Origin: Phyllosticta citribraziliensis
Lineage: Eukaryota
Reading direction: 5' to 3'
DNA length: 64,000 nt
Assembly (NCBI RefSeq): GCF_038025025.1
Contig: NW_027117345.1
Location: 1,550,001-1,614,000 of the forward strand
Position 1 is the first letter of the stretch; every line of letters starts with the position of its first letter. Position numbers and translations under genes: made by a program. Under the pieces are notes generated by a model. The model saw only the letters and a program-made list of their open reading frames with translations, was not told the DNA's origin and did no database searches. This document shows, in pieces, positions 1 through 64,000 of this stretch.

Positions 1-589
1 ACGGTCTACCTACTGGCTACGACGTATAAGCCTAGAGATCTCATCTGCTCATCTTGCTCATCTATCCAAACGTGCACCCCTGCTGCCTCCTTAGGTTGCC
101 CACGTCGTGGACCAACTGAATTTGTATCCAAAAAGGACTTTGCTTCCAATCATTTCCCGTCATCATCGTCATCGTCATCTTTCTCTACGTCGTCTTCCCA
201 CATGCTTGCCGCCGCGTATCCATCCATATCAAATCCATCACTCCACCATGCCTTTGTCCGTCTCTGCTATTCCGTCAAGCCCGCCCAACGCTGCGGCATC
301 TTGTTCGACTTCGTCCGCCAGTGTCCCCTGATCTCGAGACCATTCCACCGCCCCCGTATCTTGCCTCTGAACGCGCCATCCTTTCCGGAATTCAAGAGAG
401 CCGTTACCTAGATAATCCGCCGCCGAAAGGACAGAAACAAGGTCGGGGAAAAAGCACAAACCAAACAAACAGCATCGCTCGCCGTCGCATCAATCGAGAG
501 GGACAAACCAAATGCCCGTATCCAATGATCCAATGATCCGCACGCAAGTCGGCCCACCGACTGCCACCCAGACCGCCCTCAAGCAAGCC

Positions 590-2327
590 TCAAACGTGCC
601 TCCCATCCCCACACAGCGCCGTCGCCTCGTCAAAGCCCCAGCGCTCGACCAACGCCCTCGCGTCGCGGCGACTCGGGACAAGGCGGTTGCACCAGGCGCA
701 CCAGGCGCGATTGTCGCCCTTCTTCTCGCGGCCCAGATACGTGTTGTTGCTCTCGCGCTCGTCCTCGTACTCCTTGACGGCGGCCCCGATGCGCACCATC
801 TTCTTGACCTTCATGACGCGCCGCCCGCCGATGCCTTCGATCTCTTGCGCGAAGAACGAGTTGCCGCTCCACTCGTCGTGCGGCGTGCCGACGCCGTCGA
901 GCCCGTTGTGTGCGCTGGTAGCGGCAGCAGCAGCTGCTGCTGATGACGACGCGGTGGCTGCGGGGCCGAAGAGAGGCTGCAGCGGCGTCGACGATGCAGA
1001 GGCCGCCGTGGCGAGTTGGGCCTCGCCCGCCGCGCTGCTGCCGTCGAGCCGGCGCTCCATCTCAGCAATCTCGTCGGGCGTGCCGCAGGCCTCGTGCTCG
1101 ACGTCGCGGCCACCGCGACACGCCTCGCCAAGGCCGCACACGACGCCTTCATGGCCTTCGCCGATGCCGGTGCCGAGGCCGCCGAGGTGGCTGTATTTTG
1201 TCCGCCACGTCCAGCCGAGCTGGTACGTTTGGTCGGCGCTGCGCAGGGCGTGGCCGCATGTTTGGCAGAGCCATACCGTGTCCGGACAGCTGCAGGGCGT
1301 GCGGAGGAAGGCGAGCGTCGTGAATGCGGGTTGGTCGGCCGGGTCCGAGTCCGAGTCCTCTGCGTGCTTGGCTCGGAGGGACCCCGGCGACGGTATATCT
1401 GGCGAGCTCGAGGGGCTGTACGCGGGCGGGGACGAGCCAGGAGTGGTGCTGAGGGTAGAGCTGGAGGAGTAGGGCGACGGGCCGCCAGGCGAAGACCGCG
1501 AGCGGTAGGTGAGGAGGTTGCAGGACGGCGGAGGCGCGGTGATGGACGGCGACAGGACTTCTGCGAGGGGAGCCTTTATGCACGTCTTGCAGAGACGGCG
1601 CAGACGGCCTGGGAGCGCGACGGGAGGCGGAGGTTTGCTGGTACAGTTCTGCGCTTCGGTCAGGTACCCAAATCCACCCAATACCCTCCAAGTACTCACC
1701 CGGCCCGCGCGAGGTGCTCGGCGGGCCAGCTTTTGGTTGTCCAGACTCGATGGTGGTGAGTGAGTCCTCGTCGCTAACTTACCCTACACACAACAACGCT
1801 GCATCGTCTACATTCGCCAACCATGTCCCTCGCACACTTGCCAATCTTGCCGCTGGTAATGCGCTCGCCTAGCCTCCCATCTGCGCCGTTCGGCGCTTGT
1901 CTTGGGTCCGAGCCCGCCGCCGCGCCGGGCAGCTGCTCGCTTGAACATTTCAGCGACTGCGTCACGAGCTGGTTGCGGTACTGGAGCAGGTTGGCGCGGA
2001 ACTGGCGGCAGGTGCGCGAAAGATCGTGCAGAGTGTTGAGGTCGAGCAGCGAGGCCAGCTGGGTGACGATGCTGTAGACGGGGTCAGCAAATCAGAATAT
2101 AGGTAGGTCTCCGAATGGGCAACTCACGGATAGCAGCTGAGGATCGCCGAAAAGGCATTCAGATTCGGATTGGGCCTTTCGTCTTCGACATGGTCGTTGG
2201 CAGGGTCGGAGTGCTGATCGGCAGACTCGTGGGACGGCTGGTTGCGGCGGACGTAGGGGTCAGCAGAGTGATATGGCTCGAATAAGAGGTCGTTCGAGTC
2301 GTCGTCGAGATCAAGTAGCACCACCAT
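590..2327 (-). CDS. F-box-like, Cys-rich conserved fungal protein (3 exons; introns ~2076-2126 and ~1649-1782)
   Basis: Spliced model joins ORF 2124-2327 (…FSAILSCYP) to IVTQLASLLDLNTLHDLSRTCRQFRANLLQYR (F-box-like), then CARDMVGECRRCSVVVCR|NC and ORF 590-1699 with more CxxC motifs. GTAAGT/GTGAGT donors are present. Confidence 0.7.
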
Positions 2328-3518
2328 GGTGAGAGACAGGCAGAGGCGCCGGGGGCTTCATGGAAGCGTCGCGCCGACGAGGGGGAGAGGCTGATAAGGC
2401 AGAAAAGGTGCTGGCGGTGGAGCAGAAGGGGCAGAGAAGGCGAGGGAAGCGGGATTGGAAGCGTGGCGCATGCGAGCGTGGTACTTGCGGGGTAGGCACG
2501 AGGGTTGCCAGCGACGGGACAAAAGAAACTCACCGCGGCCATGGTGCTGATTGATTAGATTGATAACGCTGCCATCGGATGGCTCACCACCATCTCCCCA
2601 TCTTTTATACGCTGCACATGATTGCTTGCTCCGACGGCGGAGACTCTAGGCCATCCGTTTGCAACATTGCTTCCCCGTCTTGAAGCCTTTTGAGCAATCC
2701 GGCTCCGGTCATCGGCTTCGCGGGGCCGTCAGATTGTCAGTGCAGCATACATGCGCTTGCACAAAAGGCCCATGACGAACCATCGTCAGCAGCCCTCGTG
2801 CCCCGGCGGGTTTGACCTTTTCCACCACTCTGCGGCAATTGATCCATCCTCAGCATCCGCTCAGCCTGGACCATCGTCGGCCTAGTTCCTATCTATCTCA
2901 GCTTCACTTCACCATCGCGACCATGGAGCATCAGCACTCACGCACGCACGCAGCACCAGGAGACAATGAGAAAACATTTCACTTGATATGAGACGGGCCA
3001 GGCGTTTTCGATCCGGAACCCCATGTCTCCCTGCCGCCTCCTGCTCCAGCCTTTCGTCCAGCCAGCCGTCCGCCAATATGGCGCCAAAACGCCTCTCTGT
3101 GTGTTCTTGCCATGGCAAAGTAGCAGCAATGAAGAGATCAACCTCCCCTCGCAGACTGACCCGTCCGAAAAAGAAAAAAAGGAAAAAAGGAAAAGATCAA
3201 AACCAAAACCAGACTTATATACACTTGCCAAGCAAGCCCACCACCCTTACGCCGGCCAAACGAGTGGATGCGGTCGGAAAGCATAATACTTTACAAGGTC
3301 GAACCGTCGAATCAATGGTGTCGAAGAGAAGAGGAAGGCCAACATTCCACGCGTGTTCATGGCACGCGTAAAAGGCTGACGGGTCAAATTTTGAAAGAGA
3401 ACAGAAGAATCGGATCGCACCCCGTACCCGTAGGACACGCCCACCCGTTTTGAATGCAGAATGAAGGCAGTAGATGGCAGCGTCTCGCTTTTGCGTATGC
3501 ATGCTTTTCACGCCCATC

Positions 3519-5413
3519 TCATCCCCGCCGCATTTGGTTGGGCTGAGGTTGCTGCGCCATCGACATGCCCATGGGCGGAACGCCGTTGGGTGGCATGCCC
3601 ATGCCGTACGGATGTGCGTGTTGCTGGACATCCCCGATGAAGTTGGACATGGCCATGCCGCTTATCCCCTGTGCTTGCGAGACGGGGCAGTCCTTGTGCG
3701 CCAGGAGCATCGTCTTCAGGTTGACGATTTCTTCACGCAGCTGCGTAATTTGCGCCGACAAGGCGTCGTTCTCCGTGCTGAAGAGCTCGACCTTGGCCTG
3801 GAGGTTGGCAAGCCACTGCTTCTTCCTCTGGCGACACTTCAAGGCAGCGACCCTGGCAAGCGTCAGTGAATGATGCGATCATTATGAACTCAGACTTACC
3901 TGTTGCGTTCCAAAAAGTTGCGCCTCTTCTCCTCGTCGGTCATTTTCTTGCCGTCCTTGCCCCTGGCTCCGTCGCCACTGTCGTTCTTGGAGTCCTCTTC
4001 CTCCTCAGAATCGTTTTCGAAGGATGGGGGTCCGTTGTTTTTGAGCTTTTTAGACGCCGGCTGTTTAACAGCGCCGTCTTCGGCCTTTCTTCTGTTGCCG
4101 GCGGCCTGACCCTTGCCGTTGGTGTTCTTCTTCGACCGACTCTTGGAGGGCTTAGCATCCTCACTGTGAGCGTCGTCGGAGAAGTCGCCCGTGTCGGCCG
4201 AGCCAGATATGCTGGTGATGGAGTTCTTGGTGCCACGCTTCGGGCGACCTTGCTCCTGATCTTGAGAATTCAAGTTATTCGGCATCTGCGCCATGGCAGC
4301 GCTGACTGGTGGTGGTCCAGACATGTTGAATTGGTTGTTAGAGTTGGGGTTGTTCTGCTGGGCGTCGGCCCTACTCAGGCCAAGTAACGATGTAACCACG
4401 TTTGCATCGTGCTGACCAAACGGATCTTGCTGTTGCGTGGGTTGAGGAGGTTGTTGCTGAGGAGGCTGTGAAGTGAATGGGGGAGGCTGCTTGTCAGTGC
4501 TTTCGGGTTGAGAAGTCTGTTCTGTCGGCTGGGACGTCGGGGGATTAGCGCCCTGGAAACCGTTGCTCATCTTGAACGCAGTGCGGTAGAATTCGCTAGT
4601 GCTTGGGGTTGCGCCACCAGCCTGCAAAGAGTTGAAAAGTGCCTGCGAGTTTGGGCTGGGGGCAGGGAACATGGAACCACCACCACCCGGCGTCAAGCCT
4701 GTGCGCAAAGAGGACTCGTTAGGGGTAGGAAAACCACCCTTCCAGGGCTCACCAAAGTAGTCACCGCCACCGGTAGGACCAGCCAACATGGCAGGACTCA
4801 ACGGTCCTGAGCGCAAAGAGTTGGGCCAACCGGGGGTACCACCTGGTAACAAGGACGATGGCGAAGTCAGACTGGCAACGGGTGGCAGCAGACTCTTGCC
4901 GGGAGTTTCTGCAGAGGGGTTGCCGAAGGATTGTTCAAATGGGTTGGGTTCCAGATTGAAATGGTTTCCCCCGTGAGGACCGCTGAAGTAATCTGGTCCG
5001 TCACCAGACGTGTTTTGTCCGGGCTTTGGAGGTGGTGCTAGAGGTGCAGTCGTCGTGGATGATGCGCCGGGAGCGACGGATGTCTTTGCGTCGGCAGCAG
5101 CGTCGGAAGGAGCCTCTGGCATGCGTGTTAGAAAATGGGGACGATGTTGAGGAGAGGCGCGAGTGAGACTTGGCCCGATGACGTACCTATTCTGGGTGGT
5201 GACGGCTGGCGGGAATCGTTGTCGGGCTTTTGGCTTTCTATTGCGCGTCAGCGCGACATCCATGGTATGCGCAGGTACAGTGAAGGCAGGGAAATGCATG
5301 CGGCACGGGGCGGCCACCAGGGCGCGCACACAGTGGGCGAGCGACGACGTTATTCACTCACCATCGCCTTTCACAGAAGTAGTGTCTTGGTTGGATTCCT
5401 GAGCAGAGGACAT
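3519..5413 (-). CDS. atfA: bZIP ATF/CREB transcription factor, Atf1/AtfA orthologue (4 exons)
   Basis: Basic region EEKRRNFLERNR|VAALKCRQRKKQWLANLQ with leucine zipper (intron 3853-3899). Aft1-type motifs LEPNPFEQSF, LRSGPLSPAML and ESSLRTGLTPGGGGSMFP. Start MSSAQESNQ at 5413 splices in frame through two phase-1 introns to EAPSDAAADAK. Confidence 0.9.
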
Positions 5414-6460
5414 GGTGGAGGGGGCGGGTTGAATGTTGGCAACTAGGTAGGTGTGTGGTGTCTTGGCCAGCTGGTGGTAGATGGATGACGTATGGTGCGG
5501 TGGAGGCCGGGTCGGTGTACTTCAGGTCGGTCGGTCGCTCGCAGCCAACTTGGTCGCGTCCCCAAACCAACTGCTTCCGGCGACAGCGAGGCGCAACAGG
5601 AGTAGAAGATGTGCGCAACGGATGAATACTTTGCCAGTTCTTTGTCTATTGTCGCAGAGCAAGGTCAGTCAACAGCAGCAGCGGCGGCAGCACACTCGAG
5701 CATCGGGGGAGGTTGTGGTGGTCGCGGTCGCAGGGAGGGCGGTTGTGTGATGGGCTATCTTTTTCGCCACCGACCGGCCAAGCAAGCTTCGTGCGGCCAC
5801 GGCGCTGGCAGACCAGCGGCCGAACTCCTCACGAAGAGCGCGCGGTGCCACAGAAGCAGGCTTGCGACGGGGATGGCGGTGTTGTGGTGGTCGCGAGGGA
5901 GAAAAAAAAAGTCATCAAGACTCGGGGGTGGGCAGGGCGTGACGCAATCGGAATCCCCTGATGGCGCGGGCGACGAAGGGTGCACACTCACGCTGGCAGG
6001 CTCTTTTACAGGGCGCGTTCGGGTCGCGCGCGACGTGTGACTCGGGCGGCGGCGGTCGAAGGCAGATGGTACGAAATGAGGCTGATGGGCAGCAAAAAAG
6101 AGTGCCAATGCCTGCTCGATCCCAATGCGGGCGTCGTCTGCAGCGAGTCTGGCGGTGATGATGAAATGGGTGACGTAGAGGCAGACCCGAAGGCATTTTT
6201 ATCCAGCTCCCGTCTGATGACACACGGACGCACACGTGACAAGCCCGCCACCATCCCTGCGACTGCGACGCCGGGGCGCCCTTTGCGACACCAAAGAAAA
6301 TGGCATTCCTCACCAGCTCCCCTGCGTCCCGCCCTATTGCGAGAATACCATCACAACCGTCACGCCTGTCAAATCACCCCTGATCCACTAACAGCCTTTT
6401 CTCCGCCCCCATCCGCCTCTGACAGACCCTCTCTCCTCCCTCCTTGACTTTGTCCCTACC

Positions 6461-7111
6461 TCAACTGCCCCGGTACGTAGTGTAGTTGAAAGGCCCCAAA
6501 AGTAACGGCACGTGGTAATGCTCATCCCTTGCCCTAACCACAAACCTAACTTCGACCTCCGGGAAGAAGGCCGCGACGCCCCTCGATTCCCAGTACGCGC
6601 GAGTCTCGAACCGCAGCGCAAAAACCAGCTCGTCTACTGCCTCTTGCTGATGCTGTTGTTGTGTGCTTGTGCCCTCGCTGTTGTTGCCGCGCCCAAACAG
6701 CGTCTCCAGTGACGTAGTCGTGGCAGACGAGGCGCCGGCGCCGTCTGCTGTCGTCCACGCCGCCACACGCCCGTCGCCGTTTGTCGTGGCCGACAGCTGT
6801 AGCGACTTGCTCGATGGCGAGAGCAGCGACAGCGTGACAGGCAGTCCAGCCGCCGGGCGTCCTGTCGTAGTGTCGAGAACGTGGCAGGTAATTGGAGGAC
6901 GTTGATGCGATCGCGCTTGCGATTGCGCCATGGCGATTCTGTCGGCGTTGAACTTGTTGTTGTGGCGGTTGACAGCTGGTGGCGTGCTGCTGGTATTGCT
7001 TTTGCTGTTGGCGGCGGAGACGATGGTTTCTTGCTGCTGCGTTTTGGCGTCGGCGAGGTGAGCAGCGATGGCGAGGGCGCGGTTGATGGTTTCGGGCTTG
7101 GGCTTCGGCAT
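6461..7111 (-). CDS. 5-hydroxyisourate hydrolase (transthyretin-like protein)
   Basis: ITCHVLDTTTGRPAAGL, TNGDGRV, FFPEVEVRF, HYHVPLLLGPF and the C-terminal YRGS signature. Confidence 0.93.
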   Translation of the reverse strand: MPKPKPETINRALAIAAHLADAKTQQQETIVSAANSKSNTSSTPPAVNRHNNKFNADRIAMAQSQARSHQRPPITCHVLDTTTGRPAAGLPVTLSLLSPSSKSLQLSATTNGDGRVAAWTTADGAGASSATTTSLETLFGRGNNSEGTSTQQQHQQEAVDELVFALRFETRAYWESRGVAAFFPEVEVRFVVRARDEHYHVPLLLGPFNYTTYRGS

Positions 7112-8182
7112 CGAGGGCCGTCGTTGCGATTTATCTCCAACGCTCCGTCAAAACGGTCACTGTGCGCGAGAATGAGGAAAAGGCAGAGCAAGCAAAGCAG
7201 TTTGGAAAAGGCGTATGTAGATATGAGAGGGCTATGTCTTGCAAGGCACACGTAGACCGACGGCTCGACGTTGACACTCGGGTGGGCCTGCCGTCAGTCG
7301 GTCGGGCGGCCCCCGCCGTCCCTGCATCTTCCCGACCATGGATCTAGCCGCCAATGCTTCGCGTTCGCATGAACCATTCGAGTCATTCAATCTTGTTCCG
7401 ACGTCAATAATCATCAGCAGAAAAAATAGACGCGGCAGAGCGCAAAAAGGTTTGGGTGCTTCTAGATGCAAAGACTGTAGTACTCCAACTCCAACTCCTA
7501 ACCCGACCAGCAGTAGTCTCACGAAAAGCAAGACGAAAAGAATTAACCACCAAGGCTAAGCACAAAGACAGCCAAAATGTAGAGGAAGGAAAGGGGTGTA
7601 CATGTTTTCCTCTACTCCGTTGAAAAGTGTCTGCCGCCGTTTACCTCTTCTTCTCGCATGCCCAGCATTACACCAAAAGACCGCAAACCACAACGGCCAA
7701 AAAGGAAGGAAGCGAAAGATCAAACGCAGCACGCCCACGCAATGACCAGCGAAGAAGAAAAGCCCTCCCTCGATTTTCCGACAAACCTTCGCCATTAATC
7801 GCAAAAGCTCATTCCGACGCCCCAGTTCCATTGGTTGACCATAACACAAGGTAACCAAAGCCGATGGACAGTTCATGTCAGTCCAGCCAGTCCAGCCAAT
7901 GACCAAGTGGAGAGAAAGACGACCAGAAAGAGACCAGAAAGACAGTTAAGACCAAGGAGGTAAGAGGGAGGAGACAAGAAAACAGATGAAAATCCAGTAC
8001 TTTCTCATTTCATCAATCAGTCGGATCAACAAGAGGAGGGGATAATGATAAGAGATGGAAAGAAAAACACAATGAGACGGTTCGATCAATCAGTCATTGA
8101 CCCAGATCATTCCCGTTGCCCTATCACGTCCCGTCCCATGCCATGCAACAACGCTTCAACCCATTTCGCTGCTGTCTGGGCC

Positions 8183-11100
8183 TTATTCATCCCTCTCTCC
8201 CCATGGCCCCAACAAACCGCCTCGCCCTCCGTCTCCCCCTTGGTGCTGTGGGTGTTGTGCATGACTTCTGCCGCGGTCTCTGCCTCCTCCCGAATTACTG
8301 CCTCCTCCACCGACAACCATGCCGGCCGCACTGGTCGTAGCGGCGGCCACGGCGGCGGCACCGCTTCCCCCGACACCTGCGCCGGCGGGAGCGCCTCCGA
8401 CGAAGCCAACCGCTCCCGTTGGCCCTGCACCCGCCGCTGCTGCTCGGTCTCGTTCCTTGATGAGCTGCTTGTCCAGCTTTTCAAGGCGCTCGCGCTCTTT
8501 GCGACGCTCGCGCTTTTCCTCCTTGTGTCGCCGCCGCTCCTCCTCGCGGGCTTCGCGGTCGGCGTCGCGCTGATCTGGGTCCTTGTCCTTGTCCTTGTCC
8601 TTGTGGCTCTTGTCTTTGTCCTTCTTCTTTTTTGAAAACGGTACGAGCCCACGCAAGCCTCGGCTACCCTCGCGCTCACCTCGTTCGCTGCGATCGCGGT
8701 GGTAGTGGTGCGAATGCGAGTGCGAGTGGTGGCTTTGGCTCGTACTCGAACCATGTCCGTGGCTACTGTGAAGCGAATCAAATACTTCGGCGTAGTTGCG
8801 CTCCGTTTGGTGAACAGCAGCACCTGGAACTGGCACGAATCCTGAGTTGGAGCTCGGGCTACTGTTGCTGGCACCGTACGGAGGCCCGCCGATGGTGCCG
8901 GCGGCCATAGGGGCAGAGACAGCCTTGGGTCGTGACGGCAGCGACGCACTGTGGCTGCTGTGGTTTGCTGTGTTCGACCCAGTGCCTGCCATGCCGCCTG
9001 AGCTGGCGACGGAGTGGCTCAGCGGAGGCAGCGCCGTCGTAGCTTCACCATCCGAGGCCCCGTCGTCAAAGGCACCGCCAGGAGAAGATGCACTACTATG
9101 CATAGGGAGCTGGGTTGCTACGTGAGGAAGAGGGCGATAGGATGGCTGGGTGTGAGAGGAAGAAGGGGGTCCTGTGGGAGGCACTCCCCCTTGACTTGGG
9201 TCGTTTTGAAGACTATGATTCAGACTTTGCAGTCCCATGTGCAGAGCGTGGTGTATCGCGTGGCTTGATGTCTGATGCGGAGCCCAGCGATTGCCACTGC
9301 CCGGAGCGCTGTACATGCTTTGTGGGCTGGCGGCGTAGACGCTGCCAGGAGAGCTGAAACCGCCACCAGCCATCCCTCCTGGGCCGATTCCGGCCGCTTG
9401 TGGAGGCTGATGAAGTTGCGAACTCGGATGCTGGTACATCTGGAAAGCACTGTGTGACTGGCTGTGGTGTAGAGGAAGTGGTTCAGAGCCACCCGCGTCT
9501 GTCCCATGCGCTGAACGCGGGGGTGTCTGCTCAGGGAATTCTGCAACACTGGACTCTTGACCGTCGTCGTCCTCTTCATCTTCGTCGCTAGTCTCCTCTA
9601 TACTGTCTTTGACACTGCCAGCACCACTCGCAAGGCCGGTCTCGGTCGAACTCGGAGCGTAGCGACTGGATGATTGAGGCGTGTTGGCAGAACCAGCCGA
9701 CCTGGCTGGCGACGATGCGATAGCTCGGTGATTGGCCACGATTTGGGACATACTGCGTACGCTGCCTAATGTGCCAGCTGTGGTGGAGTCTGACATCCGG
9801 ACGGCGTCTCGTTCATTGTAGTCCCACGGATCCCTCGGCCACGAAGGATTGGCTCCCTGAATTGGAAACATTGGCGACATTGATCCACCTTGTATAGGCA
9901 ACGTGCCGATCGTGGTGGTGGGAGATAATGGGCCCGGAGACTGAGCAATTTGCGATGCGCCCGCACTGGACTCGGTGTCGCGATGCTTCCGTCTCAGGCT
10001 GCCTGCCTTGGGAACCAGTGGCGTGTCTTGCGGACCCGGGCCAGCAGATTCAGAACCCCGATCGTCAGAGGCGTTGGCCTCGAGCTGTTCCACAAGCTCT
10101 TCCCACTTGACACTCAGGTTGCTGCTCGGCCTCTCCGCACGCTCTGCCCGCTCCAAGCAGTCCCGCGTCCGCGCATTCAACGTGACGCAAATGTTGTGAA
10201 ATTTGCCTAGATCGCCATCTTCCTGTGCCAGATTTTCGGCGAGGTCTCCCGCATGGTCTAGCCACAGTTGCACCAGCTCAGCAAAGTTTCGAGCATGATC
10301 AATAAGGTACGGCAAACTTGGGAAGCCCTCGCGGCTCGTAGGTGGTAACCTTTGGAGGATGGCGAGTGGGGTACTGTACGACGGAGGGATTGGAGTTTGG
10401 AGTGAGGTATTTGGAGATATAGCGCAAACGTTGTCGATGAAATCCTTGAATTCCTGGCGGTGGTTGTTGAGGAAGGCGTTCATGGGTTCCATCCAGTGCT
10501 CTTTGGCTCCCAGCGTCGACATGTTCGCGAGCCCCTGTAACGACTTGGCAACCAAGGTCAGGGTACGGCGCGCGCGTATCTTGGGGTGGTCTGTCGGACA
10601 AGTCAGTTGCGCCAAAAGCAAAACGATGTTTCAAAAGGGGCATACCTTTCAAGAGCCCAAATAGCTTGGGATTCAAGACAGCAGGGCAGAAGAACCGAAG
10701 GAACAGGAAACCGCTGACAGAACTGTATGTGACCGTCCGCAAGAAATCGCCATATCTATCCTCTGCACAGGCGCGTATATGCCGAAAGATCAACCGGAGC
10801 TCCGGCGGGCATCTGTGCACGCTGGTGTAGATGGCTCGCCAGAGATCTTCCGTTACCTGGATAAGACGCTTCCAATTCCTATCAATCTCGTGCTGGTGCT
10901 GCACGCGGTTGGGGTCGACCTCGCACTCGGGATCGCGGTCTGCGATTTCTTGTAGCTTCTCACCGAGAGTCTCCTCCAAGTATTCTTTGCCCAAGCGCTT
11001 CATGTGAAAGTCGAGGGCCTTGGTCAGCAGCGTGTTTCCACGAAAGAGCAGGTTTGCTTCGAGCTTGGCATTGTTGCCCATGTCTCGGACGACGAGCTCG

Positions 11101-13583
11101 CGGTCCCCGGCGTTGCTGTATGTCGTTTCACCACCCTCGCCCGAGCCCATGCGTCTGCTGAAACGGAGGCGGCTGACTGATGTTTCTTTCAGAGTCCCGT
11201 CGATCTCTTCCTCGACCAGGGCCATGATCCACTCACTGGCCTGGCCCGAGACCTGGAAAATGTTGAGCAAACACTCGCTCAGGCGTTTGAGCTCGCCGGG
11301 AATCATTTGTGCAATTTGACCAGTCAGGCCGTTGGAGAAGCGATGCAGCAATTCTGACATGGGCTGGTAGTCTCGTGCCATGAGAATGACGCCCTCGTCC
11401 GACTTGACGCGCACCAGCAGCTCACCAACAGAGTTTCCGTACATGTTTAACATGGGCCACCACTTTTCCACCTCTTGTCCGGAGTCCATGTCATCAAGGT
11501 AAATGTCCACCTTGCCGCAGGTCTGGTCGAATGAAATGCTGGTGTAACCACCGGAACCATCTGGCACTGCGAACGCGTCCTTGGCTTGGACAGCGGGCTT
11601 TGCGCCCGCGTTGGGAGGTGTCGACGGTCTCTTCTTGAGTAGCAAGCTCGCGGTCGAGAGGACAGCCGGAAGATCCCCAAAGTCAAACTCTTCTCTCCAA
11701 AACGGATCAGTAGCGTCCTTGAGCATCGTTCTTGCGCGCGTTTCGCCGTCCAACAGAATCTCGACATAGTATCCTCGGTGGTGTTCTTTGCTGCCGGATG
11801 ACGGTCGTTGAGCATGCATAGCGCGGCCCTCATTGAGCTTCGGGGAAAGTGGTGGGGGTAATCTGGCCTCAATGATCTTGACGCTGAGAGATCTCTCCAT
11901 GCGGAACATGTCAAGAGAATTTTGCGCCAAGTCTCTCTTCGGTGAGTCGGTGGCAAGATCTTCTGGGAGGCTGATGGATGGTTGCTTTGGACCATACAGT
12001 TGGGGTATCGTAAAGGCGCGCAAAAGTACGATCCAGACCTCGTACTGGACGCGTGAGTCGAGAGAGAGGAAGATGGGGCGGAGAAGGGACAATGATGCCG
12101 AGCCGGCGGTGTATTGTGGATAGATTGCGATGCAAAAGTCCGTGTCAAGGACTGAAGGGTCGAGGCGTTGCACGGCGCATCGTGAGAGCTGCGACAGCTG
12201 CACAACCGAGACAAGGGTGACATCCGTGTCAGAATACAGCTTCAGCTCTCCATTTTCTCGGAGAGTGCAAGATACTCGCCGCCATCTGCGCGCTCCGAAG
12301 CTCTGCAAGCGAGTAACGGGCGCGGGCCTCGCGGGGACAGTTGCTTGTACGGGCTGTTGAGGCACCGGTTTTGGACTTCCCGCGTTCGCGTACGAGACGT
12401 TGGTGTCCCAGTAGATCATTTTTCCAACCTTAATTATCGGCGCCTCTTTCAACAAAGAAATTTCGGAGTGCCTCCTATTGTCGGATCCGGATCGGCTCGA
12501 TGAAGAGGAGAGGGCCTGTTGCGGCTTTGCCATTTTGTTTTGTATTCCCTTTGGGCGGATTGGTTGCCAGCAGAGCAGCGCGGCGAACCAAGAGTCGTAT
12601 TCTTCCTGCGTCGGAGGTCGGAGGTGTACCTCCATATTGGAATTGTGTAGTGTGACATCGACGTAGGCGGTGTAGGATTCGGCATCGTAGGCGGTCTTTA
12701 CCCGACAACCCCGCAAGTCTGGTATTAATGTTCTGTGGTACGAGTGGTCATTCTTTGGTTCATAAACCAGACTTCCCGTCTCCTCGTTGATGTAGCAGTA
12801 TGAGAGTGCCCACGGGCTCGCCTCGCCCCGCCTGAAAGCCAACATGCCCTTCATGCGCCCACATGTTGAGCGCATCAACTTCAGAATCTTTTTGGCATCG
12901 GAGGCTGGCACTGGGGAAACCCATGAGTCTGGTTGGGCTGGGGAGTGGTGTGGGACGGGAGACTGCGCTCGCGGAGGGGCTTTGGTCAGGCGCGCCCTGG
13001 AGCCAGCCGAGTTTGTTCGGGACGACGTCGTAACGGAGGGAGGAGATATCGAAGGGTGGCCGATGGAGTGAACAGTGTCTTCGAGGCCGGGAAAGGAGCT
13101 GGAGCCCGTGCCCGTCGAGTGGACGGAGCCGATGCGATGGCGGCTTTTGGCGAAGAGCGAGGCGGGCGATCTATCTCGCGACGGCCGCTCCTCGAGAGTG
13201 CGAGTCCTCGGGCGGTTAGGAGTTTCCCGTGAAGTCCTCATGGCGTACTCGCCATCGTTGGATGCGGTTCTTGTCACGATGCCGCGGCGCTTCGAGGGGT
13301 CTTGGTGGTTGGAGAGGGTCTTTGGGGAGGTTCCAGGCGAAGGATTGGAACCGTCGAAGGCGGTGGCGTTGGAATCGGTGGTCGCGTGCAACGGACGGCG
13401 CAGATGCGAGGGGTCGGGATTTGAGTCTGGAGTGACGGGGCGGATTGTGGAGGCACAGAGACGAGCGACGGTGGAGGTTGTGGTTGTCGTGGGCTGCGAA
13501 GGGTCATCCTGGTCGTAAGGCGGGAGGTGGTCTGGGACGGAGTTGGACGACCTGTTGCGCCGCGAGGGCCGGGCAGCGTCCAT
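8183..13583 (-). CDS. Ras GTPase-activating protein with PH-like and C2 domains (Bud2/Cla2-type) and a long disordered C-terminus; intron 10591-10645
   Basis: RasGAP motifs LFRGNTLLTK, VSGFLFLRFFCPAVLNPKLFGL and RTLTLVAKSLQGLAN. C2-like DPFWREEFDF. ORFs 10299-13583 and 8183-10621 are joined by a 55-nt GT-AG intron. Confidence 0.92.
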
Positions 13584-14097
13584 GATGCGGCACTAGCTGG
13601 TCGTCGACGGCCGTATATTATCCGACCAAGGGTGCGCGCGCGATGAGGGGCGAGAGAAGAGTTCCCTGAATGCGAGCGTCTCTGCGTCTCAGCACCACGG
13701 CCAGCGAGCTAGCTGCACGGCGCGTGTAACCAGCGGTTGTGAAGGCGTGACGAAGATGGAGTGTCGGCTGCAGTGCGAAGGCCAAGCGAGAGGAACAGCG
13801 ATGAAAGAAGGACAATGCTGGTCAGGTCCGGATTGAGCGGCGAGCAGCACCGGCATTGGATGCTGCAGCGCGCTGTATGAGACGGCCGGCTGGCTGGATG
13901 TTCAGTTGCGACTGGGTCAGGGAGACATTCGGGACGACAGCTGCGGTGCGGTGGGCGGGCGGTTGGCGGGGTGCGGCGGTGCGTGTGCCTTGGCCTAGGA
14001 GGGAAGTTCGGGCGAGAATGGCAGACGACGGCAGCGGGCGAAGGACGCCTAGCTGGCGTTTGGAGAGGGCACAAAGGGAGGACGACAAGGAGATGGA

Positions 14098-14127
14098 CGT
14101 CGTGGTCGTGGTCGTGGTCGTGGTCGT
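14098..14127. repeat. (GTCGTG)n hexanucleotide microsatellite
   Basis: cgtcgtggtcgtggtcgtggtcgtggtcgtc read directly. Confidence 0.85.
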
Positions 14128-14295
14128 CGGCCCTGGATCGGCTTGCTGGAGTGGAGCAGGGGGCAGCGCAGCAAGACGACCGGAGAGAGGGAGCAAAGCT
14201 AACCACTGCACCCAAGCGTGCGGTGAGCGCGCATCGACGTCTGCGTCTGGTCTGGGAGACGAGAGCGCCGAGTCCTCGAATCCAAGACACTGGAT

Positions 14296-14325
14296 CCTTT
14301 GGTCCTTTGGTCCTTTGGTCCTTTG
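14296..14325. repeat. 8-bp tandem repeat (CCTTTGGT) x3-4
   Basis: cctttggtcctttggtcctttggtcctttg read directly. Confidence 0.85.
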
Positions 14326-16863
14326 ACGCTCTGCTCTTGTTGATGTATGGTAACTACTAGATACTGGACACGCGCTGACGTGCCGCTGCAGCATGCACAC
14401 ACACATTCAATCAATCCATGACATTCCCGCGCGCGCGCCCGCGTCTTGGGGTCCGGCCTTTGCAGTACACAGTACGTACATGTAGGTACTGCACCTCTAT
14501 CGCAGTGGACAAAGCGACAGCTCCTTGTCCGTTGCACAAAGCTGAGACTCGCCACGAGCTATCAGCTTGTTCTTTCTGCCGCTGCTGCCGCGACTCTCTG
14601 GCCAGCCAAGATGCAGCGGGATGGCCCAGTGCCAGTGCCAGCCCGGCCGTCAGGTACCTACCGTACCGCAGCTACCTTACCCGTCCCTTGTGTGCCTGAA
14701 TCCAGACGGGACGCCACGACAGCCGCCCTTCTTGTCCACCACGACCTGTCCTGACATTATTCCCTCGCACGCATTCCCCGTCCCATCCATGTCCATCGTC
14801 CAAGCAACCGCTCCGCGCCACATGTATCCTCTTTACCCCCTTCAAACCTCCCCCTTCCCATCTTGGCCCCCACGCCCAAACACTGTCCCGGACCTCTCCA
14901 CCAGCACACAGACGCCGTGGATCCGCTGCTTTGTACCGTGCCCGCCGTACCGCCGAGCTGTCGTCGGCCAGACGGTCGGCGGCGGGCGAGCGGGCTGGCG
15001 CGCGGTCCCGCGTGCTGCTCGTCCTCGCCCTCGTCCTCCACTTCTCCTTGCCCTTTGCTGAAAGACATGTTCAGTGCCTCTTCCCCTCTCCCTGCAACGT
15101 GGCTTTCTGGTTGAGACCAAACGGACAACAAACAACAACAAGACCACAATCAGTCAGGCTATAATGGCTCCTTGGTCATGTCTCAAAGACTGAATTTTCC
15201 CTGGCGTCTCGCTCGTTCCCTGTGTACATCTCGACTAGTGCTTGTCTACCTTGTAATCTACCCTGCTCCCGTCCACGCACTCTCGGCACACTCGCAATCC
15301 CGCTCCGTCCGTCTCCCATTATTCCGTTCTCCTCCCGTCCCACCCCCCGGGCGTGCCGCTGCAGGTGCGGCTTGGCAGAGCCTGGCGCCCACGCGGACGA
15401 CGGGTTGGGCTGAGAGAAGGCTGAAGGCTGAAAGGCTGAGCGGGAGATATCGCGTTTGCTTGAGACGCGGTACCGCTGCGGGCAAAGAAAGCAAACGAAC
15501 CGAAAAAGGAAAAAAAAAGAAAAAAAGAAAGGGAAAAAAGAAAAAAACAAGATCCAGCCGCGGCGGAACTGACGCCAAGCACGCAGGTACAGAACCGTAC
15601 AGACAGCCACGTACGATCAGTAGCCTGACGTATCGTATGTATGTGCGCAGCCAGCCAGGGTATAAAAAAAAAAGTGGCCATGAGGCGCAGTTCTAGCTGA
15701 CGGCAGTCCCCGGGCTACGTCAAAGTAGGCCCATCCCATCTTGCGGCTGGCTTTTGTTTCTATTTCCTCGCGCGTGCCTGACAAGCCTGACAACGAATAC
15801 ATGTTGTGGATGGAGCATGCTTGGATATGGTTGACGGACAGCGAAACCGCCGCCTTGACCCCCCCGACCTGGTTGTCCCCTGAGTGCTAGCTGAGCGCGT
15901 GTTGTGCTGCTGAACCAAACAGGGGGCTGGTCGACCTACCTTGTCTGGGTACTCGGCTTGCCAAATACCCGCGGCCAACCAAGGCGTTGTTTAGTAACAT
16001 CGTGCGCGTGCGCGTGGGGTACTATACGATAGGGTAAGGCTTCTGGAGCGTTCGTTCTTCTGCGCATCTGACCGTCGAGATTTGCAATGCGTGGAGACAG
16101 TGGTCCCCTGGTTTGGAAAGGGGTCATTGGAAGGGTGGCAAAGGCAGAGTCGAGCAGGGCCGTGGCAGGACATGCCAAACGCAGTCTAGGTCATTGGTGT
16201 CAAAAGGGCAAGTCCTGTCGGCTACGATGCTACCACATTGCGGCCTAACAAGGTCCGAATATGGATGCCGGTTCAGCCATCTGCATCCTGACGCAGTGCC
16301 ATGCATGCAGCAGACTGCAGCACATGCACGAGCATTTGCCCCTGAAGACTAGAAACGAACTGTGAGATGGAAGACAATGCCGAATAAAGGCGCGCGAAAA
16401 GAAGTCCTGTGCCATTACGGTCCTAGTAACTGTGCTGCCTTGTACGAAAATGGGAAAAATACTGCTACTTCTGGTTGTGCCATGTGCCCCGTCACCTGTC
16501 CCCCGGCGTCCGCCGAGGCGAGGTGGCGAGGTAGCTGCTGGCGCCTTGCGTAGACATCGTCCAGTCCTGCTACCACCAGTGTGCGCGTCTCAGCGACCTT
16601 ACAGCGCTGGCACTGTGGATGTCTAGAACAAGGGTATATTCAGCGCTGCGCCGGATCTAGGGAGATGTCAAGTCAATCATCGCTGCGGATGACTTTAGCA
16701 AGTAGCCATTCCTCTTGGATCCCACTGCACCGCCAGAGAGAACCAGGACACGGCTGTACTCTCCACGACCTCTCTTTGAACCTGCTATGAAAGTCGAAAC
16801 AATTGGGAGAAAGGTGAGAATCAGACTGATAAAGAAACGCCGTAGACCAAGAAAGGGGAAGAG

Positions 16864-16883
16864 AAAAAAAAAAAAAAAAAAAA
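16864..16883. repeat. poly(A) tract of about 20 nt
   Basis: Homopolymer run visible in the sequence. Confidence 0.9.
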
Positions 16884-17413
16884 CCACCAGAGAGAAGCGA
16901 ATCAACCAACCATCCAAACGTAAGTTCCATTACCGCACGGGGGAATCTGCCTGGTCGTGAACCACGCCGACGTGCGCCTGAAACGAACCATTGCTCAAGA
17001 ATTGAAACAAGAACCCGGGCAACGTGATATTGAGAAAGGGAACCAAAAGTGAAGAAAGACAAAGAAAATCAACGGCAGAGCCAGGCGTCAAAGTCCGCCA
17101 AAGAAGAAGTATTCCACGTGGTCGTCTCTCAGTTGACCCATCCGGCAGGCGAACCTCAACCAGTGTCAACATTGGGACGTGAAAGAGACCCGACATGAGT
17201 CTCGCAGCGTTCATTGCTCCAGCACCACAATTCTGCTCGCCAGCAGATCAGCGACCCTTCTCCTCACACGGCGGCTCCCCGGCTGACTACCTTCAACCAA
17301 CATCTCGTCTGCGTTCGGCCAGTACACGTGACCATCGTCAACAATACCCGGTTTACGTCGCTCAATCCGCGCCTTGGTGCACGGCAGTAGCTGCGACACG
17401 TAGTGTGATCGTC

Positions 17414-18619
17414 TCACTGGAATGGCGGTCGGTCAGCGCCGTCCGCCTCGGCGCTCACAGCGCTCATCGGCTGGCTCTGGGTCCTAGCCCCGCTCAGATC
17501 CCCGCTGCCTGTCTTTCTAAGGGCCTGGCGCATCGTTTCAACCATGATTTCGCTGCCGCTCAATGGAGGGCTATAAGCACCCTGGGACAAGGTCGGACTA
17601 GCTGGAGCACCAGGCACGCGCGCAGCCATTGCTACATCCATGCCTTTCATACTTGGTGCGCCGCTAGTTGGCGGACTGGTCCCGACTCCGCGTGAGGAAG
17701 CAGGACTGCGCACGGGTGACCGAGTGGGCGACGGCGAGCGGTTTGCCGTGGTTGACAGCGACATGTGGTGAATGGAATCACGGCTGGTTTCCGCGTGTTC
17801 GGCTTGGACCACGTCGGCAAAAGAAATAAAGCTTAGGCGGCGCACGTCGTCTTTGTCGAAGGAGCCGTAGTTGGATGCGGCTTCTTGGCCGTCGTCGGTT
17901 TCGGACTTGGAGGCTACTTCGTCAATGGTTGGCGAGGACACGGCCTCGACAGATGCCGAACTGTTGCCAATGTTGGAAGCGGCTGGCTGGTGGGCGGCAT
18001 GCATGACAATTTCGACTTCGTCGGGCGTCAGGTGGTCGTCGGTTATGGCCTGTGCAGATGCTTCGAGCACAGGCGGGATATGGTCCTCGGTTTGAATATG
18101 AGCAGGAATTGCTGGCGACAGCTCTCCCGGGTGACCTTCCTGGACGTTGCGCTCAAAGATCTGAGACGAAGCAGGCGAATGGAGACGGGGCGAAGAGGAA
18201 CGCAGTCCCCTGCTTGGCGAGGCGGCGGACGAAGCGTAGACGCGAGGGCTGCTTTGCGGAGTGCTAACCAAGGCTGGTCTTGAATCGACAGTAGGAGCGC
18301 TTATCGGCGAGATGGGCCGAATGCTCGTGACTGGGGGAAGCATGGGCGCTGTGGATGGTACGATGGTGGTGTTGGCAGCAGGACCCCGCGACTCGGCCGC
18401 GAGGTTATCTGGTGCAGTAGACTTGTCTTTGTCCTTGTCGCCATCCTTCTTGCGTCCGAGTCCGAAGAAGCGTCGCTTGCCACCTGACTTTGGTGTCGAA
18501 GCGGTCTCGTCGCTTGTGCTGTCTTCGGTGGCGCGGCGGTCAGCCAGCAGCGGAACGGAGGAATTGCGTGGGCTTGGAACGGCCGGCATGACTTTGGGAG
18601 GCTCTTGCAGTGCGCTCAT
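17414..18619 (-). CDS. Ser/Pro-rich hypothetical protein, probably conserved in fungi
   Basis: 401-aa single ORF. Ordered-looking islands (SQIFERNVQE, IPAHIQTEDHIPPVLEASAQAITD, RRLSFISFADVVQAE, VETMRQALRKT) lie in low-complexity sequence. Confidence 0.8.
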   Translation of the reverse strand: MSALQEPPKVMPAVPSPRNSSVPLLADRRATEDSTSDETASTPKSGGKRRFFGLGRKKDGDKDKDKSTAPDNLAAESRGPAANTTIVPSTAPMLPPVTSIRPISPISAPTVDSRPALVSTPQSSPRVYASSAASPSRGLRSSSPRLHSPASSQIFERNVQEGHPGELSPAIPAHIQTEDHIPPVLEASAQAITDDHLTPDEVEIVMHAAHQPAASNIGNSSASVEAVSSPTIDEVASKSETDDGQEAASNYGSFDKDDVRRLSFISFADVVQAEHAETSRDSIHHMSLSTTANRSPSPTRSPVRSPASSRGVGTSPPTSGAPSMKGMDVAMAARVPGAPASPTLSQGAYSPPLSGSEIMVETMRQALRKTGSGDLSGARTQSQPMSAVSAEADGADRPPFQ

Positions 18620-20603
18620 TGCGACGGGCGTGGATGGAGGCGGGCGGGGACAGCGTGGAGGAGCTATTTAGGGACGACTGAGCAAGGAGGACGAGGCCCA
18701 GAGCGGAGGTTGGATGGGCGCAGGTTTCGCGGCGAACGGTGGTTTTGGTTTGTCGAGCAGAGTGTTTCAGAGCAGAGGGAGAGAGAACAGCAGTAGTCGC
18801 GAGCTAGGGCGGGATCATGGCAGAGGCCGATGGAACGAGGTGGTCGGCGATGGGATGGGTCGGACGGTGGTGGAAGTGGAGTGGAGTGGATGGTCTGCAG
18901 ATGGGGCGGAGAGGAGATGGTGTTCGGCAAGCTTCCGCTGGGTGGAGGGACTTTGAACAGAAGCGTCATGTGCAGGCCCTCGTGATGGTGACGAGGCGGG
19001 CCTTTCTCCAGGGTCCCGTCTTGGATCCCCACTCCAAAACTCAGTCTTCAGCCCAACACAACCTCAGGTCGCCTCTGCTTTGCTTTGGGCCTGACGGCGA
19101 CACGACAAGCCACCGCCGCCTCTCTCTCAACACAATCCGTCCACCACCAGCTGACGAATGCTTCTGCCCGTCGTTTCGGACCCTCTGCATGTCAGCAACC
19201 TCTCCACCGCAGTGCCTTGGGCCTCGTCCTCCGCCGTCGACCTCACGCTTGGACCGCCATTTCCAGCCTCCCCCGGGCCTGTCCACTCCGGGGTAAATGT
19301 CCTCGTCAATCCCACAAGCTTCCGTGATGAAGCCGCCAGCTTGGCTTGTCCTGGCCATCCCAATCTGCGACCTTGGATGTGCCTTGTCCAAGCACCAACC
19401 TCCCGCTGCTGAAAGGGTCCACACAGCCACACGACCAACACCGCCCGCCTTTCGACTTCTTCTGCGGCTTTGCGAGCGCTTCTCGTCACTCCAAGCTGCC
19501 GTGGGCAAGCTCATCACGACTTGCGCAATCGCCCCAGCTTCAAACGCAAAAATCTCAGCTTCCTGGCTTGGCTCGCCCCTGGCCATTTCCTGTTGTCCAA
19601 AGCTTAGAATTTAGCTGATAGGATGCCGTCATATCACTTTTACATAATCTAACCCATGCACGTCGCAGCTGGGATTAGGCCCCGACCTCGAGGTTTCAGT
19701 CGCCCCATAGGGCAGCCGTCCCTTTGCTTCAGTCCCTCACTACCTATCGACCTCGCCCTGCGACAATGTTCCTTCATTTCGCTTGCCGCACTACACCAAC
19801 TCGGGCCATTCATCCGCACCGTTCAATTTATCATGATGTGGGTTTGCCCATAGCATTGACATTTGGCCTTGTGCCGGCGCTTTCAACATCACAAATATGT
19901 TTTCCACAAACAAGGAGCAGCCGTTGCGGCGCCAGCAATTGAACAGCTTGGCTTTGCATACATTGCATATGACGTCGAAGCTTTTCTCCGGTTCCTGATC
20001 GCTGGGATCCTAGCCAAATTTCGATTGGATGTGCATGGCCTTTGCATTGAACCCGATGTAAATCTCGCCGTTGAGCATGCCGCGCGCATGTTCCGAACTC
20101 GTTGTGTCACTGACGTACGTGTCTCGACATCAATGGTTCCGAAGAGCACAGGCATCTGCAGTGCTTCTCAGCTTGGGTTTCTTCAAGTGTGATTGACCCA
20201 TTTGCTGACCAAGACTTGGAAGACATCGCGTCTCCATCGTTCATCACTGGTCTGTCCATAAACTTAGATCACCTGTTGAGCTGGCCAAGGACCTTCGGCC
20301 GATTGCCGAGACGCGCTGCCGGCGGCCGGACGCTACCGAGCACGAGCAGCCGATGTGTTTCTTCCTTGAGACAGATCGGAAGCCATCCAGCTGGAAATGG
20401 GCTTATAGTTTTCAAGTCCATTCCGGATCGGCTGGACTCGGAAACCGGTGCGTTTTGTACAGGAATGTTCGGCTCATCGCATCCATTTTTTCACCTAATA
20501 ACAGGCAGGGTATTTGAAAGAGATACTCCTGACTATGCTGCAGATTAGACTATAGGTTTGGCATGTACAAGTGGATTAAACAACAGGCTTTCGTCATCTT
20601 CGT

Positions 20604-22660
20604 CTAAGAGGCCATTCGGTAGTTCCCGGATTTGTATGGATCCCCCTCAGGCTCGATTGGATCTCCTTGCGGCGTAACGACCACTTGGCCATCTGGCTGA
20701 TCGTCTTCGGCATCAAAGAAGTGGACGATGGCCGGTGGATGCCCTTTGGTACCATACACCGGGCCGCCGAACTGGAGGTAGCCTTCGACCAACGGAAGTG
20801 GGTACTTGAGCAGGTCGGTGGAGTCGCCGTATACCAACACTTGTTGCATGCCTGTGCTTGGTTAGAGGATTTCAATTCGCAGGTGCGATTGATGACCAGG
20901 ACGCGGTAGGTTTGAAGACTTACCCATCAACATGTGTTGCAGGATGTGGCAATGCATCATGAACACTCCGGCTTGCGTAACCCGATGTCGCCAACCCATC
21001 CAGGAGTGCTTGACCCCGGTCTTTTCCTTGGACGAGTATCGATAGAGCATGCTCGAGTCTCGAACCACAGGCGTGTGTCCGGCTGCGGCCAGTTTCAGCT
21101 CATTTTCCGTCCGGTTGTATTCGCCCTTTCCACTGCCGATGTAGAAGCAGTGCTTGCCGTGGATGTGAATCGGATGGACGTCTGCCCCCCCTTGCGTGGA
21201 TCCAGTGTTTTCGAAGATGAACTCGATCACCTCTCCAATCTTGAAAGGCCAGGCTTTGGCGTTGGGGTCCACGCCACCGTTGGCAATTGCAACATCGTAG
21301 TTTGGCAAGAATTCGCTTCCATTTAGATAAAGAGCCACCAGGTAGGGGATGCGGACTGATTCTTCGACCCAGGGGACACCGTTTTGCAGCCACGTCACAT
21401 GCTCGTCTTTGGTTTTAAAGTCCGTCGTCAGTTGAAAGATGTTGACATAAACAGTCCGGGTCACCTCCTCCGCGGTCGGAAAGTCTGGTTCCGGAGTCAA
21501 ATTTTGCAGGTCGTAATCAAGCCAGCCCTGGACTGTCGGAGGAAGGTGGATGGGAGGGGTCGGGGGAGGTTCCAAGTTGTCGATGTGCTTCGTGGCGTTG
21601 AAATCACAGCTGGTGCCATAATCAAGTATGGCATAGGAGGTGAACGAGGTCGGACGATCGCGAGTCTCGGCTTGCATGTAAAACTGCGTTCGGTCCAAGG
21701 CTCTGATCTGGTCGCAAGAAAGTCCCTTCACGAGCGTGGAGTAACGCTGGCCGGATGCGATTTGAATGAAGGGAACTTCAATGGCTTTCAGCCAGTCGCC
21801 ATCTGCCTCGATCAAGGTAAGGTTGTGCTCTTCGATTCCAACGGAAGCAAAAGAGAGCGCGGTCGCGCCAATCCATCTAAAACGGTACGTCTTTCCTGCT
21901 TCCATGTCGAAAACTGGAACCGAGCAAGATTCATCCTTATTCGTATGCGTGTAGTTGGCAAACCCGTGACCGTTTATCAGAAGTGCGCCAGTCTCTCCAG
22001 TCCACTTGAAAGGCTTTTGGGTCAACTGTTTCTTAATGTCCTCGTCGATCTTCTCGTAAAGATCGCTGAACATGACAATCTTCTCATCGTCATAGTCGTA
22101 CGGAGGTGGGATGCCAGGTTTTTGTTCAATGATGAGCGGCCCAAAAACCGTCAATGCTTGGAAGTCGACGTGCGAATGGTAAAAGTAAGTCCCAGGTCCG
22201 ATATCAATCAAGTTGATCTCATAGTCGAAATAGAACAAGGCCCCAATCTCGAACTGACTAGCTCTTGGCGAACCGTCAGCCCACGGGGCAACAGCCATGG
22301 TCAAGCCGTGCCAATGCTGCACCCCAATGTCAATCTTCAGGTACAGCCGCAAATGGACCGCGCAAGAGCACGTGTGTTTAGAGCAATACTAACCATGGTC
22401 AAATTATGGTCGGGCATGTCATTGTAGACCCTGACCCACACGACACTCCCGGATTTGAAGCGAAGGGCTGGGCCAGGAACCGTGCCATTGGCAACTGCCG
22501 ATTTTCGTTTGGTGCAGCCGATGGAGATCTCTTGTTCGGTAACCCGCAGGACGGCATCGGGAACAAAGCTGTCGTCGTGGACAACAATGTGTGGATCTTG
22601 AAATGCCCAGGCACCCCAGGCCCCAAGCCAGGACAGGAAGAAAAGAGACAACCAATCCAT
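20604..22660 (-). CDS. Secreted multicopper oxidase (AA1; fungal ascorbate-oxidase/laccase-like), 3 exons
   Basis: Signal peptide MDWLSLFFLSWLGAWGAWA. All four Cu motifs are present: HWHG, YHSH, HPIHIHG and HCHILQHMLMGM (Met axial ligand). Introns ~22319-22393 and ~20852-20923. Confidence 0.93.
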
Positions 22661-25600
22661 TTTCCGACCTTGGGACAACAGGCCTGGCAAAGCGACTGAC
22701 GCAAAGGTAAGAGGGATATTGAGGTGATTATGAGCACATGGTCCAGCAGACGCCGACGCTGGAATGTTCCGGCGGAGTTCGATTGATTCAAATACGGCGG
22801 CGGGTACGCGCCTGACCGCAACGAGACCTGGATGTACATGGACGAGGCGAAGCTGCGCGCCATTGGTGCATAATGCATGCAAAAAGGCGTTGGTGCCTCG
22901 TGTACGCGAACACTCTGACTAGTCAAATCTTCCCACAAGACGGCAACGGAAGATGCAGTGTGCCAGTCTGACAGCTGTACTGGGGTAGAGAGCGGGATAA
23001 AGGTCTTGGGATATCCTCGCACGCAACACAACATGCCTAAAGCCAATTTGAAAGTGCCGAGGGTTTTTGCGGAGGAGCTGGGTAAGTGAGCCGCACTCTG
23101 AACAGCTTTCGGGATAGCTTAAACTTAATTGCCGTTTCGTTCAGGGCACTTCTCGCGCGGGCGCTTCGTGTTCGACCGTCTTTCCATGTTTCGCTCCCCC
23201 TTGCACTAACATCGGAACCTGCGTGCGTCGAATTTTCCGGAGAACATTTTTACAAGGTCCTTCCTGTCGTAGATCCTGAGGTGGGAGAGCTGCGATATGC
23301 TGCGCGAGGTTGTACACCTACGTACAGGGCTAAGTCCAAGGTATTCGACATTGCTGTGGCACGCTTTCGGAACACGATCTTGCAGACGAGCGGAGGAAGA
23401 CATGCACAAGAAGTTACCCCAGCATTCGACCTGAGAACGTTGCAATTAAAACTGACATGCGTCTCAGCCTTGGGTTTTTGATGCGCAGGCGCTGAAGTGT
23501 TTCGGCACGGCGCTCTCGAAGCACAGCGTCGGCCCCAGAACTGCCAGATCCGGTTGGGCAGCTTCTCGCTTTTTCCCGACGAGCGTACATCCCTACAGCT
23601 GCTGTCCTACCAAGTGTTGCTTCGACAGCATCATACCGATCCATCAAGAACTCCTCGGTGTATCCGCCGACTGACACAAAACAACACCCGTCCGACTTCC
23701 AAGTCGCACAAACCAGCCGCCTGTCGGCCTTTGCACTTTTTGCTTGTTCGTGGCCTGAACGTCACGCTACCCTCCTGTCACCACGTCAAGGTTATGTGGA
23801 GAAATCGTCTACCCGGATCGCGAGTGCGAGTGGCTTCGCCGTCGGCTTTTGATCTTGCCTGAAAAGGTCATCTGCTGTTGTTTCGACAGCTGGTCTTCAC
23901 TCGGCCACGTCGGCCGAGCTGCATTAAACATATCGCTAAGCATACAGCCGAAGCCTTTTACCCCAGAGCCCGAGCGCGGGGATTGCGCCACTCCTACTTC
24001 TTCTCGGATTGCTCAAGGTCTGCGATCACGACAGCTGTGACAGCCGTGGCGGCGCTGCCTGGTGGACGGCATGCCGAGATCTACACCTCCTAGCGCGACT
24101 CCAAACATGGAAATCTTGCCAAATTCCAGACGATTACATGCATTTGCCAAGTCTTGGAGTTTTCTGCGATAGCTGCTGCGGCCCGATGATGGGTACATTC
24201 GCTCAGGTGGTGAGGCTCTGTTTCTTGGCCTTGATACTCGGCACGACAAAGCCGTCAGTCCTGTTGGTTGATGTACGAATGCGAGGATCGGAAGACCAAT
24301 GTTTACGAGCGCAGCCCGATCGACTGTGCCAGGTCATAAGTCTCGGCTCCGAGACGGTTCTACAGGCTTTCTAGCGCAGCCTCCCGACGAATTGTGCTCC
24401 ATGCAAAAGCTTCTGCCACTCATGAAGCAGTCCTCCACAGCGGATGAAGCTGATTAGAAAACCGGTCCGGTAGTTGGCTTTTCTGGAGTGTTGTTATGTC
24501 AAGACTTCTACCCCGCAAAGTATGTTGACTGCGAAAGCAAAGCAAATCGGGTCGCCGTTCCCCGGTTTTCAGATTGGGTTCTCTCCACAGTAGTGGATGA
24601 TAACTCCGGATAAATCGGCCGCCTTCTCCACGGACCTTTTGCGGATCAAACAAGTCCGGTTGACATGGCAATACTTGAGCACGACTTGATCCTCATGGCG
24701 TCAGCTCACCTCGCAGACTTTGCCACTGCTTTGTCACCCTCTGCTAAGATTGTATCACCACTTGGTTATCAATTTCAACGAAATTTGTGGCGTGGAAAAG
24801 TAAGACCTGAAGATACAGCAAGAGGACGACGACGACTCCCTTGCGTTCACATCATACCGTCTCACTTGCACCGCTGACGGTTTTGCCCACAACAGAAGCC
24901 AAGAATACTGCGCAACGGTTCTTCCCCACGGACATTAAGGACTCGTCCTCGTCAACCGACTTATTGCCAAGAACATCCGCGCGGCCGTGGACACCAGTTT
25001 TCACTACCTTGAGTTGGGCTTCCGATTGCGCTGTCGTTCGCCACAGGAGAGTCTGTCTGCCCATGCCATCACGGTTGCTTGGTTTGCTTTTCTGCTAAAT
25101 TCTGACCATGCGGTGAACAAGAGTACGGCGCGCCCTTAGGAAGATTTCTTGACTTTCACACGCGAAAAGGCTGTGGTTCGTTGTATTCAAAGGAGTTGCT
25201 ACATGAGTAGACACTACATGGCTCCGACAGCCAAACAGGAAGGTGTGAGACGTGCGATTTCATGTCTGGCGCGCTGCTTGCATCAGGACGTTGACCGCGC
25301 CATCCCCACCTTCCAAAATGGAGCAGACGTGATTCGTTCATGCCGAGATGACAGTATACAAGGCCGGCGGCGCTTGTGGTGACCGACGACCTCTGCCGTC
25401 TGGTTTTCGAGGACCAAGGGGCGAAGAAGCCAACGAACATTCGGAACCGTTCGTTCCGCCAAACCAAGTGCAGTTCATACACAGTCTCAAAATCGCATCC
25501 TCGTAGACTGTGCAGCAATTGAGTTATACCCATCTAGGTGGTTCCGTTCCATTGGAAGTATTGCCCGACCAACGCAAAATCACCTGTTCAGCAGCTAATT

Positions 25601-26255
25601 TGAACTTTATCCAACGTAAGGTACCGGCTTTAGTTCTGAAGGCCAGCTGGAGGGCCCCTGAGAAACACTTTAATGACCAAGGTATTTGTGGTCCTGCCGC
25701 TTAGCTGTAAGTCAAGTGTACATTTGGCGCAATTTCTCGTTCCGAGTACTCGCATTCGCGTGCTTTCTTCAAGCGCACATCATGATTGGATGACACTTGG
25801 AAAACCACCCGCTCAATTTCCTCCGAAGCAACCCGCTCACTTGAGTCTTGACGCTTGTCGAACCCGCACTCGCATGGGTCTAGTCGGACGGCCCGTAGCC
25901 CCGCTTCATTCGCACCCCAGGAGAAAAGTACTAATCCTTGCCACTATGCCTGCAGAGCTACGTTCTTCTGATTGGACAAGTGCGACCTTGCTTTGGTGTG
26001 CTATCTAGCGCCCACGTGCTGTTTCGTGGAAGAGGTGACGTCGCTGTTGATAGGCTTGACGTGCTGCTAAATCGACGCTACAGCTGCATGTTATCACTTT
26101 ATGCGAGGGGGAAATGCTTACTGATTTAGGCATTGGAAGCCAGCACATGCTGTCGTCCAGTTTGACTCGCACTGAGCGCGAAGCTATTTAGTGATGTGGA
26201 TGGAATTATCACGACTTGTTGTGCGATTTTCAGACTCGAATGCGGACTATTCACC

Positions 26256-27305
26256 ATGGACAGCGAACTCGCAAGGACCCTCCCCGCCTCGTGGTACACC
26301 AATCAGGAATTGTACGGACTTGAACGCAGGGCGGTTTTTTTCAAGGTAGCGCCATGTCCCTAGACCGAGTGTCCAATTGCTTCAAGCTGACGCCTCCAAA
26401 AGTCATGGTATCTCCTTGGGCCCGTTACGAGATTCCACGAGGACAGCGTCGAGTACGAAGTTGCACAAATACCACTTCTTGTCACCAAGGACGACGACGG
26501 CGCGCTAAAGGTCGTCGACAAAAACACAGGCCGAGAGGCGCGAAGTCACACCACGCCGACAGGACTTCTCTTCGCGACCATATCAGAACAGGCGCCGAGT
26601 TTTGAAGAATTCTTTCCGGACCTGCTACACCTAGTTGGCCGGGTCGACTTCACGGCGCTCCCGCATCGCCGCAGCATCAAGTACGAAGGACGATTCAACT
26701 GGAAGACGATGGTCGACGGCTATCAGGAATGCCTCCACTGCCAGTACACGCATCCGTCCTTCTCAGTTTACTACCCGCCAACTTTTTACTCGGTCAAGAA
26801 TTTCAAAAACTTCTCGCAGCACATTGCTGACCCCAAAAAGCCCGACGACGGCCTGTTCCTGTACTTCTTCCCCAATTGCACCTTGAATGTGTACGGAGGT
26901 GGCATGTCCAGCTTTCGCGTGTGTCCAACGGACAAGGTCGGAGTCACGCGCATGGAGTTTGACTATTACCACATGGAGTCGGGAGACAAGTTTGAGGAAT
27001 ACTACAAGTTCGTCCGGCAGGTGGCGCTGGAGGACTTTGAGCTGTGTGAGAAAGCGCAGGAGAATCTGGAGAAGGGCATTTACGCCGAAGGCATCCTAAA
27101 TCCGGACAAAGAGAATGGTGTTGCATGTGAGTGCTGATCAAAGATGGATGGAGTTGGAGTATTCGTCTGACTGACAAGCGCAAAAGTCTACCAGAATCGC
27201 GTCCTGGACATGGTGTTTGACCAGCATCAAGCCGAGCAGCGGACTCCTGACCAGGAGTCGAAGGATTCGGAATCGCTGGGGCAACAGTCTCTCCAAGTAT
27301 GCTAG
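26256..27305 (+). CDS. Rieske-oxygenase family (choline/carnitine monooxygenase-like) catalytic subunit lacking the [2Fe-2S] subdomain
   Basis: Exons 26256-26345, 26403-27126 and 27187-27305. Sequence MDSELARTLPASWYT…ERRAVFFK|SWYLLG…; iron site NWKTMVDGYQECLHCQYTH and EDFELCEKAQ. No CxH/CxxH Rieske ligands. Confidence 0.88.
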
Positions 27306-27931
27306 ACGAGGTGTGGAGATACGCATCGCTTTGTTGTCCGCGGAGGAAATCTGCTTTTTTGCGACAAGCACTGATTGCTTTTCGAAATTACCGTGTCGTT
27401 TCCGTCGAACAGTATGAAAAGTCCAGCTCGTGTCGCGCACATAAATTGGGTTCCCCTTTTCGGGAAAGCCGGAAGCCATGACGTCGACGCCAGCGGATCC
27501 GTGTGGTCAGCAGGAGTTCGTCGCCTGGCGCGGCTGACCAGGCCTGGACGTTACACCTCCACCGCCGCCGTGTTTTTCTTGCGCCTGCAAGCCAAGTCAA
27601 AAAGCACCATCCCACCCACACACGTTGATAGGCGGGGTTCGTGCAGGACTAACCGCGATAACTCCCATCTCTGCCACCCCAAAACGGAATCGCGATCCAT
27701 TCCCCGCCGCTCTCTTGGACGCTGTACGCACTTCGACGCTCTCACTCACCTTCTGGACAAGGGAAGACCAGGATTCCATAACCAATTCGGGCAGGCTTGA
27801 TAGCGCTTGCTGGATCAACATTGCACCATCAACCCGTGAAAGCGACCTCAGCCGCATTGTGACGACACTTAAGATCAACGATTCACGTCAACTTGTTGCA
27901 TTTTGGCTGATTGGACTTTGCGTGCTTCGAA

Positions 27932-29468
27932 ATGGAAGGCCCATTGATTGGACTGTTTTGTCTCGCTATCCCTCCCACGGCGTTGGCGATTTGTGCCTAC
28001 ATCTTCTTCTTCCATCACGCGACCCGGGAACCAAAGTCGACACCCTTGTCCACAATATTCGCACCGAGCGCAAGACCGCCGACCATTCTAGAGGAAGATG
28101 AAGACTCGAGCAGTCCCGTAGTCGAGCCAAGTCCTCGGTATCCTGAGGACTGGAACAGCAGTGACAGGGTATTTTCTGTGGAGCGGCGTGCCATTTTCAG
28201 CAAGGTGAGGCAACGAGGAACAGCAAGATGGCCAACAGGTACCTGATTCACGGTGCAGCAATGGCTATTCATCACCCATCGCAGCCGCTTTTCCAGGCCC
28301 GGAGACTATCACACTTTCCAGATTGCCGGATTCCCGATTTTCCTCATCCTTGGAAAGGACCACGTGATTCGAGCGTTCCATAACGTTTGTCGTCACCGCG
28401 CCTATGTTGTTGTCAAGAAGAAGTCAGGCTCGTCCACGGTCCTGGGCTGCCGCTATCATGGGTGGTCTTATGATACCAGGGGCTGTCTGGTGAAAGCGCC
28501 GGCTTTTGAAGACATTAAGAATTTTGACAAGAGCAAGAACAGCCTTTTTGCGCTGCACACCCTAACAACCAAGCAAGGCTTTGTGTTCATCAACCTCAGC
28601 AGCGAGGCGCGAGATTCCTCGCCCAAATTTGCAGAAACTGACGTTCTTGCAAGTGCGTGGCGAATTTCTGAGCGATCTGCCCCGCTTACGCAGTTTGAAT
28701 TTCAGGCAGACTTGAATTGGAAGGAAGCCGGTACGTGCGGGGTGGGGAGGCTTTGAGGTGCGCTCTACGGTGCCGCGAGGCTAATCATGATGCCAGCCGA
28801 TTACTTCGAGCAGATTGGGCACACCGGCATAACTCTCCCGAGCCACGGATGGAAAACCTTTTTCATCTCCAAAGTTCCCCTTTTGTGGAAAGGGGCTCAT
28901 CCTCCCGGTGATGCTCCTGCCATTCTGGACAGCCACGGCCTGAGCACCCTGCATGTCTCTCACGGCGGGAGGCTTTGGTACACTTTGTCGGCAAACCCTT
29001 CGTCCGCTCGCCAAATTGTTTTTCGCTGCGACATCTATCTCAACTGGCCTGGTGATAATCCCCAGGGCGATGCTGCGATCCACAGAATCCAGCACAGTGT
29101 CCAGGCCCATGTGGACGCCGCTGCAAAGGCCACGCGTCCGGAGTGGCAGAAGCATCCAGGATTGCAGGCGAGTATTTTGGACTGCTTGACGCATCACCTG
29201 AGAGCTGAGAGAAAAGCGGGCAAGGAGATTTGGCCTGCAAGCCGTGAATCCGGCGCCAGCGAAAGGTTTAACCAAGCGGACATGCGTAAGTCCATCCTCC
29301 ATTCACTCGTTTGGATCTGCTCGAAATGCGCTGTGGATTTTCGGAAATGTTGTGGAGAGCTCGGCTGATTCGACTGCAGTGTGCAAGCAACTGGAGTGTT
29401 TGAAATCGAACGCGTCGGAGATGGATCCATTCGGAAAGACAGGGCAACGGAATGGCTTGGAGTGGTAA
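27932..29468 (+). CDS. Membrane-anchored Rieske [2Fe-2S] protein with degenerate oxygenase catalytic domain
   Basis: Exons 27932-28204, 28259-28730, 28797-29285 and 29380-29468. N-terminal hydrophobic helix LIGLFCLAIPPTALAICAYIFFF. Rieske motif FHNVCRHR…LGCRYHGWSY. After NWKEA there is no E/D-x2-H-x4-H motif. Confidence 0.88.
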
Positions 29469-31218
29469 AGTCGATGGGCGATAGACGTACGTGGGGACGT
29501 CCTTGGGGACGGAAATATGGAGATGCACTGAGTCGATGTTTCACCCCGTTATCGCAGCAAAAGACCTATGTCAAGGTTAGCATAATTACCAACTAGCACA
29601 AGAGGGCCAAGATCTAATCCGCAAACACCTCGATTTCAATCACTGCTTATACAAAAATAATCCCACTTACACAATATGCGTGGACTTAGCATGAAGGCGT
29701 TCCAGCTTTTAGCCGCTCTCCTAAACGCCACATGGTGAACTACACCTTTGGTCCGTGTACCACCCCTGTCGATTTAAACGTTCTTCCCCAGTACACTACG
29801 CAGGCCAAGGTTTCCACGAAAGAAGAACAACAAGGAGGTTACGGGAATGACTTCTTCGAGGTCTCACCGCGGGCTCGGAAACAAGCCAGCTACCTCAGCT
29901 CCAACCAGGTCAACAACCTACGCGGATCGGCTCGTCGGGCGGAAGCAGCCGCGCGGCTCCGAACCCGCCGTGCTGCGGATACCTGCCGATTGGCCCACGA
30001 CCTCAAACAATGGCTCGGGAAGCCGTGGCCACACTCGTAGCATTGGCCCGCTGATTCTGGCAGCCAGATCCGGGACTCCATGTTGCCAGTGAGACGTTGT
30101 CGTAGGGCTATATTTTGTTTTCAGATTGTGTGCAAAAGCCGTCCATGGCGAATGCGGCCAGATCCGGGGACGGCTGGCTTTCTAGGCGATTGATGACGGG
30201 AACAAGGGCGATTACAGTACAACGGAAGAAAAGGTCATCTGCTCCACGAGTTGAGCGTGTGCCAGTCGGAGACCGCCCAAAATGATGGTGGCGATGTGGG
30301 GTGCGATGGAGAAGGGGCTCTCCGCTTCTCTGCCCACCTTCGGCGTTTGAAAAGTCGAGAACATCCTTGACCCTCGCCGCGACCACGTGGACTTGCGCGC
30401 TACCCACCCAAATCCACTGTTGCCTTAGTATCGCTCAGGCGCTTGTTTCAACACTTTCCCTGACTATGCCGCGTCGAGTGTTCGCGACGGATGAAGATGA
30501 TCTCCGGAGAACATTGATTGACGCCGACGGGATGGAAGCGGACGGAAAGCGGCGGGAGGCAGCAAGGTGGAGAATTCAACCTTCAAAAGTTGAGTCGTGA
30601 CTTGACCACGATCGCCATCATGCAGCGTTAGTTGAATGGCCAGCTTCTAGCCGTTGTCTCCCCGCACTGGATAAATTGACCCGATTGTTGATGTGTAGGG
30701 TGGGCGGGTGAGCCTTATTGTGAAGAAGGTTATCCCCACCCACTCTTCACACCAAGGTTCTGTGTAGGCTTTTATGCTTGCGGGTGATGTGAGGGGCGTT
30801 GAAAATCAGAGTTAAAACGGCTCCAGGTCATAGAGGCCCGAAGCGATTCCTGCCGCCCCGAAGAAGAGAGTGATGATTTCATCATCGGGCAGTCGAGCCT
30901 GAAGTTTGATAGGGCCACAAATTTGTGTTCATGGTGACATCGAGTGACTTTGTATCCAAGAAGGTTCACTCAGCCTGATGAATGCCTGAATGCTTCATGG
31001 TGTTGCATGCTCATCGAAGTCATGTTGGTCATTATTCTCCATACAGCGCTTGCGTGCCCTCTAAGGGTCTGAGTTCCTAGGAAAGTTGGAAATCATCATC
31101 CTGTTGCAGAAGCCTCTGGAGTTCGCATTTTCCCTTGAGTGTTGTACCGTTCGACTTCCAATTCCACGAGGACGCATGCGCAATCAATGCGAGCTCAAGG
31201 AATTTCTCTGAGGAAATG

Positions 31219-32690
31219 TTACCGGAGGAAGTGCTGTCGGTAGTATTGCTGCGATGGTGATGCTGCTTCCGAAGTGGACTGGTTGACAGAAATACTCTTC
31301 AAGATGGCATTCTCTTTGAGTAGCACATCCGGGGGCCTTTTGACTCCTAGATCGTGCCTATCTGACTCTGCCTCTGCCTTGTAGAATTCGACTCGAGACT
31401 GCCCTGTTTCGTCGATGAACAGACACTCGTCGCTCGCGTTTGGATCTTGGACAGTCCGACTTCTCGTCGAGGTCGTGAGATTTTCAGAAATCCTGCGAGT
31501 TCGACTCTTTGCACTCTTCAGCGTCTGCAGCGACACGCTGTTCCCTGGGTTTGTGCTCTGTCTTTTCGAGCTCATCCTTGAAGCTTTTGAATCTTTGGAA
31601 TTGGAGTTGCTTTTGCCGGAACGGTCGTAGGAGTCTTTGAGCGATCCTAGTGTGGATAAACGGTCTTTGGCCTTGGCCATCGCGGTGGTACACAAAGCCT
31701 TGATCGCAGGAAAAGATGCACACATGATGCCTCCATTCAGCTCAATGTTGGTGTAAACAAGGATCCGACCTCCACTCTCTGCTTGATCCTCTGATCGCGT
31801 CCATATAACTACGTTGACCAGCCGCAGGATGGAGGAGATCAGGGCCAGAAGTCCGACACTGAAGATTGCCATGAGCGTCACGCGCCGCGCACGTGTTATC
31901 CGCAGCCTATATAGCAGAGGCATTGGGAGCAGGACGATGAAGAAGTCGGTCACAATGTTGATTGATGCTTGAGCAATCAACATCGTCTCTCGGTCGTTGC
32001 ATCTGCCGGGAATGAAAACGGCCATAGAGAATGCGTCTGAGGTATGAGGACACTGAAAGGCGTTGGTGAGGATGAAGGAGATGGCGGTGGCGCCCACAAC
32101 TGCCATAGCAGTGTAGACGGTTTTGCGGAACCAACGGTGCTCAGATATCGTGCGGTAGAAGAAGAGAATCGAAAGCTTGATGAACAGGAGGTCGACCTGG
32201 TACAAAATCTGATAGGCGTACCCTTTAATTGTCAGTTCGCGCTTTCGTTCCCGTCAAAGTAGATCCTTACATGACTTCAATGTTCCCAAGAGGAAAGCAA
32301 CAGTCTGCGCAGGTCAGAGAGCGCAAATCGAAGCAGTCGCAAGGAATGGTATTTACCTCCTCAGCTGGTGTGAACGGCGCACCAGCGCCAAAGCGCACTT
32401 GGAAAGCATTCGTAACAGTGATGCCCCATGTAATGATCTGTCGCATCGTCAGTAGGAACAGTTGAGATGCTGTTGAGCTGGACATCCTACCACTGCTGCC
32501 AATATCATGACATCCGCCAATCCAGCCCTTTTGATCACAACTACATTGCAGTACAGCCTGTTGCAATCCGTTAGAAGTATTCGAGGAAATGTTCCTGTCT
32601 GCCAAACACTTGCCTCATCAATACCAAGATCGTAGACAAGCTACTTAGCAAGAATGATGTAATCAGAGTCGCAAACTGGAGGCCAGCCAT
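31219..32690 (-). CDS. Pth11-like (fungal rhodopsin-domain) multi-pass membrane protein without a CFEM domain
   Basis: Hydrophobic exon MAGLQFATLITSFLLSSLSTILVLMR. Family motifs FIKLSILFFYRTI, INIVTDFFIVLLPMPLL, SSILRL and ELNGGIMCASFPAIK. Ser-rich tail. The 5' exon boundaries are approximate. Confidence 0.85.
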
Positions 32691-34880
32691 TTCTGAATCA
32701 ACAATCGTGCCAATGTTTTTCAAAATATCGAGTTCGCCATTGTTGAAGAGGGCACGAGGATGGGATACACACAAAAGTGGGCCACTTTGTGAACGGGTCC
32801 GTCCTGTGAGTGTAGAGCGCGGCCCTTGAGCTCAGGGCTTTAAGAATTGCACGAGCGCTCAGCTGATTTTGAGCAGAGCCAAAAGGGCCCCCTTTGAAGT
32901 GTGGGAGCATCGAAAATCACCGTAAAACATGCGCTATACCGCATAGACTCTTCCTAATGTGGTCATCAAGACCAATGCGCACGAAAGATTGCCATCGGGA
33001 AGACATCGGCCTCGCAAAGTCGCAGATCTGCATGCAAGAACGGGAAGGAAGCGCTCCACATCCCCAGTGACGGAGCAGTCTCTGGTACCGCGAGGAAGGA
33101 AAACGACGTGCGTGCGTAGATCGCGCTTGAATACGCGCGAAGCGTTTGTAATGACCATGTGGTAGGCAAGGGGCTTGAAACACCTGCGCTAACGGAGTAT
33201 TCAAGCCATGCCAGAACCAAAGGTCGATGGCAGGATCTCGAGAGACACACTCGCAGCGGTCATTGGGCTGCATGTCTTGTTCAGCCTCTTGCTCAACCTC
33301 TCGCTTGGAACTTTCAAAATTTTCTGGAATAGCGATTTCCTTCGACGCGTGGACGGCACTTTCTCGGTGAGCGGCATTCTCCAGCTGCATTTGTCTTGGA
33401 CTAGGCCCAAATTTTACCCCGTGCGTGCGTAGAACACCATAAGCCTGGATTCCGTACCGGCTCTGTGGTACTCTGCGAGACCAACCCTGTGCTTGCACGG
33501 CGTCTTCTGTCCAGATTCAAAATGCCATCTTTGTCCAGCACGACAGGAATACCCGTCAACATGCTCGAGTCGTTCATCATTTGTCTTCTCAGTTGAGGAA
33601 CTTGGAATTTACCGGTCTGATGTCGAGAGTGGGATGTCATCCTCGGCGTTGCATCTTCAAACGCAAGGCGCTCCGCAGCCGGTCTTCTGGACGGCCGGGC
33701 CGGCGCGCAACCTAGCTCTACCGGCTGGGAGCCCATGACCGGCAATCGCAGGTGTTTCCGAGGTCGGGTGCTCTGTGATATCCTAAATATATAGGAACGA
33801 GGGGACAAACGGCCAATTGCAATGTTCGTAGCTATCACCGAGTCAAGCGTAAGAAGCAGTTCGAGGACTTGGAGTGATAAGGCCGAGGGCGTGTCGGACT
33901 TTGCGGCGTCATCCTTTGAACTTGGCGTTCAGCACGACTCGCTGCTGTATCATTGTGTGTGGAGCATGACATGAGTCGGTGCAGAGATGATCGTAGCAAT
34001 GATGGATCCAGACATCAGAGTGCCCTCGGAGCCTCTCCGCCTTGTTTAGCACCGTTGTGGCATGGGGGCTAAAAAATGAAAAGTAAACCCATGTAGCTCA
34101 AAGGTCAGAGACACATGAAGAAGGGAAAGAAAACACCATGCGACCGTGACAGAAGCAGCTGAACAAACCTTTCTCTGTTGCGGGACAGACCCTGGCTCAT
34201 AAGGTACCGGAGATATGACGCCTGGAGGGCTTTCGGGGTTGGTAAGGTGACAAAAACTAGCAGGCCAGGAAGTGATGATGACGGTGATGCCGGTGATGCC
34301 GGTGGGAGCTCTTGAAGTGCTCTGAAGGATTCTGTCATGTTGAAGAGAACTTGCATGCTGGAGAATGGAGACACTTGATTGAGTATCGGAAAGAGTATGA
34401 TTCTGGCCCGCGACCTAAGTCGAAGTCGTCTGCGGATGCTGTTTCTTGACTAGCAAAGCCATGATCCAAGTGGAGGAATAGTTCCTTGAGCCTCCTGTAT
34501 GAAGCGTGCAACGATGGCATAGTGCCATGTAGAATCGTGTCGAACGCGCCACTGGAATCGGGATTGCATCGACCAGAGGAGTGTTTGTGAGCAAGTAGTT
34601 TGAGCCAGCCGCGAGGCACAAGATTTTGAAGCGGAAACTGGTGGCATGGGTGAAGGATCGTGGGGGTTGATGGTGTTGGTGTTGCGGCTACAAGCCGTGG
34701 CTTGGCTGAAGCACAGACCGCTCTGTTGCGCGTGGAATCTTCGTGAAGCAGCATCTGCTTTTGGTCGCGCCCAAGATATTTTGGACTGCTCTGCGAGACC
34801 TATTGCGCCCGCAACTTTCAGCCTCTCTCTACACATCCAACCTCCATCAATCCTCACCCCAGCACACTCCCACATCCACA

Positions 34881-36209
34881 ATGGCAGAGCAAAGTACGCC
34901 CAAAAAATTACCCCGCCAAACGCGACTTTCCCGCTGATACTATTGCTAGAGCGCAGCCGTGTCTTCTTCGACATCAACATTGGCACTCAGCCTGCTGGTC
35001 GAATCGCTCTCGAGCTAGTAGGTTCCCACCGTCCTGCCTCACTCTGACCCGTCACTGACCTTCGTAGTACAATGACAGTGAGTTTCCCTCTGCTTACTAC
35101 CATGGCGCCATTTGACCGATCATGGCTAGTTGTCCCCAAGACCGCCGAAAATTTCCGCGCGCTGTGTACTGGCGAGAAGGGAGAGGGCAAGTTCGGCAAG
35201 CCGCTTCACTTCAAGGGCTCCGGCTTTCATCGCGTCATCAAACAATTCATGATCCAAGGCGGAGATTTCACCGCGGGCAATGGCACAGGCGGCGAGAGCA
35301 TCTACGGCGAGAAATTTGAGGACGAGAACTTTGAGCTCAAGCACGAGAAGCCGTTCTTGCTATCCATGGCCAATGCTGGTCCAGGTATGTTGTGCCGGGA
35401 GTGTGGGTGCCGCCGGCGAGCTGACAGTGACATGTACAGGTACCAATGGCTCCCAATTCTTCATCACCACCGTCGCCACGCCTCACTTGGATGAAAAGCA
35501 CGTCGTTTTCGGCGAAGTTATCAATGGCAAGTCTATTGTGCGCCAGATTGAGAACCTCCCCACCGGCGGCCAGGACAAGCCCGTCGCAGACAAGTATCCC
35601 ACCATTGCCGACTGTGGCGAGCTTACGGGCGACGACTACGTCAAATGTACCGAACGCGTCCCCGACAACACCGGCGATCCCTACGAGGAGTTCCCCGAAG
35701 ACCAAGCGGAGCAGCTTAGTGCTTCGGAAATAATCAAGATCGCGTCGGAAGTCAAGGAAATGGGCAACAAGGCTTTCAAGGCAGGCGATGTTCGTCTCGG
35801 TCTGAGCAAGTATCAGAAGGGACTGCGCTATCTCAACGAATACCCGGAGGTGGAGGAGAAGGATGGTGCAGATGCAGAGAAGCATCTGCAGGCTCTGCGC
35901 TTCAGCCTGAACAACAACAGCGCGCTGCTGCAGTACAAGATCAAGGACTATGAAGGCGTTGTCAAGAGTGCGACCTCGGCGTTGGAGGTCAAGGAGGCGA
36001 GCCCTGCCGAGAAGGCCAAGGCACTCTACCGCCGTGCTCAAGCTCTCGAAGCTCGGAAGCACGAAGAGGAGGCTATCAAGGACTACGAGCAAGCCCAGAA
36101 CCTGGCGCCAAACGATGCCGCTATCATCAACTCGTTGGCAAGCGCAAAGAAGAAGCTGGCGGAGCTGCGTAAGAAGGAGAAGGCGGCATACGCCAAATTC
36201 TTCTCGTGA
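34881..36209 (+). CDS. cpr6: Cyclophilin-40 type peptidyl-prolyl isomerase with TPR domain (Cpr6/PPID)
   Basis: RVFFDINIG…[57 protein letters not shown]-terminal TPR helices (KALYRRAQA) and the end KAAYAKFFS. Five exons, including a 10-nt microexon. Confidence 0.95.
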
Positions 36210-36530
36210 GCTTGAGGCAGATACGATTGCAGTTTGCATCTACGATACCGCAAGGCCCACCACGGGGCTCAAGATATGGCGTTGGAAAAGAGATGGCGAA
36301 CACAAGGCATGCTTCTAATGATTTTCCCCCAAGCTCAATCAATGCAGGCAAGGTTTGCCAGGTTCTACGGAAAAGAAAGGTCGAGTTATCATGGAGTACC
36401 ATGTCGCGCGGCGGGGTCATGCAAGGATATCATCTGGCAAGCCACCACCCTTCCGAGGGTAAGTTGCGATTCATATTCTACATCTCATTCAGCTTTCTCA
36501 CCATCTCGTCGCGTGCTTCTTTACTACGTA

Positions 36531-39000
36531 ATGCCTTCGTTAGCCGTCAAATCCGTGCCAGTGCCCTTGACCGAGACAGATGAAGTCACTCCCCTCCTCG
36601 CTACTGGAGCAGCTTCCGATATCGATTCAACATCTAGGGTTACACGGAACCCACGAGCAACCCACTGGCCCTATGCTGCACTGCTTTGTGGCTTGCTTTC
36701 TCTTGTAGCGGACCTTGGCGATGGCATCACCGCAGCACCTGAAGTTCGTCTCTTCGAGATGGCCGTTTGCCGCGACTACTACCGCACTCATGAACCCCGC
36801 TTGATAGGGCCCCCACCTCTGTCCTACGTACCTGAGAAGTACTGCAAGGTGAAGGATATACAAGTGGAGCTGGCATACTTGAGAGCGGTATTGAAGATAT
36901 TGACAACTGTGCCGGGTAAGCCGATTCGTCTCCCTATTTCTTTTCTCTCACAATGCACAATCACATACATTTTGAGTCTATGAAAGAACGATTTCCATCC
37001 ATGTCCTTCAAGCAAACATCTATTTTCCGGGGATCCTGAATGGCTTTGATCACTCACCTTGAATTCATTTCATTCTCCCTGTTCTCTACGGTCGTTGTAG
37101 TGTGTGGCACAGCCATTTCCACCAATCCTCGCACGGCAGACAATATCTGCCGACTATTGAATTGGGGAACTGACAGTCATCTCTTGGACGGTCTCTGAAT
37201 GCTAGCCTGGCATAATATCAAGCCATGGTTGCGCTTTTCTGTTGCACAGGCGATCCTTTCTTCGCGAGTCATTTCTTCCTACTCGTGTTCTAAGGTCCTT
37301 TCTAATCTCCGTCTACTCAAGGTCTTTTGTGTACGATCTTTTACGGCCATTTAGCGGACAAGTGCGGTAGAAAACCAGTCCTGCTCATGGGGATGTGCGG
37401 ACAGATACTGAGTTTTGTGTGGATAATATTCGTGTGTGAGCTCACCCAATTCATTCAACGTTTTGATCTCTCTACACCTTCCACCTGCGGCGGGTACACG
37501 TAGCAGATCTCCACTAACACATCGACTTCTTTTCTGCCCCAGGCTACTTTCACACGCTCTTCCCCGTCCGCCTCGTCTGGGCGTCGAGCTTGTTCCAGTT
37601 CATAGGCGGAGGCCATCGCGTCATTGGCGCAATAATGAACACAATTATCGTGGACGTCGCGCCACAGACTGCCCGAACAACGTCTTTCTATCTCCTGGGA
37701 GCGGCCATCCGCGTCACCGACATGCTCGCTGCCATCGCTGGCTCTGCCCTCCTCGAGCGGGACATATGGCTGCCCTACGAAATCGCAACACCCGTCCTCC
37801 TCCTTTCGCTGCCTATCTGTCTCGCCATGCCCGAGACGTTGATCAAGACGGAAAGGCGCACAACGACACAAGCAAAGACCACGGAGTCACGTAAAGACTC
37901 CGGGGCGATGGTATCGCCGTCTTCGTCCTCTGCCGCAGCTGCATCCAGTGCGCCACAGGAACCTTTCTCGAACAGACCAAACCTGCGAGATAGACTGAAA
38001 GCAATTTGTCCTTCCCTTGTATCTCCTAAGCATCTCCTTTCCCCTCTTTCGCTAGTTTTCTTCATCGTCTTCCTGAAGACGTTCGCCCTCGCATCAAACA
38101 CCCTCTTCCTGCAGTACGCCTCGGCAGCGCTACATTGGAGCATCGCGCGGGCAGGGTATCTGCTTTCAATCAAGGGAGCCCTGTCTCTAGCGGTGCTTAT
38201 TGGACTTCCGGTGCTGGGCCGCTGGCTCATGGGAGGCGCCGCCAGACGCAGGACAAGCAGGGTCGAAAGACAAGAGGAAGCTCTAGAAGGCGAAGATGAC
38301 AAAGACGAGAAAGCGACTGGGACGAGGATGGTCGATGTGTGGGTGGCAAGGGGCAGTTTGGGTCTGTTGGCCGTGGGATGCTGGTGCGTTGCGGGTGCCG
38401 GGGCCGCCGGCCATAGAGGACCTGGAGTCATGATCTTTGGTATGTGTCTCCCGCGAGCAGCTTATATGTTGGAATTCCCGCACCACAGCACGTTTCCCTT
38501 AGTAGGTGCTCCAGCTAACATGCGAAACCACTCGCAGGCCTCATCCTGCTGTCCCTGGGCAATGGAATAACGCAAACGATGCGCGGCCTCGTCGCACACT
38601 TCTCTGCTTCAAGTTGCCAAAAGCCTCGCTCGTCCCGCCCTTCCTCCCCCTGCTCCGCTTCTTCATCATCACCATCGCCACGTCCCGCACCTCCACGTTC
38701 GTCGGGCACCGGCAACCTGTACGGGACGCTCGTCCTCTTCGAGCTCGCAGCCATTCTGCTCGGAAATGCCGCTTTCGCCGCGTTGTACGGCGCTGGGGCT
38801 GATTTGAATGGCGGCGGTGGCGCTTGGCTTGGGTTGCCGTTTTGGGTTGCTGGGGTACGTCGTGGCGAGCCTTTTCTTTCCTTAGTTTGCCGGTTGTTGA
38901 TACCGTGAACGAAGTCACAGCTGACGCAATGGTGGAATCTTCACAGGTCACTTTCTTCCTCGCCATGCTCGTGGCAGCAGCGTTGCCGGCAAAAGAGTAA
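36531..39000 (+). CDS. Major facilitator superfamily transporter (5 exons)
   Basis: PEVRLFEMAVCRDYY…CKVKDIQVELAYL, MFS motif A GHLADKCGRKPVLL, FQFIGGG and multiple TM helices. Ends VTFFLAMLVAAALPAKE*. Confidence 0.85.
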
Positions 39001-39945
39001 GCAGTACACGTCGCAAATGATATACGGCGATGACGATGACAGCAGCAAGCAAAAAAGAGACGGCAAGCAAAAAGGCAGGGGAAGGATTGGCGGCGGCGGC
39101 GGTTGCAGCAGCAGCAAAACTACAAAACAATTCGGCCGCGTCGGATGAGTACGATCAGGCAAAGCGCCAGCGACCCGCGGTACCTACGTCTGCCCGCCGG
39201 GGGGTTGGCGGCGATAATACACCCTCCTGAGTACGACCTGAAGATCGAATCCATGACCACGCAGTCGGCTAACCACGAGGGCAACCGAGCGGCGGAGATG
39301 AGAGAGGACTCGCCGTTTTGGTTTATGGAGTAGCGCCTGCGAGGAGCGCCTGCGCCTGCCTGAGGTTCTGCGCGCTTGAAGCGCCAGCTGGCCGGGAAGA
39401 TGCGTTGCTACTGGTAGAGCGGGGCCGTCTCATCATGGCCGCTGTGGTGTTGGTGTTGAAATCTTTGGATACCTATGAGACCTGACTTCTCCGTAGAACA
39501 GTTTTCGTCTTTACGGCGCAAGGGGATAATACATTGGTTTAGATTGGACAGACAGGCTAGAGACCAAGATGACGCTGTTACTGCGTTGTATATCGTGACG
39601 TCTGGTTGCCCTTAACGCAAAACGAAGCAAGTCCGTGTCTGTCCCAAAAACGATGCCAGCATACTAAGCTTTGAGGCAGGATTCCATGCTCGATTTCTTG
39701 CAAAGGCAACGCGTAGTAAGGTAAGCAAAATAAAATGGTTTCATGACGACATTGCTAAGTGAATGGACAGCTGAAGTGGAGAAACAACCGCAGCAGACAA
39801 CGACAACAAGACAGAAAACACGCAGTAGCTGGATACAAGCCAACGACACACCGGTGAAAACCGTGGAAAAGACCAATTAAGCGCCCGTCCCTCATCCTAC
39901 TATCATTCAACCCTGGAGCGTTCACCAACACGCGCACAAACCCAT

Positions 39946-42900
39946 CTACCCCGACTTGGATACCTCAACATTCGCCACGCCACTGCCAACATCCTCGAGT
40001 CCCTCATCACCCTTTGCCTTCAAGGCAGCCCCGCTCATGGTCGCGTCCTTGCAGCTGTCGTCGACGTCTAAGGTGCGATCCAAGCCCTTGCCTTTGCGCC
40101 GCTCCTCCTGGCCCGGCCGCACGACCTCGATGGCTACGTCCGTGTCTTTACTGTACACCCGTAGGCCAACCACGACGACCGCGTTCCACGGGTCGCGCTC
40201 AATCTCGTCGTCTTCTTCTTCGGCTGCGCCGTCGTTGGCCGGCCCGGCTGCAGCATTGTCGTCGCCTCCGCCGCCAAACGCGGCAACGGGGGGCGGCAGC
40301 AGGGCGCGCGGAATGAGCGAATGCGGCTGCTGAGCCCCGGCATCGTTGTTATCGTCCTCCGAGTCGCTCGTCAGCGTGTCGCCGTCGATTTCAGAATCCC
40401 AGGTCAAGTCCGAGTCGGAAAGATCGAGCGGCTGCGCCGCCAGCGAGCCGGCGACGGACGAGGCGCGCGACCGTGAACCGCCGCCGTTGCTGTAGGCGCG
40501 CATGCTGCGGGCTCCTGGGCGCACGGGCAGGGGACCGACGTGCGGCGAAAGCGTCGAGCGCCGGACGGGAGCGCCGGGCGACGACGTCCGCGAGTCGACT
40601 GGTTTGCCCTCGTTGTCGTTGTTGTAGCCGCCTCGCCCTGCGTTGTAGCCTCCGCGGCCAGTGTATCCGGATGGCGAGCGGCTGCGGCCGACTGGAGGAG
40701 TGCCCGGCTGTTGGGCGTTTTGCACATCGGCAGTCTCGTTGTAGCCACCGCGTCCATTGTATCCGCCCCGGCCGCCGTACCCGGATGGCGAACGGCTACG
40801 ACCAACGGGAGGCGTGCCGGGGTGAGGAGCCGATGGCTCCGGGGCCTCGTTGTATCCACCGCGTCCTTGGTTGTAGCCTCCTCTGCCTGTATATCCTTGC
40901 GAGGGAGAGCCGCGCTCAAGATGACCCTCATTGATGGGCTGCGAGTCGGAGTCGGGCGGCGTCTCGTTGTAGCCACCCCTGCCGTTATAACCGCCCCTAC
41001 CGTTGTAGCCTCCTCTTCCAGTGAAATCCGCCGAAGGAGACACGCGGCCTTCCACAAGATGCGTTTCGGGAATGCGCCTGTCGAAGCCGGTCGAAGGGAG
41101 AGTCTGCGAATGGCCTCGGGAATGATGGATGGAAGAGGGCTCGGAGTCGTTATACCCTCCCCGGCCTCCGAAGCCACCTTGGCCATCTACGGGAGTGGGA
41201 GCTTCGAAAGTGAGGTGAGGGGACATGAGGTGCGAAGAAGACACACCAGTCTCTCCTACCTCGTTGCCCGAGACAAACTCGGGGAAGGACTCGGAGCTCT
41301 CATTGTATCCGCCGCGGCCGTTGTAGCCGCCTCGACCGTTGTACCCTCCGCGTCCATTGAAAGCGTTTTGAGCAGCCTCCAGGCGTATCGTGTTGACTGA
41401 AGTCGAAGATTTCGCGCGGTGACGGGAGCGGATCGAAGGGCGTTCGTCTCCCTCGTCATTCGTGACGCTGATACCCAGCGGGTTATCGTCCTCCTCGTCG
41501 ATTCGGTGCTCGCACGAACGAGGGGTCGGGAATCCACTGGCCATGGCCTCCTGCTTGGCAGCAAGCTTCTCTCTCTTCCGCTGCGTCTTGATGTGCTGCT
41601 TTTGGCGAATCTTTTGCTTTCTCTCGTGATGCCTCTTCTTGCGCGCCTTCTCGAGTTCCTTCCGCTCCTGCTTGTCCCGCTGCTTCTTCTCCCTTTCCAA
41701 TTGGCGGAACTGTCCCTTGGCGTGGGCGAGATCGTAGCTTAGACCAGTTGAAAGAAGCTTCTCTCTCCGCGGGAGACATGTCTCGCGCACCACTTCTTCG
41801 GGCGTCTTTACGTCTGGGTATCTTTTTGCGGTAATCTTCAGGAGGACGGTGTACCTTCCAGCTTCCAGGTTGAGCTCTGTGCTGACCGAACGTTTCATGT
41901 AGTATGCGCCATTGCTGCGGACAATGTAGTCTTCTTCATCGCCGCGATGCAGTCTGAACATGAGGTGGAATTCGTAAGGACCCTCGAGACCACAAAAGTA
42001 GCGGTCGTCAAGCTGCTGGAGAACAATGACGACAGAGCTCGGTTTGCTGAGTGTGATGCTAAATTTGGTGTCGTGGTAGTCGACGGACCAAGGAACGTTC
42101 AAGCTTGTCCATTGCTGGGTGACTGTCCACTCAGGACCAAAAAGCCGAGTGCGATCAAAATGCTGGTAGTTGCGGAGAAGATCCCTGTAGCTGATCCAGA
42201 AGACGCCGTCGTCTCCGAATCGGTGATTCAGCTTCTCCATCCATTCTGGGGTCCACTCTCGGGAGCCGTCGCTCCACGCACCCTTCCACTCAGACCTGCC
42301 CCACGGGTTCCTAGAGGCGGCTGTTAGATGGTTGAAGTCAAAATCACGGGGAGAGCTTACCTCAACTTCAGGAGCTTGTTGCCCTCGACCTCGCGGGCCT
42401 CCATGATCGAATAGGCATGTCTTTCCTGAATGCCTTTCCGCTCGCCATAGATGCCGCCCATCTGACCACATCCGAAGAGAAAGTCTTCATTAACTCTGAT
42501 GAGCTCCTCCCAGAACTTCTGCTTGTCGAGGATATCCGTCGAAAAGACTTCGGTTGTTACACCGCCGGTCAAGTCCTCGACGCCCTCGCCGACGAAGCCG
42601 CCATTGATGGCAGCGTAGTCGCCATGGGCCTTGGCGTAAGCTTTCTCGAGGAGGGGTAGCCAAGTCTCGTTGGGGTCACTGCACTGGGCAAAGTACAGTG
42701 CGGTTGAGCCAATTTGCATTTCTCGGCGATATGCATCGTCAGGGTTTTTACGATTGTGAATTTCCAGCCACTGCTGACGGTCGCGCGTAGACTCGTCAAA
42801 ATCTTCCTTGATCAGGTAAAGCTTGTCGTCAATGACTTCTGAGATCCACTCGCCATCTAGATACGCAGGTCAGATGGTGTTCAATTTTCTTGGTATCGGT

Positions 42901-43830
42901 GGTAGGTGGGGTGCGGTGCGGTTGGCTAGTAGGGGAAGGGGTGGCGCCAGGGGTAGGGTGGCACAACGTCCAAAAACAGAACATGGCGTAGTGGTACCAA
43001 TAGGAAGATTGAAAAAGAAATCAGCAGATAATGTCTCACCTCGGTGGAAAACAAAGCCATAGACACCCACCATCTCATCGCGGGCGACGCAGACTTGGTC
43101 AATAAGGCCTTTCTTGTTGCTGCACGTGCACAGCGCAGACATGAGCCAGCAGTCGCCATCGTTGCCCTGTCGGATATCGTTTGCGGTGGCTCCTTGTATG
43201 AAGAATTGCGGCTTTTCAAAAATGTCCTGCGACAGTCAAAATGGGTTCTGGGCCGAAATGGTGGTCGAATGCTCCGAAAGCTCTTACCTCAACCCTCTTG
43301 ACGCTCATAGGCTTTAGGTCGGTGGTTTCTTGGTCCAAGGCCGTCAAGCAGTCGGGCGGAGCTCCCGTCTCGCGGCTCCGCCGAAAATCGGCCTCAATGT
43401 CAAAGTGCGGGTCCCTGTATTTTTGGTTGATTCTCCTGCACTCCTTGACAATCTTGTCGACCTTGGCCTTGCAATGGGCCACGGCTTCGGCGTAGGAGGC
43501 AATGGCATTTTGTCCGGGACTGAGATCTTTCCGGCGCTGATGAGCCGCTCGCTTAGCGTACAGGTTGTCGGGCAGGATGGTAAAGATTTTGCCGGGGTGC
43601 TTGGTGTTGAACTTGTCCCAAAAGTCGTCGATTGACTTTTGGGGAGGGCGCTCGGGCCGAGGCATCCTGCGTCGGGACGGGCCTTGCTGCTCGTCTGTGG
43701 GTTGCTGGGATGATTGGAGACCTGGTCTCGCCTCGGGCTCGTAGACGGACGGAGTGCGCGAGTGGAGTGGAGTAGAAGTGCTTCTGTCGACGAGGGTTAT
43801 ATTAAGATTACTGAGTTTCTGCGGATGCAT
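39946..43830 (-). CDS. Calpain-family cysteine protease (peptidase C2) with coiled coil and GRGGYN-repeat C-terminal region; 5' end uncertain
   Basis: Catalytic triad motifs QGNDGDCWLMSAL, HAYSI and RNPWG. Also WLPLLEKAYAKAHGDY, EDLTGG and DDGVFWISY. Multiple GT-AG introns. Confidence 0.9.
40620..41360 (-). repeat. Coding peptide repeats: 13 copies of GRGGYN in 6 clusters, plus a duplicated PGTPPVGRSRSPSGY unit
   Basis: Counted in the translation of ORF 39946-42471. Synonymous codons differ between copies. Confidence 0.9.
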
Positions 43831-45593
43831 CCCGGCCGGCGGCTATTGCGTCAAAGGTCTAGGAAAGATGTGGTTGGTAAACGGCGGGGGCTTGATGGTG
43901 GAGCTTTCATGTGGACAGAGGCGGGGTTGATATAGGCCAAGAGGATAACAGGTGGAACAGGTGGAGCCGGCGCTGGCAATGGAGAAGATAGAGAAAGGGT
44001 GCTGCGGCTGAAGAGGGCAGCATCATGGTGCGATGCTGGCTCTGGAGGCGCATTTTCAGAGACTGGGGGGTGGGGGCGGTAAGCTGGAAGCGGGCATGCC
44101 GCGCGATGGACGGAGTGTCAGACTGGTGGCACCGGTCCAGACAGACAGACAGTGACAGACAGGCCAATCGGCACGGCGGCAAGCTGTGGGTAAGGTAGAG
44201 GCGGTGATATTTTTGCCAGAGTTGGTGCAATTGGCCCGACACGCTCCAGAGGCCGACGGTTCGTAGGGCTGGCGTCTCGCTCTTCTCACCACCATGACTG
44301 ACCACCATGTCCATACCTGCAGGGACGCTGGAGCCTGCCCTGTCTCTTTCTCGTCTGCATGTCAGCTTCCACCCGCACACCGTGACATCGACCCTAATGT
44401 TCCATCGCATCCATCACCACCCACTGCCGAGCAGCGCACCGACTCACCTCCGCCTCGACCTCCACCGTCATAATCTGACGGCACCGCCAGCTCCGCCCCT
44501 GTCCACCGTCTCTTCGCCTCTGCTGGCCAAACCGGCAGCCGTTCCCGCATCTTGTGCCTTGGGATCGCTGTGAGCTGACGTCCCCCAACCAGCGCGCCCT
44601 GCCGTCATCACCGTCTCTGTATCACATCACCCGGCCGGATCCCTTGGCCAGCTGGTGCTCTCTTCTTCCTCATACAGACCCTGGCTTGGTCCGCATATGC
44701 CCGCCTCTTCTTGCAGACGCTGCGCGTGCCTTTTCCGCAAGCCAAAAATTCATGTGCTCGTGCTGCCATGCCCGTGCGCCATCATCATTCCACTTTTCTG
44801 AACGCTATCCAGAGTCCACAATTGCGGTGGCTTTGATCTGTCGTCAACCGGACATTTGGCCCGCGGCCCTGTGCGTCTCGCCTGTGCCGTGCGACCTTCC
44901 AAACCGAGCACTCACCATTTACCTAAACACAAGGCGATCAAGGAAAATGGCGGCCGTTACTTTTCCAAGTACATGTATCACCCTATAGGAAAGCGTCAGC
45001 ATACGTGCAACAGGGCCAAGACGCGACGCGACCTATCCACAAAAGACGTCCATCTCCGCAACTTTGTCATGATTCGACGATGCACAAACAGGGCGCAGGC
45101 ATGCAGGCAGCAAGGCTCCAGCTGCCATGTCCATCTCAGGCAGGTATGTCGCTCAACTAGACGCAACGAGACAGCTTGTACCATGCCACGTCCCAAAGAG
45201 TCAGCGTTTGTGACCATTTCAGAATGAATCATAGTTAGATCGAGCAATCATGTGATGCGGCTGACAACCTTCCATTCGGAAAGGGGCAAAACGCCAAGAG
45301 TACTCTTTTTTTCATTGGAACAAAATATTCAGCTGCAGCTGTAACGAATTTGGGTATAGCGAATTGGGGGTATAACGATCGCTGGAACGACAGTAAACAC
45401 CGTTGCAGATGACCGACGACTGAGAAACCGAGAAGAAACGCGACATCTGCTCAAATGCACGCAAAAACGAATGCTGGTGCGGCCAGTCTCCTTCGAGTTG
45501 TAGTCTTTGGTGAAGGAGAACCTTCTTCAAAACATCCGGCACAACCCCATCTCACGATGGCACTTCCTCGCAAAATTGCAAACTATCCAAGGC

Positions 45594-46367
45594 TTACTTG
45601 GTTTCGTGGGCAGTGAAAGCGGCCTCAGGCTTGACCTCGGCAGCAGCCGCGAGAGCGTCAGACTTGATCTCGGGCTTGGTCTCCGTCTTCTCAATCTTCT
45701 GCTCCGGCACTGCGCTCTTGCTTTGCTCAGTGTCATCCTTATCGTCCGCGAGGGCTATGTCGAGGTTCGGGTGGTCATCAAGCGGACCGCTGGTCGCAGA
45801 CATTCCCGGAGCCGGGTTGGCCTTGGGAAGGGGTGTCTCCTCGACAGGGGCTGGCTTGGCCTCAGGTTCGGCAGTGACAGCTTTGGCGTCTGTCGCTGGA
45901 CCAGCGCTTGACTCGGCCGGCGTCTCGCTCTTTTGTTCGGTCACGGCTGGCGCAGCCGATTCCGGAGCGGTAGAGGGATCAGCGGGGGTTTGCGATGGTT
46001 CGCTTGTCGCCGGAGCTGTATCATTGTTAGCCTACGTCGTAAAGACGCGATTCGTGAGACGACGTCGATGTGAGCGCTTACCGGCAACCTCCTTCCCTGC
46101 GTCGGGCTTGGTGTCAGATTCACCCGCCGGCTTAGACTCCTCCGGTTTCTTTGCATCGACTGCCGGAGCAGCCGCAGGAGCAGCACCAGCAGCGGCAACA
46201 GGGGCAGCGGCGGGCGCGGCGGCGGCGGGAGTTGTTTTAGTAGGCTGATTAGGCTCGGTCGTTGCGGTACCGGCAGCCTGGTTCGCGGACGCTCCGTTGG
46301 TCGCCGCGTCCTTCTTGGCCTTTTTGCGCTTGAAGAGGTTCTTGAAGGCCTTCTTCATGGTGGCCAT
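45594..46367 (-). CDS. Ala/Pro/Glu/Lys-rich hypothetical protein (intron 46016-46081)
   Basis: MATMKKAFKNLFKRKK… splices via GTAAGC…GCTAAC…CAG in frame to APATSEPSQ…APGMSATSGPLDDHP…HETK*. Confidence 0.75.
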
Positions 46368-47038
46368 CGAGTCGGGTGCTAGGAAACGGCGGCGTCAGCA
46401 TGAGGCAGAGAGACGAGGTTGCGGCCAGCGGTGGGTGCCTCCTGCGCGTCGCTCGGCGGCGGTGAAGGAGCCAGGTACTTACGAACGCCAGGCATGGTGG
46501 GCAAGATGGGTGGAAATGGTGGTGCGCAGGTGAGGGGAAAGGAGCTAGCAGAGGGGGCCTTTTGAGGAAGTAACCTGACGGCCCAAATGAAAGAGGCGGT
46601 CGGCGAGCAGAGGTTAGTTGTGGGGTGGAAGCATGAGGAGTCGTGAGACTTGGGGGAGCTCGTCCCGCTTGCAGTGGTGTGCTGGGATGCAGCTTGCTCA
46701 GCCCCAGATTCTGTCGGAACCGTTTCATCAGGTCGTGGCTATTTTTGGCCCAAGCGCCCTGCTGACTCCCAGTCTACAACGGCACTTGCCTCGACCTCCT
46801 ACAACCAACTCTCTCCTTGCCCACCTCTCCATCCATTACTCAAACCCCGTGTCCACCAACTTCTGGCGCACAAATCGCTGCCTTGAAGTCCGAGATGCGA
46901 GGCAGCCTTCATCTCTGATCCGTCATCCAATCGCTGCGCCCCCTGCCGCGACACTCCAAGAGCCTGGGCCAATCTTCTGCCGCCGGCCCGAGAAGGCTTC
47001 TTTTTGCTCTGGGAAATGACTTGAGCAATTTCATCTGT

Positions 47039-48596
47039 CTAGGGCGCCGGATCTTTGCGCGCCCAAGGTGCCTGTGTGGGAGCCATTGTCTCCGCTGGCC
47101 TTCCTTCAGACCGTGACGTTGGAGCTGGTCTTGCCCAAGGCGCTCCCGTGGTGGTGGTGGCATTGTTACCGGCCGCTGAAGCAGCGGGCATCTGCGTCAT
47201 GCCTTGCCGTGATCTACCCAGGCCTCCAGCCCCTGCAGCCCCGGACGACCTTGCCCAGGGCGCCGCTGTCATTGGCAGGCCGGTCTGGGGATTTGCGGAA
47301 AACCCCTGAGTGACCTGCGGAGGAAGCCTTTGAGATGCTTCGTTTGCTTGAGAGGTAGGAGGAGTCCTCAAAGGCTGATTCTGCGTATGGGTCGTCCTGG
47401 GCGGCTCGACCGCCGTTGGATCCTTCTCCCAGCAGAAGAGGGAGCCGAAGGGGAAGTGCTGCACTACTGGGAACTTTGAGAGAACTTCGGCGTTGTACAT
47501 CTTCAGCATGCCCTGTGCCATTTCGTCAGCACACACACATGAAAGGAAGAGACGATTGAGCATGCCTTGTTGATCTTTGCCCAACCAGCCTTGACACCAG
47601 ATATGTCGTACAGGATGGGGCTGTGTTCCCAAAATGGACCCTTCTTCACATCGTAGATGAAGCCAATGGCGCTAAAGTACATATTCTTTTTGCGCTCGCG
47701 TTGGACGGTATTAGGTTTCGCAACATCGCCCGGATCAGGGGCGTCTGGTAATGAGCCCTCGCCAGGAATATCAGCAGGGCTGCGAATAGGAGGCGATAGT
47801 TGAGCAGAGCCAAAGATGTACGGAACAAAAGAATGATCGTCCAGTCCCCAAACGCCGTGAGAACCTGCTGGTTCCAAGGTGTAGGTGAGTATCAAACGAC
47901 GAATCAGCTTGAGATATCTGCCACCACCATGTCAGATTCAGCTGCAGTTCAGGAATGACCCACTTACGGCTCGACAACCCCAATGACGATCCCACGTTCC
48001 TCCACGCCAGGGTCTGCTTCCGCAAATCCCCCCAGCTTCCAGATGCCGCCCAAGAATGCCAAGAAACTCAACTCATGACCCGTACCGTAATCTAACCTCT
48101 GAGCGCTCCCGAAGCTGCCGAGAAGGTATGCGACGAGTTCGTCTTTTGCGCTGACATCCCCGCCGTCATCTTTCCCGAAGCTGAGAACCTCAGATCCAAC
48201 GGCCTCATCCATCCAGACAGGTAGCCGTTGCTCCACAATCTCGAACCATTTTCGAAAACTAACGTTGCCAAAACGTCGTGGGCCGGGGTCCGGGGGAGCC
48301 TCATCGATGACGGCATCCAGCTTCTGCAGTAAGCTTCCGAGCTTCTGCACCGGGTCGGAGAAGGCGACTGTTTCGCCGTGCAAGCCCCATGTCCGATACG
48401 AAGAGTCGGTCTTCTTAGGAAACATGGCGGCATTGAGCTGCAGGATCCAGGTCATGATATCGGCGTAGCCTTGGGACGTGAGGAAGAAGTTGACATCTTC
48501 GCCATCGTTGATCTTCTTCTTGGGCGTCTGGAAGCGGTGCGTCGAAGCAGAGTCAAGCTTTGCGAGCGGCTTGTTGGCGTCTAAAGCGTTTGCCAT
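47039..48596 (-). CDS. rrd1: PP2A activator (PTPA; Rrd1/Ypa1-like), 3 exons
   Basis: [63 protein letters not shown] and [17 protein letters not shown]. Confidence 0.92.
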
Positions 48597-49110
48597 GGTG
48601 TACGGTCACAAAGTCGCGGTTAAGAAAGTCGAGAATTGAAGACAGATGAACGATGTCATCCTTCGGCTGGCCTTTCACGTGCGGCCAGGAACAGCAGCGG
48701 GGCTGGCCCAAGCTCTTTCCTAGCTTACCTTAGCTGACGTAGGTTGTAGCCACCGCCTATGTAGGGTCAATGGAACCGAAGGCATCTTCGAGTGATCACA
48801 GTGGACCTACTACTGAAATTCCTCCTGGAGAGCAGTTTGCAAATGATCTCAATTTTCGAGCAGACATTCAACAAACACAAACGCAGTTCCGCGGCCGTCG
48901 TTTTGAATCTAATCTAATCTCACATCTGACAATCAGTGGGGCCGGTCGCAAACCCTCGACGCGGATGCCACGGCAACCGTGGGTGGAGACATTCAGCTTC
49001 AAGTTTACGCATGAAGGGCGCTACAGATCCCACCTGCGACTCTTTGACTCTAGATTATTGGGACGGCAGCAACGTCAGTCCATTACTTGATCGCGAAGCT
49101 ACACCGCGCC

Positions 49111-51182
49111 ATGGTGCGAACAACACGCGCAGCAGCTCGTCGCCAGGAACGCGAAGTCGGTAGCTATTTCCCACTCGGCAGTGGGCAGTCAACTAATTAG
49201 TGAGGCATCCAGGAACCCGACGTATACAACGCAAGCGAGACAGATGAACCTTCGGCTCAGCTTTGGGGAGAGGCGAGTCAAGAGAGAACTCCGCACACGA
49301 AGAAGACGCCCGTCGACTACCTGAACTCCGTACTTCCCTCAAGACCCATTCCTCGCGATAGAGCCGCCAGATCCGCCAGGCCCCTGCCAACGAGACAAGA
49401 ACGGCTTCTACGACGCTCGCACTCCCGCACTGGGGAATCGACAGACTCGTCCCGCCAGCCGATAAGAAGCACACACAAAGTCAGGCGAGTAGATCATGAA
49501 AGCCCGGCAAATGGTGACGAGGAGCACAACGAGTCGGAAAACGAACAGATCAGGACGGACGAAAATGCCCAGGTGGTAGATTTAGGACAGGATGACAACA
49601 ACGATAATGAGGAGGAAGAAGAGGAGGAAGCAGATGGGGGGCAGGACGAAAATGATGAGGGAGAAAATCTTGAGCCCGAAGAGCATCAAAGGAGGGAAAA
49701 AGGCGCGGAAAAGGAGGAGGAGGAAGAAGATGAGGATGACAACGAGTACGAGGAAAGTAATGCCAATCGGACAAATGGGAGAGTAGAGAAGGCTCAAGAG
49801 ATGGAAGAAGACAGCGAAGAAGAAGAGGAAAATGGGCCAAATGAAGACAGTTCCGAGGGTGAAGCGAGCAATGTGGGCGACGACCAGCCGATAAACGATC
49901 AAAACGGACTCTTCGGGCTGAAACAGAAATTCCACGGGATTCTGGACCGACAAGCAGGAATGAGAAAGATCAAGAAGTGCATCAAGGAGAATGGCCTGGA
50001 AGTTGAGAGCCAGACCGCGAAAGCTCTCAAATCAAGGTGCGCCGGGCTTCAAAAACTCATCAAAGACTATCACGCGGCCTTTGATATGTATGACGAAGTC
50101 GACTTGGGGGAAGTTTCGTCCAGAACAGACATGGCAGAGGCCGTCCGAAAACACACTTTCCAGATCACCAAGGTCCTTGACAATCTCGACATTGAACATC
50201 CAGAGAAATTCCTCATGCAAGATTTGCACGCGTTCATATTCCCAGCACTTGTCAGGGGTCTTTACGGGACGATTGACCTCTTCGACCACTTCTTCGGACG
50301 TGCAGATGGAAGCATGCCAGCTGCCCATGCAAATCACATTGCCTACTTTGCCGGCGCCATCATCAAGCTCGGCGACCGCGTGCGGAAAAGCAACCGCTCA
50401 CCCGCCGCGCATCTCAAGCTCAAGCAACCTGTCAATAACCATCTCATCGCCCCCTTACGCGCGTTTCACAAGGAGCTACGCGGAGCGCTACAGCGCCTAG
50501 CGGCCAAAGAGCAGCGCGAAGCGGACCGCCAGGAAGACCGGCGGCGAGACGAGCTGGCAGCCCAGCGACGCGCACAACAAGAGCAGCGCCTCGCCGAGCA
50601 GCAACCACGCCGCGAGGACTGGCGACGGCTACACGTATTGCGCATGAAGGTGGAGCCCGATCCGCGGTGCTGGAAGCACCTCCGCCACGTTGAGCTGCCC
50701 AAACACCAGGACGACGAAGCGGACAAGGTAATGGACAATGTTGATGCCAATGGCGAGCCCTTTGATCGCATCGATGCGTTTGATCACCGTCGTGGGGCGG
50801 CTGCTCATCACCAGAATGGCAGCGCTGCGAAACAGCTGCCGGTGGCGCAAGAGATTGTGGGCCCCGACTGGACGAACGACGAGGGACTGGTTCTCATGCA
50901 CGCTTTGGACGTGTATGGGCAGCGGAACTTTGGTGAGTTGCTTTCTCCTTGTCAACCCGCATCCACCGCCTTTGAAGAGATGCCTTTACTGACGTAATGC
51001 GTGTCTGCTTTGATCAAACAGCAAATCCACGCTACGAAGTCTACGCCCGGATAATTCAGGAGCACTGTCGCCTCGGCGGCGCACTGCGGTGCTTCAGCGT
51101 CCTGGAAATCACGGAAAAGGCGCGCTACTTCAAGCGAATGCTTGCGGGCGTTGACTGGGTCGACAGAATACCCACCTTTTGA
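49111..51182 (+). CDS. Hypothetical protein with acidic N-terminal tract and coiled coil
   Basis: The frame of ORF 49573-50997 is open back to ~49212. Probable first exon MVRTTRAAARRQERE at 49111; last exon ends IPTF* after intron ~50933-51021. No family recognised. Confidence 0.65.
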
Positions 51183-51469
51183 TGCCTCCATCCGCATTCT
51201 CTGATGCCTCGACGACACTTCATTGGTGCATTCTGACTCGGCGTATTCACATTTCTCATGATACCCCGCTTTCTTGTTTTCTTTTTCTCCTTCCCTTTTT
51301 CATCAGCGAATTTTTACGCAGGCGAACGCTCGCCTTGAAGAGATTAGGGGTTGTTTTTGGCACTTTGAGAATGTTCATTATATTGTCTATCGAACCCTTT
51401 CATAACGTTCATACACACCCGTTGCTCAACACGTAATGTTGTCTTGGTACAAAGAAAGAGACGGCCGCA

Positions 51470-52648
51470 TCAAGCCTTACCGGCATTGGCCCTCAGGAAC
51501 TCGGCCGCCTTGGTGGCCACCTGGTCATACTGCTCGGCAAAGCCCGCAATGTGTCCGATCAGGGGGATGTCGTGGGGTGCGTAGTCGACAATTTCAACGA
51601 CGATGCGGTTGCCCTTGACTTTTTGCATGGCCTCGACCCACTCGACGTTTTCGTGGAAGAGCACCTCGGCGCCGCCCGTCTGGACGAAGACGGGCGTCTG
51701 AGTGTGGAAGGGGTAGGGCCCGCCGCTGACGTACGGGTTGTCGAGGGGCACGTCGGGAGAGACGTAGACGCGGGCGCCCCAGGCGCCAAAGTCCTTGGAC
51801 AGGTAGTCGGTGCCGTAATTGGGGGAGCGGGCGATCTGGGTCTTGTCGACGGCGACCGAGGGGTTGATCCAGGGGGACCAGCACCAAGCGGCAGCGGGGG
51901 CGGGCAGCCCCGTGGCGTCGCCATACTCGGAAATGTAGCGCAGCAGGGCGAAGACGACGTTGCCGCCGGCGCTGTCGCCACTGACAACGATGCGGGAGGC
52001 GGGGATGCGCAGTGTGCGCAAGAGGTGCGCGTAGGACGTTACCGCGTCTTGGATGGCGCCTGGGAAGCGCACGTTCGACGGCGGCCCCGCGAGCCGGTAT
52101 TGTGGACAGAAAACGTAGCGCACGCCGCTGGGCCCGGCGTTGCGGAGCAAGCCGCGCGCAAGAGGACCGCAGTCGCGCTCGCGGCCGTCACCCAGCACGA
52201 AGGCACCGCCGTGGAAGTGCAGCACCACATAGCCGTGGTCGTTGTCGTTTTCCTTGTTCGGTAGCGAGCCGTTGGCGCCAAGGGGACTGGGGTAAGGCGC
52301 GGGATACCAGGTCCCGCCAATCTTTTCGGGCTGGATGGCGCCAGACTTGTCGACCATCGGACCCTGGTACAGAGCCGTCTCGGCGGGCGGCATGAGGACA
52401 AAGCGATTCCCCTCGCCGCCGGGGTCGAGCGACAGCGGGATGAGGATCTCGAGCATGGCCGAATGGTAGACGAAGGCCTTGAGGATCTTGTGCCGCACGG
52501 CCTGGGCATGGGTCCATTGAGGGCAGGGTCGCAGCGAGGGAATCAGAAACACCAGCATCCAGATGGGCATGCGGATGGCCTCGAGGGTGATGGCGTACAG
52601 GGCGTAGAGGCCCCGCAAAGGGTGGTGCTGGAGCAGCTTGGGACACAT
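51470..52648 (-). CDS. Alpha/beta hydrolase, HSL/Abhydrolase_3 family esterase/lipase
   Basis: HFHGGAF oxyanion motif, YRLA, GDSAGG nucleophile, GGAEVL and PHD. Hydrophobic N-terminus. Confidence 0.9.
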   Translation of the reverse strand: MCPKLLQHHPLRGLYALYAITLEAIRMPIWMLVFLIPSLRPCPQWTHAQAVRHKILKAFVYHSAMLEILIPLSLDPGGEGNRFVLMPPAETALYQGPMVDKSGAIQPEKIGGTWYPAPYPSPLGANGSLPNKENDNDHGYVVLHFHGGAFVLGDGRERDCGPLARGLLRNAGPSGVRYVFCPQYRLAGPPSNVRFPGAIQDAVTSYAHLLRTLRIPASRIVVSGDSAGGNVVFALLRYISEYGDATGLPAPAAAWCWSPWINPSVAVDKTQIARSPNYGTDYLSKDFGAWGARVYVSPDVPLDNPYVSGGPYPFHTQTPVFVQTGGAEVLFHENVEWVEAMQKVKGNRIVVEIVDYAPHDIPLIGHIAGFAEQYDQVATKAAEFLRANAGKA

Positions 52649-53366
52649 TTCCAGCGACTGGAAGAGGAGGACGAGTGTGTGGAGGGCCGGCCGCTGATGT
52701 AGGACAGAGGCGTTGGATTTATTCGACTAGGCTCCGGCGGCAACATGGCGGTGTTTGCGTTGGCTGCTTACGGCCGAGGAGGGCTAAGAGGCCTAGGCAC
52801 GGCATAGAGTTGCTGGCGAAGGTTTCGACACCAGAAGATCATATGAAGGAGCAGAAGTCGGCCAGTGGCTGATGGATGTCCGTGGTTGACATAAGGAACC
52901 AAGGCGAGCGGGTGGCTGGGATTGGGGTTGGTCGAGTTGCCGAGGCACAGCAGACCGAACACGACCTGACCCGCCGGCGCACGACTTCACGCATCCACGT
53001 GCTTTGATTGCCTCTTTCGGTCTCGGCCATCGTCACGCAACCATTTACTTTCGCTCTTCACCTCATCCACCGCGCCATGACTCCTACGCCGCCGTCGAGA
53101 TACGCCTCCCCCGCTCAACCAACTCTCCATCACCCCAGACCTTCTTCCCCGCCGCCGCTTTGCGCGCGCTCAACGCCCCCCACTCCCCACTCTTTTCCTC
53201 GACCGCACTGATAAAGCTGCGGTCTGATACGACGCTCTCATCCGCCATGCACCTTGTCCGATAAAGCTATGGCTCTCCAGCATTTCCAATCATCCAATCC
53301 TCCCCCTCATTGCCTTCTTCTCCTCCTCTATCCAACCTAGCTCAACGAGTACCGCCGCCATCAACC

Positions 53367-55220
53367 ATGACTATAACCACAACCACCACCAAAACCAATG
53401 GCGCCAAGCCATCGTGGGAAGAAGCTGCCCGTGTCAAGCGCGAGGCAATCTTCGCCTCGCTACCGCGCGAGTACCTGATCCCGGAGCCGCTTCCGTCGCC
53501 CGAGGAGCAGCGCGACGTGACCGGCGCCTACGCCCACCAGTTCTTGACGCAGCGCGAGATCGAAATCACCGAGACGGATGCCGCTGGCATTGTGGCCAAG
53601 ACCACGACGGGCGAATGGAGCGCCGTCGAGGTGACCAAGGCCTTCATCCATCGTGCCTGCATGGCACATCAATTGGTACGCCGAGTCGCCGTAAAGATTG
53701 ACAGGGGGGTGAGGACATGATTCTGACGGCACCAGCTCAATTGCCTCCACGAGACCGACTTCCCCTCTGCGCTCGCCACCGCCGCTAGTCTCGACGCTCA
53801 CTTTGCCGAGCACAAGAAACCCATTGGACCGCTCCACGGGCTCCCCGTCTCTCTCAAGGATCAGTGCCACATGAAGGGGCTCGACACGACCATGGGCTAC
53901 GTAGGCTGGATCGGGACACACGAAGGCGACGCATCGTCGCCACTGTATCGGAATTTCGAGTCGGTTATTGTGACAGAGTTGCGGCGCCAGGGGGCAGTCC
54001 TGTACTGCAAAACGGCGGTGCCGGCAACGCTCATGGCAGGCGAGACGGTCAACCACATAGTCGGCTGGGTGCGCAATCCCAAGAATCGGCTGGTCAGTTG
54101 CGGTGGCAGCTCTGGGGGTGAGGGCGCTCTCATCGGCTTCAAGGGCTCTCCAGGCGGCTTCGGCACCGACATTGGCGGCAGCGTGCGCATCCCCAGCGCC
54201 TTCAACGGGCTCTACGGCCTGCGTCCCAGCAACGGCCGCCTACCCTACGAGGGCATGGCCAACTCGATGGATGGTCAAAACACCATCCTTTCCGCCGTCG
54301 GTCCCATTGCCGGCACATTGGCCAGCACGCGTCTGCTGGCAAAGGCTGTCGTCGACAGCGAGCCATGGTGGGAGGACCCGCTTGTGCACGAGATTCCGTG
54401 GCGCGAGCAGGAGGCCGATGCTGTGCGGCGCCAGGGCAAGCTCGTCTTTGGTGTTCTGCGTGACGATGGCATGGTGCGCTTGACGCCGCCCATTCGGCGC
54501 GGGCTCGAGGCAGCGGTCGAGGCCGTCAAGAAGGCTGGACACGAGGTCGTCGAGTGGGAGCCTCCTGCGGAGTGCGCTCACAAGCACCTCCTCGAAATCG
54601 CCGTAAGTTTATTCCTCTGCCGATACTCCCCTGTCCCTCCGCCTGCTTCCCTGACCTTCACCCCTTAGACGCAAAGCTGGTCTATGGACGGCTGCGACGA
54701 CGTCATCAAAGCCTTTGGGCTCTCCGGCGAGCCACCAATGCCGCACCTCCTGCTCGACGTGCCCGCAACTCCAGGCCCAGAGTTGCCCGCGAGCGCCATC
54801 GCCGCGCTCAACGTGCGCAAACGCCGCACCCAAAAGGCGTACATGGACTTCTGGAGCTCCACAGCCAAAACCACGTCGACGGGCCGCCCCGTCGACGCAC
54901 TGCTAACGGCACCCTGCCCGCACCCCGCCGCCATCGAGAACCAGTTCCCCTTCACCATGTACACGACGTTTGCCAACGTGCTCGACTACACGGCGGCCAT
55001 TGTGCCGACTGGCGTCGTCGTCGACCCCGCGCTCGACGCGAGGGAGGGCGGCATGCAGTGGCGCAGTGATCTCGAGCAGCGGATCCACGAGAAGTCGTTC
55101 GACCCCGAGATCCAAAAGGGCGCGCCCGTCACGGTGCAGGTTGTGGGCCGTCGTCTGCAGGAGGAGCGCGTCTTGGCCATCTCGGAGATAGTCGACGAGG
55201 CGTTGAAGAAGGCCTCGTAG
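53367..55220 (+). CDS. Amidase-signature family enzyme (acetamidase/AmdS-like), 3 exons
   Basis: GPLHGLPVSLKD, GGSSGGEGAL and GTDIGGSVRIPS (Ser-cisSer-Lys triad), plus VQVVGRRLQEE. Confidence 0.93.
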
Positions 55221-56776
55221 GTTGCTTGGTGGATGAGATAACGGTGAGTCTTGCTGAGCGGTGCTCGGCTGCGAAGTTGCAAGGTAAGCGCGAGTGAAGT
55301 CTTTTGCCACGGGCAAAGCCGTCTGTTCTCCTGTTTGGACCCTCGTTCTTCGTCTTTTCCTCGTCTCTGGTAGATTCAGTTCGTGTGTGCGTGCGCTGTG
55401 ATGGTCGATTGGGTTCTTGGTTTCGCAGTCCTTCTTCAGTAGCCCTTTGCGGAAATCCAATCAATTTAGACCCTTGGTGCTCTGTGTTTACAGATGGACT
55501 GCCGTCCGTGTGAAGCACACTGACTGGACGCTCTCTCTGCGATGGCCTGGGGGGCTGCACTAAATCACGACACGCGCTGACGCGCACCTTGGACGCTACG
55601 CTGATGCAGCCGACGCACGAACTTATCCGCAGCACCAAGTAGAAAAGGTGCGTGCCGATGGAGGTAGTAGGTGCGAAAGTGGGGTTAGAGTTCGTCGACC
55701 AGTATCACCCAACAATGATGACTTATCCGTCTACCCGGGCGTCCGTCCTTTCTTCGCCGCCCTTCCCCTCATGATAATTGGCGGGAATGTATGCAGGCAA
55801 GGGTGGGGACTGGCTACAGACATGTATGAGTGACAGAGGCCCTATCCACGTCCGTCGTCGTCGTCGCCGGCGCGCCAGGCATGTGCACGCGTGTCGTCAA
55901 GAGTACGAATGACTTGATCAACTGGTAGGTAGATTGGCACGCAACTGGGCTAGGCGTGGAGCAGTCGATGTGTGGATATATACACAAGAGAGGTGGTGGC
56001 AAAGGTGACAGCGATGCCAGAAGAGAGTACGTAATTTTAGATACATAGGTAGCGAGACTAGCCAAGCCAGTCGCGAGCGTGTGTCCAAGGGACTCGTATA
56101 ATTTGGTGGAGCGTGGAGAGGAGGGCAACGTGGCGTACTTCTGCCAACGGCAGTCGACATGGAGGAAGTGGCGGTGGTTCATGGTGTGGGTGGGTAGTGA
56201 TGGGGAGGGGTAGAGGGGGAAGTGGGGAAGAGGAAAGGGGGAGAAAAGAACGGGACAGGACATGAAAAAGCCGTGCTCGCCCCCTCATATGTAACAAACA
56301 ACAAACGAGCAGGAAACAGACGAACGACATGAACAAACAGGCACCGATCCGCTGCTCCGTTGAAATGCTGCCGCATGCCCGCATCAAAACGCAGGTACAA
56401 CAATCCAATCCGTACGCGTGCGAGACGTAGTAGTAGTCATAGTAGAAGAACAAGTGGGGGAAGAAGAAAGAGTGGGAAATCAATCAAGAAAAAGAACTCC
56501 CAAGCTCATGCGTTTGAAACCTGCTCTCTCCAATCGCCCCTGCCTGCAGCATGATGTTTCCAAACTCCCAATACTCTTGCGTGCTACATGATATCCCCCT
56601 TTTTTTCCCTTCTACTCGTCTCATCAAATTAAGGTGGCTTCAAACGTAACAAAAAAAGACTGCCAACTTATCGCTCCCGAAATCGTGCTTTTTGGTAAAA
56701 GACAGAAAAAAGATCAAGGCTGGAACGACAGTCTGTAATGAAGAAGTGGAAAAGAGAAAGAACACTTTTCTTCATT

Positions 56777-59108
56777 TCAACCCCAGGCGCTCCCACCAGT
56801 CATAAAGGCATCAGGTCCACCCGCGTGCGCCTGAAGCTCGATGCCGTCCATGACGCCGGTAGACTCGGGCATGATCTGGGAGTTTTTGCGTCCTTCACCG
56901 ATCCCTCCCATGTTTTGGAGCCCTGGAAAATGGGCACCGGGATGGGTTGGCCCTGCCATTTGCGGCCAAGCTTGGGGATGTGTTTGAGGAGGCTGCTGGG
57001 CGTGTGGAGTAGGCGGTTGCGAATGCTGCTGCTGCTGGCCCGGGAGCGTTGAAGTCGCCAAGGCCTGTTGTTGCATTTGCGGAGGCTGAGACATCTGGGA
57101 GGGTGGAAGCGCGGGATGATGTTGGGCGGCATGCGGCGGGCCCGGATGAATGTGTTGCTGCTGCTGCTGCTGCGGCGGAACCTGCGGAACCTGGGCCATT
57201 TGCGGGACTTGTTGGACCTGCTGGACTTGTGCTATTTGCTGAACTTGTTGTACTTGGACTTGCGGATGTTGTTGATGGCTATGTTGGCGGGAGTGTGGTG
57301 GCCGCTGTGACTGCGATTCGTCTGGACAAATCACCGTTTCCGCATCTGCGTCTGCATCATCTTCCGCGTTGTCCCCACTCATGACCTCTGTGTCGTCAGA
57401 GCCTGGAAGCCCTTCTGTTGCGTTTGCGGGCGCAGCAAAGCCATTGGGCATGCCAACTGCAGGCTGGACCAGTGTGGGTGTTCTCAGTCCATTGTCTTGT
57501 CCCATACTGACATGCTGGACTGTGTTGCGGAGCATGTTGTTGCCACGACCTACAGCCGGTCCGCCGGCCAGAGCAAGACTTGCGCCCTGCGTCACAGGAG
57601 CCGACGCCTGAACGGCGCTGGTGCTCAAACTTCTCTGCCCCGCAAGGCCCATCCCAGCCTTTTTGCTTTCCTTAACCACGTTTGTCCACCTTTCTATCAG
57701 CTTGTCGTAGTCCCATGTCCGGGGGTCGAGGCCTTGTCCTTGCTTTCCAGCCAACTCTTTAAACGTCTCGGTGGGTATTTGAAGCGGATTTCCGGGGGTC
57801 GCGATAGAGGCTGGCGTCGCGCCGAATTGCGAACTCGACGATGACGCCATTCCCATGTTGATCCAGCGGTTGTTTCTCAAAGTTTCAATCTCTTTTCTCG
57901 CGTTTGCCAAGCTGTTCTCAGCCTCCCTTCTAGATTCGTCGGCGCGGGTGTACGATCGCAAAATCTCCAGGGCCCATATTTCTTGTCTCTGTTTCTCAGG
58001 CATTGATTTCCAATGGCTAAAAGCTTCTTGAAAATGAGAATAGAGGCGTCCCGGTTCAGGTTCAAGGCCTCCAAGCGGTGGTGTTGGAAGCGGGGAAGAA
58101 GCGGAGGCCGAAGGTGTGGAAGCCGAAAACGTCGCAGTATTGCCATAGAGTTGAAGGTGCCGTTGTCGCTGCACCAAGCGGTCGCGGACGTTCTTCTGAA
58201 GTGCTTCAAACTGCTTCTGTCCAGGCGGAGCAATGGACCAAGACTCGTTCGTTGGAAATGGACTCGGGGAGAAGAGCGTGGCCGGGGCAGGTAGGATGTG
58301 CAGGCACAAGGATGGGAAACTCAAGGTGAAGGGATCGAAGTCAAACAAGTTTAGCCCGGAAGACCGTACGCTGGCAAGTGTCAGTACCGGCTCCAATGGC
58401 TCTCCAGGCAAAGTTTTGTATGCATTGTGAGAGCAACCCAGAGGCAACAGACCTAGCTTCCCTCACGCTTCCAAGGACTTCCCTTAGTGCCAATTCAGCC
58501 GCCTTTCCGTGTTCAAGCTCTTCAGCCAGCACCTGTCTGCTCTCGAAGCCCCGTTTTTGCTGCTCATGCCTCGCCTTTCCCGCCTCTCCAGACAGACTTG
58601 CCCTGGGGGGAAGATTGTTGATGACGCCGGTGCTGTGCCAATTCGGCTGGTTGAACTGAACGTGCCACTTGCCAGGGGGTGGAGGCTTCAAGGCCGGTGT
58701 CTGCATGACGGACGGGCTCGAGCTATCGCCCGACGCAGCGGCGACGGCGTGGTTCAACGGCTGGGCTTGTTGCTGAGCCGCTTGTTGCTGGCTTGGCTGC
58801 TGCGGCGGCTGCTGCGGCGGTTGCTGCTGCGGCTGTGAAGCGCTGGATGATCCGGGTGTCAAGCTTCCCTCCTTTTTAGCCTGAGCGGCGCGAGCGTGTC
58901 GGCGTGTTATGCCACCACGAAGTCGCCGTATCTCGTCCACGTTGTGTATGCCGTCGGGAGCCTTTGGGTTCTTTGGCTTGATGTAAAGGTCGAGGTGGCG
59001 TCCGAGCGACGACGAGGTAAATGCCTGTTGGCAGAAGGGACAGCTCTTGTCTTTTGCTGCCTTTGTGGCTAGGCTCGCGGCGGAATTTTGCGCGGAGTCG
59101 TCGGGCAT
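56777..59108 (-). CDS. Hypothetical protein with N-terminal CPFC…H zinc-finger-like motif and Gln-rich C-terminus (intron ~58372-58452)
   Basis: KDKSCPFCQQAFTSSSLGRHLDLYIKPKNPKAPDG, AAELALREVL, FDFDPFTLSFPSLCL and WALEILR. Two long ORFs joined by one intron. Confidence 0.8.
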
Positions 59109-59925
59109 GTTGGTAAAGCGGCGTCGAGAATGGGGTGGTATGGAGGTGCCTAGGCGGCCAGCACAGCAGCGGCCGCTGAGCAGTGCGGAGGGCGTCGGTC
59201 GAGGGTCCGTCGATGGAGGAGCAGTCGTGGCGGGATGGGTGGAGACGGAGCAGGACGATGCAAGACTTGGGGCCGAGTGATGATGCCCTCACTGTTCAGC
59301 AGCATGTCATGGCATGGCGCGAGGTCGACAGGAGGAACACGGTGGTGGAACGGATGCATTTTATCTCGACGAGACTCCTGAAGAAGTCTGTGCTGCGGGT
59401 TTCCCGTCGGAACGACCAGGGCCAGCGGAGGACAAGGACAAGGATGGATCTGCCAAAGCGATTCCCGCCGTGCCCGCCAACAGAAGCCAGCCAAAGATCC
59501 AAGCATCCCGAGACAGCTTTCTTGATCAACAGCCCCGTCCGCCTCCGACTCCTCCGTGTCTCGCGCTGCGTGACATGGCAAAAGTGTTTTTTCACTAGGG
59601 CTAGCGCCCATCAGGCAAGGCTGGAAACTCTTACGGCGGCATCAATTGAACGGCTTGTTTTTGAAAACCACGAAATTAGCCAACCCTATCCCATCCGCAC
59701 TACAGCTTGTAGACTCTAGTGTCAACCTAACCCAATCTGTCTGCCTGCCTGCACTCAAAAGAACCATACGCCAGTTTGTCCTCCGCCTCCAGCTCCATCT
59801 CCATCTCCACCAACCCAGTAACAACCAACCAGAAAGCTACTAGACGACCGCGCATAGCTTTTGTTGTGACTCATCACAGGACAAGGAACAGCCAGCTCAC
59901 CCTAGCCATCATCCTGGCCGCTCCC

Positions 59926-62682
59926 TCACACCCCAATCTCTTCCTCGATGCCTTCCATGGCCTCGAAACCGTCTCGAAGGTCCGTCGTCCTGGATCCAGC
60001 ACTGAGGTTGTCTGCAGATGACATTGCTTTGAACTTCCTGTCCTGCTCCTGCAAGCAGTTCAAGGCATCGTTCAGCTTGGCCTTGTCCCTCTGCAGCTCC
60101 CTCCTGCGCTGCTCGCGTGCTGGATCTTCGGCCAGAAGCGTCATGCAGTGCTCGGCTTCTCGGCAACAAAGCATTATCAAGTTGTGTCTGAGACCGCCTT
60201 CGCCAACGTTCTCGAATCCCTCAAATAGCTCCGCTGAGAGACTCTGGCAGATGTGGTCAACGAACCTCATGGACGCAATCGTGTAGTACGCGCGGACCTT
60301 GGACATGGCCTCCACTTCCCTTGCATAGGGGTCCGGGCCAAGTCTTTCCATGATTCTGTCTCTGTCGCCGTTGATCTTCCTTTGGCGCTCAGAATGACTT
60401 GGGACAGGTTTGCCCATGGATTTTGCCTCTTCCTCAAGAATTTCATGGCTGCGAGAAGTGAATCGCGCCGCCTTGAACGTTTCGAGTTCTTTCTTTTGAT
60501 TCATCGACAAAGCTTCTTCATTCTCCGTCATTGGCTTCAATCGCTCGAGACGAAGTGTTCGGGGCACCACGTCCACCCGCTGTACATGGATTGCCATGTT
60601 GAGAAGCTTGTGCGCCTCGCCGTTAGCCTCTCTCGCCAACTCGGTGGTCTTCCATGCTTTGAAGGCAAATTCCGAGGCCTGCTGTATGAGGTTCTTCAAG
60701 GCGTCTTCGACGCCGTCGATGAACGTCTTGGTAGGCGCGTCCCAGTGCGCGAGAGATTTCTTCCGCAAGTGATTGACGGCTTTCGGGTCGATCTCTCCGG
60801 GAATGTCAGAAGCCGTGTGGTCGTCGAGTTCCGTGCGGATCTGATCGAGGTTGATCCTCAGGGAAAATGGGCTGGATGACGACGGCCCCGCTCGAGTTGC
60901 GCCATTGGAAATCTTCTGTCGCTTGACCGGGCTGATGGCCGGGGCTGCTTCTTCTTCCACATCGGTGTTGACAAGATCAATGACATCTTGGTCCTGCCTT
61001 CGTTTGCCACCTCCCCTTGGCGACGAGAATGCAGGGCTTGCCCTCACCTGAGGAGGCGTGGGCTGCGGAGTCGCAACCCACTCAGATGGTGTCTTCACAA
61101 GCAATATCGGCCTCTGCTTCTTGATGCCCTCGGTGAATGCGGAGCGAAGAGTCTTCAAATGGATGCGAAAGTCATTTTCGGGATAGTCGCCCTTGATTTG
61201 AGCCGAGATCTTTTCGGTAAATCTATTGATCGCGGTGCACACTATGCTCTGAGCAGCCGATGCAGAAGGTCGCTCTGGAAGATGGGCCAACTCTTCATCG
61301 ATTTTGGCGAGATGCTGCTCCACTCTTTCGCGGATGCTAGGCAGGCTCTCTAGGATCTGTTGGGCAAGCATGGTGGATAACCTTTCCTGGAGCTTTTCGG
61401 TACCGAATCTCTCTTGGAACATGGCGAAGTCGGAATTCCATGGCTCAGTTTCCTCGAAAAAAGACTTTTCACGGAGTCTCGCGGTTGTGTGGTCCATTTC
61501 GCGACCCAAGTCCACCTGCGAAGGGTTCTTCACAACATGGAATCCGTGACCACAGGCGAACAATTTGCCATCCAGGATACGGCGCCATCGATCCAACAAC
61601 TCTCCCTCTGGCAAGCGATCTGGCTTTGTGAGGATTCCAAGCGTGCGATCCTTGGCGTGGGCTCTTTGCGAGTAAACCAGGCCCATCGCTTTCGAGTTCT
61701 GGATGTCACCCTCCATCGCGCAGCACAGCAAGACCGTGGCATTGTCTGTCGCCACATACTTGTAGACCAAGGCCTCTACCATGGACGTAAGCCAGGGACT
61801 ATCCTTTTCCGCCTGGGCAATGACGCCAGGTAGATCGTAGAAAGACAAGTTGGGAAGTCCTGGGGCAGAAATGTCAAGACAAACGATGTTGGGAGAGAAG
61901 TCGGTTTGGATGTCCTCTGATGGCAAGATGTCCATCCTCGCGTACTCGGTGGGGTTTGATTTAGGGTTCAGAATTGCCAGCTGGGCCCGACGTATGACCT
62001 CTCGCAATTCATTCTTGTTGAAAACAGTCTTGAAACGGAACGTGGTTGTGTCAGCATGGTGCCATGGGTAGAATGGCTGAGTTTCGTCTCCAGGCTCGGC
62101 ATAGGCGAACTCGTGCCTGATGGACACCTCGCAACGCCATTGTGCGTTGGGCTCTTGTTTGTCCGTAAGCGTGATCTGCATGGGACATCGCGTGCAGGTG
62201 CCGGTGCTGCGTGGCACCTGAATGCCAGAGATGGCATTGATGACTGAGCTTTTGCCGGCGCTTTGGTCGCCAACGACGACAATCTTGGGCGTGTTGCCGG
62301 CGACGTGGTTGATTCCGAGGGTTTCAATGTGGGTGATTGTCTCAACCAGCTCTCTGATGTACTTGCCCACATTTTCAAGAGGCTGAGTTTCGGGCATGGC
62401 TGTGACTACGACACATGTCAGCTTCAATCGCTGGGGGTTGAAGGCAATGGAGGCATCCGTACCAGACCTGCGAGACGGGGCTTGCTGATCGTTGAGGGTT
62501 TCCTGTTTGACTCTTGTAGCCAGTGACTCGGTCTTTGCACGCTGATTCTGTGCAGGCGCTACTCCGGCAGATGAGGTCCCTTCCACAGTCCCGGCATCCA
62601 CCAGCTCGACACTTGGTCGCTGTGATGGCTGGCGAGCGAGACGGCTGCCTCCGGCGCTGGTAGAGTTCCTGCGACCTGGCAT
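59926..62682 (-). CDS. Dynamin-family GTPase, Mx-like fungal subgroup
   Basis: G1 GDQSAGKSS, G2 CTRCP, G3 DLPG and G4 TKPD. Middle domain and GED (AYYTIASMRFVDHI…LLAEDP). Confidence 0.92.
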   Translation of the reverse strand: MPGRRNSTSAGGSRLARQPSQRPSVELVDAGTVEGTSSAGVAPAQNQRAKTESLATRVKQETLNDQQAPSRRSGTDASIAFNPQRLKLTCVVVTAMPETQPLENVGKYIRELVETITHIETLGINHVAGNTPKIVVVGDQSAGKSSVINAISGIQVPRSTGTCTRCPMQITLTDKQEPNAQWRCEVSIRHEFAYAEPGDETQPFYPWHHADTTTFRFKTVFNKNELREVIRRAQLAILNPKSNPTEYARMDILPSEDIQTDFSPNIVCLDISAPGLPNLSFYDLPGVIAQAEKDSPWLTSMVEALVYKYVATDNATVLLCCAMEGDIQNSKAMGLVYSQRAHAKDRTLGILTKPDRLPEGELLDRWRRILDGKLFACGHGFHVVKNPSQVDLGREMDHTTARLREKSFFEETEPWNSDFAMFQERFGTEKLQERLSTMLAQQILESLPSIRERVEQHLAKIDEELAHLPERPSASAAQSIVCTAINRFTEKISAQIKGDYPENDFRIHLKTLRSAFTEGIKKQRPILLVKTPSEWVATPQPTPPQVRASPAFSSPRGGGKRRQDQDVIDLVNTDVEEEAAPAISPVKRQKISNGATRAGPSSSSPFSLRINLDQIRTELDDHTASDIPGEIDPKAVNHLRKKSLAHWDAPTKTFIDGVEDALKNLIQQASEFAFKAWKTTELAREANGEAHKLLNMAIHVQRVDVVPRTLRLERLKPMTENEEALSMNQKKELETFKAARFTSRSHEILEEEAKSMGKPVPSHSERQRKINGDRDRIMERLGPDPYAREVEAMSKVRAYYTIASMRFVDHICQSLSAELFEGFENVGEGGLRHNLIMLCCREAEHCMTLLAEDPAREQRRRELQRDKAKLNDALNCLQEQDRKFKAMSSADNLSAGSRTTDLRDGFEAMEGIEEEIGV

Positions 62683-63811
62683 TGGTGTAGAGGACAAAGG
62701 TTGCGAGCAACAAAACAGCAGGCAGGGCGTGAAGTGAGTGAAGAAGAACGGTGCAGAGAGGTGATTGGAGTTGGAGAGGTGGGAGGAGGATGGTGGGCGA
62801 GGTCGCTTTTTAAAATAAATCGCGAGCTAGGTCTGTCGGCGGGGCAGCAGCTGGGGTTGTTTGGTGAAAGCGTGGATGGGCTGTGGGTGGGTGGTGGATG
62901 TCCCAGAGCAACAACAGAAGTTTACGAGAACCTGTGAACCGTCCGTGGCCAGCGACCAGAGACGATGCTGCAAACTGGGTTCCTGCGGAGGCAGAAGACG
63001 GCAAAATTGCAAAGATGTAGTATATGGACACGCCACGGCTGATGCATGTCCTGAGAGAGGTGGTTGGGAGCATCCACAACGGTAGCCGGAGGCGCCGTGA
63101 AGATGGATATCCCAATACATTACGGAGAGTCACAGAGCATCGTGAAGGCCGGGACAGTGCCTGGATACAGATACAGGTCTTTGAGTTTCTCAAGGCAGGG
63201 GGGCCCTGGAAAATATGCATGCACTGTGAGATACAGAAGTGGACTCCGTGGTAGCCGTAAGGTTGGAGGGTTCGCTTACGGCTCGTCGTGGTGTTTGGCT
63301 GCGACCTCGACCAAAGTTCCCCGACTTCTCGTGCCTTTCTACAGCCTCTTCACAGCGCATTGGATCCTGATTCCAACGCGACCCGCTCCTGCAGGTTGTA
63401 CAATGTCCCGCGCGCTCCGGTGGTCGTCATCGCGTGATGGGCTTGGCCTTGGCTTTGCGTCTGGCGCTGTGCCCTCTCTCGACTGTGGCAATGAGCCGGA
63501 GAGCTGTTGCAGGGTCACCAGACATGGTCCAAGCCGCCAGTGCAGTCAATTCTGTGGCGGTCGACAACGGAATGCCATCGAGAAGCAATGCCCGGCCGAT
63601 GCGTGGTTGATGGGCGCGAGTCGTCGTGTCGGCCATTTTCGAGGACGCGCCTTGAGTCGGCCTCCGCTGACCGCCTTCCCGCCCTCCAAGGGTCCGCGTC
63701 GCGTACTACCAGCCAGGGCAGGACTCCTTGCGCCGCTGCCCAGCCCGCCGTCACTCGGGAAAGCTGTCCTCTGCTCGATCCCTCTGATGCCAAACCCCCC
63801 CTTCTCGATTC

Positions 63812-63837
63812 TTGACTTGACCTGACTTGACTTGACC
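63812..63837. repeat. (TTGAC)n imperfect pentanucleotide microsatellite
   Basis: ttgacttgacctgacttgacttgacc read directly. Confidence 0.8.
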
Positions 63838-64000
63838 ATGAGCCTCCAAGTTCCTCTCAGAGCAAAGATGCCCGGCCATGCCCCCTCCACCAAGGCTGTC
63901 ATTCTGGTGCGCCGAGCTCCACTGTTTTCTGTCCACGAGCACCTTGCTAACACTCAATCCAGGTCGGTGGTCCCTCCAGAGGAACACGCTTCAGGCCCTT

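Follow-up and report, generated by a model that had tools for sequence, protein, structure and literature searches.

In Rieske oxygenases, electrons pass between subunits through a bridging Glu. Could the cluster and the iron of one such enzyme then be carried by two separate genes? The question is raised by two neighbouring genes, A and B, in a 64,000 nt stretch of Phyllosticta citribraziliensis (GCF_038025025.1, NW_027117345.1, positions 1,550,001-1,614,000, forward strand; hereafter the window, within which all positions are given). A first-pass annotation had described them as a tandem on the same strand, ~630 bp apart, and the distance is indeed 626 bp (Table 1). As shown below, each gene has lost the cofactor site that the other has kept, and A and B are probably the two subunits of an electron relay within one heteromeric Rieske monooxygenase.

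Table 1 Features of genes A and B, in positions of the window
Feature	Position	Strand	Basis or remark
Gene A, iron-site-only subunit, 310 aa	exons 26256-26345, 26403-27126, 27187-27305	+	splicing by coordinates, database identity, spliced contigs, Pfam
Connector of A, ~aa 66-79, in place of the cluster-binding part of the Rieske domain	26508..26549	+	~53 aa shorter than B or Cmo1; confident hairpin in the model, block pLDDT 95-98
Y137, E139 (bridging Glu), C140/C143, H142, H147 of A	26721..26753	+	equivalent to CntA Y203, E205, C206/C209 and the two iron histidines; alignment to 6y8j
D241 of A, third iron ligand	27033..27035	+	equivalent to CntA D323; alignment to 6y8j
Intergenic region, 626 bp	27306..27931	.	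contigs of four runs
Gene B, cluster-only subunit, 440 aa	exons 27932-28204, 28259-28730, 28797-29285, 29380-29468	+	splicing by coordinates, database identity, spliced contigs, Pfam
Hydrophobic helix at the N-terminus of B, aa 8-29, probably a membrane anchor	27953..28018	+	hydropathy 2.1; helix 10-29 in the model
Intron 1 of B	28205..28258	+	phase-0, same position as A intron 1; retained form gives an in-frame stop upstream of the Rieske motif
Rieske ligands C135, H137, C155, H158 of B	28388..28459	+	motif in the sequence and in homologues
Region of B past the conserved NWK in which the iron site has degenerated, spanning intron 2	28715..28830	+	no E-x2-H-x4-H; aa 263-285 with pLDDT <50, disordered in the model
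C-terminal Leu-Glu-Trp of B	29457..29465	+	fits the [LIM][DES][WF] cytosolic Fe-S delivery signal (PMC10623007)

Splicing by coordinates yields three exons for A and four for B, both on the + strand, and all five introns have GT..AG borders. The spliced products are letter-for-letter identical to the database proteins P0246 and P0248, which are named there as Phyllosticta citribraziliensis and have consecutive accessions (KAK7535228/KAK7535229). We compared these structures with contigs from four runs of four studies, whose RNA nature is the tool's guess, yet which are spliced. A intron 1 is removed in contigs of three of the four runs, whereas A intron 2 and B introns 2 and 3 are each removed in all four. 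B intron 1 is removed in one run and retained in the other three. Retention would truncate B, an observation that counts against our best reading. The first introns of the two genes lie at the same phase-0 position, as expected for paralogues. In two runs, contigs of A stop near 27410-27450 and those of B begin near 27600-27780; in the two others, contigs bridge the intergenic region.

A missed exon that restores the lost ligands, which the first-pass annotation had named as fatal to its proposal, did not turn up in the spliced contigs: all five introns were confirmed. In three runs, one contig spans 26400-27126 of A without any joint, and hence no exon restoring Rieske ligands was spliced in there. 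Furthermore, neither CxH nor CxxH occurs in the three forward frames of 26256-26700. On these two grounds, a missed exon in A was rejected.

The iron site of A is intact, as originally proposed, with the E-x2-H-x4-H motif and D241, and a Pfam profile search retrieves PF00848 only (E 1.3e-24), PF00355 being absent. Conversely, B matches PF00355 only (E 1.8e-15), with neither PF00848 nor a reductase domain, whereas yeast Cmo1 matches both families. The profile comparison recommended in the first-pass annotation therefore assigns one domain to each protein. Measured between two shared anchors, the segment is 53 residues long in A, 106 in B and 107 in Cmo1, which gives a deletion of ~53 aa in A, close to the "roughly 50" estimated before. 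All four Rieske ligands fall within the missing stretch. In an alignment of 63 rows, E139, C140, H142, C143 and H147 of A are invariant; the roles of these residues in a CntA-type iron site and of the bridging Glu are described in PMC7948474 and PMC10952381. Thus A keeps an invariant bridging Glu despite having no cluster of its own. The structural model of A (pLDDT 88) has CntA as its best fold match (Z 29.1, rmsd 2.4 Å over 277 residues), and the earlier assignment to a CMO/CntA-like family holds by sequence and by fold. Bridging Glu, Cys-x2-Cys, His/His/Asp triad and CntA-like fold, all features of the group Va quaternary-ammonium Rieske oxygenases (CntA, CMO, OxyBAC), are present. Neither A nor B combines cluster and iron site in one polypeptide as the canonical single-chain alpha subunit does and, judging from its sequence, A cannot supply the cluster head for a head-to-tail alpha3 ring.

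Across all six frames of the window, an intact CxH..CxxH occurs just once, in B at 28388, and both sequence and Pfam bear out the complete Rieske motif and the lost iron-binding motif claimed for this protein. In its model (pLDDT 80; best fold match also CntA, E 5e-21), an N-terminal helix precedes a complete Rieske domain, and the C-terminal domain keeps its sheet and helices; the chain is disordered just past the place of the lost iron ligands. The N-terminal hydrophobic helix recurs in 88 of the 109 unmerged B homologues among the best 120 of 304 matches. At the other end of the protein, a C-terminal [LIM][DES][WF] is reported to direct cytosolic Fe-S delivery and has been described for fungal choline monooxygenase (PMC10623007); B, ending in LEW, carries this TCR of CIA clients. 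Among the matches listed, a C-terminal W is found in 81/109 unmerged B homologues versus 0/120 A homologues, and the strict pattern in 55/120 versus 0/120, with a W or F end in 90/120 B matches. Hence, the Fe-S delivery signal stayed with the cluster-binding half, and this tracking of the cluster by the Trp tail agrees independently with the TCR rule. The membrane helix and the delivery tail of B, like the breadth of the pair and the second split reported below, were absent from the first-pass annotation.

The reciprocal loss extends far beyond Phyllosticta. Among the best 120 of 411 matches to A (64-95% identity), which come from Dothideomycetes, Eurotiomycetes, Leotiomycetes and Sordariomycetes, the iron motif E-x2-H-C-x3-H is present in 120/120 and a true Rieske motif in none; the one Rieske-pattern match (P0108) was rejected as a chance overlap with the iron motif. 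Among the best 120 of 304 matches to B, the Rieske motif is present in all, and the His pair after NWK in 0 of the 109 unmerged homologues, the other 11 listed being merged A+B gene models. The family thus consists of two paralogous genes with reciprocal loss of the cluster and iron motifs.

The two genes also travel together. Consecutive tags or accessions for A and B are found in 16 annotated species, namely three Phyllosticta, Neocucurbitaria, Rasamsonia, Monascus, Penicillium malachiteum, five Aspergillus, Polytolypa, Histoplasma, Emmonsia and Emergomyces, which we take to be Dothideomycetes and Eurotiomycetes, class assignments of named fungi being assumed throughout. We took 80 metagenome loci and left one, L080, out of the synteny count, its protein being 23% identical, carrying a Rieske motif itself and not belonging to the A type. 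B is adjacent to A in 44 of the 79 A-type loci, in tandem as in the window (27) or head-to-head with one shared upstream region (17). Dereplication at 97% leaves 60 groups, of which 21 are tandem and 14 divergent. In 3 others B is not nearby, a further 21 are too short to judge, and the last is not A-type. Overall, B adjoins A in 35/38 informative groups. Co-occurrence and synteny, which the first-pass annotation had put forward as a check, are therefore largely upheld in both data sets, and the presence of tandem and divergent arrangements indicates that the linkage survived a rearrangement. The three groups without B nearby (L072; L074-L076; L079) share a variant motif, and the one examined in full is intron-rich. 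Because their flanks extend just 4.7-10 kb per side, B could lie elsewhere in these genomes. Comparing 27 loci, we found no third gene travelling with the pair beyond close relatives, and no linked reductase, transporter or regulator among the neighbours. An Mpv17/PMP22 gene is nearby in 5/80 loci and otherwise in Aspergillus records only. Upstream of 34 A genes, the k-mer ATCACAT occurs in 10/34 versus 1.4 in a background that is not promoter-matched, a weak lead. At one locus (L054), both genes are broken by a single deletion event, which was not counted toward co-dependence.

Selection was estimated by the Nei-Gojobori method on six distinct close locus pairs with usable dS, codons being mapped through HMMs, which makes the values rough. 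From the 15 rows computed, we omitted duplicates, the comparisons with the distant L002, the row of L080, and two pairs in which the dS of B was at or near saturation. The dN/dS ratio is 0.02-0.29 for A, 0.015-0.10 for the Rieske part of B and 0.13-0.65 for the C-terminal part of B (five pairs). All values are below 1, contrary to the neutral evolution that the first-pass annotation had considered as a refutation. Both genes are under purifying selection, and the C-terminal domain of B is relaxed, yet not neutral.

These ratios, well below 1, together with the 64-95% identity of A across four classes (best 120 of 411 matches), weigh against the idea of a duplicate in decay, of an artefact of gene modelling or of a single fused protein read as two. 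The merged models among the listed B matches, the broken pair at L054 and the contigs that bridge both genes in two runs could be read in its favour. However, the stop codon of A is kept in the spliced contigs and the reading frames are unjoined. Likewise, the merged models hold the start and membrane helix of B in mid-protein, one of them swallowing the next gene too, and the same species are annotated with two genes in other assemblies. We regard this explanation as largely refuted, with only a very slight chance of being right. A true A-B fusion protein was rejected, given the stop of A, the absence of a joint in the contigs and the two-gene annotations elsewhere.

In phylogenetic trees, both A and B fall inside the fungal CMO-like clade. 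The protein P0536 agrees with the published Scheffersomyces stipitis Cmo1 in C-terminus and length, and the yeast Cmo1 clade was identified on this basis. The A-type clade (100/100), which includes the yeasts Priceomyces and Ascoidea, is placed outside the Cmo1 group (97/92), on a long branch and with uncertain deeper nodes. The B-type clade (90/83) is of uncertain placement, and Rieske-domain trees are too short for placing B. With deep nodes uncertain, the trees do not show a common ancestral copy of A and B. Our best reading is that a fungal CMO-like gene was duplicated and that the two copies then underwent complementary loss. A comparable pair is found in Trichomonascus ciferrii, where one Rieske-less and one iron-less protein, encoded on different contigs, both branch with yeast Cmo1. 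A tree constrained to place the Rieske-less protein within the A clade is rejected (AU p = 0.005, for a group named after the tree had been seen). Hence, the split arose at least twice.

Other fungi show looser combinations. In Priceomyces carsonii, an A-type gene occurs alongside a full-length Cmo1, and homologue searches turned up no Fe-less partner. Ascoidea has an A-type gene and an Fe-less protein of the Cmo1 clade, not of the B clade, and Gonapodya and Hyaloraphidium contain several Rieske-less paralogues and a full-length gene. Such genomes, like the three groups with A but no B nearby, would be expected under the main rival reading, in which A is a plug-in catalytic subunit able to draw electrons from any paralogue with a Rieske cluster, be it B or a full-length CMO-like protein, B being its preferred, perhaps transient, membrane-bound carrier. 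We consider this unlikely in view of a linkage seen in 35/38 groups and kept through inversion, and of the selection acting on the C-terminal domain of B, which a free carrier would not need. Orthologues occurring independently, another potential refutation in the first-pass annotation, are thus limited to few cases (Priceomyces and the three groups). These cases tell against the word "obligate" used there, since for one yeast A-type gene a full-length paralogue was all that was found, while the heteromeric reading itself remains supported.

The Trichomonascus pair also bears on whether the two proteins cooperate at all. A and B might be co-regulated and have separate roles. In that case, A would act alone as a mononuclear iron enzyme, reduced directly by cytochrome b5, driven by peroxide or independent of external electrons, and B would serve as a membrane Fe-S sensor or redox protein. 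That the loss is exactly complementary and recurs in Trichomonascus makes this quite improbable in our estimate, as does the invariant bridging Glu of A, though this residue is possibly kept for a hydrogen bond to the iron His. Separate roles would nevertheless accommodate the membrane helix of B, absent from A and Cmo1, the intron retention of B, as possible in a regulated gene, and the peroxide shunt of CntA, which is reported to work without a reductase (PMC10952381).

We therefore favour the two-subunit relay. The mechanism that we infer, including a physical A:B complex and its stoichiometry, would be as follows. The enzyme would be cytosolic and probably membrane-tethered via B, which would be loaded with its [2Fe-2S] cluster through the C-terminal Trp signal. 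B would take electrons from a reductase; with the membrane helix as the clue, our guess is the ER cytochrome b5 or P450-reductase chain, which we assume to be a candidate donor. The Rieske domain of B would dock head-to-tail on the catalytic domain of A, like neighbouring CntA subunits, and the electron would cross via E139 of A to the iron at His142/His147/Asp241. This iron would activate O2 and hydroxylate a small quaternary amine held by Y137, with choline as the likeliest one, and C-N cleavage would give trimethylamine or an aldehyde. The emptied catalytic domain of B would be kept as a scaffold.

As for the substrate, a quaternary amine has a better than even chance. CntA Y203 is reported to bind the ammonium group and to mark group Va (PMC7948474). 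Among the best 120 of 411 A homologues, the corresponding position is Tyr in 113 and Phe in 7; Asn, the group Vb feature, occurs in 0/120. Demethylation, one of the chemistries suggested in the first-pass annotation, becomes less likely, since A has the aromatic residue of group Va and the group Vb betaine/stachydrine demethylases (GbcA/BmoA, Stc2) are reported to have Asn (PMC7948474). The pocket of A is like that of yeast Cmo1 at Y137, Y159, H170, G180, N192, Y194, S200, R202 and F233, and nearer to it than to that of the other fungal paralogue clade, while six pocket positions differ from Cmo1. Overall, A is ~30% identical to Cmo1 and, equally, to a Fusarium paralogue. Choline as the substrate is something we infer, because A is no clear orthologue of yeast Cmo1; we put its chances somewhat below even.

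Within the literature searched, a scope that leaves out most subscription journals, we found no description of a fungal split Rieske pair. Linder (2014) is said to have surveyed CMO1 homologues and could mention such split forms. In the searched text of a 2025 review (PMC12445004), we found no mention of NdmC, Micromonas, heteromeric, split or fungal forms. A/B would be an enzyme of two genes that is conserved, yet unstudied, among ascomycetes of industrial use, ones associated with plants and medically known ones. It is mis-annotated, either under the name of a complete "choline monooxygenase, chloroplastic" or as one merged gene model. Because electron input and catalysis are here naturally divided, the pair would allow intersubunit transfer, reductase docking and cytosolic [2Fe-2S] delivery to be tested per subunit; such points are described as open questions in PMC10623007 and bioRxiv 2024.01.15.575444. 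If the substrate is choline, a trimethylamine route would be identified in filamentous fungi. Repeated splits would provide a replicated case of duplication-degeneration-complementation in a ring enzyme. More tentatively, and with a chance well short of even, fungal CMO-like oxygenases may have been split repeatedly, in A/B, in Trichomonascus and probably in Ascoidea and Monoblepharidomycetes, giving soluble catalytic cassettes devoid of a Rieske cluster on the one hand and dedicated cluster subunits on the other. In filamentous ascomycetes the cluster subunit would then be a membrane-anchored wire from the ER electron chain, with cassettes exchangeable or multipliable on one electron-input subunit, and B could serve to trace the reductase on which cytosolic Rieske oxygenases of eukaryotes depend.

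Among known systems, CntA (group Va; PDB 6Y8J, 6Y9D, 6ZGP) is the best sequence and fold match of A and the best fold match of B. In CntA, the cluster-iron distance within one chain is reported to exceed 40 Å, electrons crossing between subunits via E205 (PMC7948474). A has equivalents of CntA Y203, E205, C206/C209, Y225, N270 and the iron ligands. However, CntA is one chain in an alpha3 ring, and in the sequence alignment A has Gly at the F258 position and Phe at the Y295 position. Yeast Cmo1 (S. stipitis, P0536) belongs to the same CMO-like family, with a pocket like that of A and the Rieske motif and Trp tail of B, but it is a single chain with both cofactors and no membrane helix, and A lies outside its clade. 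S. stipitis Cmo1 is thought to cleave choline to trimethylamine, a putative role described as not biochemically characterised as of PMC5816127; according to passages of PMC6157903 and PMC5816127, no fungal CMO-like protein has been biochemically characterised.

Split Rieske oxygenases are already known from algal CAO and NdmCD. The catalytic subunit NdmC of the Pseudomonas 7-methylxanthine demethylase NdmC/NdmD/NdmE is reported to lack a Rieske cluster and to rely on the Rieske domain of its partner (PMC10380055), and is in this respect like A. In that system, however, NdmD carries its Rieske domain in fusion with a flavin reductase, and NdmE, a GST-like protein, is also required, whereas B has no reductase domain; among the 27 loci compared, no NdmE-like GST neighbour of A/B was found, and A/B does not fit the NdmCDE type. 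In the heterodimeric chlorophyllide a oxygenase MpCAO1/MpCAO2, one gene has the iron motif and the other the Rieske cluster, and activity is reported to need both (bioRxiv 2025.02.10.637544, PMC9615114). This pair of Micromonas (Mamiellophyceae), found also in Caulerpa and Bigelowiella, has a two-gene cofactor split like that of A/B, while Rieske subfamily, substrate and compartment differ. A/B is further set apart by the adjacency of its genes and by the membrane helix and the tail for cytosolic Fe-S delivery of B. By analogy, then, A/B appears to resemble MpCAO1/2 rather than the canonical alpha subunit.

Two proteins of Trichomonascus ciferrii, P0340 (TRICI_001172) and P0598 (TRICI_005241), are Rieske-less and iron-less, respectively, and are encoded on different contigs. 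Both originate from the yeast clade of Cmo1, the full-length putative choline monooxygenase that carries both cofactors. This pair is a second split of a Rieske oxygenase, independent of the one that produced gene A, with the iron site only, and gene B, with the Rieske cluster only. In the database protein P0341, the first cluster loop persists as a remnant.

The yeast Ascoidea rubescens (P0332, P0587, P0597) contains a homologue of A (an A-type gene) together with an iron-less protein of the Cmo1 clade, and the yeast Priceomyces carsonii (P0329, P0526) an A-type gene together with full-length Cmo1. These combinations may represent a partner swap or an intermediate stage. In Gonapodya (P0353, P0405) and Hyaloraphidium (P0366, P0386, P0417), multiple Rieske-less paralogues of the CMO-like family are found beside a full-length gene (P0588, P0586). 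A further A-type paralogue with greater divergence (51-57% identity; P0469 from Aspergillus sydowii, P0323 and P0319) occurs in some moulds.

At one metagenome locus, both genes are damaged. Comparison of L054:9446-10793 with the 97%-identical locus L028:8444-10193 showed a 1.75-kb deletion in L054, which takes out the shared upstream region, the 5' part of B including the Rieske motif, and about the first 50 codons of A; the remaining A also carries a stop. Among 34 regions of 500 bp lying upstream of A genes, 10 contain ATCACAT, versus 1.4 in an unmatched background, and 6 contain CCAATGAG. These motifs offer a weak lead towards a common regulator.

None of the window neighbours tabulated here is common to the other loci compared. 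In Aspergillus records (A. fumigatus group), an Mpv17/PMP22 gene directly follows B, and in five metagenome loci (L038, L039, L045, L062, L063) such a gene lies 1-6 kb past B.

Putative neighbours of A and B, labelled from reading the ORFs
Gene	Window position	Strand
Multicopper oxidase-like	20862-22727	-
Rhodopsin-domain (Pth11-like) membrane protein-like	31219-32253	-
Cyclophilin-40-like	about 34900-36209	+

Intron 1 of B (window 28205-28258), which contains an in-frame stop, is unspliced in contigs from three of the four sequencing runs, and its retention could reflect regulated splicing. On the minus strand (window 29453-29900 and beyond), contigs reach the B 3' end from its downstream side, possibly forming an antisense overlap with B. 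One downstream contig lacks 105 bases at 29563-29669, whose CT..AC ends correspond to a minus-strand intron.

Outside fungi, match 8 to P0246, the database protein of A, in the ESM Atlas is a bacterial cluster of 69 members, with PF00848 (iron site) in 100% and PF00355 (Rieske) in only 13%. This cluster may include bacterial Rieske-less subunits.
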